Of a DNA stretch of 64,000 nt, positions 1 through 64,000 are shown in pieces. The stretch's first letter is position 1; each line of letters starts with the position of its first letter. The notes under the pieces were generated by a model. The model searched no databases and had not been told where the DNA came from. It saw only the letters and a list, made by a program, of their open reading frames with translations. The translations under genes were made by a program, and so were the position numbers. Source of the stretch: an uncultured Gemmatimonadales bacterium (GTDB lineage: Bacteria > Gemmatimonadota > Gemmatimonadetes > Gemmatimonadales > GWC2-71-9); assembly GCA_963779755.1 (NCBI GenBank), contig CAVZZO010000001.1, positions 672,001 to 736,000 of the forward strand, written 5' to 3'.

Positions 1-396
1 ACCCCGGATGTAGCACAGCCGGTAGATATCCTGGTACTGGACCACCTGGCCGACCAGCTCCGCACCCCGCCGGCGGAGCCTGACGAGCGTCTCGTCGAGG
101 TCGTCCACAGTGAACATGACGCGCAGGTAGCCGAGCGCGTTCACCGGGGCGTTCCGGTGATCGGCGACGACGGGCGGGGTGAGGAATCGCGAAAGCTCGA
201 GCCGACTGTGGCCGTCTGGGGTGACCAGCATGGCGATCTCGACGCGCTGGGACCCCAGTCCGGTGACGCGCCCGGCCCACTCTCCTTCGATCGTGGCGCG
301 CCCCTCGAGTGTCAGGCCGAGCTCGAGGAAGAATGGGATCGCGGCATCGAGGGATTCTACCACGATGCCTACGTTGTCCATCCGCTTGAGAGTCAT
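1..396 (-). CDS. VOC/glyoxalase family protein (3' end outside window)
   Basis: Manual translation: MTLKRMDNVGIVVESLDAAIPFFLELGL...WAGRVTGLGSQRVEIAML...GYLRVMFTVDD...YRLCYIRG. Confidence 0.9.
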   Translation of the reverse strand, partial: MTLKRMDNVGIVVESLDAAIPFFLELGLTLEGRATIEGEWAGRVTGLGSQRVEIAMLVTPDGHSRLELSRFLTPPVVADHRNAPVNALGYLRVMFTVDDLDETLVRLRRRGAELVGQVVQYQDIYRLCYIRG

Positions 397-538
397 GTCA
401 TCCCCGCTTTATGACCGAAACGCCCGGCATGGCGTTTGTCATGGCGTCCAGAGTGTTCAGGGTCGGTTGCGCGGCGCGAGATGACGTATGACTCCAGGCG
501 CAACCTGGCGCCGCGACAACTGCACCCGAATCTTTGCA

Positions 539-1183
539 TCACCGGCCAGGATTCCAGGTGCCACGATTGAGACCGGCTGTTCTACCGTCACTCAGTGTGC
601 CCTGAGGTGCGGCCTGCAGCGAGCCGACGTGCCGGTAGGTGTTAAAGAGCACGCCCGTCGGCGTGGCCTTGGTACTGACGAGAGTGAGCGCGCGCGCGTC
701 GACCCGGTCCGAGAAGAAGCATTTGCCCCGGCCCAGCAGGACCGGATAGACCAGCAGTACCACGTCGTCAACCAGTCCCTGTTCGAGCAGCGTCGATGTC
801 AGGGTGGAGCTGCCCCAGAGAACGAGGTCCGGGCCGTCCTTCGACTTGATGCGGCGCACGCCGGCGACGAGGTCCGGTCCAACGCCCTCGAAGGGGCCCC
901 ATTCAAGACTCTCCGGACGGTGGGTAGCGACATATTTCGTTGCCGCATTGAGGCCGTCCGCGAGCGGACTGCTTGGCGCCTTTGGCCAGAAGCGCGACCA
1001 GATATCGTAGGTGCGACGGCCAAGCAGCAGATCGAAGCTCGTTCCATGCGCGGCGACGATTGCGTCCCGGCCAGCCGGGGTCCGATAGGGCGCTTTCCAG
1101 TCGCCGTAGGGGAAGCCGTCCTCGCCGGAGGCCTGAATCACGCCGTCCAGCGAGATGTGTTCGATGATTCTGAGCCTTCTCAT
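539..1183 (-). CDS. Dihydrofolate reductase-like (RibD C-terminal domain) protein
   Basis: EHISLDGVIQ, LLLGRRTY, LWGSSTL, PVLLGRGK motifs. Confidence 0.9.
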   Translation of the reverse strand: MRRLRIIEHISLDGVIQASGEDGFPYGDWKAPYRTPAGRDAIVAAHGTSFDLLLGRRTYDIWSRFWPKAPSSPLADGLNAATKYVATHRPESLEWGPFEGVGPDLVAGVRRIKSKDGPDLVLWGSSTLTSTLLEQGLVDDVVLLVYPVLLGRGKCFFSDRVDARALTLVSTKATPTGVLFNTYRHVGSLQAAPQGTLSDGRTAGLNRGTWNPGR

Positions 1184-1339
1184 GTGAGTCTCCGTCCGTG
1201 AGTTGAGGAACCTCCAACCCGACGACGAACGGAGCCTGCGGAAATCGACACGCCGATTGGACCGGCCAGGACGGCTGAGGCTGCGTTACAGGGTGCGCCG
1301 ACCGTCATGTACTCGACGTGGATGGTGGTGTCAGGTGCT

Positions 1340-1651
1340 GCCTGACGGCCTGCCCTCAGCGGCAGCAGCCTGATCGGTTCAACCAGCGAAGGCTGCCGCC
1401 CCGGCAGCTGGAAGCGCAGGTAGGGGGGGCTGAGCGCCCGCTGGGTTGCAGGGCCGACGAAGCCCAGGGTGGCGAGATCATACCCGGAAGCAACGGCGTG
1501 GCCGAACCTACGTGAACGGGGAACGTGCGGGCATAGGCAGACTTTTCGTCGGGGGTCATGGCGCGGCTCCGGGTGGAGGGAATCACAGGAGTCGCGGAAG
1601 GAGCTACGGGCCGCGCAGCGGCGTCAAGCGGGTATAGATGTCTAGTTAGGC
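1340..1651 (-). other. attC site interrupted by mini-IS110 element; R' degenerate (GTCAGGC)
   Basis: R'' GCCTAAC at 1645-1651; the rest (CTGCG CTTCCAGC...GCTGAGG...GTCAGGC) resumes at 1419-1340. Confidence 0.7.
1420..1644 (-). mobile_element. Non-autonomous ~225-bp IS110 derivative (MITE-like)
   Basis: 1507-1644 matches the left end of the IS110 at 14651-14788; ends in CCTAC like the full element. Confidence 0.75.
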
Positions 1652-1665
1652 GGCAATGGTCAGCT

Positions 1666-2046
1666 TCAGGTCATCAAGGCCCGGATGTGCTGGCCGACCA
1701 CAAGGAGTTGGTCCGAGTCCATTGACCCTAGGACGCGGCGGGCTACAGGCCCCATGAGGCGACGAATGCCGCCGAGACCCATCTTCGTAGTCTGTGAGGC
1801 GACGAGTCCGGCCTTCGCCTCCTGGACGGGCTTGAGGAAGTAGTAGTCCAGGCCAGTCTCGGTGAGATCGAGGACGATTTCTGCCAGTTGATCGCAATGG
1901 TTTGTCGCATCCTCGGCGGCCTCCAACGCGTCCAGCACTTTCAGCGTCTTGGTCCGGAGCGCTCTCGAGTAGTAGAAGCGGAGTGAGGGGAGACCTGGGG
2001 GCACGGCCTCCTCATGGGGTCCTGTCCGGTCGGCGGCGCGTTTCAT
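1666..2046 (-). CDS. Hypothetical protein (cassette gene)
   Basis: 126-aa ORF ending just before attC R''. Confidence 0.75.
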   Translation of the reverse strand: MKRAADRTGPHEEAVPPGLPSLRFYYSRALRTKTLKVLDALEAAEDATNHCDQLAEIVLDLTETGLDYYFLKPVQEAKAGLVASQTTKMGLGGIRRLMGPVARRVLGSMDSDQLLVVGQHIRALMT

Positions 2047-2396
2047 GTAATCCCCACGAGGCTAGGGTAGGTGGCGGATCCGAGGCTCGCCTCAGCACTG
2101 GGTTCGACTCAGCACCGTCCCAGCCTGGAGGCTCGCTGGGCACCCTCAGGTCGCAGAAGAGCCTTGCGCGGAAGGATATCGGGAGGGACATGAGCGAAGG
2201 ATGAAGGCGCAAGGAAAAACGCTACGAGCTCGCCAGGTGCGTGTGGGAACATGGCCACCTATCGCTGCGGCAGCTCTGCTGCGGCGTTTTTCGGCAGCGC
2301 GGCGCGGTGCTGGCACGGCTGCACAGTGCGCCCCGTGGAGGACTGGGCGACTGGATCGGTGTGCGCAGCCGAGCCAATTGCCGGCAATCCCACCGG

Positions 2397-2948
2397 TCAA
2401 AACACCACTGCCAAGGCCATGCCAATTCTGGCCCCCGCCAGTGGCCTCAGGCTGACCCGTAGGCGCTCGAGCGGGATCTCCTGCCAGCCCTCGGTCCGGA
2501 TCAGCCCGCCGACAATGGCGCCCAGCCCGGCCCCAGCTACCCCTCCAAGAGCCGTCAGACCGATGCACTCGGCCGAGGCCATTGCGTCCTGATTCGCCGA
2601 CTGATCGCAGGGGCTGGTGGAACCGCCTGTGTATAGCACGGCGGCCGCAACGCCTCCCCCGACCAGTAGGCCGATGCCAGCACCGAAAAGAGCGTGCGAC
2701 TTGCGGCCCTGGCTAAGGTCAACCTGGTTCACAGACGCGAGCGAGACGCGCCAAGTATCCTTGCTGTCCTGGACCACAAGCGAGTCAGCCGTAAGTGCCA
2801 CGAAAGTGCCGACGAAAGGGCTACCTGGCACGCTTGGTGCGACAACCCGCACCCGGTCTCCGGCCTTCACGGCAGGTGCCTCCTGCGCTGCGACCGTAAC
2901 GAGTGGGGCGACAACGAGGCCGATGACCATACGTGTGCGGAGGCGCAT
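2397..2948 (-). CDS. Hypothetical exported protein with Gly-zipper-like hydrophobic segments (cassette gene)
   Basis: Signal-peptide-like N-terminus; GAGIGLLVGGG and GGVAGAGLGAIVG segments. Confidence 0.75.
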   Translation of the reverse strand: MRLRTRMVIGLVVAPLVTVAAQEAPAVKAGDRVRVVAPSVPGSPFVGTFVALTADSLVVQDSKDTWRVSLASVNQVDLSQGRKSHALFGAGIGLLVGGGVAAAVLYTGGSTSPCDQSANQDAMASAECIGLTALGGVAGAGLGAIVGGLIRTEGWQEIPLERLRVSLRPLAGARIGMALAVVF

Positions 2949-2985
2949 GGAGGGCCTCTTTCCCTGGGTGGATGCTCCTACCGCA

Positions 2986-3049
2986 GCCTAACGCTCGGGT
3001 TCAGTGGCGGGCCGCGCAGCGGACCGTTCGCTGCCACCCGTTGTTAGCC
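2986..3049 (-). other. attC site (64 bp, canonical)
   Basis: GGCTAAC-AACGG-GTGGCAGC...ACTGAAC-CCGAGC-GTTAGGC; upstream gene stop lies in R''. Confidence 0.9.
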
Positions 3050-3604
3050 GCGCGTGCGCCGGTAGTGCATAGCGACTGCGCCGCTGCGGAGCGGATTGGC
3101 CGAGACCAGTTCGAGAAGTCGCGTGCTGGGCAGCCCGCTCTGGTACAGTGTCGGGCCATGGCCGGCGATCCTGGGGTGGACGAGGAACTGGTACTCGTCG
3201 ATCAGATCCAGCCGGTCCAGCTCGGTCGCGAGCTTGCCGCTACCGAGGAGCACGCCGGCAGGGGTCGCATCCTTGAGATTCTGCAGGCTCGTGCGTAAGT
3301 CACCGGCGATGTGGTGGCTGTTGGTCCACGGGAAGTCGGTTCGCGTCGACGACACCACGTACTTCGGCTTGGCCTCCAGCTTGACCGCCCACTCGCGCAT
3401 CGCTGGCGGTGCCTCTTCGTCGCCGCGAGCGACCGCCGGCCAGTAGCCCTCCATCATCTCGTACGTGACGCGGCCCCACAGCATCGCCCCGCTCTCATCC
3501 ATGAGGCTGGTGAAGAAAGCGTGTGTCTCGTGGTCGGCGATTCCCTCCTGGTGGTCGACGCAGCCGTCCAGGGTTACGTTGAGGCTGAAGGTTAGAAGTC
3601 CCAT
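3044..3604 (-). CDS. Dihydrofolate reductase-like (RibD C-terminal domain) protein
   Basis: NVTLDGCVD, MLWGRVTYEMM, LLGSGKLA, HPRIAGHG. Confidence 0.9.
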   Translation of the reverse strand: MGLLTFSLNVTLDGCVDHQEGIADHETHAFFTSLMDESGAMLWGRVTYEMMEGYWPAVARGDEEAPPAMREWAVKLEAKPKYVVSSTRTDFPWTNSHHIAGDLRTSLQNLKDATPAGVLLGSGKLATELDRLDLIDEYQFLVHPRIAGHGPTLYQSGLPSTRLLELVSANPLRSGAVAMHYRRTRG

Positions 3605-3666
3605 GCGATCTTACTCCGAGTTTGCCATCCCGCTGGATTGTCGCTTGTCGACGAGTACCTCGCTGC

Positions 3667-3700
3667 GGCTGACGCTCGACATCACCGGGCCGCCGGACTG
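3667..3700 (-). other. Half/degenerate attC (right arm only; R' GTCAGCC)
   Basis: GGTGATGTCGAGC-GTCAGCC; R' matches the GGCTAAC R'' of the downstream cassette apart from T>C; no left arm found. Confidence 0.45.
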
Positions 3701-3728
3701 AGCCTGCGGCTTTTTAGTAGGACTAAAA

Positions 3729-4752
3729 CTAGAGAATCCCGCTCTCCTTGAGCCAGTTCTCTACAAGCGAAGGCCACATCGCCACCGGATGTTCTGTGCG
3801 CCTCAGTCCGAAGGCGTGCCCGCCCTTGGTAAAGAGATGGACCTCTGCCGGGACGCCCGCATCATCAAGGGCGCGCGCGTAAACCGTGCTGTTGCAGATT
3901 TCGTCCACGGGGTCATCCCACGCCTGCAACAGGAACGTCGGCGGCGTCTGCGTTGTGACGTGTATGCCGGGGTCGAGGGTGGCACCATCGCGGCACAGGT
4001 GACCCGGGTAAAGCGCGACGGCGAAGTCAGGGCGGCTACTTAGTTTGTCTGCCGCATCCACCGGCTTGTATGTGGGCTCGAATATGTTGCTGGTCTGCGC
4101 GACCAGATAGCCGCCTGCCGAGAAGCCGATCACCCCAATCTTGTTGGGATCAAGGTTCAACTCCTTCGCCCTGGCGCGAACGAGCCTGATCGTTCTTTGC
4201 GCGTCCTGAAGTGCGCGGGGACCTTGGGTGTGATGTGGCAATGGCAATCCTTGTCCCAGTAGTGATTGCTTTTGGGAACGCGATACTTGAGCAAGACGCA
4301 CGTGATGCCTTTGGCGGTCATCCAGTCACATATTTCAGTCCCTTCAAGGTCCATAGCCAAAAGCCGGAATCCGCCGCCGGGGAAAACCACCATTGACGCG
4401 CCGGTATTCCTGCCCACGGGTGGAAAGACCGTCATGGTCGGAGAAGTTACGTCATAGGCTGCGGTCCAAGGGCGCCCCGCGACGACATCCGGGGCTTTCG
4501 TGACTTCAACTCTCTCGGCCGGTTGAGAGACGCCTTCCATATCCGGCGCACCCTTCGGCCAGATCGGGATTTGTTCCAATCCTGAAGGCGGCTGCCAGAC
4601 GCCGGCCTTCCCGACATCCGTTTGTTGCCGGTCTGATGTCGTCGGCCTAGTCGCTTGCGCCGGCTCGGCCCAAGGTTTGTGCATCACGGCGACGCCACCC
4701 GCCAAGCCCGACAACCCCAAGGCGCATAATAGGCATGAGCAAAGGTCGGCAC
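3729..4752 (-). pseudogene. Alpha/beta hydrolase (xylanase/esterase-like), frameshifted
   Basis: VFPGGGF and GFSAGG (GxSxG) motifs split over ORFs 4157-4720 and 3729-4301; AGGAGG RBS before GTG at 4752; may be an assembly error. Confidence 0.8.
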
Positions 4753-4839
4753 ACTATCGACTCCTCCTTGACTCAACGGGCGTTGGCGGCGATTCCCGAT
4801 GGTTCGCAAAAGAACGATCGCAAGGAAGGCTATTCCGCA

Positions 4840-4880
4840 GGCTAACGCAGATTGGACCTGCAGGAACCACGTCCCCCCCA
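4840..4880 (-). other. attI site of integron B
   Basis: GTTAGCC core; flank (attggacctgc...gaaatt.atctta...cacaacat) homologous to the attI region at 18718-18806. Confidence 0.75.
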
Positions 4881-4894
4881 GCCATCCCGAAATT

Positions 4895-4923
4895 ATCTTA
4901 GGGGCCGCCACCTGAATTCACAA
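4895..4923 (-). promoter_or_regulatory. Putative Pc promoter of integron B
   Basis: TTGTGA-17 bp-TAAGAT, conserved with 18776-18804. Confidence 0.65.
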
Positions 4924-5000
4924 CATTGCCAACCGGCCCCGCCGCCGGCAGGTCCGCCGGGCTCCGTATACCCTGGCCGCCACGGTTGAGGACGTGGGTA
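4898..5000 (-). pseudogene. intI: 3' remnant of a second integron integrase
   Basis: Translates to [17 protein letters not shown]..., versus [18 protein letters not shown] in the intact IntI. Confidence 0.85.
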
Positions 5001-5004
5001 TTTT

Positions 5005-5049
5005 TTCACTTCAGTGATAAGCCTGGCCGAGACCCGGCTTCAGCCGAGG
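5005..5049. repeat. REP-like double hairpin, copy 1
   Basis: CACTTCAGTG...CCGAGAC(C/T)CGGCTTCAGCCGAG; also at 7000 and 8455. Confidence 0.8.
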
Positions 5050-5054
5050 TCCTC

Positions 5055-5113
5055 CATCATGGCGATCTCGACCCGCTGGCCGTGCAGACCGGTGACGCCG
5101 TCCGCCCAGTCGC
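5055..5113 (-). pseudogene. Short internal fragment of a VOC family gene
   Basis: WADGVTGLHGQRVEIAMM resembles WAGRVTGLGSQRVEIAML of the gene at 1-396. Confidence 0.65.
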
Positions 5114-5149
5114 TGAGCGCAGCGAAGCGGCCGGAGCCCGTTCCGCCCG

Positions 5150-5746
5150 TCACCCGGCGGGCATCCCTTCGCTCCGGGCGCGGGCCAGCAGGTCGTCCAC
5201 ACCCAGGCGCGGCGCCCAGGACTCGAGCCGAGTCCAGTCGAGCCGGGCGCCCTGGGCCCGGATAATCCCGATCACGTCGCGCCACTGCCGTTCCGAGACC
5301 TCGCCACCTCGCCGGTACCACTCCAGCTTCCGCAGGATGGTATCCTCGGCGCTGTCAATCGCGAGGGTGGATCCGGGGCTTTCCCCGAACCGCTGGCGGA
5401 TGCCGCGGGCGATGCGTTCGGCATCGAACGGATCCGTCCCCGCGACGAACAGATCAGCCTTCACCGCCGTCGCCAGGTGGACGACATTGAACGCACCGCC
5501 GGTGCCTGCGGCCTCCCGTGCGGCAGCGGTGCTGACGTAGTAGCCCTGGCCCAGGGCGCGGACGAGGGGGTCCACCTGTTCCGGGGTGAGCGCCACCACC
5601 AGGTCCACATCATTGGTGGACCGGGGCTCGCCGTGGAAGGAGCTGGCCAGCGAGCCGCCCGCGACATAGGGAATGCCGAGCCGGTCGAGATGGCCCGCCA
5701 GCTCGAGAGCGACGCAGAGGAAATCGGGGAGCTGGTCAGGCGCCAT
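5150..5746 (-). CDS. Nucleotidyltransferase-family protein (putative TA toxin)
   Basis: GGSLASSFHGEPRSTNDVDL motif; KLEWYRRGGEVSERQWRDV. Confidence 0.85.
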   Translation of the reverse strand: MAPDQLPDFLCVALELAGHLDRLGIPYVAGGSLASSFHGEPRSTNDVDLVVALTPEQVDPLVRALGQGYYVSTAAAREAAGTGGAFNVVHLATAVKADLFVAGTDPFDAERIARGIRQRFGESPGSTLAIDSAEDTILRKLEWYRRGGEVSERQWRDVIGIIRAQGARLDWTRLESWAPRLGVDDLLARARSEGMPAG

Positions 5747-6005
5747 CGGCGGGCGCCCGCCACCCGTAGGCACGCTGGACCACTTCCGGTCCCAGGCGGA
5801 GGGCCGCTAGGCGCAGCAGCAGTTCGGGCTCGGAGGCCGTGGGGAACCGGCGGCGGAGTCCCGCGAGCGCCAGCTCGTTCGCCGCCCGGGCAAGATCCCG
5901 CGCCCGTTCCAGCCGGCCCGTCGGAGACAGGCCGGCCACGGCAGTGTTGTAGATGCGGGCCGCGTCAGGTGAGGTGTCGGAGATGCCGCGGGAACGGTCG
6001 GGCAT
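5736..6005 (-). CDS. Small partner protein of the nucleotidyltransferase (putative antitoxin)
   Basis: 89 aa, DTSPDA...LAGLRRRFP; overlaps the downstream start. Confidence 0.75.
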   Translation of the reverse strand: MPDRSRGISDTSPDAARIYNTAVAGLSPTGRLERARDLARAANELALAGLRRRFPTASEPELLLRLAALRLGPEVVQRAYGWRAPADGA

Positions 6006-6159
6006 GGGGGGAAATATAGGGTTTGTGTCGGTTCCTGTCCCGCTTAGGGCCGGAGAAAGAGCACGCCGTCATTGCGAGGGCGCGCAGCGCCCGTGGCAAT
6101 CCCACCGCTTCCGGCGGGGAGCTCCCCACCTCACCGCTTGCTCCTCACGCTCACCGCCG

Positions 6160-6940
6160 ACCTAACCCCCTGTCCCCCTTCCCTGTTGGGAAGGGGGGAC
6201 CGGGACGACCAGTTCGAAGAGAAGGGGGAACCGGGACGGCCGATGTAAAAGAGGCTGTCACCCTGAGGCCGCGCCAGCGGCTGAAGGGGCCGAAGCTGGA
6301 GGATGGCTTCGGTCCCTTCGCTGCGCTCAGGGTGACAACCCCCTGTCCCCCTTCCCTGTTGGAAAGGGGGGACCGGGACGGGCGGTGCGAAAGGGCTGTC
6401 ACCCTGAGGCCGCATCAGCGGCCGAAGGGGCCGAAGCTGGAGGATGGCTTCGGTCCCTTCGCTGCGCTCAGGGTGACCTAACCCCCTGTCCCCCTTCCCT
6501 GTTGGGAAGGGGGGACCGGGACGACCAGTTCGAAGAGAAGGGGGAACCGGGACGGCCGGTGTAAAAGAGGCTGTCACCCTGAGGCCGCACGTGCGGCCGA
6601 AGGGGCCGAAGCTGGAGGATGGCTTCGGTCCCTTCGCTGCGCTCAGGGTGACCTAACCCCCTGTCCCCCTTCCCTGTTGGGAAGGGGGAACCGGGACGGC
6701 CGGTGCGAAAGGGCTGTCACCCTGAGGCCGCATCAGCGGCCGAAGGGGCCGAAGCTGAAGGACGGTTTCGGTCCCTTCGCTGCGCTCAGGGTGACCTAAC
6801 CCCCTGTCCCCCTTCCCTGTTGGGAAGGGGGAACCGGGACGGCCGGTGTAAAAGAGGCTGTCACCCTGAGGCCGCACGTGCGGCCGAAGGGGCCGAAGTT
6901 GAAGGATGGTTTTCGGCCCCTTCGCTGCGCTCAGGGTGAC
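6160..6940. repeat. Tandem array of ~5 composite palindromic (REP-like) units, ~140-175 bp
   Basis: TGTCACCCTGAG...CTCAGGGTGAC alternating with CCCCTTCCCTGTTGGGAAGGGG hairpins. Confidence 0.9.
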
Positions 6941-6999
6941 ATTACGCGCGCCGCCGGCGCTCATTGCCCGGGCGCGAGAGACACCCAGCGCCGCGATCC

Positions 7000-7043
7000 T
7001 TCACTTCAGTGATAAACCCGCCGAGACTCGGCTTCAGCCGAGG
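7000..7043. repeat. REP-like double hairpin, copy 2
   Basis: tcacttcagtgataaacccgccgagactcggcttcagccgagg. Confidence 0.8.
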
Positions 7044-7082
7044 GAAAGATCCCCTTGCGTGCCGCGAAACCCTGCCATTAAG

Positions 7083-7106
7083 ATACTGAACCATATGGTT
7101 CAGTAT
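7083..7106. promoter_or_regulatory. Perfect 24-bp palindrome, probable ArsR operator over the start codon
   Basis: ATACTGAACCATATGGTTCAGTAT. Confidence 0.75.
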
Positions 7107-7460
7107 AACACGACCCGGCTTGATACTGCGTTCGCCGCGCTCTCGGACCCCACGCGGCGCGGCGTGCTGGAGCAGCTCGGCCGAGCCGACGCTTCGATCA
7201 CGGACCTGGCCGGGAAGTTCCAGATGACGCTCACGGGCATGAAGAAGCACGTCGGCGTGCTGGAGCAGGCGGGGCTCGTCACCACGAAGAAGATCGGGCG
7301 GGTGCGGACCTGCCGGTTGGGACCGCGGCGACTGGAGGAAGAGGCGGCGTGGCTTGAGCGGTACCGCCGGCGCTGGGACGCACGCTTTGACGAGCTGGAC
7401 AGGGTGGTCGAGGAACTTACCCGAAAGGAGCAGAGCGATGAACGCAAGAACCGGAAGTGA
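7095..7460 (+). CDS. ArsR/SmtB family transcriptional regulator
   Basis: FAALSDPTRRGVL...KHVGVLEQAGLV...GRVRTC. Confidence 0.92.
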   Translation: MVQYNTTRLDTAFAALSDPTRRGVLEQLGRADASITDLAGKFQMTLTGMKKHVGVLEQAGLVTTKKIGRVRTCRLGPRRLEEEAAWLERYRRRWDARFDELDRVVEELTRKEQSDERKNRK

Positions 7461-7941
7461 ACCCGGCGCCGGGAAGCACCGCACGGCGGTGGAACGGAAG
7501 TCGGACCGCGAGCTGGCGGTGACGCGCACGTTCGATGCGCCGGTGCGCATCGTCTTCGAAGCCTGGAGCAAGCCCGAATTGTTCCAGCGCTGGTGGGTCC
7601 CGAAATCGGCGCCCCTGACGCTGCTCTCCTGCGAGATGGATGTGCGCACCGGGGGCGGGTATCGCCTGGTGTTCCGCCATCCCGCCTCCAATGAGCCGAT
7701 GGCGTTCTTCGGAACGTACAAAGACGTCGTGCCCAACAAGCGGATCGTCTGGACCAACGAAGAAAGCGATCAGGGTGCCGTGACCACGGTGACGTTCGAA
7801 GAAGATGCAGGCAAGACGCTGGTCACCCTGCACGAACGTTACCCCACGACCGCGGCGCTCGAGGAAGCCCTCGCCGGTTCGGCGGAAGGCCTGCCCGAAC
7901 AGTTCGCGCAGCTGGATGAGTTGCTCGCAGGAAGACTGTGA
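7438..7941 (+). CDS. SRPBCC/AHSA1 family protein
   Basis: VTRTFDAPVRIVFEAWSKPEL..WW, EMDVRTGGGYR. Confidence 0.92.
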   Translation: MNARTGSEPGAGKHRTAVERKSDRELAVTRTFDAPVRIVFEAWSKPELFQRWWVPKSAPLTLLSCEMDVRTGGGYRLVFRHPASNEPMAFFGTYKDVVPNKRIVWTNEESDQGAVTTVTFEEDAGKTLVTLHERYPTTAALEEALAGSAEGLPEQFAQLDELLAGRL

Positions 7942-8027
7942 CCACACCGCGGCCAACGGCACCGCCGAGCCGGCCAGGCCGGCGCGAGGTGAGGACGCTA
8001 TGCAGAGACGCGATTTCCTGAAGACGC

Positions 8028-8400
8028 GCTCAGGGTGACCTGACCCCCCTGTCGCCCCTTCCCTGTCGGGAAGGGGGAACCGGCGCCGGAAACCCCGTCG
8101 TCCCGAACCCCGCGAGCAACGCGAGCGGGTGAGGGACCTGATGCGCGTGTCTGGAGGGCCGGCCACAGCGTTCCGGGTGCCTTGCCTGGCGTCCGAAGCG
8201 CGTGAAGCATATCCCTCTCTCGCTGCGCTCGCTCGGGATGACAGGCGCCCTTGAGCCAAGGGAGGGAGCCGCCTTGCGGCGGGGGCCACGCTTCGCTTGT
8301 CACCCTGAGGCCGCGCAAGCGCCCGAAGGGGCCGATGCTGAAGGCATGATTTCGGCCCCTTCGCTGCGCTCAGGGTGACATTACGCGCGGGCGCCGGCGC
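8028..8400. repeat. Degenerate copies of the 6160-6940 REP-like units
   Basis: ctcagggtgacc, cccttccctgtcgggaagggg, gtcaccctgagg...ctcagggtgaca. Confidence 0.75.
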
Positions 8401-8454
8401 TCATTTCCCTGGCGCCTGGCGCAGTCACCAGCGCCTCCGAAGTCGATCCACCAC

Positions 8455-8497
8455 TTCACTTCAGTGAAAAAGCGCCGAGACTCGGCTTCAGCCGAGG
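8455..8497. repeat. REP-like double hairpin, copy 3
   Basis: tcacttcagtgaaaaagcgccgagactcggcttcagccgagg. Confidence 0.8.
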
Positions 8498-8498
8498 G

Positions 8499-8699
8499 GC
8501 GGCCGACGCCGACGCCATCCGGCCCGAGCACATGGTGGAGTTCTGGAAGGCCCTGGGCGGCGGCCGGCGCGATGCCGGGCTCGACGGCTCCCAGCGGCCC
8601 GCCGGCCAGCTCGCCATCGTGCCGGACACCACCCACTACTCGATTCCTGTGGATCCGATGCTGCCGGAGGTCGTCGAGCGGTTCCTCGGAATCGGATAG
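8499..8699 (+). pseudogene. C-terminal fragment of an alpha/beta hydrolase
   Basis: AADADAIRPEHMVEFWKALGGGRRDAGLDG...LAIVPDTTHY...ERFLGIG*; no start codon. Confidence 0.7.
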
Positions 8700-8729
8700 A
8701 AGGCGGTTGCCCTGGGTGAGAGCTTGGGG

Positions 8730-8842
8730 CAGTAACAGAGATGTGGATTTCGCGGTCGGTCGTCCGATGGTCCCGGCTCATCTCGCGCCGCGCCTTTGGG
8801 AGCGGAGCCCAAGCGCCCCGCCGGTGCAAGCAGCTGTTAGAC
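8730..8842 (-). other. Terminal attC of array A
   Basis: R'' GTCTAAC-AGCTG-CTTGCACC; R' GTTACTG (only GTTA canonical). Confidence 0.7.
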
Positions 8843-8855
8843 GGACCGCACGATC

Positions 8856-9146
8856 CTATTCCACGGGGCCGATGCTCGCCCGACGCCCATGGATCACAGC
8901 CAACACGGTCACGACGTCGGCTTGTGGCCGATAGATGATGCGATAGGATAGCTCGAGCAGCTCGCGAAGATCAGAATTGGAGCGTTCGGGAACTGGTCGG
9001 CCGACATTGGGAAAGTCTCGCAGTTGACCGGCCCGGCGGACGAGTCGGTGCACTGTGAGGTTGGCATATAGAGGAGAGGTCAGGGCAATGTAGGCCCGAA
9101 TGGCCTCCAGATGGGCTTGGGCCGTCTCAGTCCAGAGGAGCCTCAC
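8856..9146 (-). CDS. RelE/ParE family toxin
   Basis: WTETAQAHLEAIRAYI...FPNVGRPVPE...LRELLELSYRIIY...LAVIHGRR. Confidence 0.92.
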   Translation of the reverse strand: MRLLWTETAQAHLEAIRAYIALTSPLYANLTVHRLVRRAGQLRDFPNVGRPVPERSNSDLRELLELSYRIIYRPQADVVTVLAVIHGRRASIGPVE

Positions 9147-9331
9147 GCCGGGAGACTAAACCGTTTCGCAACGTCCTCATGGGAAATCACTCGCCCGGCT
9201 TCGGCATCGGCCAGGCCGCTATCAATGGCCTGCTGAACGTGAATCTCGTAGAGCAGGTCGTCCCACGAGGCTTGCTCGGCCATTCGTTCTACGATCTGGC
9301 GAGCGCGTTGCTTGATATCGGGAGCTGACAT
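9143..9331 (-). CDS. Antitoxin of the RelE/ParE pair
   Basis: SWDDLLYEIHV...GLADAEAGRVISHEDV; 4-bp overlap with the toxin. Confidence 0.88.
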   Translation of the reverse strand: MSAPDIKQRARQIVERMAEQASWDDLLYEIHVQQAIDSGLADAEAGRVISHEDVAKRFSLPA

Positions 9332-9396
9332 GAATCCCTCCGGGGTGCCTGAAATATGGCGTCCTTCAGGCCTGATGCCAAATCCGAGGGCGGGCC

Positions 9397-9495
9397 GCCT
9401 AACGGTTGGCGGTTGAGCGGTGATCCGCGCTCACAATATGCCAGCCATCCGACTGGTGCGCGGGCGCGGTTGACCGCTCCAAGCGCGTGTTAGGC
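9397..9495 (-). other. attC site (99 bp)
   Basis: GCCTAAC-ACGCG-CTTGGAGC...GCTCAAC-CGCCAACC-GTTAGGC. Confidence 0.9.
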
Positions 9496-9523
9496 GGCGC
9501 GCACTGGCCGACAAGCACACAAC

Positions 9524-9901
9524 CTACCGAGCTGAGCCGTCTAGGCACGCTTGCAGCGGCGGTTCAGGTGATCCGAAGGCGATGCGAGCCCGCACATATT
9601 CGCGGTCCAAGAGGGTCGCTACCTCCAGCGTGGTTGAAGCCGTACTGCGAAGATCTGCTATGGAAGGGTCGAGACGATAGTTGACTCGCTGTCGCGCGGC
9701 TGTCAACACGGATCTTACTTGGGTGAGGATGCCAGTGACCGTGTCTCGAACTGGCACGAAGGGGACGGAGACTTCCGCAAGGCGGAAATGCGTGATGTGG
9801 AGGTCCGCTCTTGGTAGAAAGAACTCGATCACAGCGCTCATGGTTGACGCCGTTACGGATGTCAGCTTGGATAGGTCTCTCTTGCCAAACAAGCTATCCA
9901 T
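9524..9901 (-). CDS. Hypothetical protein or frameshifted C-terminus of the upstream protease
   Basis: 125-aa ORF overlapping the protease 3' end, ending before attC. Confidence 0.5.
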   Translation of the reverse strand: MDSLFGKRDLSKLTSVTASTMSAVIEFFLPRADLHITHFRLAEVSVPFVPVRDTVTGILTQVRSVLTAARQRVNYRLDPSIADLRSTASTTLEVATLLDREYVRARIAFGSPEPPLQACLDGSAR

Positions 9902-10749
9902 GAGGTGTCGCGAGTTGTCGAGGAGGTATGCGGCGGAGCAGAGATCCCTCCGGGCACTATCTGCCTGAGCAACGCGACGCGATCCTCGGGCTGCGCTGGG
10001 TGCAGCGTTAGCGATGACTGCGGGCGTGATGCGTTCGCGAAGACCTCAGCGAGGGAACGGGAACTGACAGTGCTGTCCAGAAGTGCAGTGGCATACCGTA
10101 CTGGGACGGCAAAATTCAGCGCTTGGCCGCCCTGGAGGTAGGCCGTCGAGATCGCAATGACCGCCCCAGAATCGTTGAGGACAGGGCCGCCGCTCGAGCC
10201 CGGGCTTATCGGCGCGGATATCTGCAGTAGCTGGCGGCCTTCGACCACGCGATGTGCGCTGACAATCCCGTCCGTGACTGTTTGTGATAGACCGAGAGGG
10301 CTGCCAATAGCAACGATACGGCTGCCCACGGGAGGAAGCGTGGTGCTGGTGGATAACGTCGGCAGACTGGCTCCACGGATCCTGATAATCGCTACATCTG
10401 CGGTTGGATCAGCAGCGAGTGCGGTGACGTTGCTGAAACGCTCGCCTGTTGCCAGAAGGACGGCAGCCGATGTGGCACCAGCCATGACATGATAGTTGGT
10501 GACGACCACTCCATCCGGGACTATAATGAAACCGCTCCCTTGTCCTACTGTGTCACCTCGCGCATCAACAGCGAGGATTGTAACTGTGGCCGGAATGGCG
10601 CGCTTCGCAAGTTGGACGGTAGTTAGAGGGCGCTGGGCTGCTGCCATGGCGCTATAGGCGACAAGGCCGACGAGCACCGCAGTCGTTCTGATCGCTGCTT
10701 GCAAGTATGAACTCCGAAGCGGGTAGGCGCCACTCGGTAGTTGAGGCAA
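9862..10749 (-). CDS. Trypsin-like (S1C/HtrA-type) serine protease; start uncertain
   Basis: GSGFII, VTNYHV, DVAII, ISPGSSGGP catalytic motifs. Confidence 0.88.
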   Translation of the reverse strand: MPQLPSGAYPLRSSYLQAAIRTTAVLVGLVAYSAMAAAQRPLTTVQLAKRAIPATVTILAVDARGDTVGQGSGFIIVPDGVVVTNYHVMAGATSAAVLLATGERFSNVTALAADPTADVAIIRIRGASLPTLSTSTTLPPVGSRIVAIGSPLGLSQTVTDGIVSAHRVVEGRQLLQISAPISPGSSGGPVLNDSGAVIAISTAYLQGGQALNFAVPVRYATALLDSTVSSRSLAEVFANASRPQSSLTLHPAQPEDRVALLRQIVPGGISAPPHTSSTTRDTSWIACLARETYPS

Positions 10750-10779
10750 CGCCGCGTGGCATCGGGGCCAGAGCGAGTA

Positions 10780-11061
10780 TCAAATGCAGGAGAACACATG
10801 TTCCTCTCGAAAATCAATAGCAGATCCTGCAGTGAGCCCTTTGAAGTCAGCGGCGTTCCAGTCTTCGAAGCCAATTATGGTGCCGGAGATCGCTCCTCCG
10901 AGAACACGCACTACTTGAACGACGAGGATAACCCGCCCGTCCCGAAGGGAGACTTGGGCACCAACACGGATGGTCGAAGGGACTGCCGTACCGGGAGCCT
11001 GAAAGCCCCCGAACACGATAGATCTGTCTGCACGGGTGGCGAGTGCAAGCGGTTCATTCAT
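10780..11061 (-). CDS. Hypothetical protein (cassette gene)
   Basis: 93-aa ORF MNEPLAL...HVFSCI. Confidence 0.6.
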   Translation of the reverse strand: MNEPLALATRADRSIVFGGFQAPGTAVPSTIRVGAQVSLRDGRVILVVQVVRVLGGAISGTIIGFEDWNAADFKGLTAGSAIDFREEHVFSCI

Positions 11062-11306
11062 GGGTCGCTTCGACTCCGAAGACTTTAGAATGCGGCTGAA
11101 TGCGATTTGGCACAATGCGGCTACTTGGCACCGGTACCCGACTGGGCTGTGAACCGGCGCGCGAGCTTCAAGTCCTTGTGCGCTTTATGCTTGCGTGTGA
11201 TCTTGTGATTCCTTGCTCGGGCAATGCGGCAAAAAAGAGGCCGGAGGCCGTGCGCGCATTTGCCGCGCGGTGTTGGGTGACTGCGTTTCGTACGAAAGGC
11301 CGCGCC

Positions 11307-11410
11307 GCCTAACGAAATGCGTTTCAGCCGCGAAGGCGCGGCCCTAGCGCCCGGAGGGCTTTTTTGAGCGGGTGCGCCGCGCCTTCGCCGTCTGCAAACG
11401 CTTGTTAGGC
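11307..11410 (-). other. attC site (104 bp)
   Basis: GCCTAAC-AAGCG-TTTGCAGA...GCTGAAA-CGCATTTC-GTTAGGC. Confidence 0.9.
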
Positions 11411-11709
11411 CTCCCGGCCAGCCGGCTCCGGCGACGTTCGGTCTCGACCCGATCGGCAAGGTACACCTTGAGCAGACTCTGATAGGGGACATCCCGCTCG
11501 TTGGCGAGCAACTTGAGCTCGGTAAGCAGGGTATCGGGCAGCCGGACCGAAATGGCTGTGGACGAAGGCCGGAGATGGGGAAAGCGCATCACCCGTGCCT
11601 TCGACCAATCCACATATTCGGTCGAGTCATGCGTGGCCCAGAAGTCGCGCTCCTCGTCCTCAGTCCGGAAGGTCGGGATGTTCTTCAATGCTCGCTTGGG
11701 CTTGGGCAT
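11344..11709 (-). CDS. BrnA-like antitoxin (RHH/CopG), C-terminus reads into attC
   Basis: IPTFRTEDEERDFWATHDSTEY...AISVRLP...DVPYQSLLK. Confidence 0.88.
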   Translation of the reverse strand: MPKPKRALKNIPTFRTEDEERDFWATHDSTEYVDWSKARVMRFPHLRPSSTAISVRLPDTLLTELKLLANERDVPYQSLLKVYLADRVETERRRSRLAGRPNKRLQTAKARRTRSKKPSGR

Positions 11710-12013
11710 ACTGGTGCCGCTCCTTCCGATTCATGTCCCGGGCCGCGATCACGCGAATCAGAGATCCGCGCACCGTGAAGACGAGGTAGAGCCTCCGGTT
11801 CGCGAGGGTCCGGCCGAGCGCTTGCCACCGGAGCTCGGTGCCGGAGTGCTTCGCATCGAATGCGGCGACCAGAGGTTCCTGAAAGAACGCCTGTTCGCAC
11901 TCCCCCGGCTCCACGTTGTGGCGCGCCAGCACTTTGGGCGCGTTGCCGGCGTCCCATTCAAAGCCGGTGCAGCGGCCCAGAATCGCGTAGGCGTCCGGCG
12001 GCTCTCCCGTCAC
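11660..12013 (-). CDS. BrnT family toxin
   Basis: FEWDAGNAPK...H..ECEQAF...RWQALGRT...VFTVRG..IRVIAAR. Confidence 0.92.
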   Translation of the reverse strand: MTGEPPDAYAILGRCTGFEWDAGNAPKVLARHNVEPGECEQAFFQEPLVAAFDAKHSGTELRWQALGRTLANRRLYLVFTVRGSLIRVIAARDMNRKERHQYAQAQASIEEHPDLPD

Positions 12014-12019
12014 TCAGGA

Positions 12020-12048
12020 AGTATATGTGGGGTATATACGCCAGTCAA
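12020..12048 (-). promoter_or_regulatory. Sigma70 promoter of the BrnT/BrnA cassette
   Basis: TTGACT-17 bp-TATACT, 6 nt before the GTG (leaderless); GTATATAC palindrome in the spacer. Confidence 0.8.
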
Positions 12049-12071
12049 CCGGTAGGCTCCGCCATCCGGAG

Positions 12072-12203
12072 GCCTAACGAAGTGCGCGTCAGCTGCAGCG
12101 CGATGCTTTAGGTCTTCACAAACTACGCTTCCTTAGCCGCGCCGCTAGGAACTCCGGATGATGCGACCGGCCCGCGCGACTGGCCTGCCAGCTGGACGCG
12201 CTC
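12072..12203 (-). other. attC lacking its R'' box (R'' displaced to 14789-14795)
   Basis: GAGCG-CGTCCAGC...GCTGACG-CGCACTTC-GTTAGGC; homologous to the attC at 16001-16140. Confidence 0.85.
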
Positions 12204-12658
12204 ATGTACGCGGATCCTTTCGGGCTGCTTGCCCAGGATTGTTGTATCGAAACGGGGGATTGGCGAAAGGATAACCTGCTTCACCCTGCTGTTACAGCGG
12301 CAAGAGAGACAACCCGATGCTGGGAGTAGCTGTGGGTCTCCTGGCCGTTGCAGGTGGGGCCGAACTGGCTGCTCCCAGGTTATTTGCCGCGGCCACCGCT
12401 GCTCTTCCTAAGGTACCGTTTGAGAAATTCCAGGACTGGGGACGAAATGTTGTCCAATGGGGCCGTGGGGCAGCGGGGGCAATTCAGCGGGTTTCTGAAG
12501 TGACGGCCGAGCAGGCCTCTAAATTGGATCCACAGAAAGTGAAGATGGCTCGCGACTTCTACCAGAAAGCTGTTGATGCTGGCCGAGGGGGAGCCGCCGC
12601 ACCTGAACGAGTAAAGCTGATGGAACGCATTTTAGACCTGCAGCAGAGAACCCATTAG
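12204..12658 (+). CDS. Orphan Rhs C-terminal toxin tip (DUF4951-like), one apparent frameshift
   Basis: Starts MYADPFGL (Rhs DPxGL); removing 2 nt in the GA repeat at ~12305 joins ORF 12317-12658 (WGRG..GA..R...RDFY...ER..LM.RI). Confidence 0.65.
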
Positions 12659-12705
12659 TGGCTCGGTCCGGTCTATTCGAGCATTGCAACACGGAGGAAG
12701 AGCCA

Positions 12706-12953
12706 TGCTGGAAGCAGCGGTCACACTTCGGCTTACGAATAGATGCGAAACTGCGCGGAAGCTCGTGATTGAGCCATGGACCACCGAGTTTCGACTGCAA
12801 CCTGGGCACACTTACGACTTGGTGATATCAGGGGACCTTGGCCTCCCCTTAGAGGTTGAGTTCGAGGACGACGAACTAACCGTATACACTTTCGATTCCG
12901 CCAATGCCTCCTTCAAGATTTCCGAAGGCGGGGCTGAACTTAAACCACTGTAG
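12706..12953 (+). CDS. Putative immunity protein
   Basis: 82-aa acidic ORF directly after the toxin tip, GGAGG upstream; its stop codon lies in the IS end. Confidence 0.55.
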
Positions 12954-13437
12954 GAGCCCGGCCCTGTCTAGCCTGGGGCGCTCGGGGCGCCTCCGGGTTG
13001 TCGGGCCTGAACTCCGAGGGGTCGGGTCTAGTAGGAGCCTCGCGGGCTGCCGCGCGTGGCGGACCTCGGCCGGCGGAAAAGGAAAGTGGTGGGGGCCCCA
13101 CGAGTTCAGCGGAACCCATCGGCTCCAGACCTGCCGCGAGCCGGCTCCCTCGTCGGGCGTCATGCGCCCACGGGAGCAGACGGGGTCACCCCACCGGCTC
13201 CAAGGTGCTACCCGGTCCTTCGATTGTCAAAGAGCGCCGCGTTCCGCGTGCCGGCGGGATCCTGGCACCACCCTCATAGGTCGTTGAGGCTCGGGGCCTC
13301 CCACATCTTCATGGATGCTCTCCGATCCGCGGCCGGGCGGCCAGCAACTCTGTGCGCGGAACTCACCGAAGACGCCGGCGGCTCAAGGCAAATAGAGGGC
13401 GGCCCGGCGCGCACGCGCGGCTCCCCCCGGTCTCCGA
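12950..13437 (-). ncRNA. Putative bridge/seek RNA region (exact boundaries unknown)
   Basis: Non-coding end contains the donor-junction 14-mer (13026-13039) and candidate target guides (13277-13283, 13232-13237). Confidence 0.65.
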
Positions 13438-14703
13438 CTATTCGATCACCACCGGCTCTGCGTGATGCCGCTGGGTCTCCCAGCGCTCCCGGTCGAACGG
13501 CTGGCCCGACTGGAGCACGGCCAGGAGGAGCGGCACCAGCTTGCGGGCCACCGCGCAGACCGCCTTGGTCCGGAGCCCGCCATTGCGGGCCAGCAGGGCC
13601 TGGTAGACCCCGGTACAGCCCCCGGGGCTGGCACCAGCGGCCGCCGAGCAGAAAGAGTTGGCGGCGCAGCAACGGCCGGCCCCGTTTGGACTGCTTGCGC
13701 CGGCCCTGCACCGTGCCGCTGGAGCGCTCGACCAGATTCATGCCTGCGAGTTTCAGCACCTGGCGGGGATGAGTGAAGCGCTCCGGAGCGCCCAGCTCGG
13801 CCACGATCGTGGCCGCACAGGTGGCGCTCACCTCGGGAATGGTGGTCAGCGCCTTGGCCGCGGGGCACTGCTCCACCGAGCGCGGCGATCTGCTGGTCCA
13901 CCTCCGCGAGTTGCGCCCGCAGCAGGTCCCAGCGGGCCAGCAGCTGCTGGATCTCCAGCGCCGCTCGGGAGCGGCGCCGGCCAGGGCGACACTGGTGCGG
14001 GCGGACTCGCGCAGGACGTGGAGCTGCCCTGGGCTCACGTGGCCCCGCGAGACGGACCGCGCCAGGCGAGTCACCGCGGCCGGGGCGGCCGCCAGGAAGT
14101 CCTGCGGCAGCGGCCAGCGCGCCAGCAGGGCGCGCGGCGTGGGCTTGCGCACCTGCGAGAAGTGCGTCAGGAACTCGGGCCAGGCCAGGTCGAGCAGGCT
14201 CTGGAGACGGTTCTTGAACCGGGTTTCCTCGACGGTGAGCCGATGACGGTGGGTGGTGAGCAGCCGCAGCTCGAGATACGGGGGCTGCAGCGCCGGATAT
14301 CCCACGAAGATCCCCAGGCTCACCAGCTTGCAGATCTCGGCGGCATCCTTCGCGTCCGTCTTGTTGGGGCTGTTATCCTCCAGTTCCTTGGCCCGCTTGG
14401 TGTGGGCCGGCAGGATATTGACCAGCGCATAGCCGCGCGCCCGCAGGCACTCGGCAAACGTGAAGCCGTGATGGCCGGCGAACTCCAGCCCCACCAGCAT
14501 CTGGCCGGGCCGGATGCCGGGAAACCAGGCCGTCAACTGCGCGCGGCGGCCTCGAAGCCCGCGCGGCTCACCGGCACTCGGACCGGCTTCGTGCGGCGCC
14601 CATCGGGGCCCTGAGCAACCAGCACGTGGACCCGCTTCGCGGTATCCACGCCTACGTGAACGGGGAACGTGCGGGCATAGGCAGACTTTTCGTCGGGGGT
14701 CAT
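13438..14703 (-). CDS. IS110 family recombinase/transposase (about 4 apparent frameshifts)
   Basis: VGVDTAK, VGLEF, NKTDAKDA (DEDD); LTTIPEVS; LAGMNLVERSSG; SKRGRPLLR; AVARKL. Confidence 0.92.
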
Positions 14704-14789
14704 GGCGCGGCTCCGGGTGGAGGGAATCACAGGAGTCGCGGAAGGAGCTACGGGCCGCGCAGCGGCGTCAAGCGGGTATAGATGTCTAG

Positions 14790-15530
14790 TTAGGTAGCAC
14801 CACGAATCAGACGGCGGCCGTGAGGAGTGAGTTCCGCGTGTCTGACGCTCCCAATCTGGTAGTCCCCGGGACCTCCTGTGGTAATGATTCCGAGGTCTTT
14901 CAAGCCGCGCAAGATCAGATCAAGTCGCGCAACCGGGATGCCCGTCACCTCAAGCACCGTGGTCGTGTGAAGTCGGTACTGGTCTGGCGTCAGGGTGCGG
15001 AACTGGGCAAGTACCGCAGCCACCTCGGCGGCCGAGTCCACATCTGGGAGTAGCGACGGAGCAAGGGCGATGTATGTGCCAGGCACGAGGCGCGTTCGCG
15101 CGATTCCGACAGCGTGATTCAAGTCTGGATCAATACGAATGAAGCCGAAATCGCGAAGATCCTCCGCTGCCTCCAAGTACTCATGCGGCGAAACATCCAA
15201 ATCGGTAATGGCATCCTCTGCTTCAGCAAACTGGAACAGCTGGCTGGCCTCGCGATAGAGGCAGTAGGCCAGCAACCGCAGGGGCGTACCAGAAAGGCGG
15301 ACGAATGGAACTTGAATTGCTTCGAGCGCGGTCACGCGCTCTTCGAGACTGCCAACCCGGACACCGAGTTTCGATACCTGCTCATTCGCTACGCCGTAGC
15401 CGCCCAGGGCGGCAAGACGCGCTACCAAGGACGCCACGCCCGAAATCGGCTCGACAACCAAGGCCACGCCAGTGAGTGTCCACGCAGCGATGGTCGGCCA
15501 ATCGAGGCTCGAATCCTTTGCTGAGGTCAT
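14790..15530 (-). CDS. Hypothetical protein (hydrophobic N-terminus, possible winged-helix domains)
   Basis: MTSAKDSS... 246 aa, GAGG RBS, stop inside R'' ACCTAAC. Confidence 0.8.
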   Translation of the reverse strand: MTSAKDSSLDWPTIAAWTLTGVALVVEPISGVASLVARLAALGGYGVANEQVSKLGVRVGSLEERVTALEAIQVPFVRLSGTPLRLLAYCLYREASQLFQFAEAEDAITDLDVSPHEYLEAAEDLRDFGFIRIDPDLNHAVGIARTRLVPGTYIALAPSLLPDVDSAAEVAAVLAQFRTLTPDQYRLHTTTVLEVTGIPVARLDLILRGLKDLGIITTGGPGDYQIGSVRHAELTPHGRRLIRGAT

Positions 15531-15545
15531 CCCGCCTCGTAGTGC

Positions 15546-15685
15546 TACTAACGAAGTGCGTTTCAGCGGCGGCGCGATGCCCCGCTCCCTCACATCCGAC
15601 GCTTCCTTACCGCGACCGCTAGATGTCCCAGAAATGCACCAGCGGGCTGCAGCACCGTGCCCGCCGCTGCAAACGCTTGTTAGCT
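15546..15685 (-). other. attC site (140 bp)
   Basis: AGCTAAC-AAGCG-TTTGCAGC...GCTGAAA-CGCACTTC-GTTAGTA. Confidence 0.9.
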
Positions 15686-16000
15686 GCCGGCCGCAATGAC
15701 AATTTCGGGTGCGATGACGCTGCCGGTATGTGCGGAGCCCCCGCGCCGGGAGACCGGGCCGCCAACCGGGAGCCTCGGCGGGGCGGGAGAACGCTGGACG
15801 CCTCCGAACCTGCTCGGCGCACCTTCCTTGCCATGGAGCGCCCCGCGGAGAGAAACCTTGGGCGGCATCGCGGAGCCTTCCAGGCGTCCCGCGCAAGGAG
15901 GCCGGTGCCGCCTCACCGCTACCAACCAACTGCAGAGTTCCGGCGGCACCACCAGGCGCCCACCAAGAGATCAGCACTGGGCGGCCCGACTGGCGCGTGC
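15686..16000 (-). other. Gene-less cassette body, diverged copy
   Basis: Homologous to 17950-18262 with frame-breaking indels. Confidence 0.75.
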
Positions 16001-16140
16001 AGCTAACGAAGTGCGCGTGTGCTGCAGCGCGATCCCTCAGGATTTCACAAACCTACGCTTCCACAGCCGCACCGCTAGGAGGCCCGAGTGGGGGCCGGCG
16101 GCCCGCGCGACCGGCCTGCAGAACGACGCGCTTGTTAGGC
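16001..16140 (-). other. attC site (140 bp)
   Basis: GCCTAAC-AAGCG-CGTCG...CGCACTTC-GTTAGCT. Confidence 0.85.
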
Positions 16141-17228
16141 CCCGCGGATTCATATACTAAGTGCAACAACGGAAGGCGACGAAAGCGGTGATCTGACAGC
16201 AAGTAGACTTCTCTGTCCGCCAAGACAAGGAAGCCGACCATGAACTACCGCCAGATCACCGCCGCTGAACGGTACACCCTCGGCCTGCTTCGCCGACAGG
16301 GGCTGACGGCGGCAGCCATCGCGCGCCTCCTCGGTCGCCACCGCAGCACCATCGGCCGCGAGGTCCGGCGCAACCGCACCCACCACGACGGGGGCTACCG
16401 CCCCCAGCTCGCCGACTGGTACGCGCGGGGCCGGCGGAGCCACTCGCGCCGCAACACCCGGTTCACCGCCACGGATTGGGCGGAGGTGGAACGCCTGGTG
16501 CGCGAGGACTGGAGCCCCGAACAGATCGCCGGCCGCCTCGCCGCGGACGGACACCTCGCCATCAGTCACGAGACGATCTATCGGTACGTCTGGGCGGACC
16601 GCGCGGACGGCGGCACGCTCTACCAGCACCTCCGCGGCGCCCGCAAGCAGCGCCGCAAACGGTACGGGCGCTACGACAGCCGGGGCCGCCTGGCCGGGAA
16701 GCGGATGATCACGGAGCGGCCTGCGATCATCGAAGGCCGCAGCCAGGTCGGTCACTGGGAAGGCGACACCGTCCTCGGCGCGGGACAGGCCGGCCCCTGC
16801 GTGCTGACGCTGGTGGAACGGAAGACCGGCTATCTGATGCTCGGCCAACTCCACCAGCGGACGACCACCGCCGTCACGCGCCGGGCGACCCAGCTGATTC
16901 ATCGGGAAGCTCGCCCGGTGCGCACCATCACCGTGGACAACGGCACCGAGTTCCATGACTACGCGGCGATCGAACGGGAGACCGCCACGCGCTTCTACTT
17001 CGCCACGCCGCACCACAGCTGGGAGCGCGGAACCAACGAGAACACCAACGGCCTGCTGCGGCAGTACCTCCCGAAAGGCCACTCTATGGCGCACCTCACC
17101 CAGGCCGCGTGTGATCGCCTCGCCCGCAAACTCAACCGCCGACCCCGGAAGCGCCTCCTCTACCGCACCCCGGAGGAATGCTATGCACGATGAGGCTCAG
17201 TGTTGCACTACAAACTTGATATCAGACG
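16141..17228 (+). mobile_element. IS30 family insertion sequence
   Basis: Imperfect IRs ...TCATATACTAAGTGCAACA / TCAAGTTTGTAGTGCAACA; GC (or GGC) direct repeat. Confidence 0.88.
16240..17193 (+). CDS. IS30 family transposase
   Basis: WSPEQIAG, ISHETIY, GHWEGD, TVDNGTEF, WERGTNENTNGLLRQYLPKG. Confidence 0.97.
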   Translation: MNYRQITAAERYTLGLLRRQGLTAAAIARLLGRHRSTIGREVRRNRTHHDGGYRPQLADWYARGRRSHSRRNTRFTATDWAEVERLVREDWSPEQIAGRLAADGHLAISHETIYRYVWADRADGGTLYQHLRGARKQRRKRYGRYDSRGRLAGKRMITERPAIIEGRSQVGHWEGDTVLGAGQAGPCVLTLVERKTGYLMLGQLHQRTTTAVTRRATQLIHREARPVRTITVDNGTEFHDYAAIERETATRFYFATPHHSWERGTNENTNGLLRQYLPKGHSMAHLTQAACDRLARKLNRRPRKRLLYRTPEECYAR

Positions 17229-17229
17229 G

Positions 17230-17799
17230 CTATTGAGAGCGACATTGGAGGCCCTCGCCCGTCAGCGCTCGGAGGACCTTCAGCATGCGCTGATCATCAC
17301 GCGAGCAAAAGACCTCGGGATTGTCCGCTCCGGCCGCACCACTTGCTCCGTCGAATCGCCATTCTAGAAGGAAGGAGCGGCCATCATCCACTAGGAAGAT
17401 GGAAGGTTCCTGCGGCGCGGGCGGTAGCTCGCGTAAGCCTGCGCGCTGTGCCGCAGCAATTCGACTCTCCCAGTTGGCCGAGTCGGGCAATGCCTGATGG
17501 AACGGTACGTGCGCTGTATTCGTTGCGTACTCCTCGGCATGCCAACGCCGTCCCTCCAGCAGGAACCGGTACAGGCGGATGCCAGTGAGGCCGAAGCCAT
17601 CCCACAGGCGAATCTCCGCGTCTACACCAGGGCGCGAATCCGCAATACTGGGTAGAGCTAGGTTGCGAGCGAGTTCTGTGGCATACGGCGAGAGTTCCGC
17701 AGCCCCTGCCCGCGTCGAGCGCGGACTCGGTTGCTGCCCAGCGGCGACCGCGGTTGGCAGCGCCAGGAGCCCGAATATGAAACTCAGTCGGATCGCCAT
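17230..17799 (-). CDS. Hypothetical exported protein (cassette gene)
   Basis: 189 aa with signal-peptide-like N-terminus, starts just after R'. Confidence 0.8.
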   Translation of the reverse strand: MAIRLSFIFGLLALPTAVAAGQQPSPRSTRAGAAELSPYATELARNLALPSIADSRPGVDAEIRLWDGFGLTGIRLYRFLLEGRRWHAEEYATNTAHVPFHQALPDSANWESRIAAAQRAGLRELPPAPQEPSIFLVDDGRSFLLEWRFDGASGAAGADNPEVFCSRDDQRMLKVLRALTGEGLQCRSQ

Positions 17800-17807
17800 A
17801 TCAGTCC

Positions 17808-17949
17808 GCCTAACGGTCTGCGTTTCAGCGGCGGCGCGATGCCCCGCTCCCTCATAATCCTACGCTTCCTTACCGCGACCGCTAGATGTCCGAGCAATGC
17901 ACCAGCGGCCTGCAGCACCGTGCCCGGCCGCTGCAAACGCTTGTTAGCT
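17808..17949 (-). other. attC site (142 bp)
   Basis: AGCTAAC-AAGCG-TTTGCAGC...GCTGAAA-CGCAGACC-GTTAGGC. Confidence 0.92.
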
Positions 17950-18723
17950 GCCGGCCGCAATGACATTCTCGGTTGCGATGACGCTGCCGGCAGGTGCGGA
18001 GTCCCCACCCCGGGAGGCCCGGCCGCCCCCTCGGAGCTCCGGCGGGGCGGAAGATCGCTGGACGCTTGTCCACCGGGAACGACGCTGACCCTGCCCCGAC
18101 CGCCCCGCGGGGAGGGGCCCCGGGCGGCATGGCGGAGCCTGCCAGACGACCCGCGCAAGGAGGCCGGTGCCGCCTCACCTCCGCCAACCAGCTGAGGAAC
18201 TCCGGCGGCACCACCAGGAGCCCACCAAAAGATCAGCACTGGGAGGCCCGGCTGGCGCGTGCAGCTAACGGTCTGCGTTTCAGCGGCGGCGCGATGCCCC
18301 GCTCCCTCATAATCCTACGCTTCCTTACCGCGACCGCTAGATGTCCGAGCAATGCACCAGCGGCCTGCAGCACCGTGCCCGGCCGCTGCAAACGCTTGTT
18401 AGCTGCCGGCCGCAATGACATTCTCGGTTGCGATGACGCTGCCGGCAGGTGCGGAGTCCCCACCCCGGGAGGCCCGGCCGCCCCCTCGGAGCTCCGGCGG
18501 GGCGGAAGATCGCTGGACGCTTGTCCACCGGGAACGACGCTGACCCTGCCCCGACCGCCCCGCGGGGAGGGGCCCCGGGCGGCATGGCGGAGCCTGCCAG
18601 ACGACCCGCGCAAGGAGGCCGGTGCCGCCTCACCTCCGCCAACCAGCTGAGGAACTCCGGCGGCACCACCAGGAGCCCACCAAAAGATCAGCACTGGGAG
18701 GCCCGGCTGGCGCGTGCAGCTAA
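17814..18723 (-). repeat. Two tandem, apparently identical 455-bp gene-less cassettes
   Basis: Period 455 (17808 vs 18263); no credible ORF. Confidence 0.9.
18263..18404 (-). other. attC site (142 bp)
   Basis: Same as 17808-17949; R' GTTAGCT. Confidence 0.92.
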
Positions 18724-18760
18724 CAAATATTGGACCTGCGTACCTCCCATTGAACTCCCG
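18718..18760 (-). other. attI site of integron A
   Basis: CAGGTCCAATATTT-GTTAGCT; cassette homology stops at the GTT; no attC hairpin upstream. Confidence 0.8.
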
Positions 18761-18775
18761 ACCAACCAGAAATTC

Positions 18776-18804
18776 ATCTTACGGTCCGCAGTCTAATTCC
18801 ACAA
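18776..18804 (-). promoter_or_regulatory. Putative Pc promoter
   Basis: TTGTGG-17 bp-TAAGAT pointing to attI. Confidence 0.65.
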
Positions 18805-18806
18805 CA

Positions 18807-19784
18807 TCACCCCGTCTGGCCCAGCAGGTCCGCGGGACTCCGTACCCCCAGGCCGCCCCGGTTCAGGACATGGGTGTAGATCATCGTGGTCGAGACATCC
18901 CGGTGGCCCAGGAGCTCCTGTACGGTCCGGATGTCGTAGCCCGCCTCCAGCAGATGCGTGGCAAAGCTGTGCCGCAGGGTGTGACAGGTCGCCCGTTTGC
19001 CGATACCGCTGGCCCGCACCGCCTCCGCCATGGCCCGCTGCACTGCGGTCTCGTGGTAGTGATGCCGGCGCAGCTGCCCCGAGGCCGCGTGACGATGCCG
19101 CCGCCGAGCCGGAAAAACCCACTGCCAGGGCCAGGAGCATCCCGCTCGCGGATACTTCCGCTCCAGGCCATCGGGGAGCTCGACCCAGCCCGCCCCCTCA
19201 GCCAGATCCCGCCGGTGCCGCTCCCGCACCCGCTCCAGGTGGAGATGCAACGGCTGACGCACCGACTGCGCCAGGACGGTGACCCGATCCTTGGCGCCTT
19301 TGCCTCGGCGCAGCCGTATCTCCCCCCGTTCCAGGTCCAGATCCTTGACCCGCAAGGTGAGGCACTCAAGCAGCCGCAGGCCACTGCCATAGAGCAGGGC
19401 GGCTACCAGCGCCGAGACGCCACGCAGGTGTGCCAGTACGCTCCGGACTTCTCCCGGCGTCAGCACGACCGGCAGGCGCACCGGAGCCTTCGGCCGGGGA
19501 ATGCTCCCCATGTCCACCAATGGCCGCTCCAGGACCTCGGAGAAAAGGAACGAGAGGGCCGCCTGCGCCTGCGCCTGAGTTGAGGCGGAAACGTGCCGCT
19601 CGATGCGCAGATCGGCCAGGAATTGGAGTACTTCTTCCCGCCCCAGTTCCGCCGGAGGACGGAGGCCGTGAAACCGCACAAACCGCCGAACCCAGCCCAC
19701 GTAGGCCTCCTCGGTCCGCGGGCTGAAGTGCCGTAGCCGCAGGTTGAGCCGCAGGGCCTGCAGCAGTTTCGGTTTGGACTGCAT
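18807..19784 (-). CDS. intI: Integron integrase
   Basis: [16 protein letters not shown], IntI-specific [14 protein letters not shown]...[29 protein letters not shown]. Confidence 0.97.
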
Positions 19785-19892
19785 GAGAGTATCCCCGCGG
19801 AAATCCACAAGCTTGATCCGCGACGCCTTTCCACCCGTACCCCGCCAATGCCGAGAGGACCGAAAACGCCCGCGAACTCCTCCCTTGTGTAT

Positions 19893-19918
19893 CGAACAGT
19901 TGTTTTATACGTTTGTTC
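19893..19918. promoter_or_regulatory. Two putative LexA boxes (GAAC-N4-GTTC type) over the intI promoter
   Basis: CGAACAGTTGTTT and ATACGTTTGTTC overlapping a minus-strand TATAAA. Confidence 0.55.
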
Positions 19919-19943
19919 TCCACGCCCCCGGGAGCTCCGACCA

Positions 19944-20891
19944 ATGGCCCGTAAGTTCGTCATCACGCTCCTCGTCCTCGGGGCCGCCCTTACCGCCCTC
20001 GTCTTTTTCCGAAGGCATCCCACCCCCCTCACCCTCACCGGCACCGTCACCACCAACGACGTCCTGGTCAGCCCCCAGGTCACCGGCCGGCTCGATAGCC
20101 TGCTCGTGGCCGAGGGCGACTCGGTGGCGTCCGGTCAACTAATAGCGCTCCTGAGCCCCGAGGAGCTCCGCGGCCGACCGGACCTTCTATACCCACAGCG
20201 CCGAGGCGCTCGGCTCCCAGGTCCAGGCCAGCTCGGCCAACCTGGCCGCCGCCATGGCCCAGGACAGCGAGGCCGCCGCCACCCTGGCCGATGCCCAGCG
20301 CACCTACCAGCGCGACTCGGCGCTGACCGACGCGACGGTGCTGAGCCAGGCGGACCTGGACCGGGCCCGGACGTCGTACCAGGTGGCCCAGGCCCGCGCC
20401 GCCGCGGCGAAGAAGCAGGTGGCCGCCGCCCAGAGCTCCCTCGCCATGGCCCGGCAGCAGCAGGACGCGGCCTCGGCCCAGGCGACGAAGGCGGGGGTGC
20501 GGCTGGGATATACCGAGGTGCGGGCGCCGGGAGCGGGGATTGTGGATGTGCTCGCCGCCCGGCAGGGGGAGATCGTGGGCCCCGGCCAGCCGATCCTGAC
20601 GCTGATCAACCCGGACGATCTCTGGATCCGGGCCGACGTGGAGGAGAGCTACATCGACCGGATCCGCCTGGGCGACACGCTTGACCGTGCGGCTCCCCTC
20701 CGGCGCCGAGCGCCGCGGGGTGGTGTTCTACCGCTCGGCGGACGCGGACTTCGCCACGCAGCGCGACGTCTCCCGCACCAAGCGCGACATCAAGACGTTC
20801 GAGATCCGGCTCCGGGTGCCCAACCAGGACCGCCGGCTGGCGGTGGGGATGACGGCCTACGTGCTGCTGCCGGCTGCCGAAGACCTCATGA
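19944..20891 (+). CDS. HlyD family periplasmic adaptor (frameshifted)
   Basis: VSPQVTGRLDSLLVAEGD; VRAPGAGIV; ADFATQRDVSRTKRDIKTF. Confidence 0.88.
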
Positions 20892-21882
20892 GCGCCATAG
20901 ACGTCCAGAGCATCACCCGGAAGTTCGGCGACTTCACCGCGGTGGACGCGCATCTCCTTCGAGGTGGAGGAGGGCGAGATCTTCGGCCTCCTGGGCCCCA
21001 ACGGGGCGGGGAAGAGCACGCTGATCCGCATGCTCACCACCCTGCTCAAGCCCACCGCCGGCACCGCGGTGGTGGGCGGGTACGACGTGGTGCGCGAGGC
21101 CGACAAGGTGCGGCGGGTGATCGGGGTGATCCCCCAGGCGCTCACCAGCGATCTCGACCTGTCGGTGGAAGAGAACCTGCTCATCTTCGCCAAGCTCTAC
21201 GGCGTGCCGCGCTCGACGCGGAAGGACCTGATCGCCCGGCTGCTGGAGGCGGTGGAGCTGTCGAAATGGGCCGACAAGCCGGTGAAGAACCTCTCCGGCG
21301 GCATGCGGCGCCGGGTGGAGATCGCCCGCGGGCTGGTGCACCAGCCGCGCATCCTCTTCCTGGACGAGCCCACCACCGGGCTGGACCCGGTCTCCCGCAC
21401 CGCCGTCTGGGAGATGCTGCGCGAAGATCAAGGCGGAGCACGACCTCACGGTGCTGCTCACCACCCACTACATGGACGAGGCCGACCGGCTGTGCGACCG
21501 GGTGGCCATCGTGGACCACGGGCAGCTGCTGGCGCTGGACTCGCCCATCCACCTGAAGGCGGCGATCCCGGGCGAGAACACGCTGGACGTGAGCTTCGAG
21601 CAGCCGCCCGCCGGCTGGGCCGAGCGACTGCGGAGCCTGCCCGGGGTGGAGAGCGTGGACGGGGAGGGAGCGGTCTACCGCATCCTTTCCGGCAACGGCC
21701 CCGCCACCACCACGGCTCTCCTGGGCCTGGCCGCCGGGCAGGGCGTCGCCATCCGGTCGCTGGGCGTGCAGAGCACCACGCTGGACGATGTGTTCGTGCA
21801 CTACACCGGTCACGAGCTGCGGGACGAGCTGGTGGAGGCCTCGGCGCTGGACCGGAGCGTCATCGCCTCGCGGAGGCGCTGA
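20888..21882 (+). CDS. ABC transporter ATP-binding protein (frameshifted)
   Basis: GPNGAGKST, LSGGM, LFLDEPT, LTTHYMDEA. Confidence 0.92.
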
Positions 21883-21885
21883 GCC

Positions 21886-23016
21886 ATGGAGCGGATGTGG
21901 GCCATCGTGGAGCGGGACATGCGGCGCTTCCGCCGCAGCCCGATGCTGATCTTCGTCTCGCTCATCTTCCCCATCGTGCAGCTGGTGGTGCTGGGCTACG
22001 CCTTCGGCGGACAGGTGAAGCACCTGAAGCTGGGCGCTGGTGGACCAGGACGGCCACGTCCCCGCCGTCCAGCTCCAGGCCCTGGGGAACGCCATCACCG
22101 CCAACGCCAGGACCTTCTCTTTCATTAGATACGACGACCAGGGCCGGGCCCTCACCGCCCTGCGCAACGGCCAGCTCAACGGCGTCCTGACCATCCCGCC
22201 CGGCTTCTCGCGCCGAGTGCTGGCGGGCGAGTCGCCCAGAGTGGCGCTGATCGAAGACAACACCGACAACTTCGTCGCCTCCGCCCTGGCCAACAGCGTG
22301 AACGGCATGGTCCGCGCCTACGGAGACCCGCTCCCGTCTTCCTCCCGTCCAGTCTCCCGTCTTTCTTCCCGTCCTTCTCTCGACATCGTCGAGCTCTACC
22401 CCTACGTCCCCTACATCCAGTACCTGCTGCCGGGCAGTATCGTCATGTCCATCTTCATGATGGTGATGATCGGCGGCGGGATCATCTTCATCGACGACAA
22501 GGCGCGGGGGCTGCACGAGGGCTACCTGGTCACCCCCATCACCCGGTTCGAGCTGATCCTGGGGTTCAACGTGGCCGGTGCCGCCAAGGCGATCATGGCC
22601 GGCACGGTGCTGATGCTGGTGGGCTCGGTGATCGCCGGGATCCCCAACCCCTGGGATCCGCTCCGGCTGCTGCGGCTCCTGGTGGTGGTGGCGGCGGCGT
22701 CGGTGGCGCTGGTGAGCATGATGTTCCTCTTCATGGTGCGGATGAGCGATCCGCTGCTGCCCCGGGCGCTCTTCGGCGTGCTCAACACGCTGCTCTTCTT
22801 CCCCAGCGGCGCGGTCTATCCCCAGCAGGCCTTCCCCGGCTGGATGCGGGTGATCGCCAAGGTGGATCCCGTTCACCTACGCGGTGCACGCGCTGAAGAG
22901 CCTGCTGCTCAAGAACACCGGCTTCAGCGCCATCTGGCTCGACCTGGCCTATCTGGCGCGCCTTCGCCGCGGTGACCATGACGGCGGCGACGCTCCTGTT
23001 CCGGAGAGAGCTGTGA
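21886..23016 (+). CDS. ABC-2 type permease (frameshifted)
   Basis: YIQYLLPG, FFPSGAVYP, multiple TM segments. Confidence 0.88.
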
Positions 23017-23693
23017 TGGACGGCGGTAAGGGCGGTAAGGGCGGTAGCGGCGGTAAAGGGAGCCGGCCCAGGCATGACGAGGCCACGCGCGATCGGCCTG
23101 ATGGCCGCGGCGCCGGCGGCTCTTCGCGCGAGCGGGGCTACCACGGTGTCGTGGTGCGCGACCTCTGCGACGCGGCCGGCGCCAACCTGGCGGCGGTGAA
23201 CTACTACTTCGGCGGGAAGCTGGGGCTCTACCGGGCGGTGCTGGAGGAGGTGCTGGGGAAGATCCGGGATTTCCCCATCCTCAGGGCGCCGCCGGGGAGC
23301 AGCGCGGAGGAGCGGATCCGGCACTACGTGCTGAACTACGTGCCCAGGCTGGCCAATCCCGAGGGCCCCGGCGTCATGATTCAGCGGATCATGAGCCACG
23401 AGATGCAGGAGCCGACCGAGCTGGCGCCGTGGATCGCGCAGGAGGTGATCCTGCCGCGGGCGCGGTACCTGGCCGAGGCGGTATCAGAGCTCATGGGTTG
23501 CGCGCTCGATGATCCCCGGGTGGGGCGGTGCGTGATCAGTCTCCAGGCGCAGTGTCATTTCTATCTGCCCAGCCGGTTCCGGGCGCGGGCGATGCCGGAG
23601 GCAGACCGGTACCTCAAGGAGTCGCTGCCCGAGGCGGCGGAGCATATCGTGGAGTTCACGCTGGCGGGCATCCGGCGGATCGCCGGATTGTAG
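23016..23693 (+). CDS. TetR family regulator with CerR-type C-terminal domain
   Basis: VRDLCDAAGANLAAVNYYFGGK..LY; EHIVEFTLAGI. Confidence 0.88.
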   Translation: MDGGKGGKGGSGGKGSRPRHDEATRDRPDGRGAGGSSRERGYHGVVVRDLCDAAGANLAAVNYYFGGKLGLYRAVLEEVLGKIRDFPILRAPPGSSAEERIRHYVLNYVPRLANPEGPGVMIQRIMSHEMQEPTELAPWIAQEVILPRARYLAEAVSELMGCALDDPRVGRCVISLQAQCHFYLPSRFRARAMPEADRYLKESLPEAAEHIVEFTLAGIRRIAGL

Positions 23694-23759
23694 CGTTACC
23701 TCTCCCCCGCGCTGTCATTGCGAGCCGCAGAGCGGCGAAGCAATCTCCGGAACAGCTAT

Positions 23760-24260
23760 CCGCAGATTACGCAGATTACGCAGATTTGTCTCCCTGCCAG
23801 GAGCAGCTCCGCGGAGCGTTGCCGTCTATCCCCCAACAAAAGAAGACTGAATTCTTTTTGGGTGCATGGGCGGGCCTCAGCGGAACGCGGCAGGTCCCCA
23901 GGAAATCATCTGCGTAATCTGCGTAATCTGCGGTTCCACTACTGGGAAGCGTCCGGGGGCACGGACGCCCGGCGTAGCCCCAGCGGGTTGTTTCGCCCGC
24001 TAGGAACTGCTCACCGCGAAGGGCGCGATGGGGGGAGCATGGGCGGGCCTCAGCGGAACGCGGCAGGTCCCCAGGAAATCATCTGCGTAATCTGCGTAAT
24101 CTGCGGTTCCACTACTGGGAAGCGTCCGGGGGCACGGACTCCTGGCATAGCCCCGGGGGATTGCTTCGGCGGCTGCGGCGCCTCGCAATGACGGCGGGAG
24201 TGAGGCTGGGCGACCCTCAGAGGCGAGCGGCAGGTCACCGCATGATCATCTGCGTAATCC
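23760..24260. repeat. ACGCAGATT/AATCTGCGT palindromic repeat cluster
   Basis: cgcagattacgcagattacgcagatt and atctgcgtaatctgcgtaatctgcgg; internal ~175-bp duplication. Confidence 0.85.
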
Positions 24261-24338
24261 GTGGAGCCTGCGGCTGCTCGGAGCGGGCGGACGCCGGCTG
24301 CGCGTCCGCCCCTGACCGCCTTCCCGCCGCTACCCCGC

Positions 24339-25157
24339 TCAGGGGGTAGCGTGCGGTTCCCCCGAGATGAAGTCGTCCATGGCCACCAGGTCGGCATCGC
24401 CGCCGGCGCTGATATCCGCGTTGCGGCCGGTGATGGCCGACCGGCCCGACTGGATCCGGACACTGGCCACGATCGGCGCATTGAAGCTGACGCCGACAAA
24501 GGAGAAGCCGGCCCGGTCGGAGCGCACCGGCGCACTGACCCGGGCGAGCAGCTCGCCCCTCGCGTTGAAGAACGCGAGACCGGCGCCGGCCTCCACGTCC
24601 ACATCGGAGAAGACAACCCCGAAGCCGTTCACCCGGGCGGGCGTGCCTGCTCCGGCGACGACGAACCGTACCGTCATCGTCTGCCGGCCCACCGGAATGA
24701 AGATCTTGGGCGGGCTGAAGGCGGCGAATTCAGCGCCGTACGCGGGATTGAGGTCGCTGAGGGCGTTGTCGCTCACCCGGAAGCCGCTGCCTTCGGTGCT
24801 GAAGAGCTGGCCCCGCGGGACCACCCGGTTGAAGAAATCCCCCGGGAAGGTATCCACGTTGACCAGCGCCGCGGCGACGCCGTCCCAGTTGATCTCCCGC
24901 CGGCCGGAGGCCTGCTCGCCCGGCAGCAGATTGACGCCGCCGCCCAGCACGGCGCGGAACGCCGCCAGTGCCTCGGTCAGATCGCCGCTCGCGGCGAACA
25001 CCTGGCGGCCCGACGCCGCCGACTGGGACACTCCTCCCGTGTCGTTCCCGTACCCCGGCCCCGTGGTATCGGTGGGGTGGTCGTAGCCGCACGCCCCGGC
25101 CGCGAGCAGGAGCAGAACCATCCTTGCGGCGCTGCCGCCGCGAAACATACCGGTCAT
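24339..25157 (-). CDS. Hypothetical lipoprotein
   Basis: LLLAAGAC lipobox-like; RREINWDG...FSPPKIF...MDDFI.GEP. Confidence 0.8.
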   Translation of the reverse strand: MTGMFRGGSAARMVLLLLAAGACGYDHPTDTTGPGYGNDTGGVSQSAASGRQVFAASGDLTEALAAFRAVLGGGVNLLPGEQASGRREINWDGVAAALVNVDTFPGDFFNRVVPRGQLFSTEGSGFRVSDNALSDLNPAYGAEFAAFSPPKIFIPVGRQTMTVRFVVAGAGTPARVNGFGVVFSDVDVEAGAGLAFFNARGELLARVSAPVRSDRAGFSFVGVSFNAPIVASVRIQSGRSAITGRNADISAGGDADLVAMDDFISGEPHATP

Positions 25158-25462
25158 GACTTGCCTCCCTGATGAATCGGGCTTCCGTGAGCCCATTGGT
25201 GAAGCGCGGTCACGCCGGCTCCTGCCGTGGGTTCGAGGTGGCGGCGGTCGTTCTGGCGATCGTCGAATCACCCTCGTGGCGCGCGGCACTAGTCTCGCTA
25301 CCAAGTGCGATGCGGCCAATGATCTGTCGTCCCCATTTCCTGCCCCGGCGTATCGATTCCGGTAACGCCGGATATTTTCCTCCGGTCCACATGACAAACG
25401 CCGGCGTTTCTTCCGCGGAAGAACCGGCTGCACACCCGAGACGCCGTCTGGTCCATGTTCTC

Positions 25463-26074
25463 TCAGGGATCATCGCGGCAAGTGTCCGCGGCTTCCGCCC
25501 CCGGCACGAAGATCACGTCAACATGCACCACGATGTGCTCGTTCATCTTGAACATGCCGAGCAGCTTCGACAGGCCGCGAACACCATGGTCCTTCACGTT
25601 GACCGGGAAATCGGTGCGGACCTCGATCGAGTCGCTCCGCCAGGCCAGCCGGGCGGGCAGGGTATCGAGCCGGGTGACGCCGTGCAGTGTCAGGTCTCCG
25701 ATCAGATTCACCCGGGTCGAATCCGCCACGTCGTCCGCCGGGACGACCTCCCGCAGGCGAAACCGCAGGGTGGGGAATCGTTCCGTCTCCATGGATTTGT
25801 TGAGATCCCGGTCGCGGTGCCCGTTGCCGGTGACCAGCGTGCCGGCCGGGGCCTGAACGCAGCCCCGCACCTCGCCCAGGGCCGAGCCGCCCGTCATGCC
25901 GCCTGCAACCGACGTGGTGGCGCCGGTGAAGTCTCCGGCCGTGGCGTGCGCGTCGAAGCTGAGCCTGCCCGTCGCGATGTGGGAGGGCGGGATGATGCCG
26001 GCCTGCGCGGCCAGGCTCGCGACCGGCAGGGCCGCGGCGAGAAGCAGGATCCGAAGAGTGCGGCGCATGATCAT
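25463..26074 (-). CDS. YceI family protein
   Basis: TGNGHRDRDL, RFPTLRF, GDLTLHGVTR. Confidence 0.88.
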   Translation of the reverse strand: MIMRRTLRILLLAAALPVASLAAQAGIIPPSHIATGRLSFDAHATAGDFTGATTSVAGGMTGGSALGEVRGCVQAPAGTLVTGNGHRDRDLNKSMETERFPTLRFRLREVVPADDVADSTRVNLIGDLTLHGVTRLDTLPARLAWRSDSIEVRTDFPVNVKDHGVRGLSKLLGMFKMNEHIVVHVDVIFVPGAEAADTCRDDP

Positions 26075-26923
26075 TGTCTCCAGGTGGTCCGGACGACCAT
26101 GCGTCCGGTAACGGCATCGGCCGGTGCGGCGTGGGCCTCGGCGGTGAGGCCGATCGCGCTGCTCAGGCGCAGGGTGGCGCCCGCGGTGAGGGTGAGCCGG
26201 TCCAGATCCACCTCCACTCGGCGCCGGTCGGTTTCGTTGAAGCGGTTAGTGAAGTTGACCCGGAACCGGGGCGCCAGGTGGCTGTAGCCGGCGCCGCCGT
26301 AGAGCGTCAGCCCTCCGTTCCCGGTTTCCCGCGCCGCCAGCACCTCGAGGGCGAAGATGTTGGGCCGGTAGCTGTCATCCGAGACCGTTCCGTTTAAGCA
26401 TTCGCTGGCAGGGTCGCGCAGCGCGCCGGAGTCACAGGTGATGGGCGCGTGAATCACGCCCAGCGTTGCCTCCGCCCGGAAGGCCAGCCGGAAGGCCCCG
26501 GCAGGCACGATCCGGGCGAGCGCGAGACCGACGAGATTGGCGCTGGCGCCGCGCACCCGGATGGGCGGCACCCAGCCGAGCTCGACCAGGAAGCGCGCCG
26601 GGAGCCCGACACTGATCCTCGGCCGCAGGAAACCGGGCAGGAGATTGACGTTCTCGGGTCCTTTACCCGGGCGGCAGACGGTGGGGGTGGCGGTGGCGCC
26701 ATCCACCCGCGAGAGGTAGGTCGCTTCCAGTCCGGCGCGAATCGACCACCGGCGCGATTCCGCCGGGACCCCGGCGGCGGTGAAGGCGAGCGGCACTGAG
26801 AGGATGCCGAAGACCCGTCGCCTCGTTCGAGCTCGCGCCCGGGAAGCAGTCGCCCTGGGCCAGGAGCGGAGCCGCCAGGGCTCCGCTCAGGACCAGGCAG
26901 GCGTACCACGCATGCCGGATCAT
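26071..26923 (-). CDS. Hypothetical exported/outer-membrane protein (frameshift near 5' end)
   Basis: Signal peptide in ORF 26663-26926, beta-rich body in ORF 26071-26796. Confidence 0.65.
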
Positions 26924-27915
26924 CACTGCACCACGATGGTGCCGCGCATGCCGGTGGTCTGCTGGCCTGCCAGGCCGCCGTGAATGGTGCAGATGTACTG
27001 GTAGGTACCCGGGGTGTTGAAGGTGACGGGCCCGTAGCTGAACGGCGCGTTCCGCGTGGCGCTCGACGCGAAGGAGGGTGCCAGCACCGATGTCACGTTG
27101 TGGCTCTGGCCGTTCCAGTTCCAGGTGACCGTGCCCCCGGCCGCGATGGTGGCCACCTGGGGGGAGAAGGAGTTGTTGTTCACCTGGATGGTCACCGCCG
27201 TGGGCGGCGGCGGGGTAACGCTGCCCGTCGCCGCGAAGGTGAGCGGGGAGCCTGCCAGCCCGGCGGCCGAGGCCTGGAGGGTGTTCGGACCGGCCGTGCC
27301 GCCCAGCATCCAGGCGGTGGCCGCGAGTCCCTGCTGGTTACTGGCCGTCGTGGCGGGATTCACCGAGCCGCCGCCGCCGGTGACAGTCCACTGTACCGAC
27401 GCGCCGCTCACCGGATTGCCGAACTGGTCCGTCACCCGCGCCACGATGAGCTGCGGGAGGATCGAGCCGGTGCGGGCGGTCTGCGCATCGCCGGACGACT
27501 TGACGAGTGCGATGGGGGGCCCGGGTTGGGCGGTCGCCGTGAAGCCCGCCGGCGAGCCGCCGGCGCCCGGCACGATGGCCTGTGCCGTCTGCAGGCCAGC
27601 CGCCTGCCCCAGGGTCCACCGCGTGCTCGCGGTGCCGTCATCCGCCGTGGTCGAGCTGGCCGGGTTCAGGATTGCACCGACGCCCGTGGTTCTCCACTGC
27701 ACCGTGATCCCCGCTTCGGGGGTGCCGTCCCGCGTCACCAGGACCTGGAGCGCCTGGGCGAGCGGTTGCCCCGCCGTCCCGGTCTGGGCGTTACCGCTTT
27801 GGGCTGTCCTGGCCACCTGCTCACTCGGCCCGGGGCCGGAGGAGCCGTCGCCGCCACAGGCACTCGCCAGCAGGGCAAATCCCGCGGCGGCCGTCATCAA
27901 TCTGCGCGATATCAT
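26923..27915 (-). CDS. Lipoprotein with Ig-like repeats and C-terminal cupredoxin domain
   Basis: LASAC lipobox; SGNAQTG and SGDAQTA repeats; HNV...YICTIH...GM copper ligands. Confidence 0.85.
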   Translation of the reverse strand: MISRRLMTAAAGFALLASACGGDGSSGPGPSEQVARTAQSGNAQTGTAGQPLAQALQVLVTRDGTPEAGITVQWRTTGVGAILNPASSTTADDGTASTRWTLGQAAGLQTAQAIVPGAGGSPAGFTATAQPGPPIALVKSSGDAQTARTGSILPQLIVARVTDQFGNPVSGASVQWTVTGGGGSVNPATTASNQQGLAATAWMLGGTAGPNTLQASAAGLAGSPLTFAATGSVTPPPPTAVTIQVNNNSFSPQVATIAAGGTVTWNWNGQSHNVTSVLAPSFASSATRNAPFSYGPVTFNTPGTYQYICTIHGGLAGQQTTGMRGTIVVQ

Positions 27916-27991
27916 GTCACACCTCTTCGCAGTTCGAATGTTCCTGTGTGGCCGGCCTTTGCCGGCGCGAAAACCGATTGTGCCGGGCCCC

Positions 27992-29059
27992 TCAGTACAG
28001 GGGCAGGCCCGGAGGTTTGGGCCAGAATGCCACGCTCCAGAGGAGATTGTGCCCCGTGAGCTGGAGCCGGATCCTCGGTTCCGGCGCGCCGGACTGGAGC
28101 AGGCTTGCCCGGTCGAACTCCCTGAGACTTCCCTCGCCCCCGGCCACCCAGAGATTGCCGGCGCTGTCGAAGGCGAGGGCGACCGGCAGATTGAGCGATT
28201 CCTCTCTTGAGGAGAGCACGACGTGGGGTGCCGGGTCGCCGCCGCCGGCCAGCTGTGCCGGCGTGAAGGCAAGGATGTCGGGCCCGCCGCTGTTGGCGAT
28301 CCACAGATTCCCCGCGGCGTCGAAGGCCATCCCCGCGGGGAAGGCCAGCCCGTTCGCCCCGGTGAGAACGTGAACTCCGGCCGGCGCGCCCGAAGCCTCG
28401 AGCTGGTCGGCGGCGTAGCGGGAAATGGTGTGAAACTCGTGATCCGAGACCCAGAGCGATCCGGCGGCATCGAAGGCGAGGGCCGTCGGCGTGCCGGGTA
28501 CAGCCAGGCAGACGGCCGGCGTTCGCACGCCGTCGCCGGTCAGCTGCGTCCGGTCGAAACGCACCACGGTGCCCGCCTCGTTGTTGGCGGCCCAGAGCCG
28601 GTGTTGGGCGTCGAAGGCGAGACCGGTGGGGTTATCCAGACACCTGCCGGCAGACCGGATCACGGTGGAGGCGGTGCGCTCCCCCGGGCGCGCCAGCGCC
28701 GCCGGCGCGAAGCCCAGCAGCAGACTGTCGTCCCGGCTCGCCACCCACAGCGTGCCGTCCTGATCGAACGCGATCGCCGCCACGGCCAGGCGCGGTGCGC
28801 TGGGAGTGGTGATCACCGTGGCCGGGATGGCCCCGCCGGAGGCGGTCAACTGCCCTGGAGCCAGCCGCAGAATCGCGGCGGGATCGCCGCTCGCCGTCCA
28901 GAGCCCGGATGCCGGCATGGAATCCTCTACCGGCGGGCGGTCGCCGTGGGACGGGGCCGTGGTGTCCGGCCGGCAGCCCGCCAGCATTGCCAGTTGCAGC
29001 GCCAGCAGGGGCCGGTAGACGGTGGCGCGCGTGGGCGGGCCCTTTCGAATCGAAGTCAT
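27992..29059 (-). CDS. NHL-repeat beta-propeller lipoprotein
   Basis: Repeated P..LAFD..G.LWV; LAGC lipobox. Confidence 0.85.
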   Translation of the reverse strand: MTSIRKGPPTRATVYRPLLALQLAMLAGCRPDTTAPSHGDRPPVEDSMPASGLWTASGDPAAILRLAPGQLTASGGAIPATVITTPSAPRLAVAAIAFDQDGTLWVASRDDSLLLGFAPAALARPGERTASTVIRSAGRCLDNPTGLAFDAQHRLWAANNEAGTVVRFDRTQLTGDGVRTPAVCLAVPGTPTALAFDAAGSLWVSDHEFHTISRYAADQLEASGAPAGVHVLTGANGLAFPAGMAFDAAGNLWIANSGGPDILAFTPAQLAGGGDPAPHVVLSSREESLNLPVALAFDSAGNLWVAGGEGSLREFDRASLLQSGAPEPRIRLQLTGHNLLWSVAFWPKPPGLPLY

Positions 29060-29559
29060 GGAGCGGGTCGGGCGCCGCGCGCCGCCTCGACGGTGGCGCG
29101 GATCTTCGCCAGGTGGTGGTAGCTGTGCCGCAGGGCATGATCTTCCACGAAGAACTGGCAGGTGAGCGGCGCATTGGCATTGAGTGATACCGGGGCCGCC
29201 CGGTCGAGTTGCGCGTCGGTCAGCGCCCGGACCGCGGCGGCGGCGGCCCGGCTGTTGGCCTGCAGGGCCGCGAGCGCCGTCGCCTGGTCCACCCCGGCGT
29301 TCTCGCGCGCGTGTCCGGCATTCACCTGGTGTACGTCATCCCAGGTGACGCCTTCGATCGGCTTCCCCGCGGCGAGCGCCTGGGCCAGCTGGATCTCCAG
29401 GGGATACATGCTCGCCACGTGGTGCACCACTACCCCGACCGACCGGCCGTCGTGCGGAATCCTCAGCTCCCACTCTTCCTGCGTCAGCGAACCGGCATCG
29501 CGGGCGAGTGCGTCGGCGCCGGCCTCGAGCCGGCGGGCGAGTTCATTGCTGCGTGTCAT
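29056..29559 (-). CDS. DinB-like protein
   Basis: SVGVVVHHVA...HALRHSYHHL. Confidence 0.75.
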   Translation of the reverse strand: MTRSNELARRLEAGADALARDAGSLTQEEWELRIPHDGRSVGVVVHHVASMYPLEIQLAQALAAGKPIEGVTWDDVHQVNAGHARENAGVDQATALAALQANSRAAAAAVRALTDAQLDRAAPVSLNANAPLTCQFFVEDHALRHSYHHLAKIRATVEAARGARPAP

Positions 29560-29591
29560 GGCGGTTTCTCCTGTAGTGTGCAGTGACGGTG

Positions 29592-30452
29592 TCAGGCGAC
29601 CAACGCCCGCACCTCGAGGTACTCACCGGCCACGACGGTTTCGCCGCGGCCGGCGAGATTGTGTCCGGTGAAGAGCCGCGTCAGCTGTTCGCGGAGTTGC
29701 TGGCGGCCGGCGGGCTCCGCCGCCGCCAGGGTGGTGAGCGTCGGCCCGTAGCAGGTCGCGAAGAGTTCGGTGACCGCGGCCGGGGGCAGGGAGAAGCGGA
29801 GCTGGAGGCTGTGCCGCACACAGGTCAGCTGCCGGACCTGGGGGAGGCGGCAACGCACCACTTCCTCGTCGCCCCACAGCAGCGCGCTGGGCACCCCGGC
29901 CGGGGGCGGCGCCACGGCCGCATGCGCCTCGAACAGCCGGGCGACAAATCCGTCCGGCGTCCAGTTGGCCATCGCGATCCGTCCGCCGGGCCGGGTGACC
30001 CGGAGAAGCTCCGCGGCCGCCCGCTCGGGCCGGTAGGCGAACATCGCGCCGAACATGCTGACGGTGGTGTCGAACTGTCCGTCGGTGTAGGGGAGCGCTT
30101 CGGCGTCGCCCACCTCGAACGCGACCGGCAGGCCCGCCGCGCGCGCTTCGCGCTGCGCCTCCGCGATCAGATTCGGTGCGATGTCCACTCCGGTGACCCG
30201 GGCGCCGGCCCTGGCCGCCGGGATGGCGAGGTTGCCGGTGCCGCAGGCGACATCGAGCACCGCCTCGCCGGGACGAATGCCGAGCCGCTCGATGAACAGG
30301 GCGGCGCCCGCCGCGAAACTCCGGGCGATGGGCAGGAAATCGGCGGCCGACCAGACAGCCCGCGCGCGGGCGGTGAGACGATCCTCAGACCACGCACGCA
30401 GCCGGCCCGTCGTGCCGGGGCTGTCGAGGCAGGGGTTGGGTTCGGACGACAT
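29592..30452 (-). CDS. Class I SAM-dependent methyltransferase
   Basis: VLDVACGTGN, GDAEALP, SMFGAMF, RVTRPGG. Confidence 0.92.
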   Translation of the reverse strand: MSSEPNPCLDSPGTTGRLRAWSEDRLTARARAVWSAADFLPIARSFAAGAALFIERLGIRPGEAVLDVACGTGNLAIPAARAGARVTGVDIAPNLIAEAQREARAAGLPVAFEVGDAEALPYTDGQFDTTVSMFGAMFAYRPERAAAELLRVTRPGGRIAMANWTPDGFVARLFEAHAAVAPPPAGVPSALLWGDEEVVRCRLPQVRQLTCVRHSLQLRFSLPPAAVTELFATCYGPTLTTLAAAEPAGRQQLREQLTRLFTGHNLAGRGETVVAGEYLEVRALVA

Positions 30453-30616
30453 GGGACTCCTCGGTCAAGGCTCGCCAGGCAGCTTTCCTGGGCGCGGACA
30501 GAGTATGTCTGCGCGCTGCGCGGCGACCTATGACTGGCCGTCCGTGTTTGCTGCTCCATCGTACTGGCGAATCGAAGTCTTGTCCGGGAGTCCCGCGGAG
30601 TTGCCTGAGCGTCCCC

Positions 30617-31570
30617 TCAGCCGCGGGTGGTGTGGCGGGATTTGCGCCAGGCGCCGGGCGCCTGGCCGGTGGCCAGCTTGAAGGCGCGGCTGAAGGCGGC
30701 CTCCGAATCGTAGCCGACGTCGGCGGCGATCGCGGCGACCTTGGCGCTTCCCTGCAACAGCAGGTTGGCTGCCACCTGCATGCGCCACCGGGTCAGGTAC
30801 TGCATGGGGGGCTGGCCCACCAGGAGCGTGAACCGTTCGGCCAGCTTGGATCGGGAGGAGGCGACCTCCCGGGCCAGCTCCGCGAGGGTCCAGTGGTCGC
30901 CGGGCCGGCCGTGGAGCATCGCCAGCGCGCGGCCCACGACTTCGTCACGCAACCCGGCGAGCCAGCCGGTCTGCCCCGCGGGGAGCTCATCGAGATAGCG
31001 GCGCAGCAGCTCGATGAACATGAGCTCCGCCAGACGGGTGAGGACGCAATCGGCCCCGGGACGGCCCAGGCGGGCTTCTTCCGTCACCTGCCGGGTGAGG
31101 CCGCCCAGCCAGGCGGTCGGCATCCCGCGCATGTGCATCTGGCGCGGGAGACTGGCGAGCAGGGGATTGAACGGGCGCAGGTCGCAGCCGAGGAAGCCGC
31201 AGACGAAGACGGAGGTGCGGGGGCGGCCCTCGCCCAGAACCACGGTGTTGGGATAGCGGTCGGGGACGTGATATCCCTCGGGACTCGACGGCAGGCCCTG
31301 GGCACTCGACATGACATAACCGTCGCCCTGGGGAAAGACGATGACATCGCCCGCCTCCAGCGCGACCAGGTCGTGCCCGGCGACTCCGCCGAAGGCGCGG
31401 CCCTCGGTCAGGAAATGGTAGGAGATCAGATGTTCCGCACTGGGCAGGATCCGCTTCGAGAGGCGGGTCACCGGCGGCGACTCGACAATCCACGGCTCCG
31501 AGGCTTCGACAGAGTAGAAATAGGCGCCGTCGAGCCGAATCACCCGCAGCACGTCGGACAGGGCATCCAT
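30617..31570 (-). CDS. AraC family regulator with cupin domain
   Basis: MDALSDVL; PPMQYLTRWRM; VGYDSEAAFSRAFK. Confidence 0.94.
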   Translation of the reverse strand: MDALSDVLRVIRLDGAYFYSVEASEPWIVESPPVTRLSKRILPSAEHLISYHFLTEGRAFGGVAGHDLVALEAGDVIVFPQGDGYVMSSAQGLPSSPEGYHVPDRYPNTVVLGEGRPRTSVFVCGFLGCDLRPFNPLLASLPRQMHMRGMPTAWLGGLTRQVTEEARLGRPGADCVLTRLAELMFIELLRRYLDELPAGQTGWLAGLRDEVVGRALAMLHGRPGDHWTLAELAREVASSRSKLAERFTLLVGQPPMQYLTRWRMQVAANLLLQGSAKVAAIAADVGYDSEAAFSRAFKLATGQAPGAWRKSRHTTRG

Positions 31571-31613
31571 GACGCACACTCCCGACCGGTTCCACCGGTT
31601 CGCGACGAAGACC

Positions 31614-32140
31614 CTACCGCCTCGAATACACGCTTCCGTCCAGACTGATGAGTCCGGCGGGCCGGGAGCGGCCGGCGGCGAACAGGGTGTAGCCCCGGCT
31701 GGTACCGTCCGCGAACCGGAGGCGCAAGGTCAGCCCGCGGATCTCATATCGGCCGCGCGCTGCCCCTGTGCGATGGCATAGGCCACCCGGACGACCGGTC
31801 CGCCCTTCGCCGGGGTGACGCGCACGGTAGCAGTGAGGGCGTCCATCCCGATGATCGGCCGCGCCTCGGTGGCACCGCGCTGCAGCACGGTCTCGCCGGG
31901 GAAGGTGAGGCGTCCCTCGAACCATTCCCCAACGCGCGGCCCGCCGGCAGCTGCTCGGCGGGCCAGACGGTGATCAGGAGCAAGTCGCCGCGTTTCAACC
32001 CGGGTGGCGTATAGGCGCGGAGCGGCGGGGCCTCGACCTGGATCCAGGTGGGGGGCGCACGGAACTCCACCCCCGGGGCGGCGCCGGCGCCGGTGCCACC
32101 CTGGACCAGGAGGAGCAAGGCGAGGGAAGGATCATTGGGG
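31614..32140 (-). pseudogene. Hypothetical exported protein, frameshifted or fragmentary
   Basis: LALLLLVQG...FRAPPTW and RGRYEIRGLTLRLRFADG in different frames. Confidence 0.4.
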
Positions 32141-32244
32141 CTGTCCCCGGTGGAAGGTTCTCCCCCTCGCTGCCCCCATATACCAGGCTCCAATCTGGGG
32201 TATTGCACCCCAGGACGCGAGGTCCGGCGTCCGGGGCAGGTCTC

Positions 32245-33114
32245 CTATTGCTGCCGGGTGTCCGCGAGGAACTTCAGCAGCGCCGCGTTGAACAGCGCCG
32301 GTTCGTCCAGGTGCACCCCGTGGCCGCCGCCGGGGATGATCACCTTGCCGGCATGCGGCATCCAGCGGACCAGCGAGTCGGCCACCAGGTTCCAGCGGGG
32401 TCGTTCCCACGCGCCGGAGATGAACAGCACGGGGAAGCTCCACCGGCGCACCACGTCGGTGGAGGGGCGGGGAAACCGGCCCGACTCCGGATGGGGATCG
32501 AGCAGGTCGAGTGCGTTGTAGCCGGCCAGGATGGTGTCGAGCCGGGCGGTCATCACCGCGGTTCGGTGGGGTCCCGGCCGGAACATCGGCATGCTCGCCA
32601 CCAGTTTCCAGAGCGAGTCCGTGCCGTAATGTCGCACGATCGGGGCCAGCATCATCAGGCTGATCTTCGAGGTATCCGGTACCGGGAATGCCGCGGGTTC
32701 GCCGCCGCCGTAGAGCACCAGCCCGTTCACCCGGTCCGGCATGGCCGCGGCGAAACGGATCACCACATCCGCCCCGGCCGAGTGCCCGACCAGCACCGCC
32801 GAGTGGATGTGCAGGGTATCGAGCAGCGTCTGCAGGTCGCCGGGATCGGCCGACGGATCGGCGTAGCCGGTGGACTTGCCGTAGCCCCGGCGATCGTAGG
32901 CCACCACCCGGTAGCGGGGTGCCAGGGCCGCGATCTGGTCGTCCCACTCATGGAGGTTCAGCGCCCAGCCGTGGACCAGGATCACCGCGGGCCCGCTGCC
33001 GGCCACGGTGCAGTTGATGGTCGCGTCGCCGACGTTGAGTGTCGATTGGCCGGCGGCTGGGCGGTTCGCCAGCACCAGGCTTGGCAGGAGGGCGACCGTC
33101 ATGAGGGTTCGCAT
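32245..33114 (-). CDS. Alpha/beta fold hydrolase
   Basis: LVHGW, YDRRGYGKS, GHSAG, GGGHGVHLDEP. Confidence 0.92.
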   Translation of the reverse strand: MRTLMTVALLPSLVLANRPAAGQSTLNVGDATINCTVAGSGPAVILVHGWALNLHEWDDQIAALAPRYRVVAYDRRGYGKSTGYADPSADPGDLQTLLDTLHIHSAVLVGHSAGADVVIRFAAAMPDRVNGLVLYGGGEPAAFPVPDTSKISLMMLAPIVRHYGTDSLWKLVASMPMFRPGPHRTAVMTARLDTILAGYNALDLLDPHPESGRFPRPSTDVVRRWSFPVLFISGAWERPRWNLVADSLVRWMPHAGKVIIPGGGHGVHLDEPALFNAALLKFLADTRQQ

Positions 33115-33229
33115 GAGCCACCTCCGGTCAATAGGGTCTCCCGCTGGGATCGGCTCGTTGCAGGGGTACGAGCGTCCGGTGTCAGGCATTTTTCTGGCCC
33201 GCTGCGGTGCCGTGTGCTAGTTTGGCCCC

Positions 33230-36178
33230 ATGTGGTCCGTGCCCGAGGCGCTCCAGAACGCACTGGCCGACCGCTACACCATTGTAGCCGAGTTGGGCCG
33301 CGGGGGCATGGCGATCGTCTACCAGGCGCTGGACGAGCGGCACCAACGTACCGTCGCGCTCAAGGTCTTGGCGGATGAAGGCGCCGCTGCGATCGGAGCG
33401 GACCGTTTCCTGCGCGAGATCGCCATCGCCGCCGGCCTGTCCCATCCGCACATCCTTCCCCTGTACGACTCCGGCGAGGCCGGGGGCTTCCTCTATTATG
33501 CCATGCCGCTGGCCGAAGGCGAGTCGCTCCGGACCCGCCTGGATCGGGAAGGCCAGCTGCCTCTGGATGACGTGCTCCGGCTCACGCGCGAGGTGGCGGA
33601 CGCCCTCACCTACGCCCACGCGCACAACGTGGTCCACCGCGACATCAAGCCGGAAAATATTCTGCTGCACGACGGCCACGCGCTGGTGGCGGATTTCGGC
33701 ATTGCCCGTGCCATCGAGGCCGCCGGCGTCGAGCGCCTGACCCGCACCGGCGTGGTGGTGGGAACCCCGGCCTACATGAGTCCGGAGCAGGCCACCGGCG
33801 GGACGCACCTGGATGGGCGCACCGACGTGTACTCGCTGGGCTGTGTCGTCTATGAGATGGTGAGCGGCGAGCCGCCCTACACCGGGCCGACGCCGCAGGC
33901 CATCCTCGCCCGGCAGCTGAGCGAAGAGGCGCGTCCCCTCCGCCATGTCCGCCCAAGCGTGAGCCCCGCGTTCGACGCGGCAGTCCGCCGCGCCCTGGCG
34001 CCGACGCCGGCCGACCGGTTTCAGCCGCCGGCCGAGTTCGCCGACGCCCTGACCCGGGCAACGGAGGCGGCGGTGCGCCCGGGGCGGTGGGCCGTGTCAC
34101 GCAAACGGATCTACCAGCTGGTGGGCCTGGCCCTGGCCCTGCTGGCGGCGCTCCTGCTGTACCGGCACGGGTCGCGTGCCGGCGAGGCCGACCCGCGTCT
34201 GGGTGTCGCGGTTTTTCCTTTCCGCGCAGCCGGGTCCGCCACGGAATGGACCGAACGGCTGGCGGACTATGTAGCCACGGCGCTGGACGGGACTCCCGGA
34301 ATCCGGGTGGCGGATCCCTGGTCCTTGTGGCGGACGTTGCGCCCGACCCGGGAGGAGGCGGCGGAGAGCCCGGACCCGGTCCAGGCCGCCCGGCTGGCGT
34401 CCGCAGCCGGCGTCGCGTACTTCGTGCTGGGTGCCCTGGCCCAGAGCGGGGAGCAGCTCGATCTCACCATGCGGGTCTATCGGGTGGGCCGGCGGGATCC
34501 CATCGAGACGTTGAGAGACACCGCCTCCCTGAACAGCCTCCCGGCGCTGGTGCAGCGGCTGGCGGTGGCCGTGATCGGGCGCCTGGGACTGGGCGGGGCG
34601 CCTTCCTACCTCTCCCGGGCCACCCAGTCGGCGGATGCGCTCAAGGCCTACCTCGCCGCGCGGGAAGCCATGCGGCGCGGCCAGGTGGATTCCGCCGACA
34701 TCGCCATTGATCGGGCCCTCGCCCTGGATTCCAACTTCGCCCTCGCCCTGGTCGCGGCGGTCAACATCAAATCGTGGAAGCAGTTCAACTCGGCCCAGCC
34801 CTATGCCGGATTGCAGTCCCTGGCGGAGCGGGCGGTGCGCGCCAGCGACTCCCTGGGCGAGCGGGAGCAACTGCGTGCCCGTGCCATGCTCGCGATGGTG
34901 CGCACCGACGGCCCCCCCGCGGCAGTCGCGCTGAAGCGCATCGTTCAGCTGGACAGCACCGATCTCCTGGCCTGGGGGCTTCTGTCCTATTGCGACCTGG
35001 TGTACGGGTGGCAGTACGGCGCGGGCCCCGCCGCGGCGGCGGAGGCAAATGACCATGTCCTGCGCCTCGATCCCGAAAGCGTCCCGGCCCTGCTGCGGCA
35101 GGCCCACCTGATCTCGATAGGGGGAGACACCGCGGAAGGATGGGCGGAGATAGCCCGTCTGAGCCGCGCCGACACCACCAACCCCCTGATACTGGGCGCC
35201 CTGCTCAGTCTCCGGGCGCTCCGGGCTCCGGAGGACAGCGCCGGGCCGCTGCTGGATTCTGTCGCCGCGCGGCCGATGGCGCTGTGGCTCTCGGTGTTCC
35301 GTACGCTGCGCTCCACTGTACCGGCCCGCGCGCGGCGGCTGGTCGAACGGGTGCTGGCGACGGTGGGCTTCGGCTACCCGCAGCGGGTCGCGTTCGGGGC
35401 GCGTCTGCAGCTCGCCGTGGCCCAGGGCCGGATCCGGGAGGTGGATTCCATCATCCGGGAGCCGGGCTTCAAGGGCCTGCCGGGATTCGACAAGCAGGTG
35501 GCCGCCTTTCTGCTGGGGAGTGCCATCGCCGGCCTGGGCGACAGCGCGCTTACCCAGCGGGTGGTCGCCGATCTGAGTCGCTACGTGCCGCGGGACTCGG
35601 CACCCGCCTATTTCGAGACCCGGCCGGTCTGGTGGATGGGCTGGGAGCTGGCCGCCTGGCACGCGACCTTCGGCGACACGGCCGAGGCCCGGCAGTGGCG
35701 GTCGGTGTTCGGCCGGCTGCCGGCGGGAGGACCCTCCGAGGACTATCGCGGCTCGCTGCAGGCGGACATTGACGCCCGGCTGGCGATCCGGCGGGGGGAT
35801 CTGGCGTCTGGCCTGACGCTGGAAAAACGCGCATACGACCTCTGGGCCATCCACTCCGAGAACGTCCTGGAGGCGCAGCCGGAACCGGCCATGCGGTTCC
35901 AGCTGGCGCTCCTGCTCCGGGCCAGGGGCATGCCCGACAGCGCGGTCGCGATCCTGCGCTCCCTCATTCCGCCGACTACCTGGATGGGGTTCTACTCGGG
36001 CCGGGCCTGGCTCGAACTGGGGGAGATTGCCGAGGGCCGGGGAGATCGGGCGGACGCCGCACGATCATATGGCCTGGCCGCCGCGCTCTGGCGAGACGGC
36101 GGGAAAGAGATCTCTCCCTGGCGGGATCGTGCGTTTGCCGGACTGCGGCGGACGCTGGAGGAACTGCTGAGCCCCTGA
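33230..36178 (+). CDS. Serine/threonine protein kinase with TM and TPR-like C-terminus
   Basis: GRGGMA, VALK, HRDIKPEN, DFG, GTPAYMSPE. Confidence 0.95.
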   Translation: MWSVPEALQNALADRYTIVAELGRGGMAIVYQALDERHQRTVALKVLADEGAAAIGADRFLREIAIAAGLSHPHILPLYDSGEAGGFLYYAMPLAEGESLRTRLDREGQLPLDDVLRLTREVADALTYAHAHNVVHRDIKPENILLHDGHALVADFGIARAIEAAGVERLTRTGVVVGTPAYMSPEQATGGTHLDGRTDVYSLGCVVYEMVSGEPPYTGPTPQAILARQLSEEARPLRHVRPSVSPAFDAAVRRALAPTPADRFQPPAEFADALTRATEAAVRPGRWAVSRKRIYQLVGLALALLAALLLYRHGSRAGEADPRLGVAVFPFRAAGSATEWTERLADYVATALDGTPGIRVADPWSLWRTLRPTREEAAESPDPVQAARLASAAGVAYFVLGALAQSGEQLDLTMRVYRVGRRDPIETLRDTASLNSLPALVQRLAVAVIGRLGLGGAPSYLSRATQSADALKAYLAAREAMRRGQVDSADIAIDRALALDSNFALALVAAVNIKSWKQFNSAQPYAGLQSLAERAVRASDSLGEREQLRARAMLAMVRTDGPPAAVALKRIVQLDSTDLLAWGLLSYCDLVYGWQYGAGPAAAAEANDHVLRLDPESVPALLRQAHLISIGGDTAEGWAEIARLSRADTTNPLILGALLSLRALRAPEDSAGPLLDSVAARPMALWLSVFRTLRSTVPARARRLVERVLATVGFGYPQRVAFGARLQLAVAQGRIREVDSIIREPGFKGLPGFDKQVAAFLLGSAIAGLGDSALTQRVVADLSRYVPRDSAPAYFETRPVWWMGWELAAWHATFGDTAEARQWRSVFGRLPAGGPSEDYRGSLQADIDARLAIRRGDLASGLTLEKRAYDLWAIHSENVLEAQPEPAMRFQLALLLRARGMPDSAVAILRSLIPPTTWMGFYSGRAWLELGEIAEGRGDRADAARSYGLAAALWRDGGKEISPWRDRAFAGLRRTLEELLSP

Positions 36179-36235
36179 TGCTTCTTGCCATGCGCGGTGA
36201 TGCCTCCTTCGCGGCGGATAACTCCCGGAGGGGGA

Positions 36236-36695
36236 ACACAGATTACGCAGATCAAAAAGGGATTACACAGATTTGCCCCGATCGACGGCGCAGCTTCGCG
36301 GAGCGTTGCCGAGATCCCCAACATACAAGAATCAGATTCTTTTGGGGTGCGCCGGCATGCTCTGGCGGAGCCTCACCCAGGGAACGGAGACCAATCTGCG
36401 TCACTCTGCGTAATCTGCGGTTGCAGTTTGCTCGATCCAACCTTTTCAGGAACACCTCCGGGTCCTACGCGGTGGCGGCTCCTTCCCGGCGGATAACTCC
36501 CGGAGGAGGAACACAGATTACGCAGATTAAAAAGGGATTACGCAGATTTGCTCCGATCCGCCGCGCAGCTCCATGGAGCTGCGCCGGGGATTCACACTAC
36601 TGATTCTTTGTTGTTGTTCTTGAGTGGGCGGGATCTGGATCGGAGGGCTGACCCGGCACGGGATCAATCCGTGTAATCTGTGTAATCTGTGGATT
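36236..36695. repeat. ACGCAGATT-type repeat cluster
   Basis: Two ~275-bp related units with inverted CAGATT/AATCTG arms. Confidence 0.85.
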
Positions 36696-36803
36696 CACGA
36701 TGAACAGCTTTCCGGGCGCGTGAACTCCTGGCGCCCATGTAGTCCGTGCCCGAGCCGCTCCAGGAGTCCAGGCGCAGCGCCGAGCGTCGCCGGCCCGCCC
36801 GAC

Positions 36804-37106
36804 TCAGAGCGCTGCCCCGAAGTACAGCCACCAGATGCCCGCCAGCAGGATGGCCGCGCACGCCGTCACGATGAACGGCCAGGTCTGCCAGCCCGCCCAG
36901 GGGCGCGGCTCCGTGACCAGCCCCCACGCCGATCCGGCCAGCGAGAGCAGGGCCGCCAGGAGCAGGACGGCGCCCAGATGACTGGAAAGCCCGCTGGCGC
37001 CACCACTGCCCTCGGAGAGCGAGCCGGCCAACGAGATCAAAGGGCCGACCACCAGAAGCGGCGCCAGAGCGAGCAGAAGGGGAAGGGCACGGGAACGGGC
37101 GCGCAC
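36804..37106 (-). CDS. Small membrane protein
   Basis: AGGAGG RBS then GTG; three hydrophobic segments. Confidence 0.6.
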   Translation of the reverse strand: MRARSRALPLLLALAPLLVVGPLISLAGSLSEGSGGASGLSSHLGAVLLLAALLSLAGSAWGLVTEPRPWAGWQTWPFIVTACAAILLAGIWWLYFGAAL

Positions 37107-37136
37107 GGCGAGCACCTCCTGGGTCCACAGGGTACG

Positions 37137-38940
37137 TGATCCACAGATTACGCTGCGGACCCTGACGGCAGCCCTGGTACCTGACGGCCGGCGCAGGTCC
37201 GTTTGTGATCCGCAGATTGCGCAGATTGCGCAGATTTTGCTCCAATGCTTGCAGCACTCCGCAGAGCGTTGCCGGGCGACGTACAACGAACAACTGGTTC
37301 TTCTTTTTGTGGGTGCCTGGGCCGGCATCGGAGCACGGCCCGCGCCGGGAACCATCTGCGTAATCTGCGTAATCTGTGGATCAACAATTCGGATCTGTCC
37401 CGATCACCGAGCCCGAGGGACCGGCTGTGGAGCCCTGCCGGCAGGTGCCTGGGCCGGCATCGGAGCACGGCCCGCGCCGGGAACCATCTGCGTAATCTGC
37501 GGATCAACAATTCGGATCTGTCCCGATCACCGAGCCCGAGGGACCGGCTGTGGAGCCCTGCCGGCAGCCTTGGCACAGGGGGGTCAGCGCAGGTCCGTTT
37601 ATGTGATCCGCAGATTGCGCAGATTACGCAGATTTTGTTCCAATGCTTGCAGCACTCCGCAGAGCGTTGCCGGGCGACGTACAACGAACAACCGGTTCTT
37701 CTTTTTGTGGGCGCCTGGGCCGGCATCGGAGCGCCACCCGGTCTGGGAAGCCATCCGTGTAATCTGTGTAATCTGTGGATCAACAATTCGGATCTGTCCC
37801 GATCACGGAGCCCGAGGGACCGGCTGTGGAGCCCTGCCGGCAGCCTTGGCACAGGGGGGTCAGCGCAGGTCCGTTTATGTGATCCGCAGATTACGCAGAT
37901 TACGCAGATTTTGTTCCAATGCTTGCAGCACTCCGCAGAGCGTTGCCGGGCGACGTACAACGAACAACCGGTTCTTCTTTTTGTGGGCGCCTGGGCCGGC
38001 ATCGGAGCGCCACCCGGTCTGGGAAGCCATCCGTGTAATCTGTGTAATCTGTGGATCAACAATTCGGATCTGTCCCGATCACGGAGCCCGAGGGACCGGC
38101 CGTGGAGCCCTGCCGGCAGCCCTGGTACAGCGGGGTCACCGCAGGTCCGTTGATGTGATCCGCAGATTACGCAGATTTTGTTCCAATGCTTGCAGCACTC
38201 CGCAGAGCGTTGCCGGGCGACGTACAACGAACAACCGGTTCTTCTTTTTGTGGGTGCCTGGGCTGCATCGGAGCGCCACCCGGTCAGGGAAGCGATCCGT
38301 GTAATCTGTGTAATCTGTGGATCAACAATTCGGATCTGTCCCGATCACGGAACTCGAGGGACCGGCCGTGGAGCCCTGCGGGCAGCCCTGGTACAGCGGG
38401 GTCACCGCAGGTCCGTTTATGTGATCCGCAGATTACGCAGATTGTGCTCCAATGCTTGCAGCACTCCGCAGAGCGTTGCCGGGCGACGTACAACGAACAA
38501 CCGGTTCTTCTTTTTGTGGGTGCCTGGGCTGCATCGGAGCGCCACCCGGTCAGGGAAGCGATCCGTGTAATCTGTGTAATCTGTGGATCAACAATTCGGA
38601 TCTGTCCCGATCACGGAACTCGAGGGACCGGCCGTGGAGCCCTGCGGGCAGCCCTGGTACAGGGGGGTCACCGCAGGTCCGTTTATGTGATCCGCAGATT
38701 ACGCAGATTACGCAGATTTTGCTCCAATGCTTGCAGCACTCCGCAGAGCGTTGCCGGGCGACGTACAACGAACAACCGGTTCTTCTTTTTGTGGGTGCCT
38801 GGGCTGCATCGGAGCGCGGCCCGGTCGTTGAATCAATCCTCGTAATCTGCGTAATCTGCGGTTGCACCACACACAACCGACCCTTTCACGGATCCGTGCG
38901 ACCGAGCTCGCGGAGCCGATCTGCGTAATCTGCGGATCAG
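37137..38940. repeat. Tandem array of ~266-276-bp units with ACGCAGATT inverted arms
   Basis: gtgatccgcagatt recurs at ~37205, 37603, 37879, 38155, 38421, 38688. Confidence 0.92.
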
Positions 38941-39335
38941 ATAGACGTCGCCGCCCGCCGGCCGATCCAGGCGCCCATGGCAGATCCCGCCAGGCCGAGC
39001 ACGGCGCCCAGCATCCCCAGCAGCAGCACCGTCATCAGGCGGGCTTCGACGGATGTCGTGGCGTATAGCTCCGCCATCCCGGCCGACCCGAGCAGGGCCG
39101 ACAGCGGCCAGCCCACGGCCGCCTCGATCGCCCCGGTAGTGGCGCCGACCACGGCACCGGCCCACCAGCCCACCCGGTATCCCGCCAGCAGGCCGGCCGC
39201 GAAGTAGAGTACATAGGAACCGGGAGCCAGCAGGCTGTAGTTGAAGCCCAGAGCTCTTGCCCCCAGGGCGCCCAGCGCGTCGAAGACCAGGATGACGGCC
39301 GCGGCTTGCAGGATGGTGAAAAGCACGGATCGCAT
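38937..39335 (-). CDS. Small membrane protein
   Basis: GGAGG RBS; four hydrophobic Gly-rich segments. Confidence 0.75.
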   Translation of the reverse strand: MRSVLFTILQAAAVILVFDALGALGARALGFNYSLLAPGSYVLYFAAGLLAGYRVGWWAGAVVGATTGAIEAAVGWPLSALLGSAGMAELYATTSVEARLMTVLLLGMLGAVLGLAGSAMGAWIGRRAATSI

Positions 39336-39570
39336 GGCATACCTCCGCGGTGAGACGGAGCGTGCGGGCGCCGGGCGGGCGGGGGGGAGGCGGCGCGTGC
39401 TGGCTCTCCAAGCTATGGTGCTGCGCCCCCGCCGCCAGATACCCGGCCGCTCTTCGACGGCCTCCGCCATGCCGGAGCGCCGTGAAACTACCTTCAGCAA
39501 ATATTCGTGAATCCTTCATGATCGGTTCCCTACGGTTCCTTCAAATTCCCTTCACAGGTCGGGGGTACCG

Positions 39571-41238
39571 ATGAGCGCTATCCGCGTCAGGGCTTGCTCC
39601 GGAATTCTCACCGTCGCGCTGCTGCTGGGCCTGAGCGCGTGCACCGATGTGGTGTACCGCGACCGGCTGACCTATAACTCGCCGCCCGATACCTCCAGCG
39701 GCTTTCTGGGATACTTCACCGCGTCCACCAGGCAGACCACCTGCGGCAACTGCCACGTGGGCCAGCAGGCCGACTGGATCCAGACTAAGCACTCCAATGC
39801 CTGGGCCGATCTCCAGGCCAACCCCTCGGCGCAGCCCTTCTGCGAGAATTGTCACTCGGTGAACTCGCGCGGCAATCAGCCGCCCGCCATCGTCGGCTAC
39901 GAGAAGGTGAAGGACGAGGCCTACCACGACGTGCAATGCGAGAGCTGCCACGGGCCCGGATTCGAGCACGTGCAGAATCCCACCACCGTCGCCACCCGGC
40001 CGATCCCCAGTATTCAGGTCTATCCGAACGACGCCCCCGTGAGCGATACCGCGGCGGTGGTCAACAGCAGTTGCGGCGCCTGCCACCAGGGTGCCGGCCC
40101 GTCCCAGAATCACAATTACCTGAAGGAATGGCTCTCCTCGCGCCATGGACAGCTGAATACACACGCGGCACCCAACCCAAGCTGCCAGCCCTGCCACGAA
40201 GCCAAGGGCGCGCTGCTGGCCTTCGGCGTGAACACCGTGTACCAGCAGCTGGGCAGCAGCACCCTGATGCCGCAGAACTGCGTCGTCTGCCACGATCCGC
40301 ACGGGACCGCCAAGGACGCCAACGGGCAGCCGCTGCCGGGGCAGCTCCGCTTCGCCATCAACACGCCGGTGCTGGACCAGAACCTCTGCACCCGCTGCCA
40401 TAACCGGATTCCCCAGCCGTCGGCCGCCAACTTCCGCGGACCGCACGGGACCCAGGGGCCGGTGCTGTTCGGGTCGGCGGGCTACTTCCCGCCGGGAAGC
40501 TCCTACGACACCACGGAGATCCTGACCACCCACGGGTCCACGGCCAATCCCCGGCTGTGCGCCGGGTGCCATGTGAACGAGCTCAACGGGGTGGATGCCG
40601 GGGGCAATCCGACGTCGTTCACCGGCCACACCTTCCATCCGCTTCCCTGCCTGTCGCAGAAGAGCCCGCCGGTGGTGGACACCACCTACTCCAATACCTG
40701 TGCTTACGACGAGCCCAGCCGGTCCTGGGGCGCGTGCACGGCGTCGGGCTGCCACGGGACCGAGGCGGTCGCCGTCCAGCGGCTCACCAGTATCTGGGCC
40801 GAACGGGACGGGTACGTGGATGTGCTATGGAAGGACATGAACGGCAACCAGGCGGTGGATTCCTTCCCGACCGACAGCGGGTACCTGGCCCTGATCAAGC
40901 TGAATGCACCCAACGATCTCGACTTCACCAACGCGCCCTATAATACCATCCTCACACCGGCCAAGGGCGCCCTGTTTAACGCCCAGATGCTGGGCGAGGA
41001 TCTGACCGGCCATCCCGACGGCTCGCACGGGGTCCACAATCCGTTCCTCTACCGGGCCCTGCTGCAGGCGTCCATCGCCGATCTGGAGGCAAACTACAGC
41101 AGCTTCCTGCCGGCGCCGCCGGCCCCGGTCCTGAGCGAAATCCAGAACGCGCTGCGGAGCGGTGCTCTCAAGGTGGCGCCCGCCACGGCGCGGGTGATGA
41201 TGAGCCTGACGCCGGGAGGTCGGGTAGCCTCCCACTGA
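39571..41238 (+). CDS. Multiheme cytochrome c lipoprotein (8 CxxCH + 1 CX4CH)
   Basis: LSAC lipobox; CGNCH, CENCH, CESCH, CGACH, CQPCH, CVVCH, CTRCH, CAGCH, CTASGCH. Confidence 0.93.
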   Translation: MSAIRVRACSGILTVALLLGLSACTDVVYRDRLTYNSPPDTSSGFLGYFTASTRQTTCGNCHVGQQADWIQTKHSNAWADLQANPSAQPFCENCHSVNSRGNQPPAIVGYEKVKDEAYHDVQCESCHGPGFEHVQNPTTVATRPIPSIQVYPNDAPVSDTAAVVNSSCGACHQGAGPSQNHNYLKEWLSSRHGQLNTHAAPNPSCQPCHEAKGALLAFGVNTVYQQLGSSTLMPQNCVVCHDPHGTAKDANGQPLPGQLRFAINTPVLDQNLCTRCHNRIPQPSAANFRGPHGTQGPVLFGSAGYFPPGSSYDTTEILTTHGSTANPRLCAGCHVNELNGVDAGGNPTSFTGHTFHPLPCLSQKSPPVVDTTYSNTCAYDEPSRSWGACTASGCHGTEAVAVQRLTSIWAERDGYVDVLWKDMNGNQAVDSFPTDSGYLALIKLNAPNDLDFTNAPYNTILTPAKGALFNAQMLGEDLTGHPDGSHGVHNPFLYRALLQASIADLEANYSSFLPAPPAPVLSEIQNALRSGALKVAPATARVMMSLTPGGRVASH

Positions 41239-41249
41239 GGGGCATCGCC

Positions 41250-41980
41250 GTGCGTCACTGGATCGCGTTCGCTCTCCTGGCGGGCGCCGTCACTGCCGCG
41301 AAACCGCGGCCGGTGGCGGCGCCCCCCCGTTTCCATCGACGGCCATCGCGCCGCCCCAGGCGGCGCGCGACACCTTTCCGCATGCCCGGCACACCAGGTT
41401 CTCCTGCCTGACCTGCCACCTGAGCACGTCGCAGTCCATGCTCACCTTCAAACGGCCCGACGGGTGCCGGACCTGCCATCACGCCGACCCGGCCCGGGCG
41501 GAATGCTCCCACTGCCACCAGCCGGACAGCCTGCCGGCGACGATCGAGCGGCACCTTACCATCGCCGCGGCGGGCCGGCCGCCGCATGACCGGGTGGTAG
41601 CCTTCCCCCACGCGCGCCACACCCGCCTGGGCTGCACCACCTGCCACGGCGAGGCGGAGAGCCTGGCGCCGGTCGACTCCGCCGCCACCTGTCAGGGCTG
41701 CCACGACCAGCACCACCGGGCGGGACGGGCCTGCGCCACCTGTCATGCCAACCCATCCATTCTCTCGATCCACGCGCCGCCCGTGCGGGTCCACGTCGCC
41801 TGCGACGCGTGCCACGCCACCGTGGCCATCGCCGCCCTGACCCCGACCCGTTCGTTCTGTCTGGTCTGCCACCGGACCCAAGCGGATCACCAACCGGGCG
41901 GGGAGTGCACCGAGTGCCACTTCCAGGCCAGTCCGGAGGAGTATCGCGCCCGTCTGTTGCGGCGGAGGAAGACCGGATGA
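41250..41980 (+). CDS. Periplasmic multiheme cytochrome c (9 CxxCH; 5' frameshift)
   Basis: FPHARH repeats; CLTCH upstream in frame plus 8 motifs in ORF 41438-41980. Confidence 0.88.
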
Positions 41981-43461
41981 GAACGGGCCTCCGGCTGGCG
42001 CTCCTCGCGCTCCTCGCGACACCCGCGGCGGCTACGGCGCAACAGTATCTGCTCCGGCTCGACAGCCGCATGCAGCGGGTGGACTTCCGCGGCCTGGTGA
42101 AGGACAGCATCCCCGCCTCCCAGGTGGTGACCGGCGCCAACGGCCGCCCCGAAACCACTGATGGCTACGCCGTCACCTGCGGCGGCCAGTCCACCTGCAT
42201 CTTCTACCGCCCCGGGCCGGTGCTCCGGGGAGCGCCGATGGTGAACGGCGCCGACCTCACCGTCTGGGGCTTCGGCCTTCCCGGCCTGCGCCTGCGGGCC
42301 AACGGGCGGGTGGGCTTCGACCTGGGGAACAGCGAGGTCTGGCCCGGGACAAATCCGGCGCTGCAGGTGAACGAGGCCTATATCGAGTACGCTCCCGATC
42401 GCCTGGTCGCCCGCCTGGGCCGCCAGATCGAACACACGCGCCTCGGCTCCTACGGTTACGACGGCCCGCGCCTGGCCTGGGGGTTCCCCTCCCTGGGGCT
42501 CACCGTCATCGGCTATGGCGGGCTCGGGCTGGCGCGCGCGGTGGCCCTGCCGGTGACCAGCGACGCGCTCAATCCGCTGGATGAGTTTCAGCCCCGGCGG
42601 CGCCAGCTGCTCGCCGCCGGGGCCGTCGAATGGCAGCGCCCCATGGTGGACGCCCGGCTGGATTACGAGCGGGAGGTGGACCGGGAGACGCGCAACTTCG
42701 TCTCCGAACGGATGGCGCTCTCGGCCACCTTCCGTCCCTACGGGGGATGGAGCCTCTCCGGCGGCGCGGATTACGACCTGGCGTGGGGCTGGTGGGGCAG
42801 CGCCGACCTGACCGTCCGCTACGGCGGCACCCGCTACGGCGGGGCGGCGGGGGTGCGCCGCTATCGCCCCTATTTCGATCTCTGGACCCTGTGGGGCGCG
42901 TTCAGTCCGCTGCCCTATTCGGCCGTCAACGGGTCCGCCTGGGTGTCGCCCATGCAGGGCCTCACTCTGCATGCCTGGGGGGAGCGCTACTGGTACCCGG
43001 ACGCCGAGGCGGATACCCCGCTCCTCACGGTCGAGACCCGGGGTTGGCGCTGGAACGCCGGCGGCAGCTACGCCGTTTCGCCCAGCGTCAGCGTGGATGC
43101 CGGCTATCAGGCGGCGTACGGCCCTGGCGCGTCATCCCGCGGGGTGGACGGCAGTCTGGACTACCGGGTGAACCCCCGGCTCACGCTCACGGCGGAGGGC
43201 GGTTACCAGATCCGGCCGCTGGAGTACCGGCTGGAAGACCCGGCCCTGACCTGGTACGGGCTGGCGGTGAATTTCCGGCCTACCGAACGGCTGCGGCTGG
43301 ACCTGCGGGCCACCCGGTACCAGGAGAATCGCCGCCGCCCCGATGCCGGGGGAATTGACTGGTCGAATACCCGTTTCAGCCTGAGCTTCGCCTGGCTGCT
43401 GGGCTCGAGCATTGACCGCCTTCCCCTGCCGCCGGCGGTTCGCCGGGAGGGCCGGCGATGA
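41977..43461 (+). CDS. Outer-membrane beta-barrel (porin-like) protein
   Basis: Signal peptide; aromatic/Gly-rich alternating strands; sits between cytochromes. Confidence 0.8.
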   Translation: MRTGLRLALLALLATPAAATAQQYLLRLDSRMQRVDFRGLVKDSIPASQVVTGANGRPETTDGYAVTCGGQSTCIFYRPGPVLRGAPMVNGADLTVWGFGLPGLRLRANGRVGFDLGNSEVWPGTNPALQVNEAYIEYAPDRLVARLGRQIEHTRLGSYGYDGPRLAWGFPSLGLTVIGYGGLGLARAVALPVTSDALNPLDEFQPRRRQLLAAGAVEWQRPMVDARLDYEREVDRETRNFVSERMALSATFRPYGGWSLSGGADYDLAWGWWGSADLTVRYGGTRYGGAAGVRRYRPYFDLWTLWGAFSPLPYSAVNGSAWVSPMQGLTLHAWGERYWYPDAEADTPLLTVETRGWRWNAGGSYAVSPSVSVDAGYQAAYGPGASSRGVDGSLDYRVNPRLTLTAEGGYQIRPLEYRLEDPALTWYGLAVNFRPTERLRLDLRATRYQENRRRPDAGGIDWSNTRFSLSFAWLLGSSIDRLPLPPAVRREGRR

Positions 43462-44885
43462 CCGTCACCCGTTTCTCCCTCATTGCTGGCCTCGGGCTCA
43501 TGCTCGCCGGCTTCGGCGGGCGGGCCGTCCGTCGGCAGCAGGACACGTTCGATCACGCCCGGCATCGCAAGGTGTTCCCGGAATGCGAGGGCTGCCATGC
43601 CGGCATCCGGCAGGCCGGACGCCCGGTATTCCCGGCGCCGGAGGTGTGCGCCAGATGTCATGATGGGACGGTGGAACGGAAGGTGGACTACACTCCACCG
43701 GAGCCGTCCATCCGGACCAACCTCCGCTTCCGTCACGCGGAGCACGACGCGCGGTCCGGCCGGCGGCTGCCGGGCGATTCCATTCTTGCCTGCAGCCAGT
43801 GCCACATCCCCCAGGGCGCGCCCTGGCTCACCGTCCGGCGCACTAATCCGCGCAACTGTCTCGACTGCCACGGAGTGACCGCGCCGCATCTTTCCGCTCC
43901 GGATACCGCCTGCGCCACCTGCCATCTCCCGCTGCCTCAGGCCGCGGCCTGGTCTCCGGAGCGGATTGCCCGACTGCCCCATCCGCCCTCACACGACCAG
44001 GCGAACTTCCCGAGCGCCGAGGGGCATGGCGCGCTGGCCCGGCAGAGTGAGCGGAACTGCGCCGTCTGCCACGCGCGCGATTTCTGTATCCGGTGCCATG
44101 TCAACGCGCCCGAGGTGAAGGCCATCCAGGCGCTGGCGCCCGATCCCCGCTCCCTGGCCATCAAGGTCGCGCTGGAGGCTCCCCAGTCGCACCGTGAAGC
44201 GGGCTGGCTGGACGAACATGGCGGGGTGGCGAAGCGCGAGGCGGCGAAGAGCTGCGCCTTCTGCCACACGCGGCAGAGCTGCATGGTCTGCCATCGGACC
44301 CGGCCGGCGCTGGCGCTGTCGCTGCCCGACAGCGGAGCGGGACGCGGGATCGGGGCGCGCATCCCGCGGAAGGCGGGGGGATACCACGGACCTGACTGGG
44401 TGGATCAGCATCCGGGGCCAGCCCGGTCGGCGCCCGAAACCTGCGAGACCTGCCACGCGCGGACGGAGTGCCTGGAGTGCCACCGTCCCAATCCCGGCGC
44501 GGCGGGGAACTATCACCCGGCGGGCTTCCTGACCCGGCATCCCGCGCTGGCCTTTAACCGGCAGGTGGACTGCACCGACTGCCACAGCCAGAGCCAGTTC
44601 TGCGTCACCTGCCACCAGGAGGCCGGCCTGGTGTCAACGGCTCCGCTGCGGCAGGGCTTCCATGACGCCAACGGCGCTTTTGCGCTCAACCACGGAGTGG
44701 CGGCACGGCAGAATCTCGAGTCCTGCGTCTCCTGTCATGCCGAGCGCGACTGCCTGACCTGCCATTCGGCGCAGGGCGGACGCCGCTTCAATCCCCACGG
44801 GCCGGGCTTCGACCCGGACCGCTTGCGGCAGCGCAATCCTCAGATGTGCGCCGGGTGTCACGGGAGAAATATTCCGACCAGGTGA
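43458..44885 (+). CDS. Multiheme cytochrome c (16 CxxCH)
   Basis: 16 CxxCH motifs counted, CEGCH to CAGCH. Confidence 0.93.
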   Translation: MTVTRFSLIAGLGLMLAGFGGRAVRRQQDTFDHARHRKVFPECEGCHAGIRQAGRPVFPAPEVCARCHDGTVERKVDYTPPEPSIRTNLRFRHAEHDARSGRRLPGDSILACSQCHIPQGAPWLTVRRTNPRNCLDCHGVTAPHLSAPDTACATCHLPLPQAAAWSPERIARLPHPPSHDQANFPSAEGHGALARQSERNCAVCHARDFCIRCHVNAPEVKAIQALAPDPRSLAIKVALEAPQSHREAGWLDEHGGVAKREAAKSCAFCHTRQSCMVCHRTRPALALSLPDSGAGRGIGARIPRKAGGYHGPDWVDQHPGPARSAPETCETCHARTECLECHRPNPGAAGNYHPAGFLTRHPALAFNRQVDCTDCHSQSQFCVTCHQEAGLVSTAPLRQGFHDANGAFALNHGVAARQNLESCVSCHAERDCLTCHSAQGGRRFNPHGPGFDPDRLRQRNPQMCAGCHGRNIPTR

Positions 44886-44918
44886 GCGGTGAGCGGTGAG
44901 CGGTGAGCGGTGAGCGGT
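44881..44918 (+). repeat. Heptamer tandem repeat (GGTGAGC)x5
   Basis: Direct reading. Confidence 0.9.
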
Positions 44919-45017
44919 GCCGAAGGTAACACTGTCATTGCGAGCCGCGGAGCTGCGAAGCAATCCCCCTGGGCTGCGCCGGGAGCCCCTGCGCCTCGCA
45001 GGGCTGTTCATCAGGAA

Positions 45018-46456
45018 TCCACAGATTTCACAGATTGCGCAGATTGGCTCGGTGCGCTTGCGGCGCTTCGCCAAGGCCTGCCAGTATCCCCAGAAGAAAC
45101 TCGTTGTCTTTGTTGGGAGCGCAGGGCAACGCTCCATACGCCTGGTTCCCGGGCGTCGTGGCGCGGGGAAGGCTACCGGATCACGGGGGAACCGCAGATT
45201 ACGCAGATGTACGCAGATTTGGCTCCGTTCGCCTGCAGCGATCCGCCAAGCCTCGCCTCACGCCAACAAAACAGAAGATTCGTTGTTTGCTGGGAGCGCA
45301 GGCAAGGCTCCATGGAGCTGCGCCGACAGACGAGGCAATCTGCGTACATCTGCGTTCAATCTGCGTAATCTGTGTTCCCCCTCCGGGAACCCAGCCGTGC
45401 AAGGAGCCCGGGACGTAACCGACGCTTCGCCCTGGTTGGCCGACCTGGCCGATTGATTGAGACCGCAGATTACGCAGATTACGCAGATTTGGCTCCGTTC
45501 GCCTGCAGCGCTCCGCCAAGCCTCGCCTCACGCCAACAAAACAGAAGATTCGTTGTTTGCTGGGAGCGCGGGCAACGCTCCATGGAGCTGCGCCGGCAGA
45601 CGAGGCAATCTGCGTACATCTGCGTTCAATCTGCGTAATCTGTGTTCCCCCTCCGGGAACCCAGCCGTGCAAGGAGCCCGGGACGTAACCGACGCTTCGC
45701 CCTGGTTGGCCGACCTGGCCGATTGATTGAGTCCACAGATTTCACAGATTACGCAGTTTTGGCTCGGTTTGCCTGCAGCGATCCGCCAGGCCTCACCTCA
45801 CGCCAACAAAACAGAAGATTCGTTGTTTGCTGGGAGCGCAGGCAACGCCCCATGGAGCTGCGCCGGCAGACGAGGCAATCTGCGTACATCTGCGTTCAAT
45901 CTGCGTAATCTGTGTTCCCCCTCCGGGAACCCAGCCGTGCAAGGAGCCCGGGACGTAACCGACGCTTCGCCCTGGTTGGCCGACCTGGCCGATTGATTGA
46001 GTCCACAGATTTCACAGATTACGCAGTTTTGGCTCGGTTTGCCTCAAGCGATCCGCCAAGCCTCACCTCACGCCAACAAAACAGAAGATTCGTTGTTTGC
46101 TGGGAGCGCAGGCAACGCCCCATGGAGCTGCGCCGACAGACAGGGCAATCTGTGTACATCTGCGTTCAATCTGCGTAATCTGTGTTCCCCCTCCGGGAAC
46201 CCAGCCGTGCAAGGAGCCCGAGACGTAACCGACGCTTCGCCCTGGTTGGCCGACCTGGCCGATTGATTGAGTCCACAGATTTCACAGATTACGCAGTTTT
46301 GGCTCGGTTTGCCTGCAGCGATCCGCCAAGCCTCGCCTCACGCCAACAAAACAGAAGATTCGTTGTTTGCTGGGAGCGCAGGCAACGCCCCATGGAGCTG
46401 CGCCGGCAGACGAGGCAATCTGCGTACATCTGCGTTCAATCTGCGTAATCTGCGGT
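45018..46456. repeat. Tandem array of 270-bp units with ACGCAGATT inverted arms
   Basis: gattgattga at 45451, 45721, 45991, 46261. Confidence 0.95.
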
Positions 46457-46518
46457 TCCCTCTTGGTAGCCGCCGCGGCCCAAGGGCCCGAGGTCGCGAT
46501 GGCCCCGGCGCCCCGGGC

Positions 46519-47496
46519 TCAGTGGTCCTCTGGTGTCTCTTTCCTGGTGCCTGCCTCCTTCTTGCCGGCCGCCCTGGCGGGCCCTTCCCCGGCCGTCATG
46601 GACGTATCGGGGCCCTCTTTCGATATCAGGCGGCCGCCTCCCGCCATCCCCAGCAGCGACGGCACATTGAGCGAGTCGGCCAGGCCCGACGGCACCACCA
46701 TGAGCGAGCCCCGCTTGACGATACTCTCGTACAGCATGTTCATCGCCCGCAGCTGCATGGCGTCGGGGTGATTGCGGTAGGAGTCGGCCGCGTCCACGAA
46801 CTTGTGGGCGATTTCGGTCTCGGCGGTACCCAGGATGATGCGCGCCTGCCGTTCCCGTTCCGCCTGGGCCTGGCGGGACATGGCGTCTTCCAGCCCGGCG
46901 GGGATGATGACATCCCGGATCTCCACCGACTGCACCTGGATGCCCCAGGTCGCCATCTTCTCCTCCAGGGCCAGCTTGAGCCCGTGGCCCAGCTCGACCC
47001 GCGACTGGATCAGCTCCGCCAGGTCGTGCTTGCCGATGGCGTCCCGCAGCTGCGTCTGCGCCGAGAGGATGACCGCCTCGTCGTAGTCCTGTACCTCCAG
47101 GGCGGCGCGCTCGGCGTCTCGGACGATCCAGAACGCAATGGCATCCACGTTCACCGGCACCGTGTCGCGGGTGAGGCACGATTCGGCTCCGAACGCGGCG
47201 GTCCGGATCCGCTGGTCGATGGTGTAGGCCACCCGGTCCAGGATGGGGATGATGACGAAGTAGCCGGGCCCGCGGAGGCCCCGGTAACTGCCCAGCCGCA
47301 GGAGGACGGCCTTCTCCCACTGGTCGGTGTACTTGATGGCGGAGGCGATCAGCACCCCCAGCGCCAGGCCGGCCAGGCCGGCCAGCGGCGGCGCCACGCC
47401 GGCAAGGAACAGCGCGCCGGCCAGACCGGCCCCGACGATCAGCCCTGCTGAGAGCGCGGCGAAGGAGTATCGCGTGTCATTCGGCCTGTGTCTCAT
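46519..47496 (-). CDS. SPFH/band 7 (stomatin-like) protein
   Basis: WEKAVLLRLG, LTRDTVPVNVDA, AQTQLRDAIG, QAQAERERQA. Confidence 0.93.
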   Translation of the reverse strand: MRHRPNDTRYSFAALSAGLIVGAGLAGALFLAGVAPPLAGLAGLALGVLIASAIKYTDQWEKAVLLRLGSYRGLRGPGYFVIIPILDRVAYTIDQRIRTAAFGAESCLTRDTVPVNVDAIAFWIVRDAERAALEVQDYDEAVILSAQTQLRDAIGKHDLAELIQSRVELGHGLKLALEEKMATWGIQVQSVEIRDVIIPAGLEDAMSRQAQAERERQARIILGTAETEIAHKFVDAADSYRNHPDAMQLRAMNMLYESIVKRGSLMVVPSGLADSLNVPSLLGMAGGGRLISKEGPDTSMTAGEGPARAAGKKEAGTRKETPEDH

Positions 47497-47547
47497 GACC
47501 CTCACCTCGCAAAAGAAAAAGCTGGTAGCGCGGTTGCCACCGGTGCT

Positions 47548-48837
47548 TCATCGTGTCCGGACCGGGCGTACGTCCTCATGCCGCGGCCGGGTGCTTCGCG
47601 GCCGGACCATCCGGGCCAGCGGTTCCTGCTTCAGGTACGGACTGCGGACGCTGCCCAGCTCGATGGGGAGCGCCACCTTCACCAGCACGGTCAGGACGAA
47701 CATGCCCATCGCCCAGATGCCGGCCGTGACGCTCAGCTCCACCCAGGTCGGCCGGTACTCGACCATCTCGCCCAGCGGGGAGGGGATGAATCCGGGGATC
47801 ACCAGGCCCATGCCCTTTTCGATCCAGATGGCGACGAAGAGCATGGCACAGGCCAGCATCAGCAGGTAGGTGTTGCGCCTGATTGCATGCACCATGAGCG
47901 AACCCGTCGCCAGCACGTTCATCCCGATCGCCGTCCAGATCCACGGCACCAGGGCGTGGTGGCCCCGCAGGCCGAAGAAGAGATAGACGGCGCTGGTGCC
48001 GTGTTCCGTGGGCCAGTAGAACTCGTAGAACAACTCCGAGAACAGCATGATGAGGTTGATCTGGGCCGTCACCGTGGTGATCAGCGCCAGCTTGGTAAAG
48101 GCCCGGTCGGCCACCGGGTACTCGGTGTTCTTCCGCACCACGTAGAGCATCAGGATCATGAACGCCGGGCCCGCGGTGAAGGCGGAAGCCAGGAAGCGCG
48201 GCCCCAGCAGCCCGCTGTTCCAGAACGGCCGCGCCGGCAGCCCGGCGAGCAGGAATGCCGTCACCAGGTGGATGCTCACCGCCCACATGACCGAGATGTA
48301 CATGAAGGGCAGGTATTTCCGTTTGGGCGGCGGGGTGCCCTTGTAGCGGTTGTAGAGGATGTAGAACGGGATGGCCAGGTTCAGCGCCAGGTAGCCGTTC
48401 AGCACCAGCACGTCCCAGGAGAGAAGCGAGCGGGGCCAGTTGAGGTACCCCAGCCCGGGAATGAGATGCCAGAACCGCTGGGGGCCGCCAAGATCGACCG
48501 TCACGAATCCCAGGCACATCACCAGCGCCGCCACCGCGACCCCTTCGGCCAGCAGCACCGCCTTGCCGAAGTCCACGTCCTCCAGGATGTAGGCCGGCAG
48601 CACCAGCATCATGGCGGCCGCCGCCAGCCCCACCAGGAAGGTGAAGTTCGAGATGTAGAGTCCCCAGCTCACATGGTCGCTCATCCCGGTGACGCCGAGG
48701 CCGAAGCGCACCTGCTGGGAATAGGCGTAGGCGCCCAGCAGCATGATCGCCGTCAGGCTGCCCATCCACAGGTGGTAGCGGCGGCCCCCGGAGGTGGCCG
48801 ACCGCAGCGCGGTACGCAGGAAGGCTCCCAGATGCAC
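47548..48837 (-). CDS. NrfD/PsrC family membrane subunit
   Basis: VSWGLYISNFTFLVG, VDLGGPQR, SLLSWD. Confidence 0.92.
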   Translation of the reverse strand: MHLGAFLRTALRSATSGGRRYHLWMGSLTAIMLLGAYAYSQQVRFGLGVTGMSDHVSWGLYISNFTFLVGLAAAAMMLVLPAYILEDVDFGKAVLLAEGVAVAALVMCLGFVTVDLGGPQRFWHLIPGLGYLNWPRSLLSWDVLVLNGYLALNLAIPFYILYNRYKGTPPPKRKYLPFMYISVMWAVSIHLVTAFLLAGLPARPFWNSGLLGPRFLASAFTAGPAFMILMLYVVRKNTEYPVADRAFTKLALITTVTAQINLIMLFSELFYEFYWPTEHGTSAVYLFFGLRGHHALVPWIWTAIGMNVLATGSLMVHAIRRNTYLLMLACAMLFVAIWIEKGMGLVIPGFIPSPLGEMVEYRPTWVELSVTAGIWAMGMFVLTVLVKVALPIELGSVRSPYLKQEPLARMVRPRSTRPRHEDVRPVRTR

Positions 48838-48844
48838 GGTTGCC

Positions 48845-49822
48845 TCAGTCGGTGAAGTACCAGAATCGCGGATCCGTCTGCAGGTCTTCCTTCAGACGGA
48901 ACACGTGCTTGTTGGCCAGCACCCAGCGGATCTCGGAATCCGGGTCCAGCAGGTTGCCGAAGACCCGAGCCCCGGTGGGACAGGCCTCGGCACAGGCCGG
49001 CAGCCGGCCCAGGCGGGTCCGGTGGATGCAGAAGGTGCACTTCTCCACCACCCCGCGCCGGCGCGCCCGGTTACCCAGGTAGTGCTGGTTGGGGTTCAGC
49101 TCCGCCGCGGGCACCTCGGGGTCGCTCCAGTTGAAGCGGCGCGCCCAGTAAGGGCAGGCGGCCATGCAGTAACGGCACCCGATGCACCAGTTGTAGTCGA
49201 TGACCACGATGCCGTCCGGCTCCTGCCAGGTGGCCCCGACGGGGCAGACCCGGGTGCAGGGAGGATCGCCGCACTGGAAGCACTGGGTCCCCAGATAGAA
49301 GTGGCCTTCGGCCGGCACCTCGTGCTGGAAGGTCGCGTCGGCCTCGGCGAAATCCACCTCGCCGTCTTCCATCTCGAAGATGCGGATGTACTGCGTCGCC
49401 GCCCGCCGGTCGAGGTTGTTCTCGTTGATGCAGGCCTGGACGCAGTTCCGGAACCCCTGGCACTTCGAGATGTTGAAGGCGTAGCCGAAGATCACCCCCG
49501 GCTGCGCGGCGGTGGAATGGATGGCCACGTCCTCGCCGCGCTCCAGCTTCGCCAGCCGCTCCAGCCGGGCGATGGTCTCCGCCCGTTCCTCCTCCGTCAT
49601 GAACCGGTAGTTGCCCTTGATGTACTCCCGCCATTTGAGCAGCCGGATCTCGCGCTCCTTGGGCGTCTCCGCGCTCAACGGCGTGCAGGCATTGAGCGCC
49701 GCGGCGCCGGCCACCGCCCCGGCGACCATCATCCCCACCGCTGCGCGCCGGTCCACCCGCTTCTGCAGCAGGGTCGCGTTTTCCTGGGCCTCCGGGCTCT
49801 GGCGGTCGCGATCGTTGCTCAT
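48845..49822 (-). CDS. 4Fe-4S dicluster protein (NrfC/PsrB-like) with Tat-like signal
   Basis: CQGFRNCVQAC, CFQCGDPPCTRVCP, CIGCRYCMAACP, KCTFC. Confidence 0.93.
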   Translation of the reverse strand: MSNDRDRQSPEAQENATLLQKRVDRRAAVGMMVAGAVAGAAALNACTPLSAETPKEREIRLLKWREYIKGNYRFMTEEERAETIARLERLAKLERGEDVAIHSTAAQPGVIFGYAFNISKCQGFRNCVQACINENNLDRRAATQYIRIFEMEDGEVDFAEADATFQHEVPAEGHFYLGTQCFQCGDPPCTRVCPVGATWQEPDGIVVIDYNWCIGCRYCMAACPYWARRFNWSDPEVPAAELNPNQHYLGNRARRRGVVEKCTFCIHRTRLGRLPACAEACPTGARVFGNLLDPDSEIRWVLANKHVFRLKEDLQTDPRFWYFTD

Positions 49823-50529
49823 GGCTGGCTCGTGGTCGGAGTTCTGGCGATCCGCGGCGCGCGGAACGGGATCCGCGGCTGAAGCGCGGGCCGGTGCGGG
49901 TCATGGCAATCCGGGCAGGCCATCACCACCCGCCGCCCCTGCCAGCCGTCCAGCCGTTTCCCGTGCGCGCCGTTGGCCCACGCCGTGGCCTGGGGGATGT
50001 GGCACTGGGCGCAGAGCTGGTAGCTCTCATCCAGGCTGACCCGCTTGCCATTGAGCAGGACCAGCGTCCCCACGTCCTCCGGCGCATGGCAGGTGGAGCA
50101 GAGCGCCCCGGTCCGGCTGGGGTGCACCGGCTGGATATTCTGGTGCGCGTCGGCGACCCGCCTGGCCTGCATGACCAGCTTCCGGCCCTGGTGGCAGGAG
50201 GTACAGGGATACTGGCTCAGCGCGGCGGAACGGTTGCGTAGCGCGATGGACAGATTGATCTGGCCGAACTGGCGCGCCTGCCCGGCCTCTGCCTCGGTGG
50301 TCCGGCGGGCCACTTCGAACGGCTGGCCGCCCGGTCCCGTCCATCCTTCCACCGCTATCGCCTCCACCGTCCCCAGCACCCCCGGCTCCCGCGCCGCATT
50401 GCGGGCGCGGGTGGCGGAATCGAGCGGCGCCATCATCTCGGCCGCCTGCTCGCTCCGCGCCAGGGAGCCGTTCCGGCACCCGACGACGATCCCCGCCGCC
50501 AGCAACAAGAGACCGATTCCGCGGGTCAC
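49819..50529 (-). CDS. Tetraheme cytochrome c lipoprotein
   Basis: CTSCH, CSTCH, CAQCH, CPDCH; VVGC lipobox-like. Confidence 0.88.
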   Translation of the reverse strand: MTRGIGLLLLAAGIVVGCRNGSLARSEQAAEMMAPLDSATRARNAAREPGVLGTVEAIAVEGWTGPGGQPFEVARRTTEAEAGQARQFGQINLSIALRNRSAALSQYPCTSCHQGRKLVMQARRVADAHQNIQPVHPSRTGALCSTCHAPEDVGTLVLLNGKRVSLDESYQLCAQCHIPQATAWANGAHGKRLDGWQGRRVVMACPDCHDPHRPALQPRIPFRAPRIARTPTTSQP

Positions 50530-51344
50530 GGGGCGGCTCCGGTGCTGTCAGCCGGAGTCCACGGCTGGTGCGCGAATGCCTGGGTTTCCCCGCCCGCCTG
50601 TACGTGGCATTGCCGGCAATCGGCCCGGTCGGGATGGGTGGTGCGGACCTCGGCTACCGCCGCGGGCCCCGAGTGGCAGGCCAGGCAGTTCTCCCGGAAC
50701 TGGAGATCGTGCGGGATGGGGGGCGGCGCCTGGTCCCGGGTCAGCGCCGGCAGGGTGGTCCAGACCGTCGTCGGCCAGGTGTAGGACGCCTCCGGCCGGG
50801 GCGCACCGCCGGCGGGGCCGTGGCAGAGATGACAGCGGTCGCTGGGACCGGCGTCGGGGGAGGCGAAGCCCATGACGCGGTCCTCTCCGAGATGGCATTG
50901 CAGGCACATGGTGCGCTCGGGATGGGGCGTCACCGGCGCATAGGCGGCGAAGCGGCGGGAGTAGCCGCCCCGGGCGTGACAGGCGCCGCAGGAGCTCGAG
51001 CGGTACTCGTCGGCGGTAAGGCCGTGGGGAATGCGGGGCGGCGCGCCCTCGTAGGCCCGGAGAAAATGGAATGTCCGCAGGTCGCGCGGGTGCGCCGTGC
51101 GCTGGCGCGGGTCGGCCGGCTCGATGGCCAGCATCGCGGGACTGGTCCGGAAGACCTGGGCCTCGCTGGCGATGGGTTCCTCCGGGACGGCGAGCAGTGG
51201 TACCGCTGGGGCCGGCGCCCGCTCGACCCGGGCGGCATAGGCCCGGCGGACCGCCGCCACCGTTGCCGCCGCCGCCGTGGCCAGGGACGCGACCAGAAGC
51301 GCGCTCATGAGGAGGACCGCGGGCCGCGGGCCGGTGGGGTTCAC
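50526..51344 (-). CDS. NapB-like cytochrome c (5 CxxCH)
   Basis: AYEGAPPRIPH and APPPIPH NapB-type motifs. Confidence 0.82.
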   Translation of the reverse strand: MNPTGPRPAVLLMSALLVASLATAAAATVAAVRRAYAARVERAPAPAVPLLAVPEEPIASEAQVFRTSPAMLAIEPADPRQRTAHPRDLRTFHFLRAYEGAPPRIPHGLTADEYRSSSCGACHARGGYSRRFAAYAPVTPHPERTMCLQCHLGEDRVMGFASPDAGPSDRCHLCHGPAGGAPRPEASYTWPTTVWTTLPALTRDQAPPPIPHDLQFRENCLACHSGPAAVAEVRTTHPDRADCRQCHVQAGGETQAFAHQPWTPADSTGAAP

Positions 51345-53656
51345 GGTGCCGGCGTTCCCGCGGGCAGCCGCTCCACGCGCACGGCGCACTTGCTGCCGTC
51401 CGGCTCCCCCGACAGCGGGCAGGCCGCATCGAGCATGAGACGCTTGACCGGCAGGTTCTCGTCGAAGTCCGGCGCGAACAGGTGGCCCACCGGCGGCTGC
51501 GACCGATAGTCGATACGCGCCTCCATCACCAGCGATCCCCGGCGGCTCACCACACGGACCATCTCCCGGTTGCGGATGCCGAGGCGCCGCGCGTCTTCCC
51601 GATTGATCTCCACGTAGGCGTGCGGCAGCGCCCGGTGCAGTGCCGGGATCCGCTGGGTGAGTGTCCCCGTGCCCTGATGCTCGAGCACCGCGCCGGTGGT
51701 GAGCCAGAACGGGTAGGCATGATCAGGAGCTTCTGCCGGCGGCTCATAGGGGCGCAGCCAGATCCAGGCCCGGTGGTCCGGGTGGCCGTAGAAGTCGTAC
51801 TCCCCCTTGCCGGCCTCTGCGGCGGGATCGTGGGCCGTGCTGTAGCGCCACTGGACTCCCCGATCGGTGGGGTAGGGCCAGTACGGCCACTGCACGCCCG
51901 GCTGGGAGCGCAGCGCGCTCAGGAGCGGGAGCCGGTCGGGAGCCTCGTCGTGGAAGTGGCGGTATTCCTCCCAGATCTGCTCCACGTGGCGGCTGGGGTC
52001 ATAAGGGAAGAGCTTCGCAAAGCCCAGACGACGCGCGACTTCGATCGTGAGCCAGGCGTCGCCCGTGGCATCGCCCGGCGGCCCCACCAGCCGGTCGAAC
52101 TGCTGGATACGGCGTTCGACGTTGGCGTAGAGGCCCTCCCGCTCAAACCAGAGGGCCGCGGGGAGCACCACATCGGCTACGTCGGTGCTCGCCGTGGGAT
52201 AGGCCGCCGAGACCACGAGGAAGCGGTCCGGCCGGGCCGCGGCGCGGCGGTACCGGTCCAGATCCGGCAGGCTCACCATCGGGTCAGTGGACTGGATCCA
52301 GAGCAGGCGGATGTCTCCAGACTCCAGCCGGCGGAACATCCCCAGCACCGGGGCCGCTGGCCGGAGATCGATCCGCTCCAACGGCACGCCCCAGATTTCG
52401 GCGGCGCGGCGGCGGTCGGCCTTGTTCCGTACCGTTCCACGGGGCAGCGCGTCGGTCAGGCTGCCGGCGTCATGCACCGCGCACCCGCCACTAGGCTGTT
52501 CGCTGAGTCCCAGGGCCCCGTTGCCGGGGCTGGCGATCTTGCCCACCAGCAGATGGAGATTGTACAGCGCGTTGTTGGCCCAGGTCCCTCGGATATCCTG
52601 ATTCACGCCTCGGCCCCAGACGGACATCACCCGCCGCAGCGGATCCCCATAGAGCGAGGCCAGCCAGCGGATGTCCGCCACCTGCATGCCGGAGAGGGCC
52701 TGGACCCGCTCGGGCCGGTAGTCCGAGAGGAACGCCACGTAGTCGTCCCACGTGGCGTCGGCCGGCTGCTCCAGGGCCAGGGTGTCGCCGGCGTCCGCTC
52801 CGAAATCGGTGCGCCCGCGCTGGAACGCGACATGCCGGTCGAGAAAGGCGTTGTCGGCCCAGTTGCGGGCGACGATCTCCTGGCAGATCCCATGGGCGAT
52901 GGCCAGCGTGGCGTGCGGCTGGTACAGCAGGACCTGATCGGCGGCGTAGCTGGTGCGGGTGGCGCGGGTGGCGAGACAGACGATCCGGACGGCCGGATCG
53001 CGCCGCTTCCGCTCCAGCATGCGGGAGAACAGCACCGGGTCGGTCTCGGCCAGGTTGATGTCCCAGAGGACGATGACGTCCGCGTGGTCGATGTCCTCGT
53101 AGCAGCCTGGGGCGCCGTCCTGGCCGAAGCTGCTCCGGAGACCGGCGCTGATGCTGCCGGCGTACAGCCGCGAGCTGGTCTCGATGTTGTTCGTACCCAG
53201 GGCCCCTTTGAACAGCTTGGCCGCGACGTAGGCGTCGGGAATGCTCCAACCGGCCGAGCCGTACATCGCGACGCTGTCCTTGCCGTGCTCCCGCACGGTG
53301 TCCCGGATCCGCTGCGCCACCAGGTCCAGCGCCTCGCCCAGCGGGACCGACACCAGGCCTCCTCCGCGCCGCACCATCGCCTGCCGGATCCGGTCGCGGC
53401 CGTAGAGCGCCTCGACGGAGTTGTAGCCTTTGGCGCAGGCGGACCCCTGGCTCACCGGCGAATCCGGATCGCTCCTGACTGCCACCGCGCGGCCGTTCTG
53501 GATCCCCACCAGCAAACCGCACCCCACACCGCACAATTCGCAGGGTGCTCGTTTCCAGGCCGGTCCGAGAACCGGCAAGACAATCCGGGGGGCGACGACT
53601 GCGGCGGAGGCAAGACCGGCGCTCCCGAGAAACGTCCTGCGGGTGACTCGTCTCAT
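51341..53656 (-). CDS. NapA-like molybdopterin oxidoreductase
   Basis: TRRTFL Tat signal; APCELCGVGC...CAKG; ADVVLPAA; YPFWLTTG..LEH. Confidence 0.9.
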   Translation of the reverse strand: MRRVTRRTFLGSAGLASAAVVAPRIVLPVLGPAWKRAPCELCGVGCGLLVGIQNGRAVAVRSDPDSPVSQGSACAKGYNSVEALYGRDRIRQAMVRRGGGLVSVPLGEALDLVAQRIRDTVREHGKDSVAMYGSAGWSIPDAYVAAKLFKGALGTNNIETSSRLYAGSISAGLRSSFGQDGAPGCYEDIDHADVIVLWDINLAETDPVLFSRMLERKRRDPAVRIVCLATRATRTSYAADQVLLYQPHATLAIAHGICQEIVARNWADNAFLDRHVAFQRGRTDFGADAGDTLALEQPADATWDDYVAFLSDYRPERVQALSGMQVADIRWLASLYGDPLRRVMSVWGRGVNQDIRGTWANNALYNLHLLVGKIASPGNGALGLSEQPSGGCAVHDAGSLTDALPRGTVRNKADRRRAAEIWGVPLERIDLRPAAPVLGMFRRLESGDIRLLWIQSTDPMVSLPDLDRYRRAAARPDRFLVVSAAYPTASTDVADVVLPAALWFEREGLYANVERRIQQFDRLVGPPGDATGDAWLTIEVARRLGFAKLFPYDPSRHVEQIWEEYRHFHDEAPDRLPLLSALRSQPGVQWPYWPYPTDRGVQWRYSTAHDPAAEAGKGEYDFYGHPDHRAWIWLRPYEPPAEAPDHAYPFWLTTGAVLEHQGTGTLTQRIPALHRALPHAYVEINREDARRLGIRNREMVRVVSRRGSLVMEARIDYRSQPPVGHLFAPDFDENLPVKRLMLDAACPLSGEPDGSKCAVRVERLPAGTPAP

Positions 53657-53819
53657 GGATTCCTGACGGGGACTCTAGGGATGCCGCGAAGCCCGACTGC
53701 GGTCATCCAAGACTTATTAAGAGAGATTAAAGGTTTCAGGAAGGCGCGATGAAGGCTCCTTAAAGCCGCAGATTCGCTCCGCCGATGAACGCCGTGCTAC
53801 CAGTCGGCGGTCCGGCGGT

Positions 53820-54600
53820 GAAACCTGACGGCGGCCCTGGTACAGCGCGGTTGGCTCAGGTCAGTTTATGGAACCGCAGATTACACAGATTACACAGATT
53901 ACGCAGATTGGCTCCGATGCCTGCGGCGCACTCCATGGCGCGTTGCCGGGCGACTCATAGAAAACATTCTGTTCACTTTTTTGGTGGGTGACTGGGTTGG
54001 ATCGGCGTGCCACCCGGGTCTGCGTAATCTGCGGCTACCTCAACGGATCCGTCCTGCTCGCCATGGTCGGCGGACCGGTTGTGGATCCTGACGGCGGCCC
54101 TGGTACAGCGCGGTTGGCTCAGGTCAGTTTATGGAACCGCAGATTACACAGATTACGCAGATTGGCTCCGATGCCTGCGGCGCACTCCATGGCGCGTTGC
54201 CGGGCGACTCATAGAAAACATTCTGTTCTCTTTTTTGGTGGGTGACTGGATTGGATCGGCGCGCGGCCCGGGTCTGCGTAATCTGCGGTTACCTCAACGG
54301 ATCCGTCCTGCTCGCCATGGTCGGCGGACCGGTTGTGGATCCTGACGGCGGCCTTGGTACAGCGCGGTTGGCTCAGGTCAGTTTATGGAACCGCAGATTA
54401 CACAGATTACACAGATTACGCAGATTGGCTCCGATGCCTGCGGCGCACTCCATGGCGCGTTGCCGGGCCGCCACAAAGAACAAGTGTTCTCTCTTTCTTC
54501 TGGGTGAGCGGGGCTAGGATCGGCGCGCCGCCCGCGGCGGAAGTAATCTGCGTACATCTGCGTAATCTGCGGCTAACTCAATCGATCCGTCCTGCTGGCC
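53820..54600. repeat. Three ~255-265-bp tandem ACGCAGATT-type units
   Basis: ggctcaggtcagtttatggaaccgcagatt at ~53853, 54116, 54370. Confidence 0.92.
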
Positions 54601-54839
54601 GGGGTCCGCCGACCGGCTGCGGACCCCGCCGGGACGCTGGGATCCATGCGATCCCGTGCCGGGCCCACCCTGCTCCTGCCGGCCGTCAGCGCCTCCGTCG
54701 GGAATACGGTGAGGCCGACGCCGATCTAGAAGGGGAGAGGAGGCGATATCCCCCAGAAGCGGGCTAGAAGCCAAGGAAAAGCCAAGGGGCCGGAGACGGC
54801 CGCTGTGGACTTTCTTTTCCCCCAACTAAAGGAGCGAGG

Positions 54840-55349
54840 ATGCGCGTCAGCGATCTTGAACGCCTGTACGACTATCACTACTGGGCCAACCGGCGATTGC
54901 TCGGAGCTGTCTCCTGGCTTACGCCGGAGCAATTCACCCGGTCCATCGCCGGCAGTTACGGCTCGATTCGGAATACCCTGGTCCACATTCTGAGCGCCGA
55001 GTGGGGCTGGCTCGATCGGTGTGGCGGCCACCAACGGGGCGAGCGGTTGAATCCGCGGGATTACGCGACCGTCGAAGCGGTTGCCCAGGCCTGGGCCCGG
55101 GTGGAGGGGCACGTCCGGAGCTTCCTGTCCGGCCTCGAGGATGAGGACCTGACACGCAGTATCGAATTCACCATCGGCGGTGGCCCTGAACAGTCGGCTC
55201 CGCTGGGGGATCTGCTGCAGCACGCGGCGGTGCACGCGGTGCATCATCGGGGACAAGTGGCTCTGCTGTTGCGCGTCCTGGGCTATGTGCCTGGCAATTT
55301 CGACCTGCTCCTGTACGTCGGCGAGGAACGCGACGCACCTGCCCTCTGA
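54840..55349 (+). CDS. DinB family protein
   Basis: YHYWANRRLL, SIRNTLVHI, HAVHHRGQ. Confidence 0.93.
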   Translation: MRVSDLERLYDYHYWANRRLLGAVSWLTPEQFTRSIAGSYGSIRNTLVHILSAEWGWLDRCGGHQRGERLNPRDYATVEAVAQAWARVEGHVRSFLSGLEDEDLTRSIEFTIGGGPEQSAPLGDLLQHAAVHAVHHRGQVALLLRVLGYVPGNFDLLLYVGEERDAPAL

Positions 55350-55394
55350 TTTTCAGGCGAATCATGGAGACTAGCGGACCCGCTGTAGACACTG

Positions 55395-56300
55395 CCGGCG
55401 GCCCTGGTACAGCGCGGTTGGCTCAGATCAGTTTATGGAACCGCAGATTACACAGATTACGCAGATTGGCTCCGATGCCTGCGGCACTCCCCGGAGCGTT
55501 GCCCGGGTGACTCATAGAAACTTGTGTTCCTGTTTCGGTGGGTGACTGGATTGGATCGGCGCGCCGCCCGGGCCGGAGGTAATCTGCGTACATCTGCGTA
55601 ATCTGCGGCCGCGGACCGGTTGTGGATCCTGACGGCAACCTTGGTGCTGACGGTTGGCCCAGGTCCGTTTAGTGATCCACAGATTACACAGATTACGCAG
55701 ATTGACTCCGATGCCAGCGGCACTCCATGGCGCGTTGCCGGGCCGCCACAAAGAACAATTGTTCTCTCTTTTTTCTGGGTGAGCGGGGCTAGGATCGGCG
55801 CGCCGCCCGGGCCGGAGGTCATCTGCGTACATCTGCGTAATCTGCGGTTACCTGAACGGATCCGTCCTGCTCGCCATGGTCCGCGGACCGGTTGTGGATC
55901 CCGGCGGCGGCCCTGATACAGCGGGGTTGGCTCAGGTCCGTTTAGTGATCCACAGATTACGCAGATTACGCAGATTGACTCCGATGCCTGCGACACTCCG
56001 TGGAGCGTTGCCGGGCCGCCACAAAGAACAATTGTTCTCTCTTTTTTCTGGGTAGTCGGGGTTAGCATCGGCGCGCCGCCCGTGGCGGAAGTAATCTGCG
56101 TACATCTGCGTAATCTGCGGCTACCTCAGCCGATCCGTCCTGCTCTTTTCATGGTCCTCGGACCGGTCGTGGATCCTGACGGCAACCTTGGTACTGACGG
56201 TTGGCCCAGGTCCGTTTGGTGATCCACAGATTACACAGATTTACGCAGATTTTGCTCCCATGCCTGCAGCGCTCCGTGAAGCGTTGCCGGGCCGTCACAA
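55395..56300. repeat. ACGCAGATT-type tandem units (same subfamily as 53820-54600)
   Basis: About 3.5 units of ~240-270 bp. Confidence 0.9.
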
Positions 56301-56394
56301 AGGGCCGCATTCTTTTCTTTGTTGTTATTACCAGCAGTTGTTCTTCGCGTGTCTTCGCGCTCTTGGCGTCTTCGCGGTTTCATTCGTCCATGAC

Positions 56395-56853
56395 TCAGCC
56401 GTAATGCTCCGCCAGTCGCTCCAGGAACGGCATCTGACCGCTCAGGATCCTCCGGCGCGCCTCCTCCAGCCCGAACCAGGCTGCCCGGTCCACTTCGGGG
56501 AACTCCACCATCCGCCCCGACCCCTTCGGCAACTCAAGCGGAAAGGTGTTGCTCCGGAGCGCCCCCGGGTCGGCGTCACGCCCGAGAGCCCAGGCATGCA
56601 CGACTTTCCCGCCAGGCTGCTTCACCTGGCCCAGGCTGACGGCTTCGCCCTGGGTATCGAAGCCGGTCTCCTCGGCCACCTCGCGGCGGGCGGCGGTCAG
56701 CGGATCCTCACCCGGCAGAATCTCGCCCTTGGGGATGGACCACGCCCCCAGGTCCTTCCGCGCCCAGAACGGGCCACCGGGATGGACCAGTAGCACCTCG
56801 AGGCCGGCGGGCCCGCTGCGGAAGAAGAGCAGGCCGGCGCTGATCCGGGGCAT
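56395..56853 (-). CDS. NUDIX hydrolase
   Basis: LVHPGGPFW, PKGE...AARREVAEETG. Confidence 0.93.
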   Translation of the reverse strand: MPRISAGLLFFRSGPAGLEVLLVHPGGPFWARKDLGAWSIPKGEILPGEDPLTAARREVAEETGFDTQGEAVSLGQVKQPGGKVVHAWALGRDADPGALRSNTFPLELPKGSGRMVEFPEVDRAAWFGLEEARRRILSGQMPFLERLAEHYG

Positions 56854-56917
56854 GAGAATGGCAGGAACCAGGGACCAGGAATCGGGAATCAGGGCTCAGC
56901 TGGAGGCGGTCCCCTCC

Positions 56918-57226
56918 TCATCCCTGGTCCCCGACTCCCGGCCCCTCTCTCAGAGACATCACTACTTCGGCGATCCGCAGGTCCGGCTCGCCCGTGACCT
57001 GGTAGGCTTCCGGAATGGTCCGGGCCAGCTCGGAGCCGCGAAACCGATCCAGCGACTCGCGGGAATCCCAGAGGTACACCGCGCCGTGCTCTCCCCCGGC
57101 ATAGCTGAGGTAGTACTTCTGGATCAGACCGGGGACCTGGCGGTAGCGTTTCGCCCTGGTCTGGTATTGCGCGTAGACTTCGTCCGGCGAGAGCGCCGAC
57201 TTGAAGCGGACGATGTAGGCAATCAT
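56918..57226 (-). CDS. YdhR-like putative monooxygenase
   Basis: VPGLIQKYY...GAVYLWDS. Confidence 0.75.
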   Translation of the reverse strand: MIAYIVRFKSALSPDEVYAQYQTRAKRYRQVPGLIQKYYLSYAGGEHGAVYLWDSRESLDRFRGSELARTIPEAYQVTGEPDLRIAEVVMSLREGPGVGDQG

Positions 57227-57311
57227 GGCTGGTACCCATCCGGCTGTGCCCAGGCGTAGTGTTAAGGCCGCTGCCGGTCGTACGCAAGCACCCCGGAGCG
57301 CTGCGCCAGGC

Positions 57312-58961
57312 TCAGTCGGCGGACTCCGCCGGCCGGGCCGGCACATCGGCCTCCGCCCCGACGGCGCGGAACCGTTGCGCGGCCTCGGCCGCTTCGCCGT
57401 GGCGTCCCTGCGCCTCCAGCGCGAGCGCCAGCCCGTGCAACGACCAGCCGTTGTCGGGGAAGCGCTGCAGGTCCTCCCGGAACACCCGCTCCGCCGCCCG
57501 GGGCTGGTCCGCCGCCAGCAGAACCCGGCCCAACTCCTGGCGCACGGGGATGGTCCAGTCCGGCGGCTCGCCGTAGGTGAGCGCGTCCTCCCGCCGCGCC
57601 GCTTCGCGCAGGTGCGACTCGGCCGCAGGCCACTCCGCCCGCGCGGCGGCGATGTGGCCTGCGAGTACCTCGTCCGCGATGCCCAGGACGGCGCCGGAGT
57701 AGTTGAATTCCAGACGCAACGCGGCGAGGTCTGGACTGGTCGCGGCCGCATGCAGATGCGCCAGCTCGGTCTCCGCCGCGTGGGTCTTTCCCAGGGCGGC
57801 CAGCGCGCGGCCGCGCGCGTAGTGCCACATGGCGCGCGCATGCGGCAGATCCGCGGCGGGCGCCGCCGCTGCCAGAATGTCCTCCCACCGCTCGAACCGG
57901 ACCTTGAGCTGGAGGTGGCGGGTCCGGTGGTGCTGCACGAACGCCATGCCCGGCTCCCGCAGCATTTCCGGCGGCGCCAGCGTGGCCAGCCGCTCGGCCG
58001 CGCCCAGCGACTGCTCGCTGCGGCCGATCATGCTGGCGGCGAAGGCCAGGAAATCGTAGTTGTGGGGGTAATAGCCCGCGACATACACGCCGAACACGGG
58101 ATTCTGGTCCTGAATCCAGGACTCGTCCATATGCACGGCGTGCTGATTAGCGCGGATGGCCTCCGCATAGCGTCCCACCCGCACGTAGATATGGCCCGGC
58201 ATGTGGACCAGGTGCCCCGCGCCAGGCATGAGCCCGGCCAGCCGTTCGGCCGCCGCCACCGCCCGTTCGGGCTGCACCGCTTCCACCGCGTGGATATAGA
58301 AATGATTGGCGCCCGGGTGGCGGGGATCCGCCAGCATCACCGTCTCCAACTGCTCCAGCAGCTCGGTGGTGCCGGCCCGTGGCATTCCATCCCGCTGCCA
58401 GTAGTTCCAGGGACTCAGATCCATCAGGGCTTCGGCGTAGAGCGTGCGCGCTTCGGCATCGTCCGGGAAGTGGGCCACGACGTCCTTCATGCCCGCGGCG
58501 TAGGCCGAGTCCAGAGCCGCACGATGAGCCGGAGGAACGGCGAGATAGCGGCGGCTCAACGCCCCGATCAGCGCCTGCTCACCGGCGCTCGAGCGCTGCG
58601 CCACCTCCACTGCCCGCTGCAGGGCCTGGAAGGCCGCCCTGCCCGAAACCGAATCCATGGGGAGATTGATATTGGGCCCGTAAGACAGAGCCACGCCCCA
58701 GAAACACATGGCGCACCCGGGGTCGCGCCGGGCGGCTTCCTCGAATGAGCGGATGGCCTCGGCATGGTTGAAGGCGTAGTACAGCCGCAGCCCCTGGTCG
58801 AAATATTTCTGCACCAGTGAATCGTGCGTACTGACGGCGTAATGATGGTCGCCGAGATTCCCGTACAAGGGAACCGCGCGGGCGGATTCCTGTCCGTGCG
58901 CGGGCGCAGCAGTGACGGCCAGTCCGGCAAGCCAGAGCAGGGAGATGATCCGGGTTTCCAT
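57312..58961 (-). CDS. Exported TPR-repeat protein
   Basis: YAFNHAEA, HPGANHFYIH, HLVHMPGHIY, PDNGWSL. Confidence 0.88.
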   Translation of the reverse strand: METRIISLLWLAGLAVTAAPAHGQESARAVPLYGNLGDHHYAVSTHDSLVQKYFDQGLRLYYAFNHAEAIRSFEEAARRDPGCAMCFWGVALSYGPNINLPMDSVSGRAAFQALQRAVEVAQRSSAGEQALIGALSRRYLAVPPAHRAALDSAYAAGMKDVVAHFPDDAEARTLYAEALMDLSPWNYWQRDGMPRAGTTELLEQLETVMLADPRHPGANHFYIHAVEAVQPERAVAAAERLAGLMPGAGHLVHMPGHIYVRVGRYAEAIRANQHAVHMDESWIQDQNPVFGVYVAGYYPHNYDFLAFAASMIGRSEQSLGAAERLATLAPPEMLREPGMAFVQHHRTRHLQLKVRFERWEDILAAAAPAADLPHARAMWHYARGRALAALGKTHAAETELAHLHAAATSPDLAALRLEFNYSGAVLGIADEVLAGHIAAARAEWPAAESHLREAARREDALTYGEPPDWTIPVRQELGRVLLAADQPRAAERVFREDLQRFPDNGWSLHGLALALEAQGRHGEAAEAAQRFRAVGAEADVPARPAESAD

Positions 58962-59030
58962 GGCTGTCCTCCGCAGACTCAGGGGGCGGATGGGGTGTTC
59001 CCGCTCTACGCGGGTGGGCGCGCCCGGGTG

Positions 59031-59537
59031 TCAGGGGGCACGGTGGCCCCGCGGGTGACCTGTGGAGTCCGGCCTTGCCGCCGTCCCGGTTCCCAGGGTC
59101 TGCAGCCGCGCGAGCAGAACCTCCGCATCGGCTACACTGAGCAGCACGGCATAGTCCTTCGTGGTCGGGATGTACACCACCCGCCGCCGGTCGGTGAGAT
59201 ACACCAGCGCCTTCTCGCCATTGGCCAGCCGGAACCAGCCGGCGCCATAGCCCGGCAACCCGGTGCCGAACCGGCGGCTCACCGGCATCAGGCTGTCCCG
59301 CACATCCAGATCCACCAGCTCGGCGGCGCCGCCGCGCAGCTGCGCGGCCGGGATCATCCGCCCGTAGAGCCCGCCGTGGAGCCGCAGGCCGGCGGGAGAC
59401 AGCTCGAACCAGGCGCGCTGCGAAGCCCAGCCTTCGGCGGCCAGCACGGCGAGCACCACCAGCATCAGTGCGAAGATAGGCAGGAGGAGCCAGAAGGGCC
59501 TGGCGCCGGCGGGTACGATGTGAAAAACGCTGCTCAT
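59031..59537 (-). CDS. Membrane-anchored bacterial PH-domain protein
   Basis: TM helix; GTGLPGYGAGWFRL. Confidence 0.8.
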   Translation of the reverse strand: MSSVFHIVPAGARPFWLLLPIFALMLVVLAVLAAEGWASQRAWFELSPAGLRLHGGLYGRMIPAAQLRGGAAELVDLDVRDSLMPVSRRFGTGLPGYGAGWFRLANGEKALVYLTDRRRVVYIPTTKDYAVLLSVADAEVLLARLQTLGTGTAARPDSTGHPRGHRAP

Positions 59538-59606
59538 GGCGGATGCTCCGGAAGAAGAGGCATCGAGGAGCGGCCGGTCATTCCGGCCGGCAGGCCGTTG
59601 CCGGCT

Positions 59607-60086
59607 TCAGGGTTCCTGCTGGATCAGGGGCAGCAGTCGCGAGTCCTCCACGGCCGCCTGCCGATGCCCCAGCCCGGCGAGATATGCCGTATTCGACGCG
59701 AACGCGCGAAAGGCTTCGGGGCTGTGGTGGCGGACCAGCATCGCCAGATCCCACCGCTCGTGGGGAGGGCCAATGAGATAGTCGCCCCCCGAGCCCAGGA
59801 AAAGGAGCGTGCCGCCCGATGCCTCCAGGAACGGCCGGGTATGCTCTACGTAGCGCTGGTAGGCCTCGGCCCCGGAGATGGGCTCCGCCGGCGCCAGGTC
59901 CGGTGCGGCGGAATAATCGGCCGTCGCACGGAAGCGCAGCAGGTTCAGCATCACGACCGGCCCGGTGATGCCGCGGGTGAAATACTTCCGTCCGGCTTCC
60001 TGAGTGGGTTCCTCCCTCCGCTGTCGGCGAAGTGGCCGGAATAGACCAACGGTGCCGGTGCCATGGGCGCCCCCCTCGCCTCGCAC
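59607..60086 (-). CDS. DUF1330 family protein (start uncertain)
   Basis: GPVVMLNLLRFR, SGAEAY.RY, ERWDLAMLV, HRQAAVEDSRL. Confidence 0.82.
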   Translation of the reverse strand: MRGEGGAHGTGTVGLFRPLRRQRREEPTQEAGRKYFTRGITGPVVMLNLLRFRATADYSAAPDLAPAEPISGAEAYQRYVEHTRPFLEASGGTLLFLGSGGDYLIGPPHERWDLAMLVRHHSPEAFRAFASNTAYLAGLGHRQAAVEDSRLLPLIQQEP

Positions 60087-60148
60087 TGATCGCCCGCCAC
60101 CAGAACGCGTGTGCCGTCGCGTGCGCCGCGTACCAATATATTCCCCCC

Positions 60149-62083
60149 GTGCCGGTACTCGCCTTTTCCGATGTGGCCGTCGAGTTCGGGGCCACGGCCC
60201 TGCTCCGCGACGTCAATTTCTCCGTCAGTGCGGGGGAACGCTGGGGTGTGGTGGGCCGGAACGGCGCCGGCAAGACCACACTCTTCCGGCTGGCCACTGG
60301 CGCGGTCGAGCCCAGCCGGGGCGTGGTGGTGCGGGAGCCCGGCCTGCGCGTGTCGCTGCTCGATCAGGACCGCGACCTGGGCGGCGCCGGCACCGTCTGG
60401 GAGGCGGCGGCCATCGGCTACCGGGACCTGCTGCGGCTGGAACAGCGGCTGGAGCGGGACGCCGGCCGCATCGCCGGCCTGGGCGATGCCGTCACGCCGG
60501 AAGACCTGAACGCCTACGGCCACGATCTGGAGCGTTTCCAGCATGCCGGCGGCTACGAGTTTCATGCCCGGGTGGATGCGGTGCTGCAGGGTGTCGGCTT
60601 CGACCCCGAGGAGGCCCGGCTCCGGCGGCTCGAGACCCTCTCCGGCGGCGAACGCGGGCGGGTGGGGCTGGCCGCGCAGCTGGCCGCGCCGGCCGACCTG
60701 GTCCTGCTGGATGAGCCCACCAATCATCTCGACCTCGCCACCATCGACTGGCTCACCCGCTATCTGGGACAGCTGGGAGAGACCGTTCTGGTGATCAGCC
60801 ACGACCGCGCGTTCCTCGACGAAACGGTTGACCATGTGCTGCACGTGGCGGAGGGAACGGCGACCCCCTACCGGGGCGGCTACTCCGGCTTTGTCAGGCA
60901 GCGGGCCGAACGGGTGCTGGCGCTGGAGCGCCAGGTGAACGAGCAGCGGCGGATGATCGCGCGGGAAGAGGACTACATCCGCCGCAATATCGCGGGCGGC
61001 AACAGCGCGCAGGCGAAAGGACGCCGCGCCCGGCTGGCGCGCCTGCCTCGCCTCTCGGCGCCGCCGGCCGACGCCGACGCCATGGCCCTGCGCCTCACCC
61101 CTGCCGAGCGGGGCGGCGACCAGGTCATGGTGATCGACCGCCTGGGCGTGCAGGCCGGGGAACGCCGGCTGGTGCGGGACTTCAGCGCCGTCGTGCGTCG
61201 GGGCGACATCATCGCCCTGGTGGGGGCCAATGGGGCCGGGAAGACTACCCTCCTGGCGACGCTCCTGGGCGAGCGGCCGCCCGAATCCGGCAGTGTCCGC
61301 CTCGGCGCGGGGGTTTCTACCGCGTGGTTCCGGCAGGATCTGGCCCAGGTGCCCGACCACGGCACGCTGTATGACAGCATTGCCGAGCTGCGGCCTGCCT
61401 GGGGACGCGGCCCCGTCCAGGCGCTGCTGGGCCGGTTCGGTTTCACCGGCGCTGCGGTGCAGCGAATGGTTCCCACCCTGAGTGGGGGCGAGCGGGCCCG
61501 GCTGGCCCTGGCCCTGCTCACGCTCTCGCGCGCCAACCTCCTGGTGCTGGACGAGCCCACCAATCACCTGGATGTCGAGTCCATCGAAGCGCTGGAGGAT
61601 GCGCTGGACGAGTACGACGGCAGCGTGATCGTGGTGAGCCACGATCGCGCCTTCCTGCGGGAGCTGGCCCGGCGGGTCTGGGCGCTGGAAGAGGGGCGCA
61701 TCCTGGACTACGGGGGCACCTTCGCGGAATGGGAAGCCCATGCGGCCGCGCGGGACGCCGACCGTGCCGGGAAAGCGGCGGAAGCCTCCGCGGCGAAGCG
61801 GGTCTCGGACCGGGCGGAGCGGAAGGATGCTGCCGCCGCCCGCCGGGCCGAAGCCGAAGCCGGGCGTCTGGCGCGCCGGGAAGTGAAGGCGCTGGAGGCC
61901 GAGGCCCACCAGTGGCAGGAGAGGGTGGCCGGTCTCCAGTCCGCCCTGGCCGATCCCGCGCTCTATGCTGGAAGCCCGGAGGGCGCCCGCGAAGCGGGAC
62001 GGCTCAATCAGGCGCTGAGAGCTGCCCGGGAGGAGCTGGACCAGGCACTGGCCCGGTGGGCCAGCGCCGCGGAGCGACTATAA
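60149..62083 (+). CDS. ABC-F family ATP-binding protein (Uup-like)
   Basis: Two ABC domains (GRNGAGKTT / GANGAGKTT, LSGGE, DEPTNHLD). Confidence 0.94.
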   Translation: MPVLAFSDVAVEFGATALLRDVNFSVSAGERWGVVGRNGAGKTTLFRLATGAVEPSRGVVVREPGLRVSLLDQDRDLGGAGTVWEAAAIGYRDLLRLEQRLERDAGRIAGLGDAVTPEDLNAYGHDLERFQHAGGYEFHARVDAVLQGVGFDPEEARLRRLETLSGGERGRVGLAAQLAAPADLVLLDEPTNHLDLATIDWLTRYLGQLGETVLVISHDRAFLDETVDHVLHVAEGTATPYRGGYSGFVRQRAERVLALERQVNEQRRMIAREEDYIRRNIAGGNSAQAKGRRARLARLPRLSAPPADADAMALRLTPAERGGDQVMVIDRLGVQAGERRLVRDFSAVVRRGDIIALVGANGAGKTTLLATLLGERPPESGSVRLGAGVSTAWFRQDLAQVPDHGTLYDSIAELRPAWGRGPVQALLGRFGFTGAAVQRMVPTLSGGERARLALALLTLSRANLLVLDEPTNHLDVESIEALEDALDEYDGSVIVVSHDRAFLRELARRVWALEEGRILDYGGTFAEWEAHAAARDADRAGKAAEASAAKRVSDRAERKDAAAARRAEAEAGRLARREVKALEAEAHQWQERVAGLQSALADPALYAGSPEGAREAGRLNQALRAAREELDQALARWASAAERL

Positions 62084-62156
62084 GTATTAGCGAGGAGTCA
62101 GGAGCCGGTCGTCAGAGCCCCCCCGGGTCCTGAATCCTGACCTGTCTCCTCCTCCC

Positions 62157-62693
62157 TCAGGCCTCCGGCGCCGCTCCCTGCCAGGCCGGCCGCACCTCGC
62201 CCGTCTGATCCTTCTGGTAGAATCCCAGATCCTGGCCGGTGAACTGCTTCACCAGAAGCAGAATCTGCCCGGTGTGGGTGGCAAAGTGCTCCACGGCGTG
62301 ATACACCGCCCGCATGATCATGACCTCGCGGCCCTGGATCTGCCTTCGCTCGAGGAGACTCGCCGGGTCGAGGCTTTGCAGGACCTTGGCCGCCTCCTCC
62401 ACCGCCGAGGAGAGGCGAGTGAGCAGTTCCTCGCCTGGGGGGCCACCTCGAGCATCGAATTCCTCCTGCCGTGCTCGCCGGTCGGTCTCGCCACCCAGGC
62501 CGCTCAGCACCCACTGCCGCAGATTGCCGGTGAGGTGGAGCAGGAGATTCCCGATGCTGTTGGAGGCTTCGTGGGGCCTCCACCAGATCTCCTCTTCGCT
62601 GAGATCCGCGACGGCACGGCGGATCTTGGGCAGGTATTCGTCGGTCAGGTAATACCTGGAGAGGTCCAGGAACTGGCGGCCGGTCTCAGGCAT
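62157..62693 (-). CDS. DinB/DUF1572-like protein
   Basis: SNSIGNLLLHLTGN, HAVEHFATHTGQI. Confidence 0.88.
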   Translation of the reverse strand: MPETGRQFLDLSRYYLTDEYLPKIRRAVADLSEEEIWWRPHEASNSIGNLLLHLTGNLRQWVLSGLGGETDRRARQEEFDARGGPPGEELLTRLSSAVEEAAKVLQSLDPASLLERRQIQGREVMIMRAVYHAVEHFATHTGQILLLVKQFTGQDLGFYQKDQTGEVRPAWQGAAPEA

Positions 62694-62737
62694 GGCGCGT
62701 CCCTCCGAATGGTTTCTCGTCTGCACTAATGCCGCAT

Positions 62738-63376
62738 TCAGCGGCGATAGGCAACCAGCAGCCCATCACGAATCGGTACCAGCGAGCCAATCCAGTTCGG
62801 CGAGTCCATGACGGCGCGTGTGAGCGCCCGCACACCTTCCGTAGCTGGCGAGTGGTCGCTCTCATCAAAGATTCGTCCGCTCCAGAGCAGGTTGTCGACG
62901 ACCAGCACGCCACCCGGGCGCAGCTTTTCTTCGATCACCGGCAGGGAGTCAGGGTAGCCTTCCTTATTGATGTCGTTGAAGACCAGGTCCCAGGGGCCGG
63001 TGCTCTGGCGCAGGGCCTCGACCGCCTCGCCTACGTGGTAGCGGACGAAGGCTCCCAGCCCCAGGGCCTCGAGGTGTCCCCGGGCTTCCCGCGAAAGCTC
63101 CTCGTCCCAGACCACGTGGTGGACCACGCCGCCCCCGTTCTCCCGGACCGCCCGGGCGAACCAGGCGGTGGAATAGCCGAAACCGGAGCCCAGCTCATAG
63201 ATCCGGCGGGCACTCGCCATCCGGGCAATCAGGTAGCAGAGGTGGCCGCACGCGGGGCCGATGATGGGAAAGTCGGTCGTCCGGGCGCGCTCCTCCATCC
63301 GGACCATCTCCGGCGGACGAGGCGGCACCAGTCCATCCAGGTAATCGCGCAGCCGGTCGGGCAGCAGGTCTTCCAT
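62738..63376 (-). CDS. O-methyltransferase
   Basis: ELGSGFGYS, DLVFNDINK, LRPGGVLVVDN. Confidence 0.92.
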   Translation of the reverse strand: MEDLLPDRLRDYLDGLVPPRPPEMVRMEERARTTDFPIIGPACGHLCYLIARMASARRIYELGSGFGYSTAWFARAVRENGGGVVHHVVWDEELSREARGHLEALGLGAFVRYHVGEAVEALRQSTGPWDLVFNDINKEGYPDSLPVIEEKLRPGGVLVVDNLLWSGRIFDESDHSPATEGVRALTRAVMDSPNWIGSLVPIRDGLLVAYRR

Positions 63377-63828
63377 TGCCGGCAACCTCCATCCATTCCA
63401 CGGGCAAATGCCCCGGGCCCCACTGGTGACCCGGTTATCGGGGCAATGACTCCCAACAAGTGGCCGATCCGGTAATCCAGCACAAGGGGCTCAGGTTCTC
63501 AGGTGGTGGCTTCAGATGACTCGGATTTCGTGCAGCCAACTGCATGCTGCAAATAAGTGCGCCAGGTGCCACGCCGACGCCCAATCTGCTGGCCTCCTGC
63601 AACAGAAGCCGGTCTCCTGCTGTGCTCTTGAGGCCACATGCCATGCTCGACGACGGAGCTGAAGGAACCTTAACGAACAAGTCATTCTTCCACAACATCT
63701 TACATGAGATGGACACGCTCAATGTTGTGCCGCAGCCCGGCCCGATCCCTGCACCTCGCATCGGACGGCCCCTGCTCGTGACGCAATCACGCTGTTAGAT
63801 TCTGCTGCGGTGTAGAACGGAGAACCGT

Positions 63829-64000
63829 ATGAATTTTAGAGGTCTTGCGATCCTGGCTTCTCTTGCCCTGGCCGTCGGCCTGCTCAACAGTTGCTCCGGG
63901 GCCGCTCCGACGAGCCCTGCCAACGGCACCATCCACTATGCCATCGTATCCGGCGACGGGCAGACGGGCGGTGCGGGGCTTCCCCTGTCCCAGCAACTGG
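63829..64000 (+). CDS. Ig-like lipoprotein (partial, runs off window)
   Basis: MNFRGLAIL...LNSC lipobox; SGDGQTG motif as in 26923-27915. Confidence 0.65.
   Translation, partial: MNFRGLAILASLALAVGLLNSCSGAAPTSPANGTIHYAIVSGDGQTGGAGLPLSQQL

Follow-up and report, generated by a model that had tools for sequence, protein, structure and literature searches.

A decayed IS110-family element and its neighbors

The stretch of DNA analyzed here (64 kb, hereafter the window) carries on its minus strand an insertion element of the IS110 family, ca. 1.84 kb long (12950 to 14788, 1839 nt in the AC register, one of two placements of the ends that are compared below). Homology to relatives begins at its left-end box. 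The noncoding sequence amounts to 86 nt upstream of the transposase gene (14703 to 14788, minus strand) versus 488 nt downstream of it (12950 to 13437, minus strand, 488-490 nt), and the latter is the predicted place of the bridge or seek RNA in such layouts. When five left ends were aligned (window copy, L002, L003, L004 and L008), all opened with a conserved AGAC/GAC followed by a conserved 10-mer. The two ends of the element share a direct repeat of 6-7 nt, and no subterminal inverted repeats were found, since none of the 25 longest inverted pairs joins both ends.

The transposase gene (13438 to 14702, minus strand, ca. 421 codons, stop at 13438-13440) is a pseudogene. Three-frame translation revealed four frame changes, near 14540, 13965, 13875 and 13615, and, as the homologues are unbroken (417-427 aa), this copy must be regarded as dead. 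The broken frame still matches the IS110 domains PF01548 (E 1e-16) and PF02371 (E 5e-16), and the closest full-length homologue (P0002, 90% identity) passes NF033542, the NCBI model for IS110-family RNA-guided transposases, with 197 bits versus a cut-off of 140. Structure matches were to IS621 and ISCro4 in the C-terminal part (for IS621, E 2e-21, with only the C-terminal part aligning). The window copy thus belongs to the IS110 family by descent only, its transposase not being intact.

The element lies between two ORFs. On its left boundary, it adjoins the TAA stop of a 395-aa ORF (14790 to 15977, minus strand), while on its right boundary falls exactly the TAG stop of a convergent 89-aa ORF (12684 to 12953, plus strand). 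The latter had no homologues in a large protein set except its own record, which is present on four contigs, and is preceded by an ORF with a DUF4951 domain (12317-12658). Further along, there are two small overlapping ORFs on the minus strand (11344-11709 and 11660-12013), which may be a BrnT/BrnA-type toxin-antitoxin pair, and a 295-aa ORF (9862-10749, minus strand) that resembles a trypsin-like serine protease. No other copy of the element was found in the 64-kb window or, by DNA search, in a plasmid collection; protein searches of the same collection gave nothing closer than Firmicutes relatives (ca. 32% identity), and these were set aside. The element falls into a still uncharacterised branch of the IS110 family from Gemmatimonadota, marked by a long transposase and a modular downstream noncoding region. 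No paper on this branch was among those listed by literature searches; Extended Data figure 10 or the supplementary tables of Durrant et al. may already show comparable loops.

Relatives and the modular downstream region

One genome per species was scanned with a 25-protein alignment as the query. Forty-four stretches matched, and 12 of them encode a relative. Nine loci (L001 to L009), mostly from Gemmatimonadota MAGs, were used, and three from Sporolactobacillus (L010 to L012, ca. 32% identity) were dropped. L007 and L009 were excluded from the tests on ends because their ends could not be inferred.

The downstream noncoding region is homologous in all nine relatives and is built from modules. 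Module X (13010 to 13073, minus strand) is present in all nine, and twice each in L007 and L009. Module Y (12961 to 13008, minus strand) is a stem-loop, ca. 90% identical in L001, L003 and L004, that occurs in zero to two copies among the relatives. Thus, L005 and L006 have module X only, the window copy has X and Y, L004 has X and one and a half Y, and L001 and L003 have X and two Y. In L007, the arrangement is X-Y-X, with the two X copies 81% identical, and L009 contains an exact 15-nt repeat at a distance of 228 nt. Tandem Repeats Finder detected no repeat of module period in the window copy, L003 or L001; the iterations are visible only by BLAST and by eye. The last 81 nt of the element (12950 to 13030, minus strand) form a terminal noncoding unit that opens with a left-end-like 5-mer and closes with a right-end 9-mer; no solo copy of this unit was found in the 64-kb window. 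A solo right-end fragment of 190 nt does exist in L006 (1104-1288), 900 nt upstream of the element; it has no transposase gene, includes module X and is 80.5% identical to the attached copy.

Upstream of module X, a multi-hairpin domain with a 10-bp closing helix (13078 to 13223, minus strand) was predicted by RNAalifold from six sequences and shows compensatory changes; it is a candidate for the core of the guide RNA of the element. Within the same interval, and thus also upstream of module X, is a terminator-like hairpin with a pyrimidine/T-rich tail (13089 to 13101, minus strand; one found with 0.8 expected). The block at 13224-13321, with a -35-like heptamer at its end, has kept its sequence in 9/9 relatives, including the most distant, and may be a promoter, an RNA scaffold or the 3' UTR of the transposase gene. 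A sigma-70 promoter scan of the downstream region gave no match, and Rfam at permissive thresholds (12700-15000) gave only two matches, both at chance level. The last 266 nt fold no better than shuffled sequences (z -1.38). The same applies to the X modules, of which only 1/13 beats the shuffles, the window's module having a z of +0.82. In seven modules of distant relatives, the minimum-energy folds show, in our own reading, a closing helix around module X that is built from different sequences.

Insertion of relatives at the end of Rhs core domains

In L002, L005, L006 and L008, the left end falls within the final conserved codons of an Rhs core domain, where this borders on the variable toxin part. 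The sites at this point are L008 2389-2417, L002 2395-2420 and 5094-5121, L005 2167-2193 and 5708-5837, L006 2169-2192 and 5049-5178, L007 2860-2890 and L004 5163-5190. In L007, a second, different IS110-family element abuts the same Rhs point, and one cassette of L004 ends there with no element. Uninterrupted copies of the Rhs motif are found on the same contigs as the inserted relatives, in ORFs that match TIGR03696 to the end of the profile; in L002, by our own arithmetic, the profile ends ca. 26 nt from the point equivalent to the L008 insertion. We also considered whether the right flanks of the relatives are the remainder of the Rhs core, and tblastx gave nothing convincing. The position of these left ends suggests that insertion may be guided to the exchange site of Rhs toxin cassettes, a by-product of this work that may matter more than the finding on the 14-mer to which we now turn.

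An internal sequence resembling the joined ends

The first-pass annotation of the window had singled out a 14-nt sequence inside the element as an exact copy of the predicted circle junction, that is, of the right end joined to the left end. The copy is indeed there, on the minus strand at 13026-13039, and it is the single occurrence in 64 kb even when two mismatches are allowed; the bases flanking it on either side differ from the joined-end prediction, as had been stated. It sits within module X, 81 nt inside the right end of the element. Its first nine bases are repeated at the right boundary (12950-12958, minus strand, from a direct-repeat search), forming with 13031-13039 a 9-mer direct repeat with a spacing of 81 nt, the longest direct repeat in the region, and its last five recur at the left boundary (14784-14788). 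The further copy of the left-end start that had been noticed near 12965-12970 is also real: it comprises 7 nt (core plus left-end start) in the same sense, at 12965-12971 on the minus strand, in the 3' strand of module Y.

To see how much of the 14-mer is peculiar to this element, 13 X modules were aligned and its columns counted against the 12 other rows. Positions 13039, 13038, 13037, 13035 and 13026-13029 were identical in 10-12 of the 12 other modules, positions 13036 and 13034 in six, and the central positions 13030-13033 in just one to four. The 14-mer is, therefore, a bipartite box that is constant in the family, with a G-rich half (13034-13039) and an AGAC half (13026-13029) separated by an element-specific linker (13030-13033). 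This changes how improbable the match is. With 8 of 14 positions identical in at least 10/12 homologous modules, a chance figure of 4^-14 is too generous, and, since the box is constant and the left ends of the relatives also start with AGAC/GAC, the end match carries ca. 5-6 bases of information rather than 14. For the last 8 nt of the right end, the expected number of exact internal copies is 0.01 per shuffle, which still makes the one seen here unexpected; with G-U wobble allowed, the same run was reached in 49/500 shuffles and the signal fades. We estimate that the element-specific part of the match would arise by chance about once in 1000, i.e., it is modestly above chance. It should be added that every locus has several direct repeats of 8-11 nt in its GC-rich downstream region. 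One explanation that we discarded is that the 14-mer is the trace of a recent tandem dimer with an internal deletion, as the bases that follow it are conserved in distant relatives.

The linker showed some further matches in the relatives. In L006, the module X linker contains an exact 9-nt copy from codons 3-6 of its own transposase (4178-4186 versus 2508-2516), and in L005 the linker (ca. 4192) resembles the same codons (2508); by our estimate, a 9-nt word common to the linker and some other part of the element is about the chance level. In L003, the linker of module X (1741-1759) is complementary over 9 nt, with a single mismatch, to the final AGAC box (1914-1922), close to the right end, a pairing of a kind that is impossible in the window copy.

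Two registers for the ends

It had also been claimed that the 14-mer fixes the ends of the element. This did not hold, as two registers are compatible with the flanks: a shared AC (2 nt) or, one base further in, a shared CTA/TA (3 or 2 nt). Both fit, as the crossover bases occur on either side. With the TA/CTA register, the element-specific part would span 12953-14786 (minus strand), with the shared TA at 14787-14788 and 12951-12952. The 14-mer then reads as the right end plus core followed by the core plus left end, and would exceed the true circle junction by 3 nt. The 7+2+5 layout, which had been equated with the donor of IS621, depends on the AC register.

Three lines of evidence, namely uninterrupted targets, right ends of relatives and neighboring stop codons, favor TA/CTA, which we consider the probable register. 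The left flanks of L008, L005 and L006 could be set against uninterrupted target copies from the same contig or a related one, and the match runs as far as the base that precedes GAC; hence, the element-specific sequence starts at GAC and the two bases preceding it are target. The inferred right ends of the window copy, L001, L002, L003 and L004 are all CTA-terminal, and those of L008, L005 and L006 are GA-terminal, which equals the dinucleotide at their own left junction, bearing in mind that the right ends of all relatives were inferred and those of L002, L004, L005, L006 and L008 were chosen with the expected result in mind. The TAG stop of a convergent ORF falls on the three bases that close the inferred right end in the window (12951-12953), L001 (4306-4308), L002 (4320-4322) and L003 (1924-1926); these ORFs (89, 203, 114 and 96 aa, respectively) belong to no Pfam family. 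In a simulated empty site, the neighboring ORFs remain at 89 and 395 aa with the TA/CTA register, and with the AC register the 89-aa ORF extends to 176 aa, antisense to its neighbor. As the 89-aa ORF has no homologues, the argument from stop codons is weak by itself. The general lesson is that, for elements of this kind, the ends cannot be placed from a junction copy seen in a single sequence.

Matches to guide RNA expectations

We searched the downstream noncoding region for both guide forms expected of a bridge RNA, and no clear pair emerged. Of the runs listed as able to pair with the donor top strand (wobble pairs counted), the 12 longest, of 6-8 nt, are confined to the right-end half and leave the left-end start uncovered. 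The antisense right-donor guide was thus not found among them, in agreement with the first-pass annotation, which had reported no reverse-complement guide. The left-donor guide form is present, in the same sense as the left donor plus core, with an exact length of 8 nt (TA register) or 9 nt (AC register).

The first-pass annotation had taken the lack of an end-matching segment in the homologues as a refutation of its proposal, and this is largely what we saw. The last 8 nt of the inferred right end recur internally as an exact copy in 2/8 loci, the window copy and L008; no such copy was found in the other six (L001, L002, L003, L004, L005 and L006), five of which have an unbroken transposase frame. 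The L008 copy (8 nt, 29 nt upstream of the end) is located in module Y rather than X, and the end of L008 was chosen knowing the repeat. Same-sense copies of the left junction reached 9 nt in L006 (3/500 shuffles) and 7 nt in the window copy (17/500), and were not significant in L002 (46/500), L004 (150/500), L008 (179/500) and L005 (244/500). The idea that module X copies the left junction of its own locus found no significant support in a permutation over six loci, as 41/265 derangements equaled or exceeded the score of the real pairs.

On the target side, a 10-nt stretch at 13204-13213 (minus strand) is complementary to the left flank, with nine Watson-Crick pairs and one wobble. It lies in a variable stretch just after a conserved block, and we estimate a probability of ca. 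7% for a 9-mer match by chance; it may be a target guide or a coincidence. The corresponding variable stretch of L002 and L008 resembles, by eye, their own Rhs-type left flank.

Origin of the 14-mer

We tentatively favor, at somewhat less than even probability, the view that the 14-mer is an older right-end boundary, retained internally after the element gained one 81-nt noncoding unit. The observed base of this proposal consists of the repeats, their positions, their conservation and the variable number of modules in relatives. The unit between the 9-mer repeats starts with the same 5 nt as the element itself and, in the AC register, the left, internal and right junctions all share one AC. 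The right part of the noncoding region is made of diverged iterations of one bipartite box with a G-rich and an AGAC half: one at 13026-13039, another in module Y with a hairpin inserted and a last one that the element boundary cuts in two and that would become whole only on joining of the ends, the 14-mer occupying the equivalent place in an earlier iteration. The unit might have been added by the element's own recombination at the right-end (left-donor) half-match, and the two right ends, at 13031/13032 and 12950/12951, could yield full and partial circles, as in ISPpu9-ssr9. Given that the window copy is dead, such activity must be past or dependent on a transposase supplied in trans. Drift of older boundaries would explain why relatives share the architecture with no exact match. 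On the other hand, the left-end-like part is just 5 nt long, four of which are constant in the family, and the supposed boundary cuts module X, which is conserved in all relatives, so the accretion would be ancient and the exact identity needs a further cause. The failure of Tandem Repeats Finder to detect a module-period repeat, the lack of a solo unit in the 64-kb window and the near absence of full internal donor pairs in a preprint on expanded IS110 loci (see below) also count against this view. Moreover, an internal right-box/left-box junction sharing its crossover bases is exact in the AC register, but in the favored TA/CTA register these bases are doubled, and the internal site is therefore not a clean junction. 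The retained-boundary view comes close to one of the two options first offered, an internal decoy or secondary donor site, in that it also makes the 14-mer an internal donor-type boundary.

A guide function is the next candidate. The first 8-9 bases of the 14-mer could be the left-donor guide of a bridge or seek RNA encoded at the 3' side, with AGAC as a constant part of the loop and not a second arm. Sense, length and inclusion of the core agree with the IS621 rule, the long noncoding region downstream of the transposase is where IS1111-type elements place their RNA, the exact 8-mer is rare in shuffled sequence (0.01 expected), L008 has an 8-nt copy as well and we read a closing helix around module X, made from different sequences, in the seven folds of distant relatives. 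Yet the antisense right-donor partner was not found among the longest runs listed, the internal copy is absent in six loci of which five have an unbroken transposase frame, the right end of L008 was selected with its repeat already known, and only one of 13 module folds, not including that of the window (z +0.82), beats the shuffles. A terminator-like hairpin upstream of module X, the lack of an Rfam family match and the loss of significance with wobble (49/500) also speak against it, and we regard this explanation as possible, if on the unlikely side. It is unlikely, too, that the 14-mer has no function at all and that the agreement of two GC-rich family motifs in this decayed copy is due to slippage, gene conversion or chance. 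This would suit a pseudogene with four frameshifts, a downstream region in which every locus has several 8-11-nt direct repeats, a box with 8/14 bases constant anyway, the missing match in relatives and a module X that folds no better than shuffles. What it does not account for is that the copy ends exactly at the boundary, with the start of the left end directly after it, and that the element-specific part, by our estimate and inference, has a chance of ca. 1 in 1000.

The other option first offered was a variant donor-binding architecture, with one contiguous same-sense 14-nt arm that reads the whole junction. The identity is complete (14/14) in the AC register, but this is the less likely register, the last four bases (AGAC) are constant in 10-12/12 rows and hence not a programmable arm, and the relatives show no covariation (41/265 derangements, right-end copy in 2/8 loci). 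In addition, in IS621, the complex becomes locked when the handshake bases pair additionally with cognate DNA (Hiraizumi et al.; PMC11208160, PMC11208158), so that a contiguous 14-nt cognate arm would be no obvious improvement. With the first nine bases being IS621-like besides, such an arm is poorly supported and seems to us very improbable. In the TA/CTA register, the 14-mer could alternatively serve, in the sense of the transposase strand, as an RNA splint, with 8 nt for the right end plus crossover bases and a further 6 nt for these bases plus the left end. Such a splint would base-pair with the two integrated ends at once, on the bottom strand of each and including the crossover bases of that end, and keep them together for excision. 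We consider this very improbable; if true, it would be a device for donor-end synapsis absent from IS621, whose excision relies on half-matches across two loops.

Comparison with known IS110 systems

In IS621, the left donor guide runs in the sense of the donor top strand and covers the left donor plus core over 8-9 nt (Durrant et al.; PMC11208160, PMC11208158), and the right donor guide, of 4-7 nt, is antisense to the core plus right donor and located on the other strand of the same loop (PMC11208160, PMC11208158). The window element resembles IS621 in having a same-sense 8-9-nt segment that covers the left donor plus core. As the left guide of IS621 is also in top-strand sense, the first nine bases of the 14-mer are IS621-like. 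The arms had been described as unlike those of IS621; for these nine bases, which match its left guide in sense and length, this was not borne out, and it is only the 5-nt extension that stands as odd. The difference is that the RNA of IS621 comes from the left end and its loop also contains an antisense right-donor guide, for which no counterpart was found here among the longest complementary runs.

In IS1111-type elements, according to Siddiquee et al. (PMC11187229), the seekRNA is encoded downstream of the transposase, and IS110-type subgroups with a downstream noncoding region exist as well. The transposases of IS1111 elements have 330-350 aa and their subterminal inverted repeats 7-17 bp; the same source indicates that an uninterrupted target or a circle junction is needed to set the ends. 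The window element shares with them the long downstream noncoding region, the short left end and site-specific insertion. It differs in the length of the transposase (ca. 421 codons, and 417-427 aa in the homologues, versus 330-350 aa) and in the subterminal inverted repeats, which were not found among its 25 longest inverted pairs.

The view of a retained boundary agrees with two published cases, the first being ISPpu9-ssr9 of Pseudomonas putida. There, the core dinucleotide is also shared at the internal B-A' junction, and sequencing revealed circles of three kinds, with tnp, with tnp plus ssr9 and with ssr9 alone (PMC12288879). Both systems have a transposase module followed by a small noncoding module, each bounded by left- and right-end-like boxes. 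The differences are that the boxes of ISPpu9-ssr9 measure tens of base pairs (43-bp box) versus a left-like part of 5 nt here, that solo small modules occur in that genome whereas no solo unit was found in the 64-kb window, that circles were sequenced there and none is known here, and that the transposase is only distantly related. The second case is a preprint on expanded IS110 loci (bioRxiv 10.64898/2026.08.14.744561), which describes noncoding units that accumulate in tandem beside the transposase, partial circles, and unit boundaries that keep left-donor matches, with full donor pairs essentially absent internally. In the window, both halves match in one register, in contrast to the near absence of full pairs in that account, and the supposed internal boundary likewise retains a left-donor match. 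Should the internal site be able to serve as a second right end, the element would be a natural example of how RNA-guided IS110 elements gain and shed noncoding units at a donor half-site, a question only just opened by the work on ISPpu9 and this one 2026 preprint.
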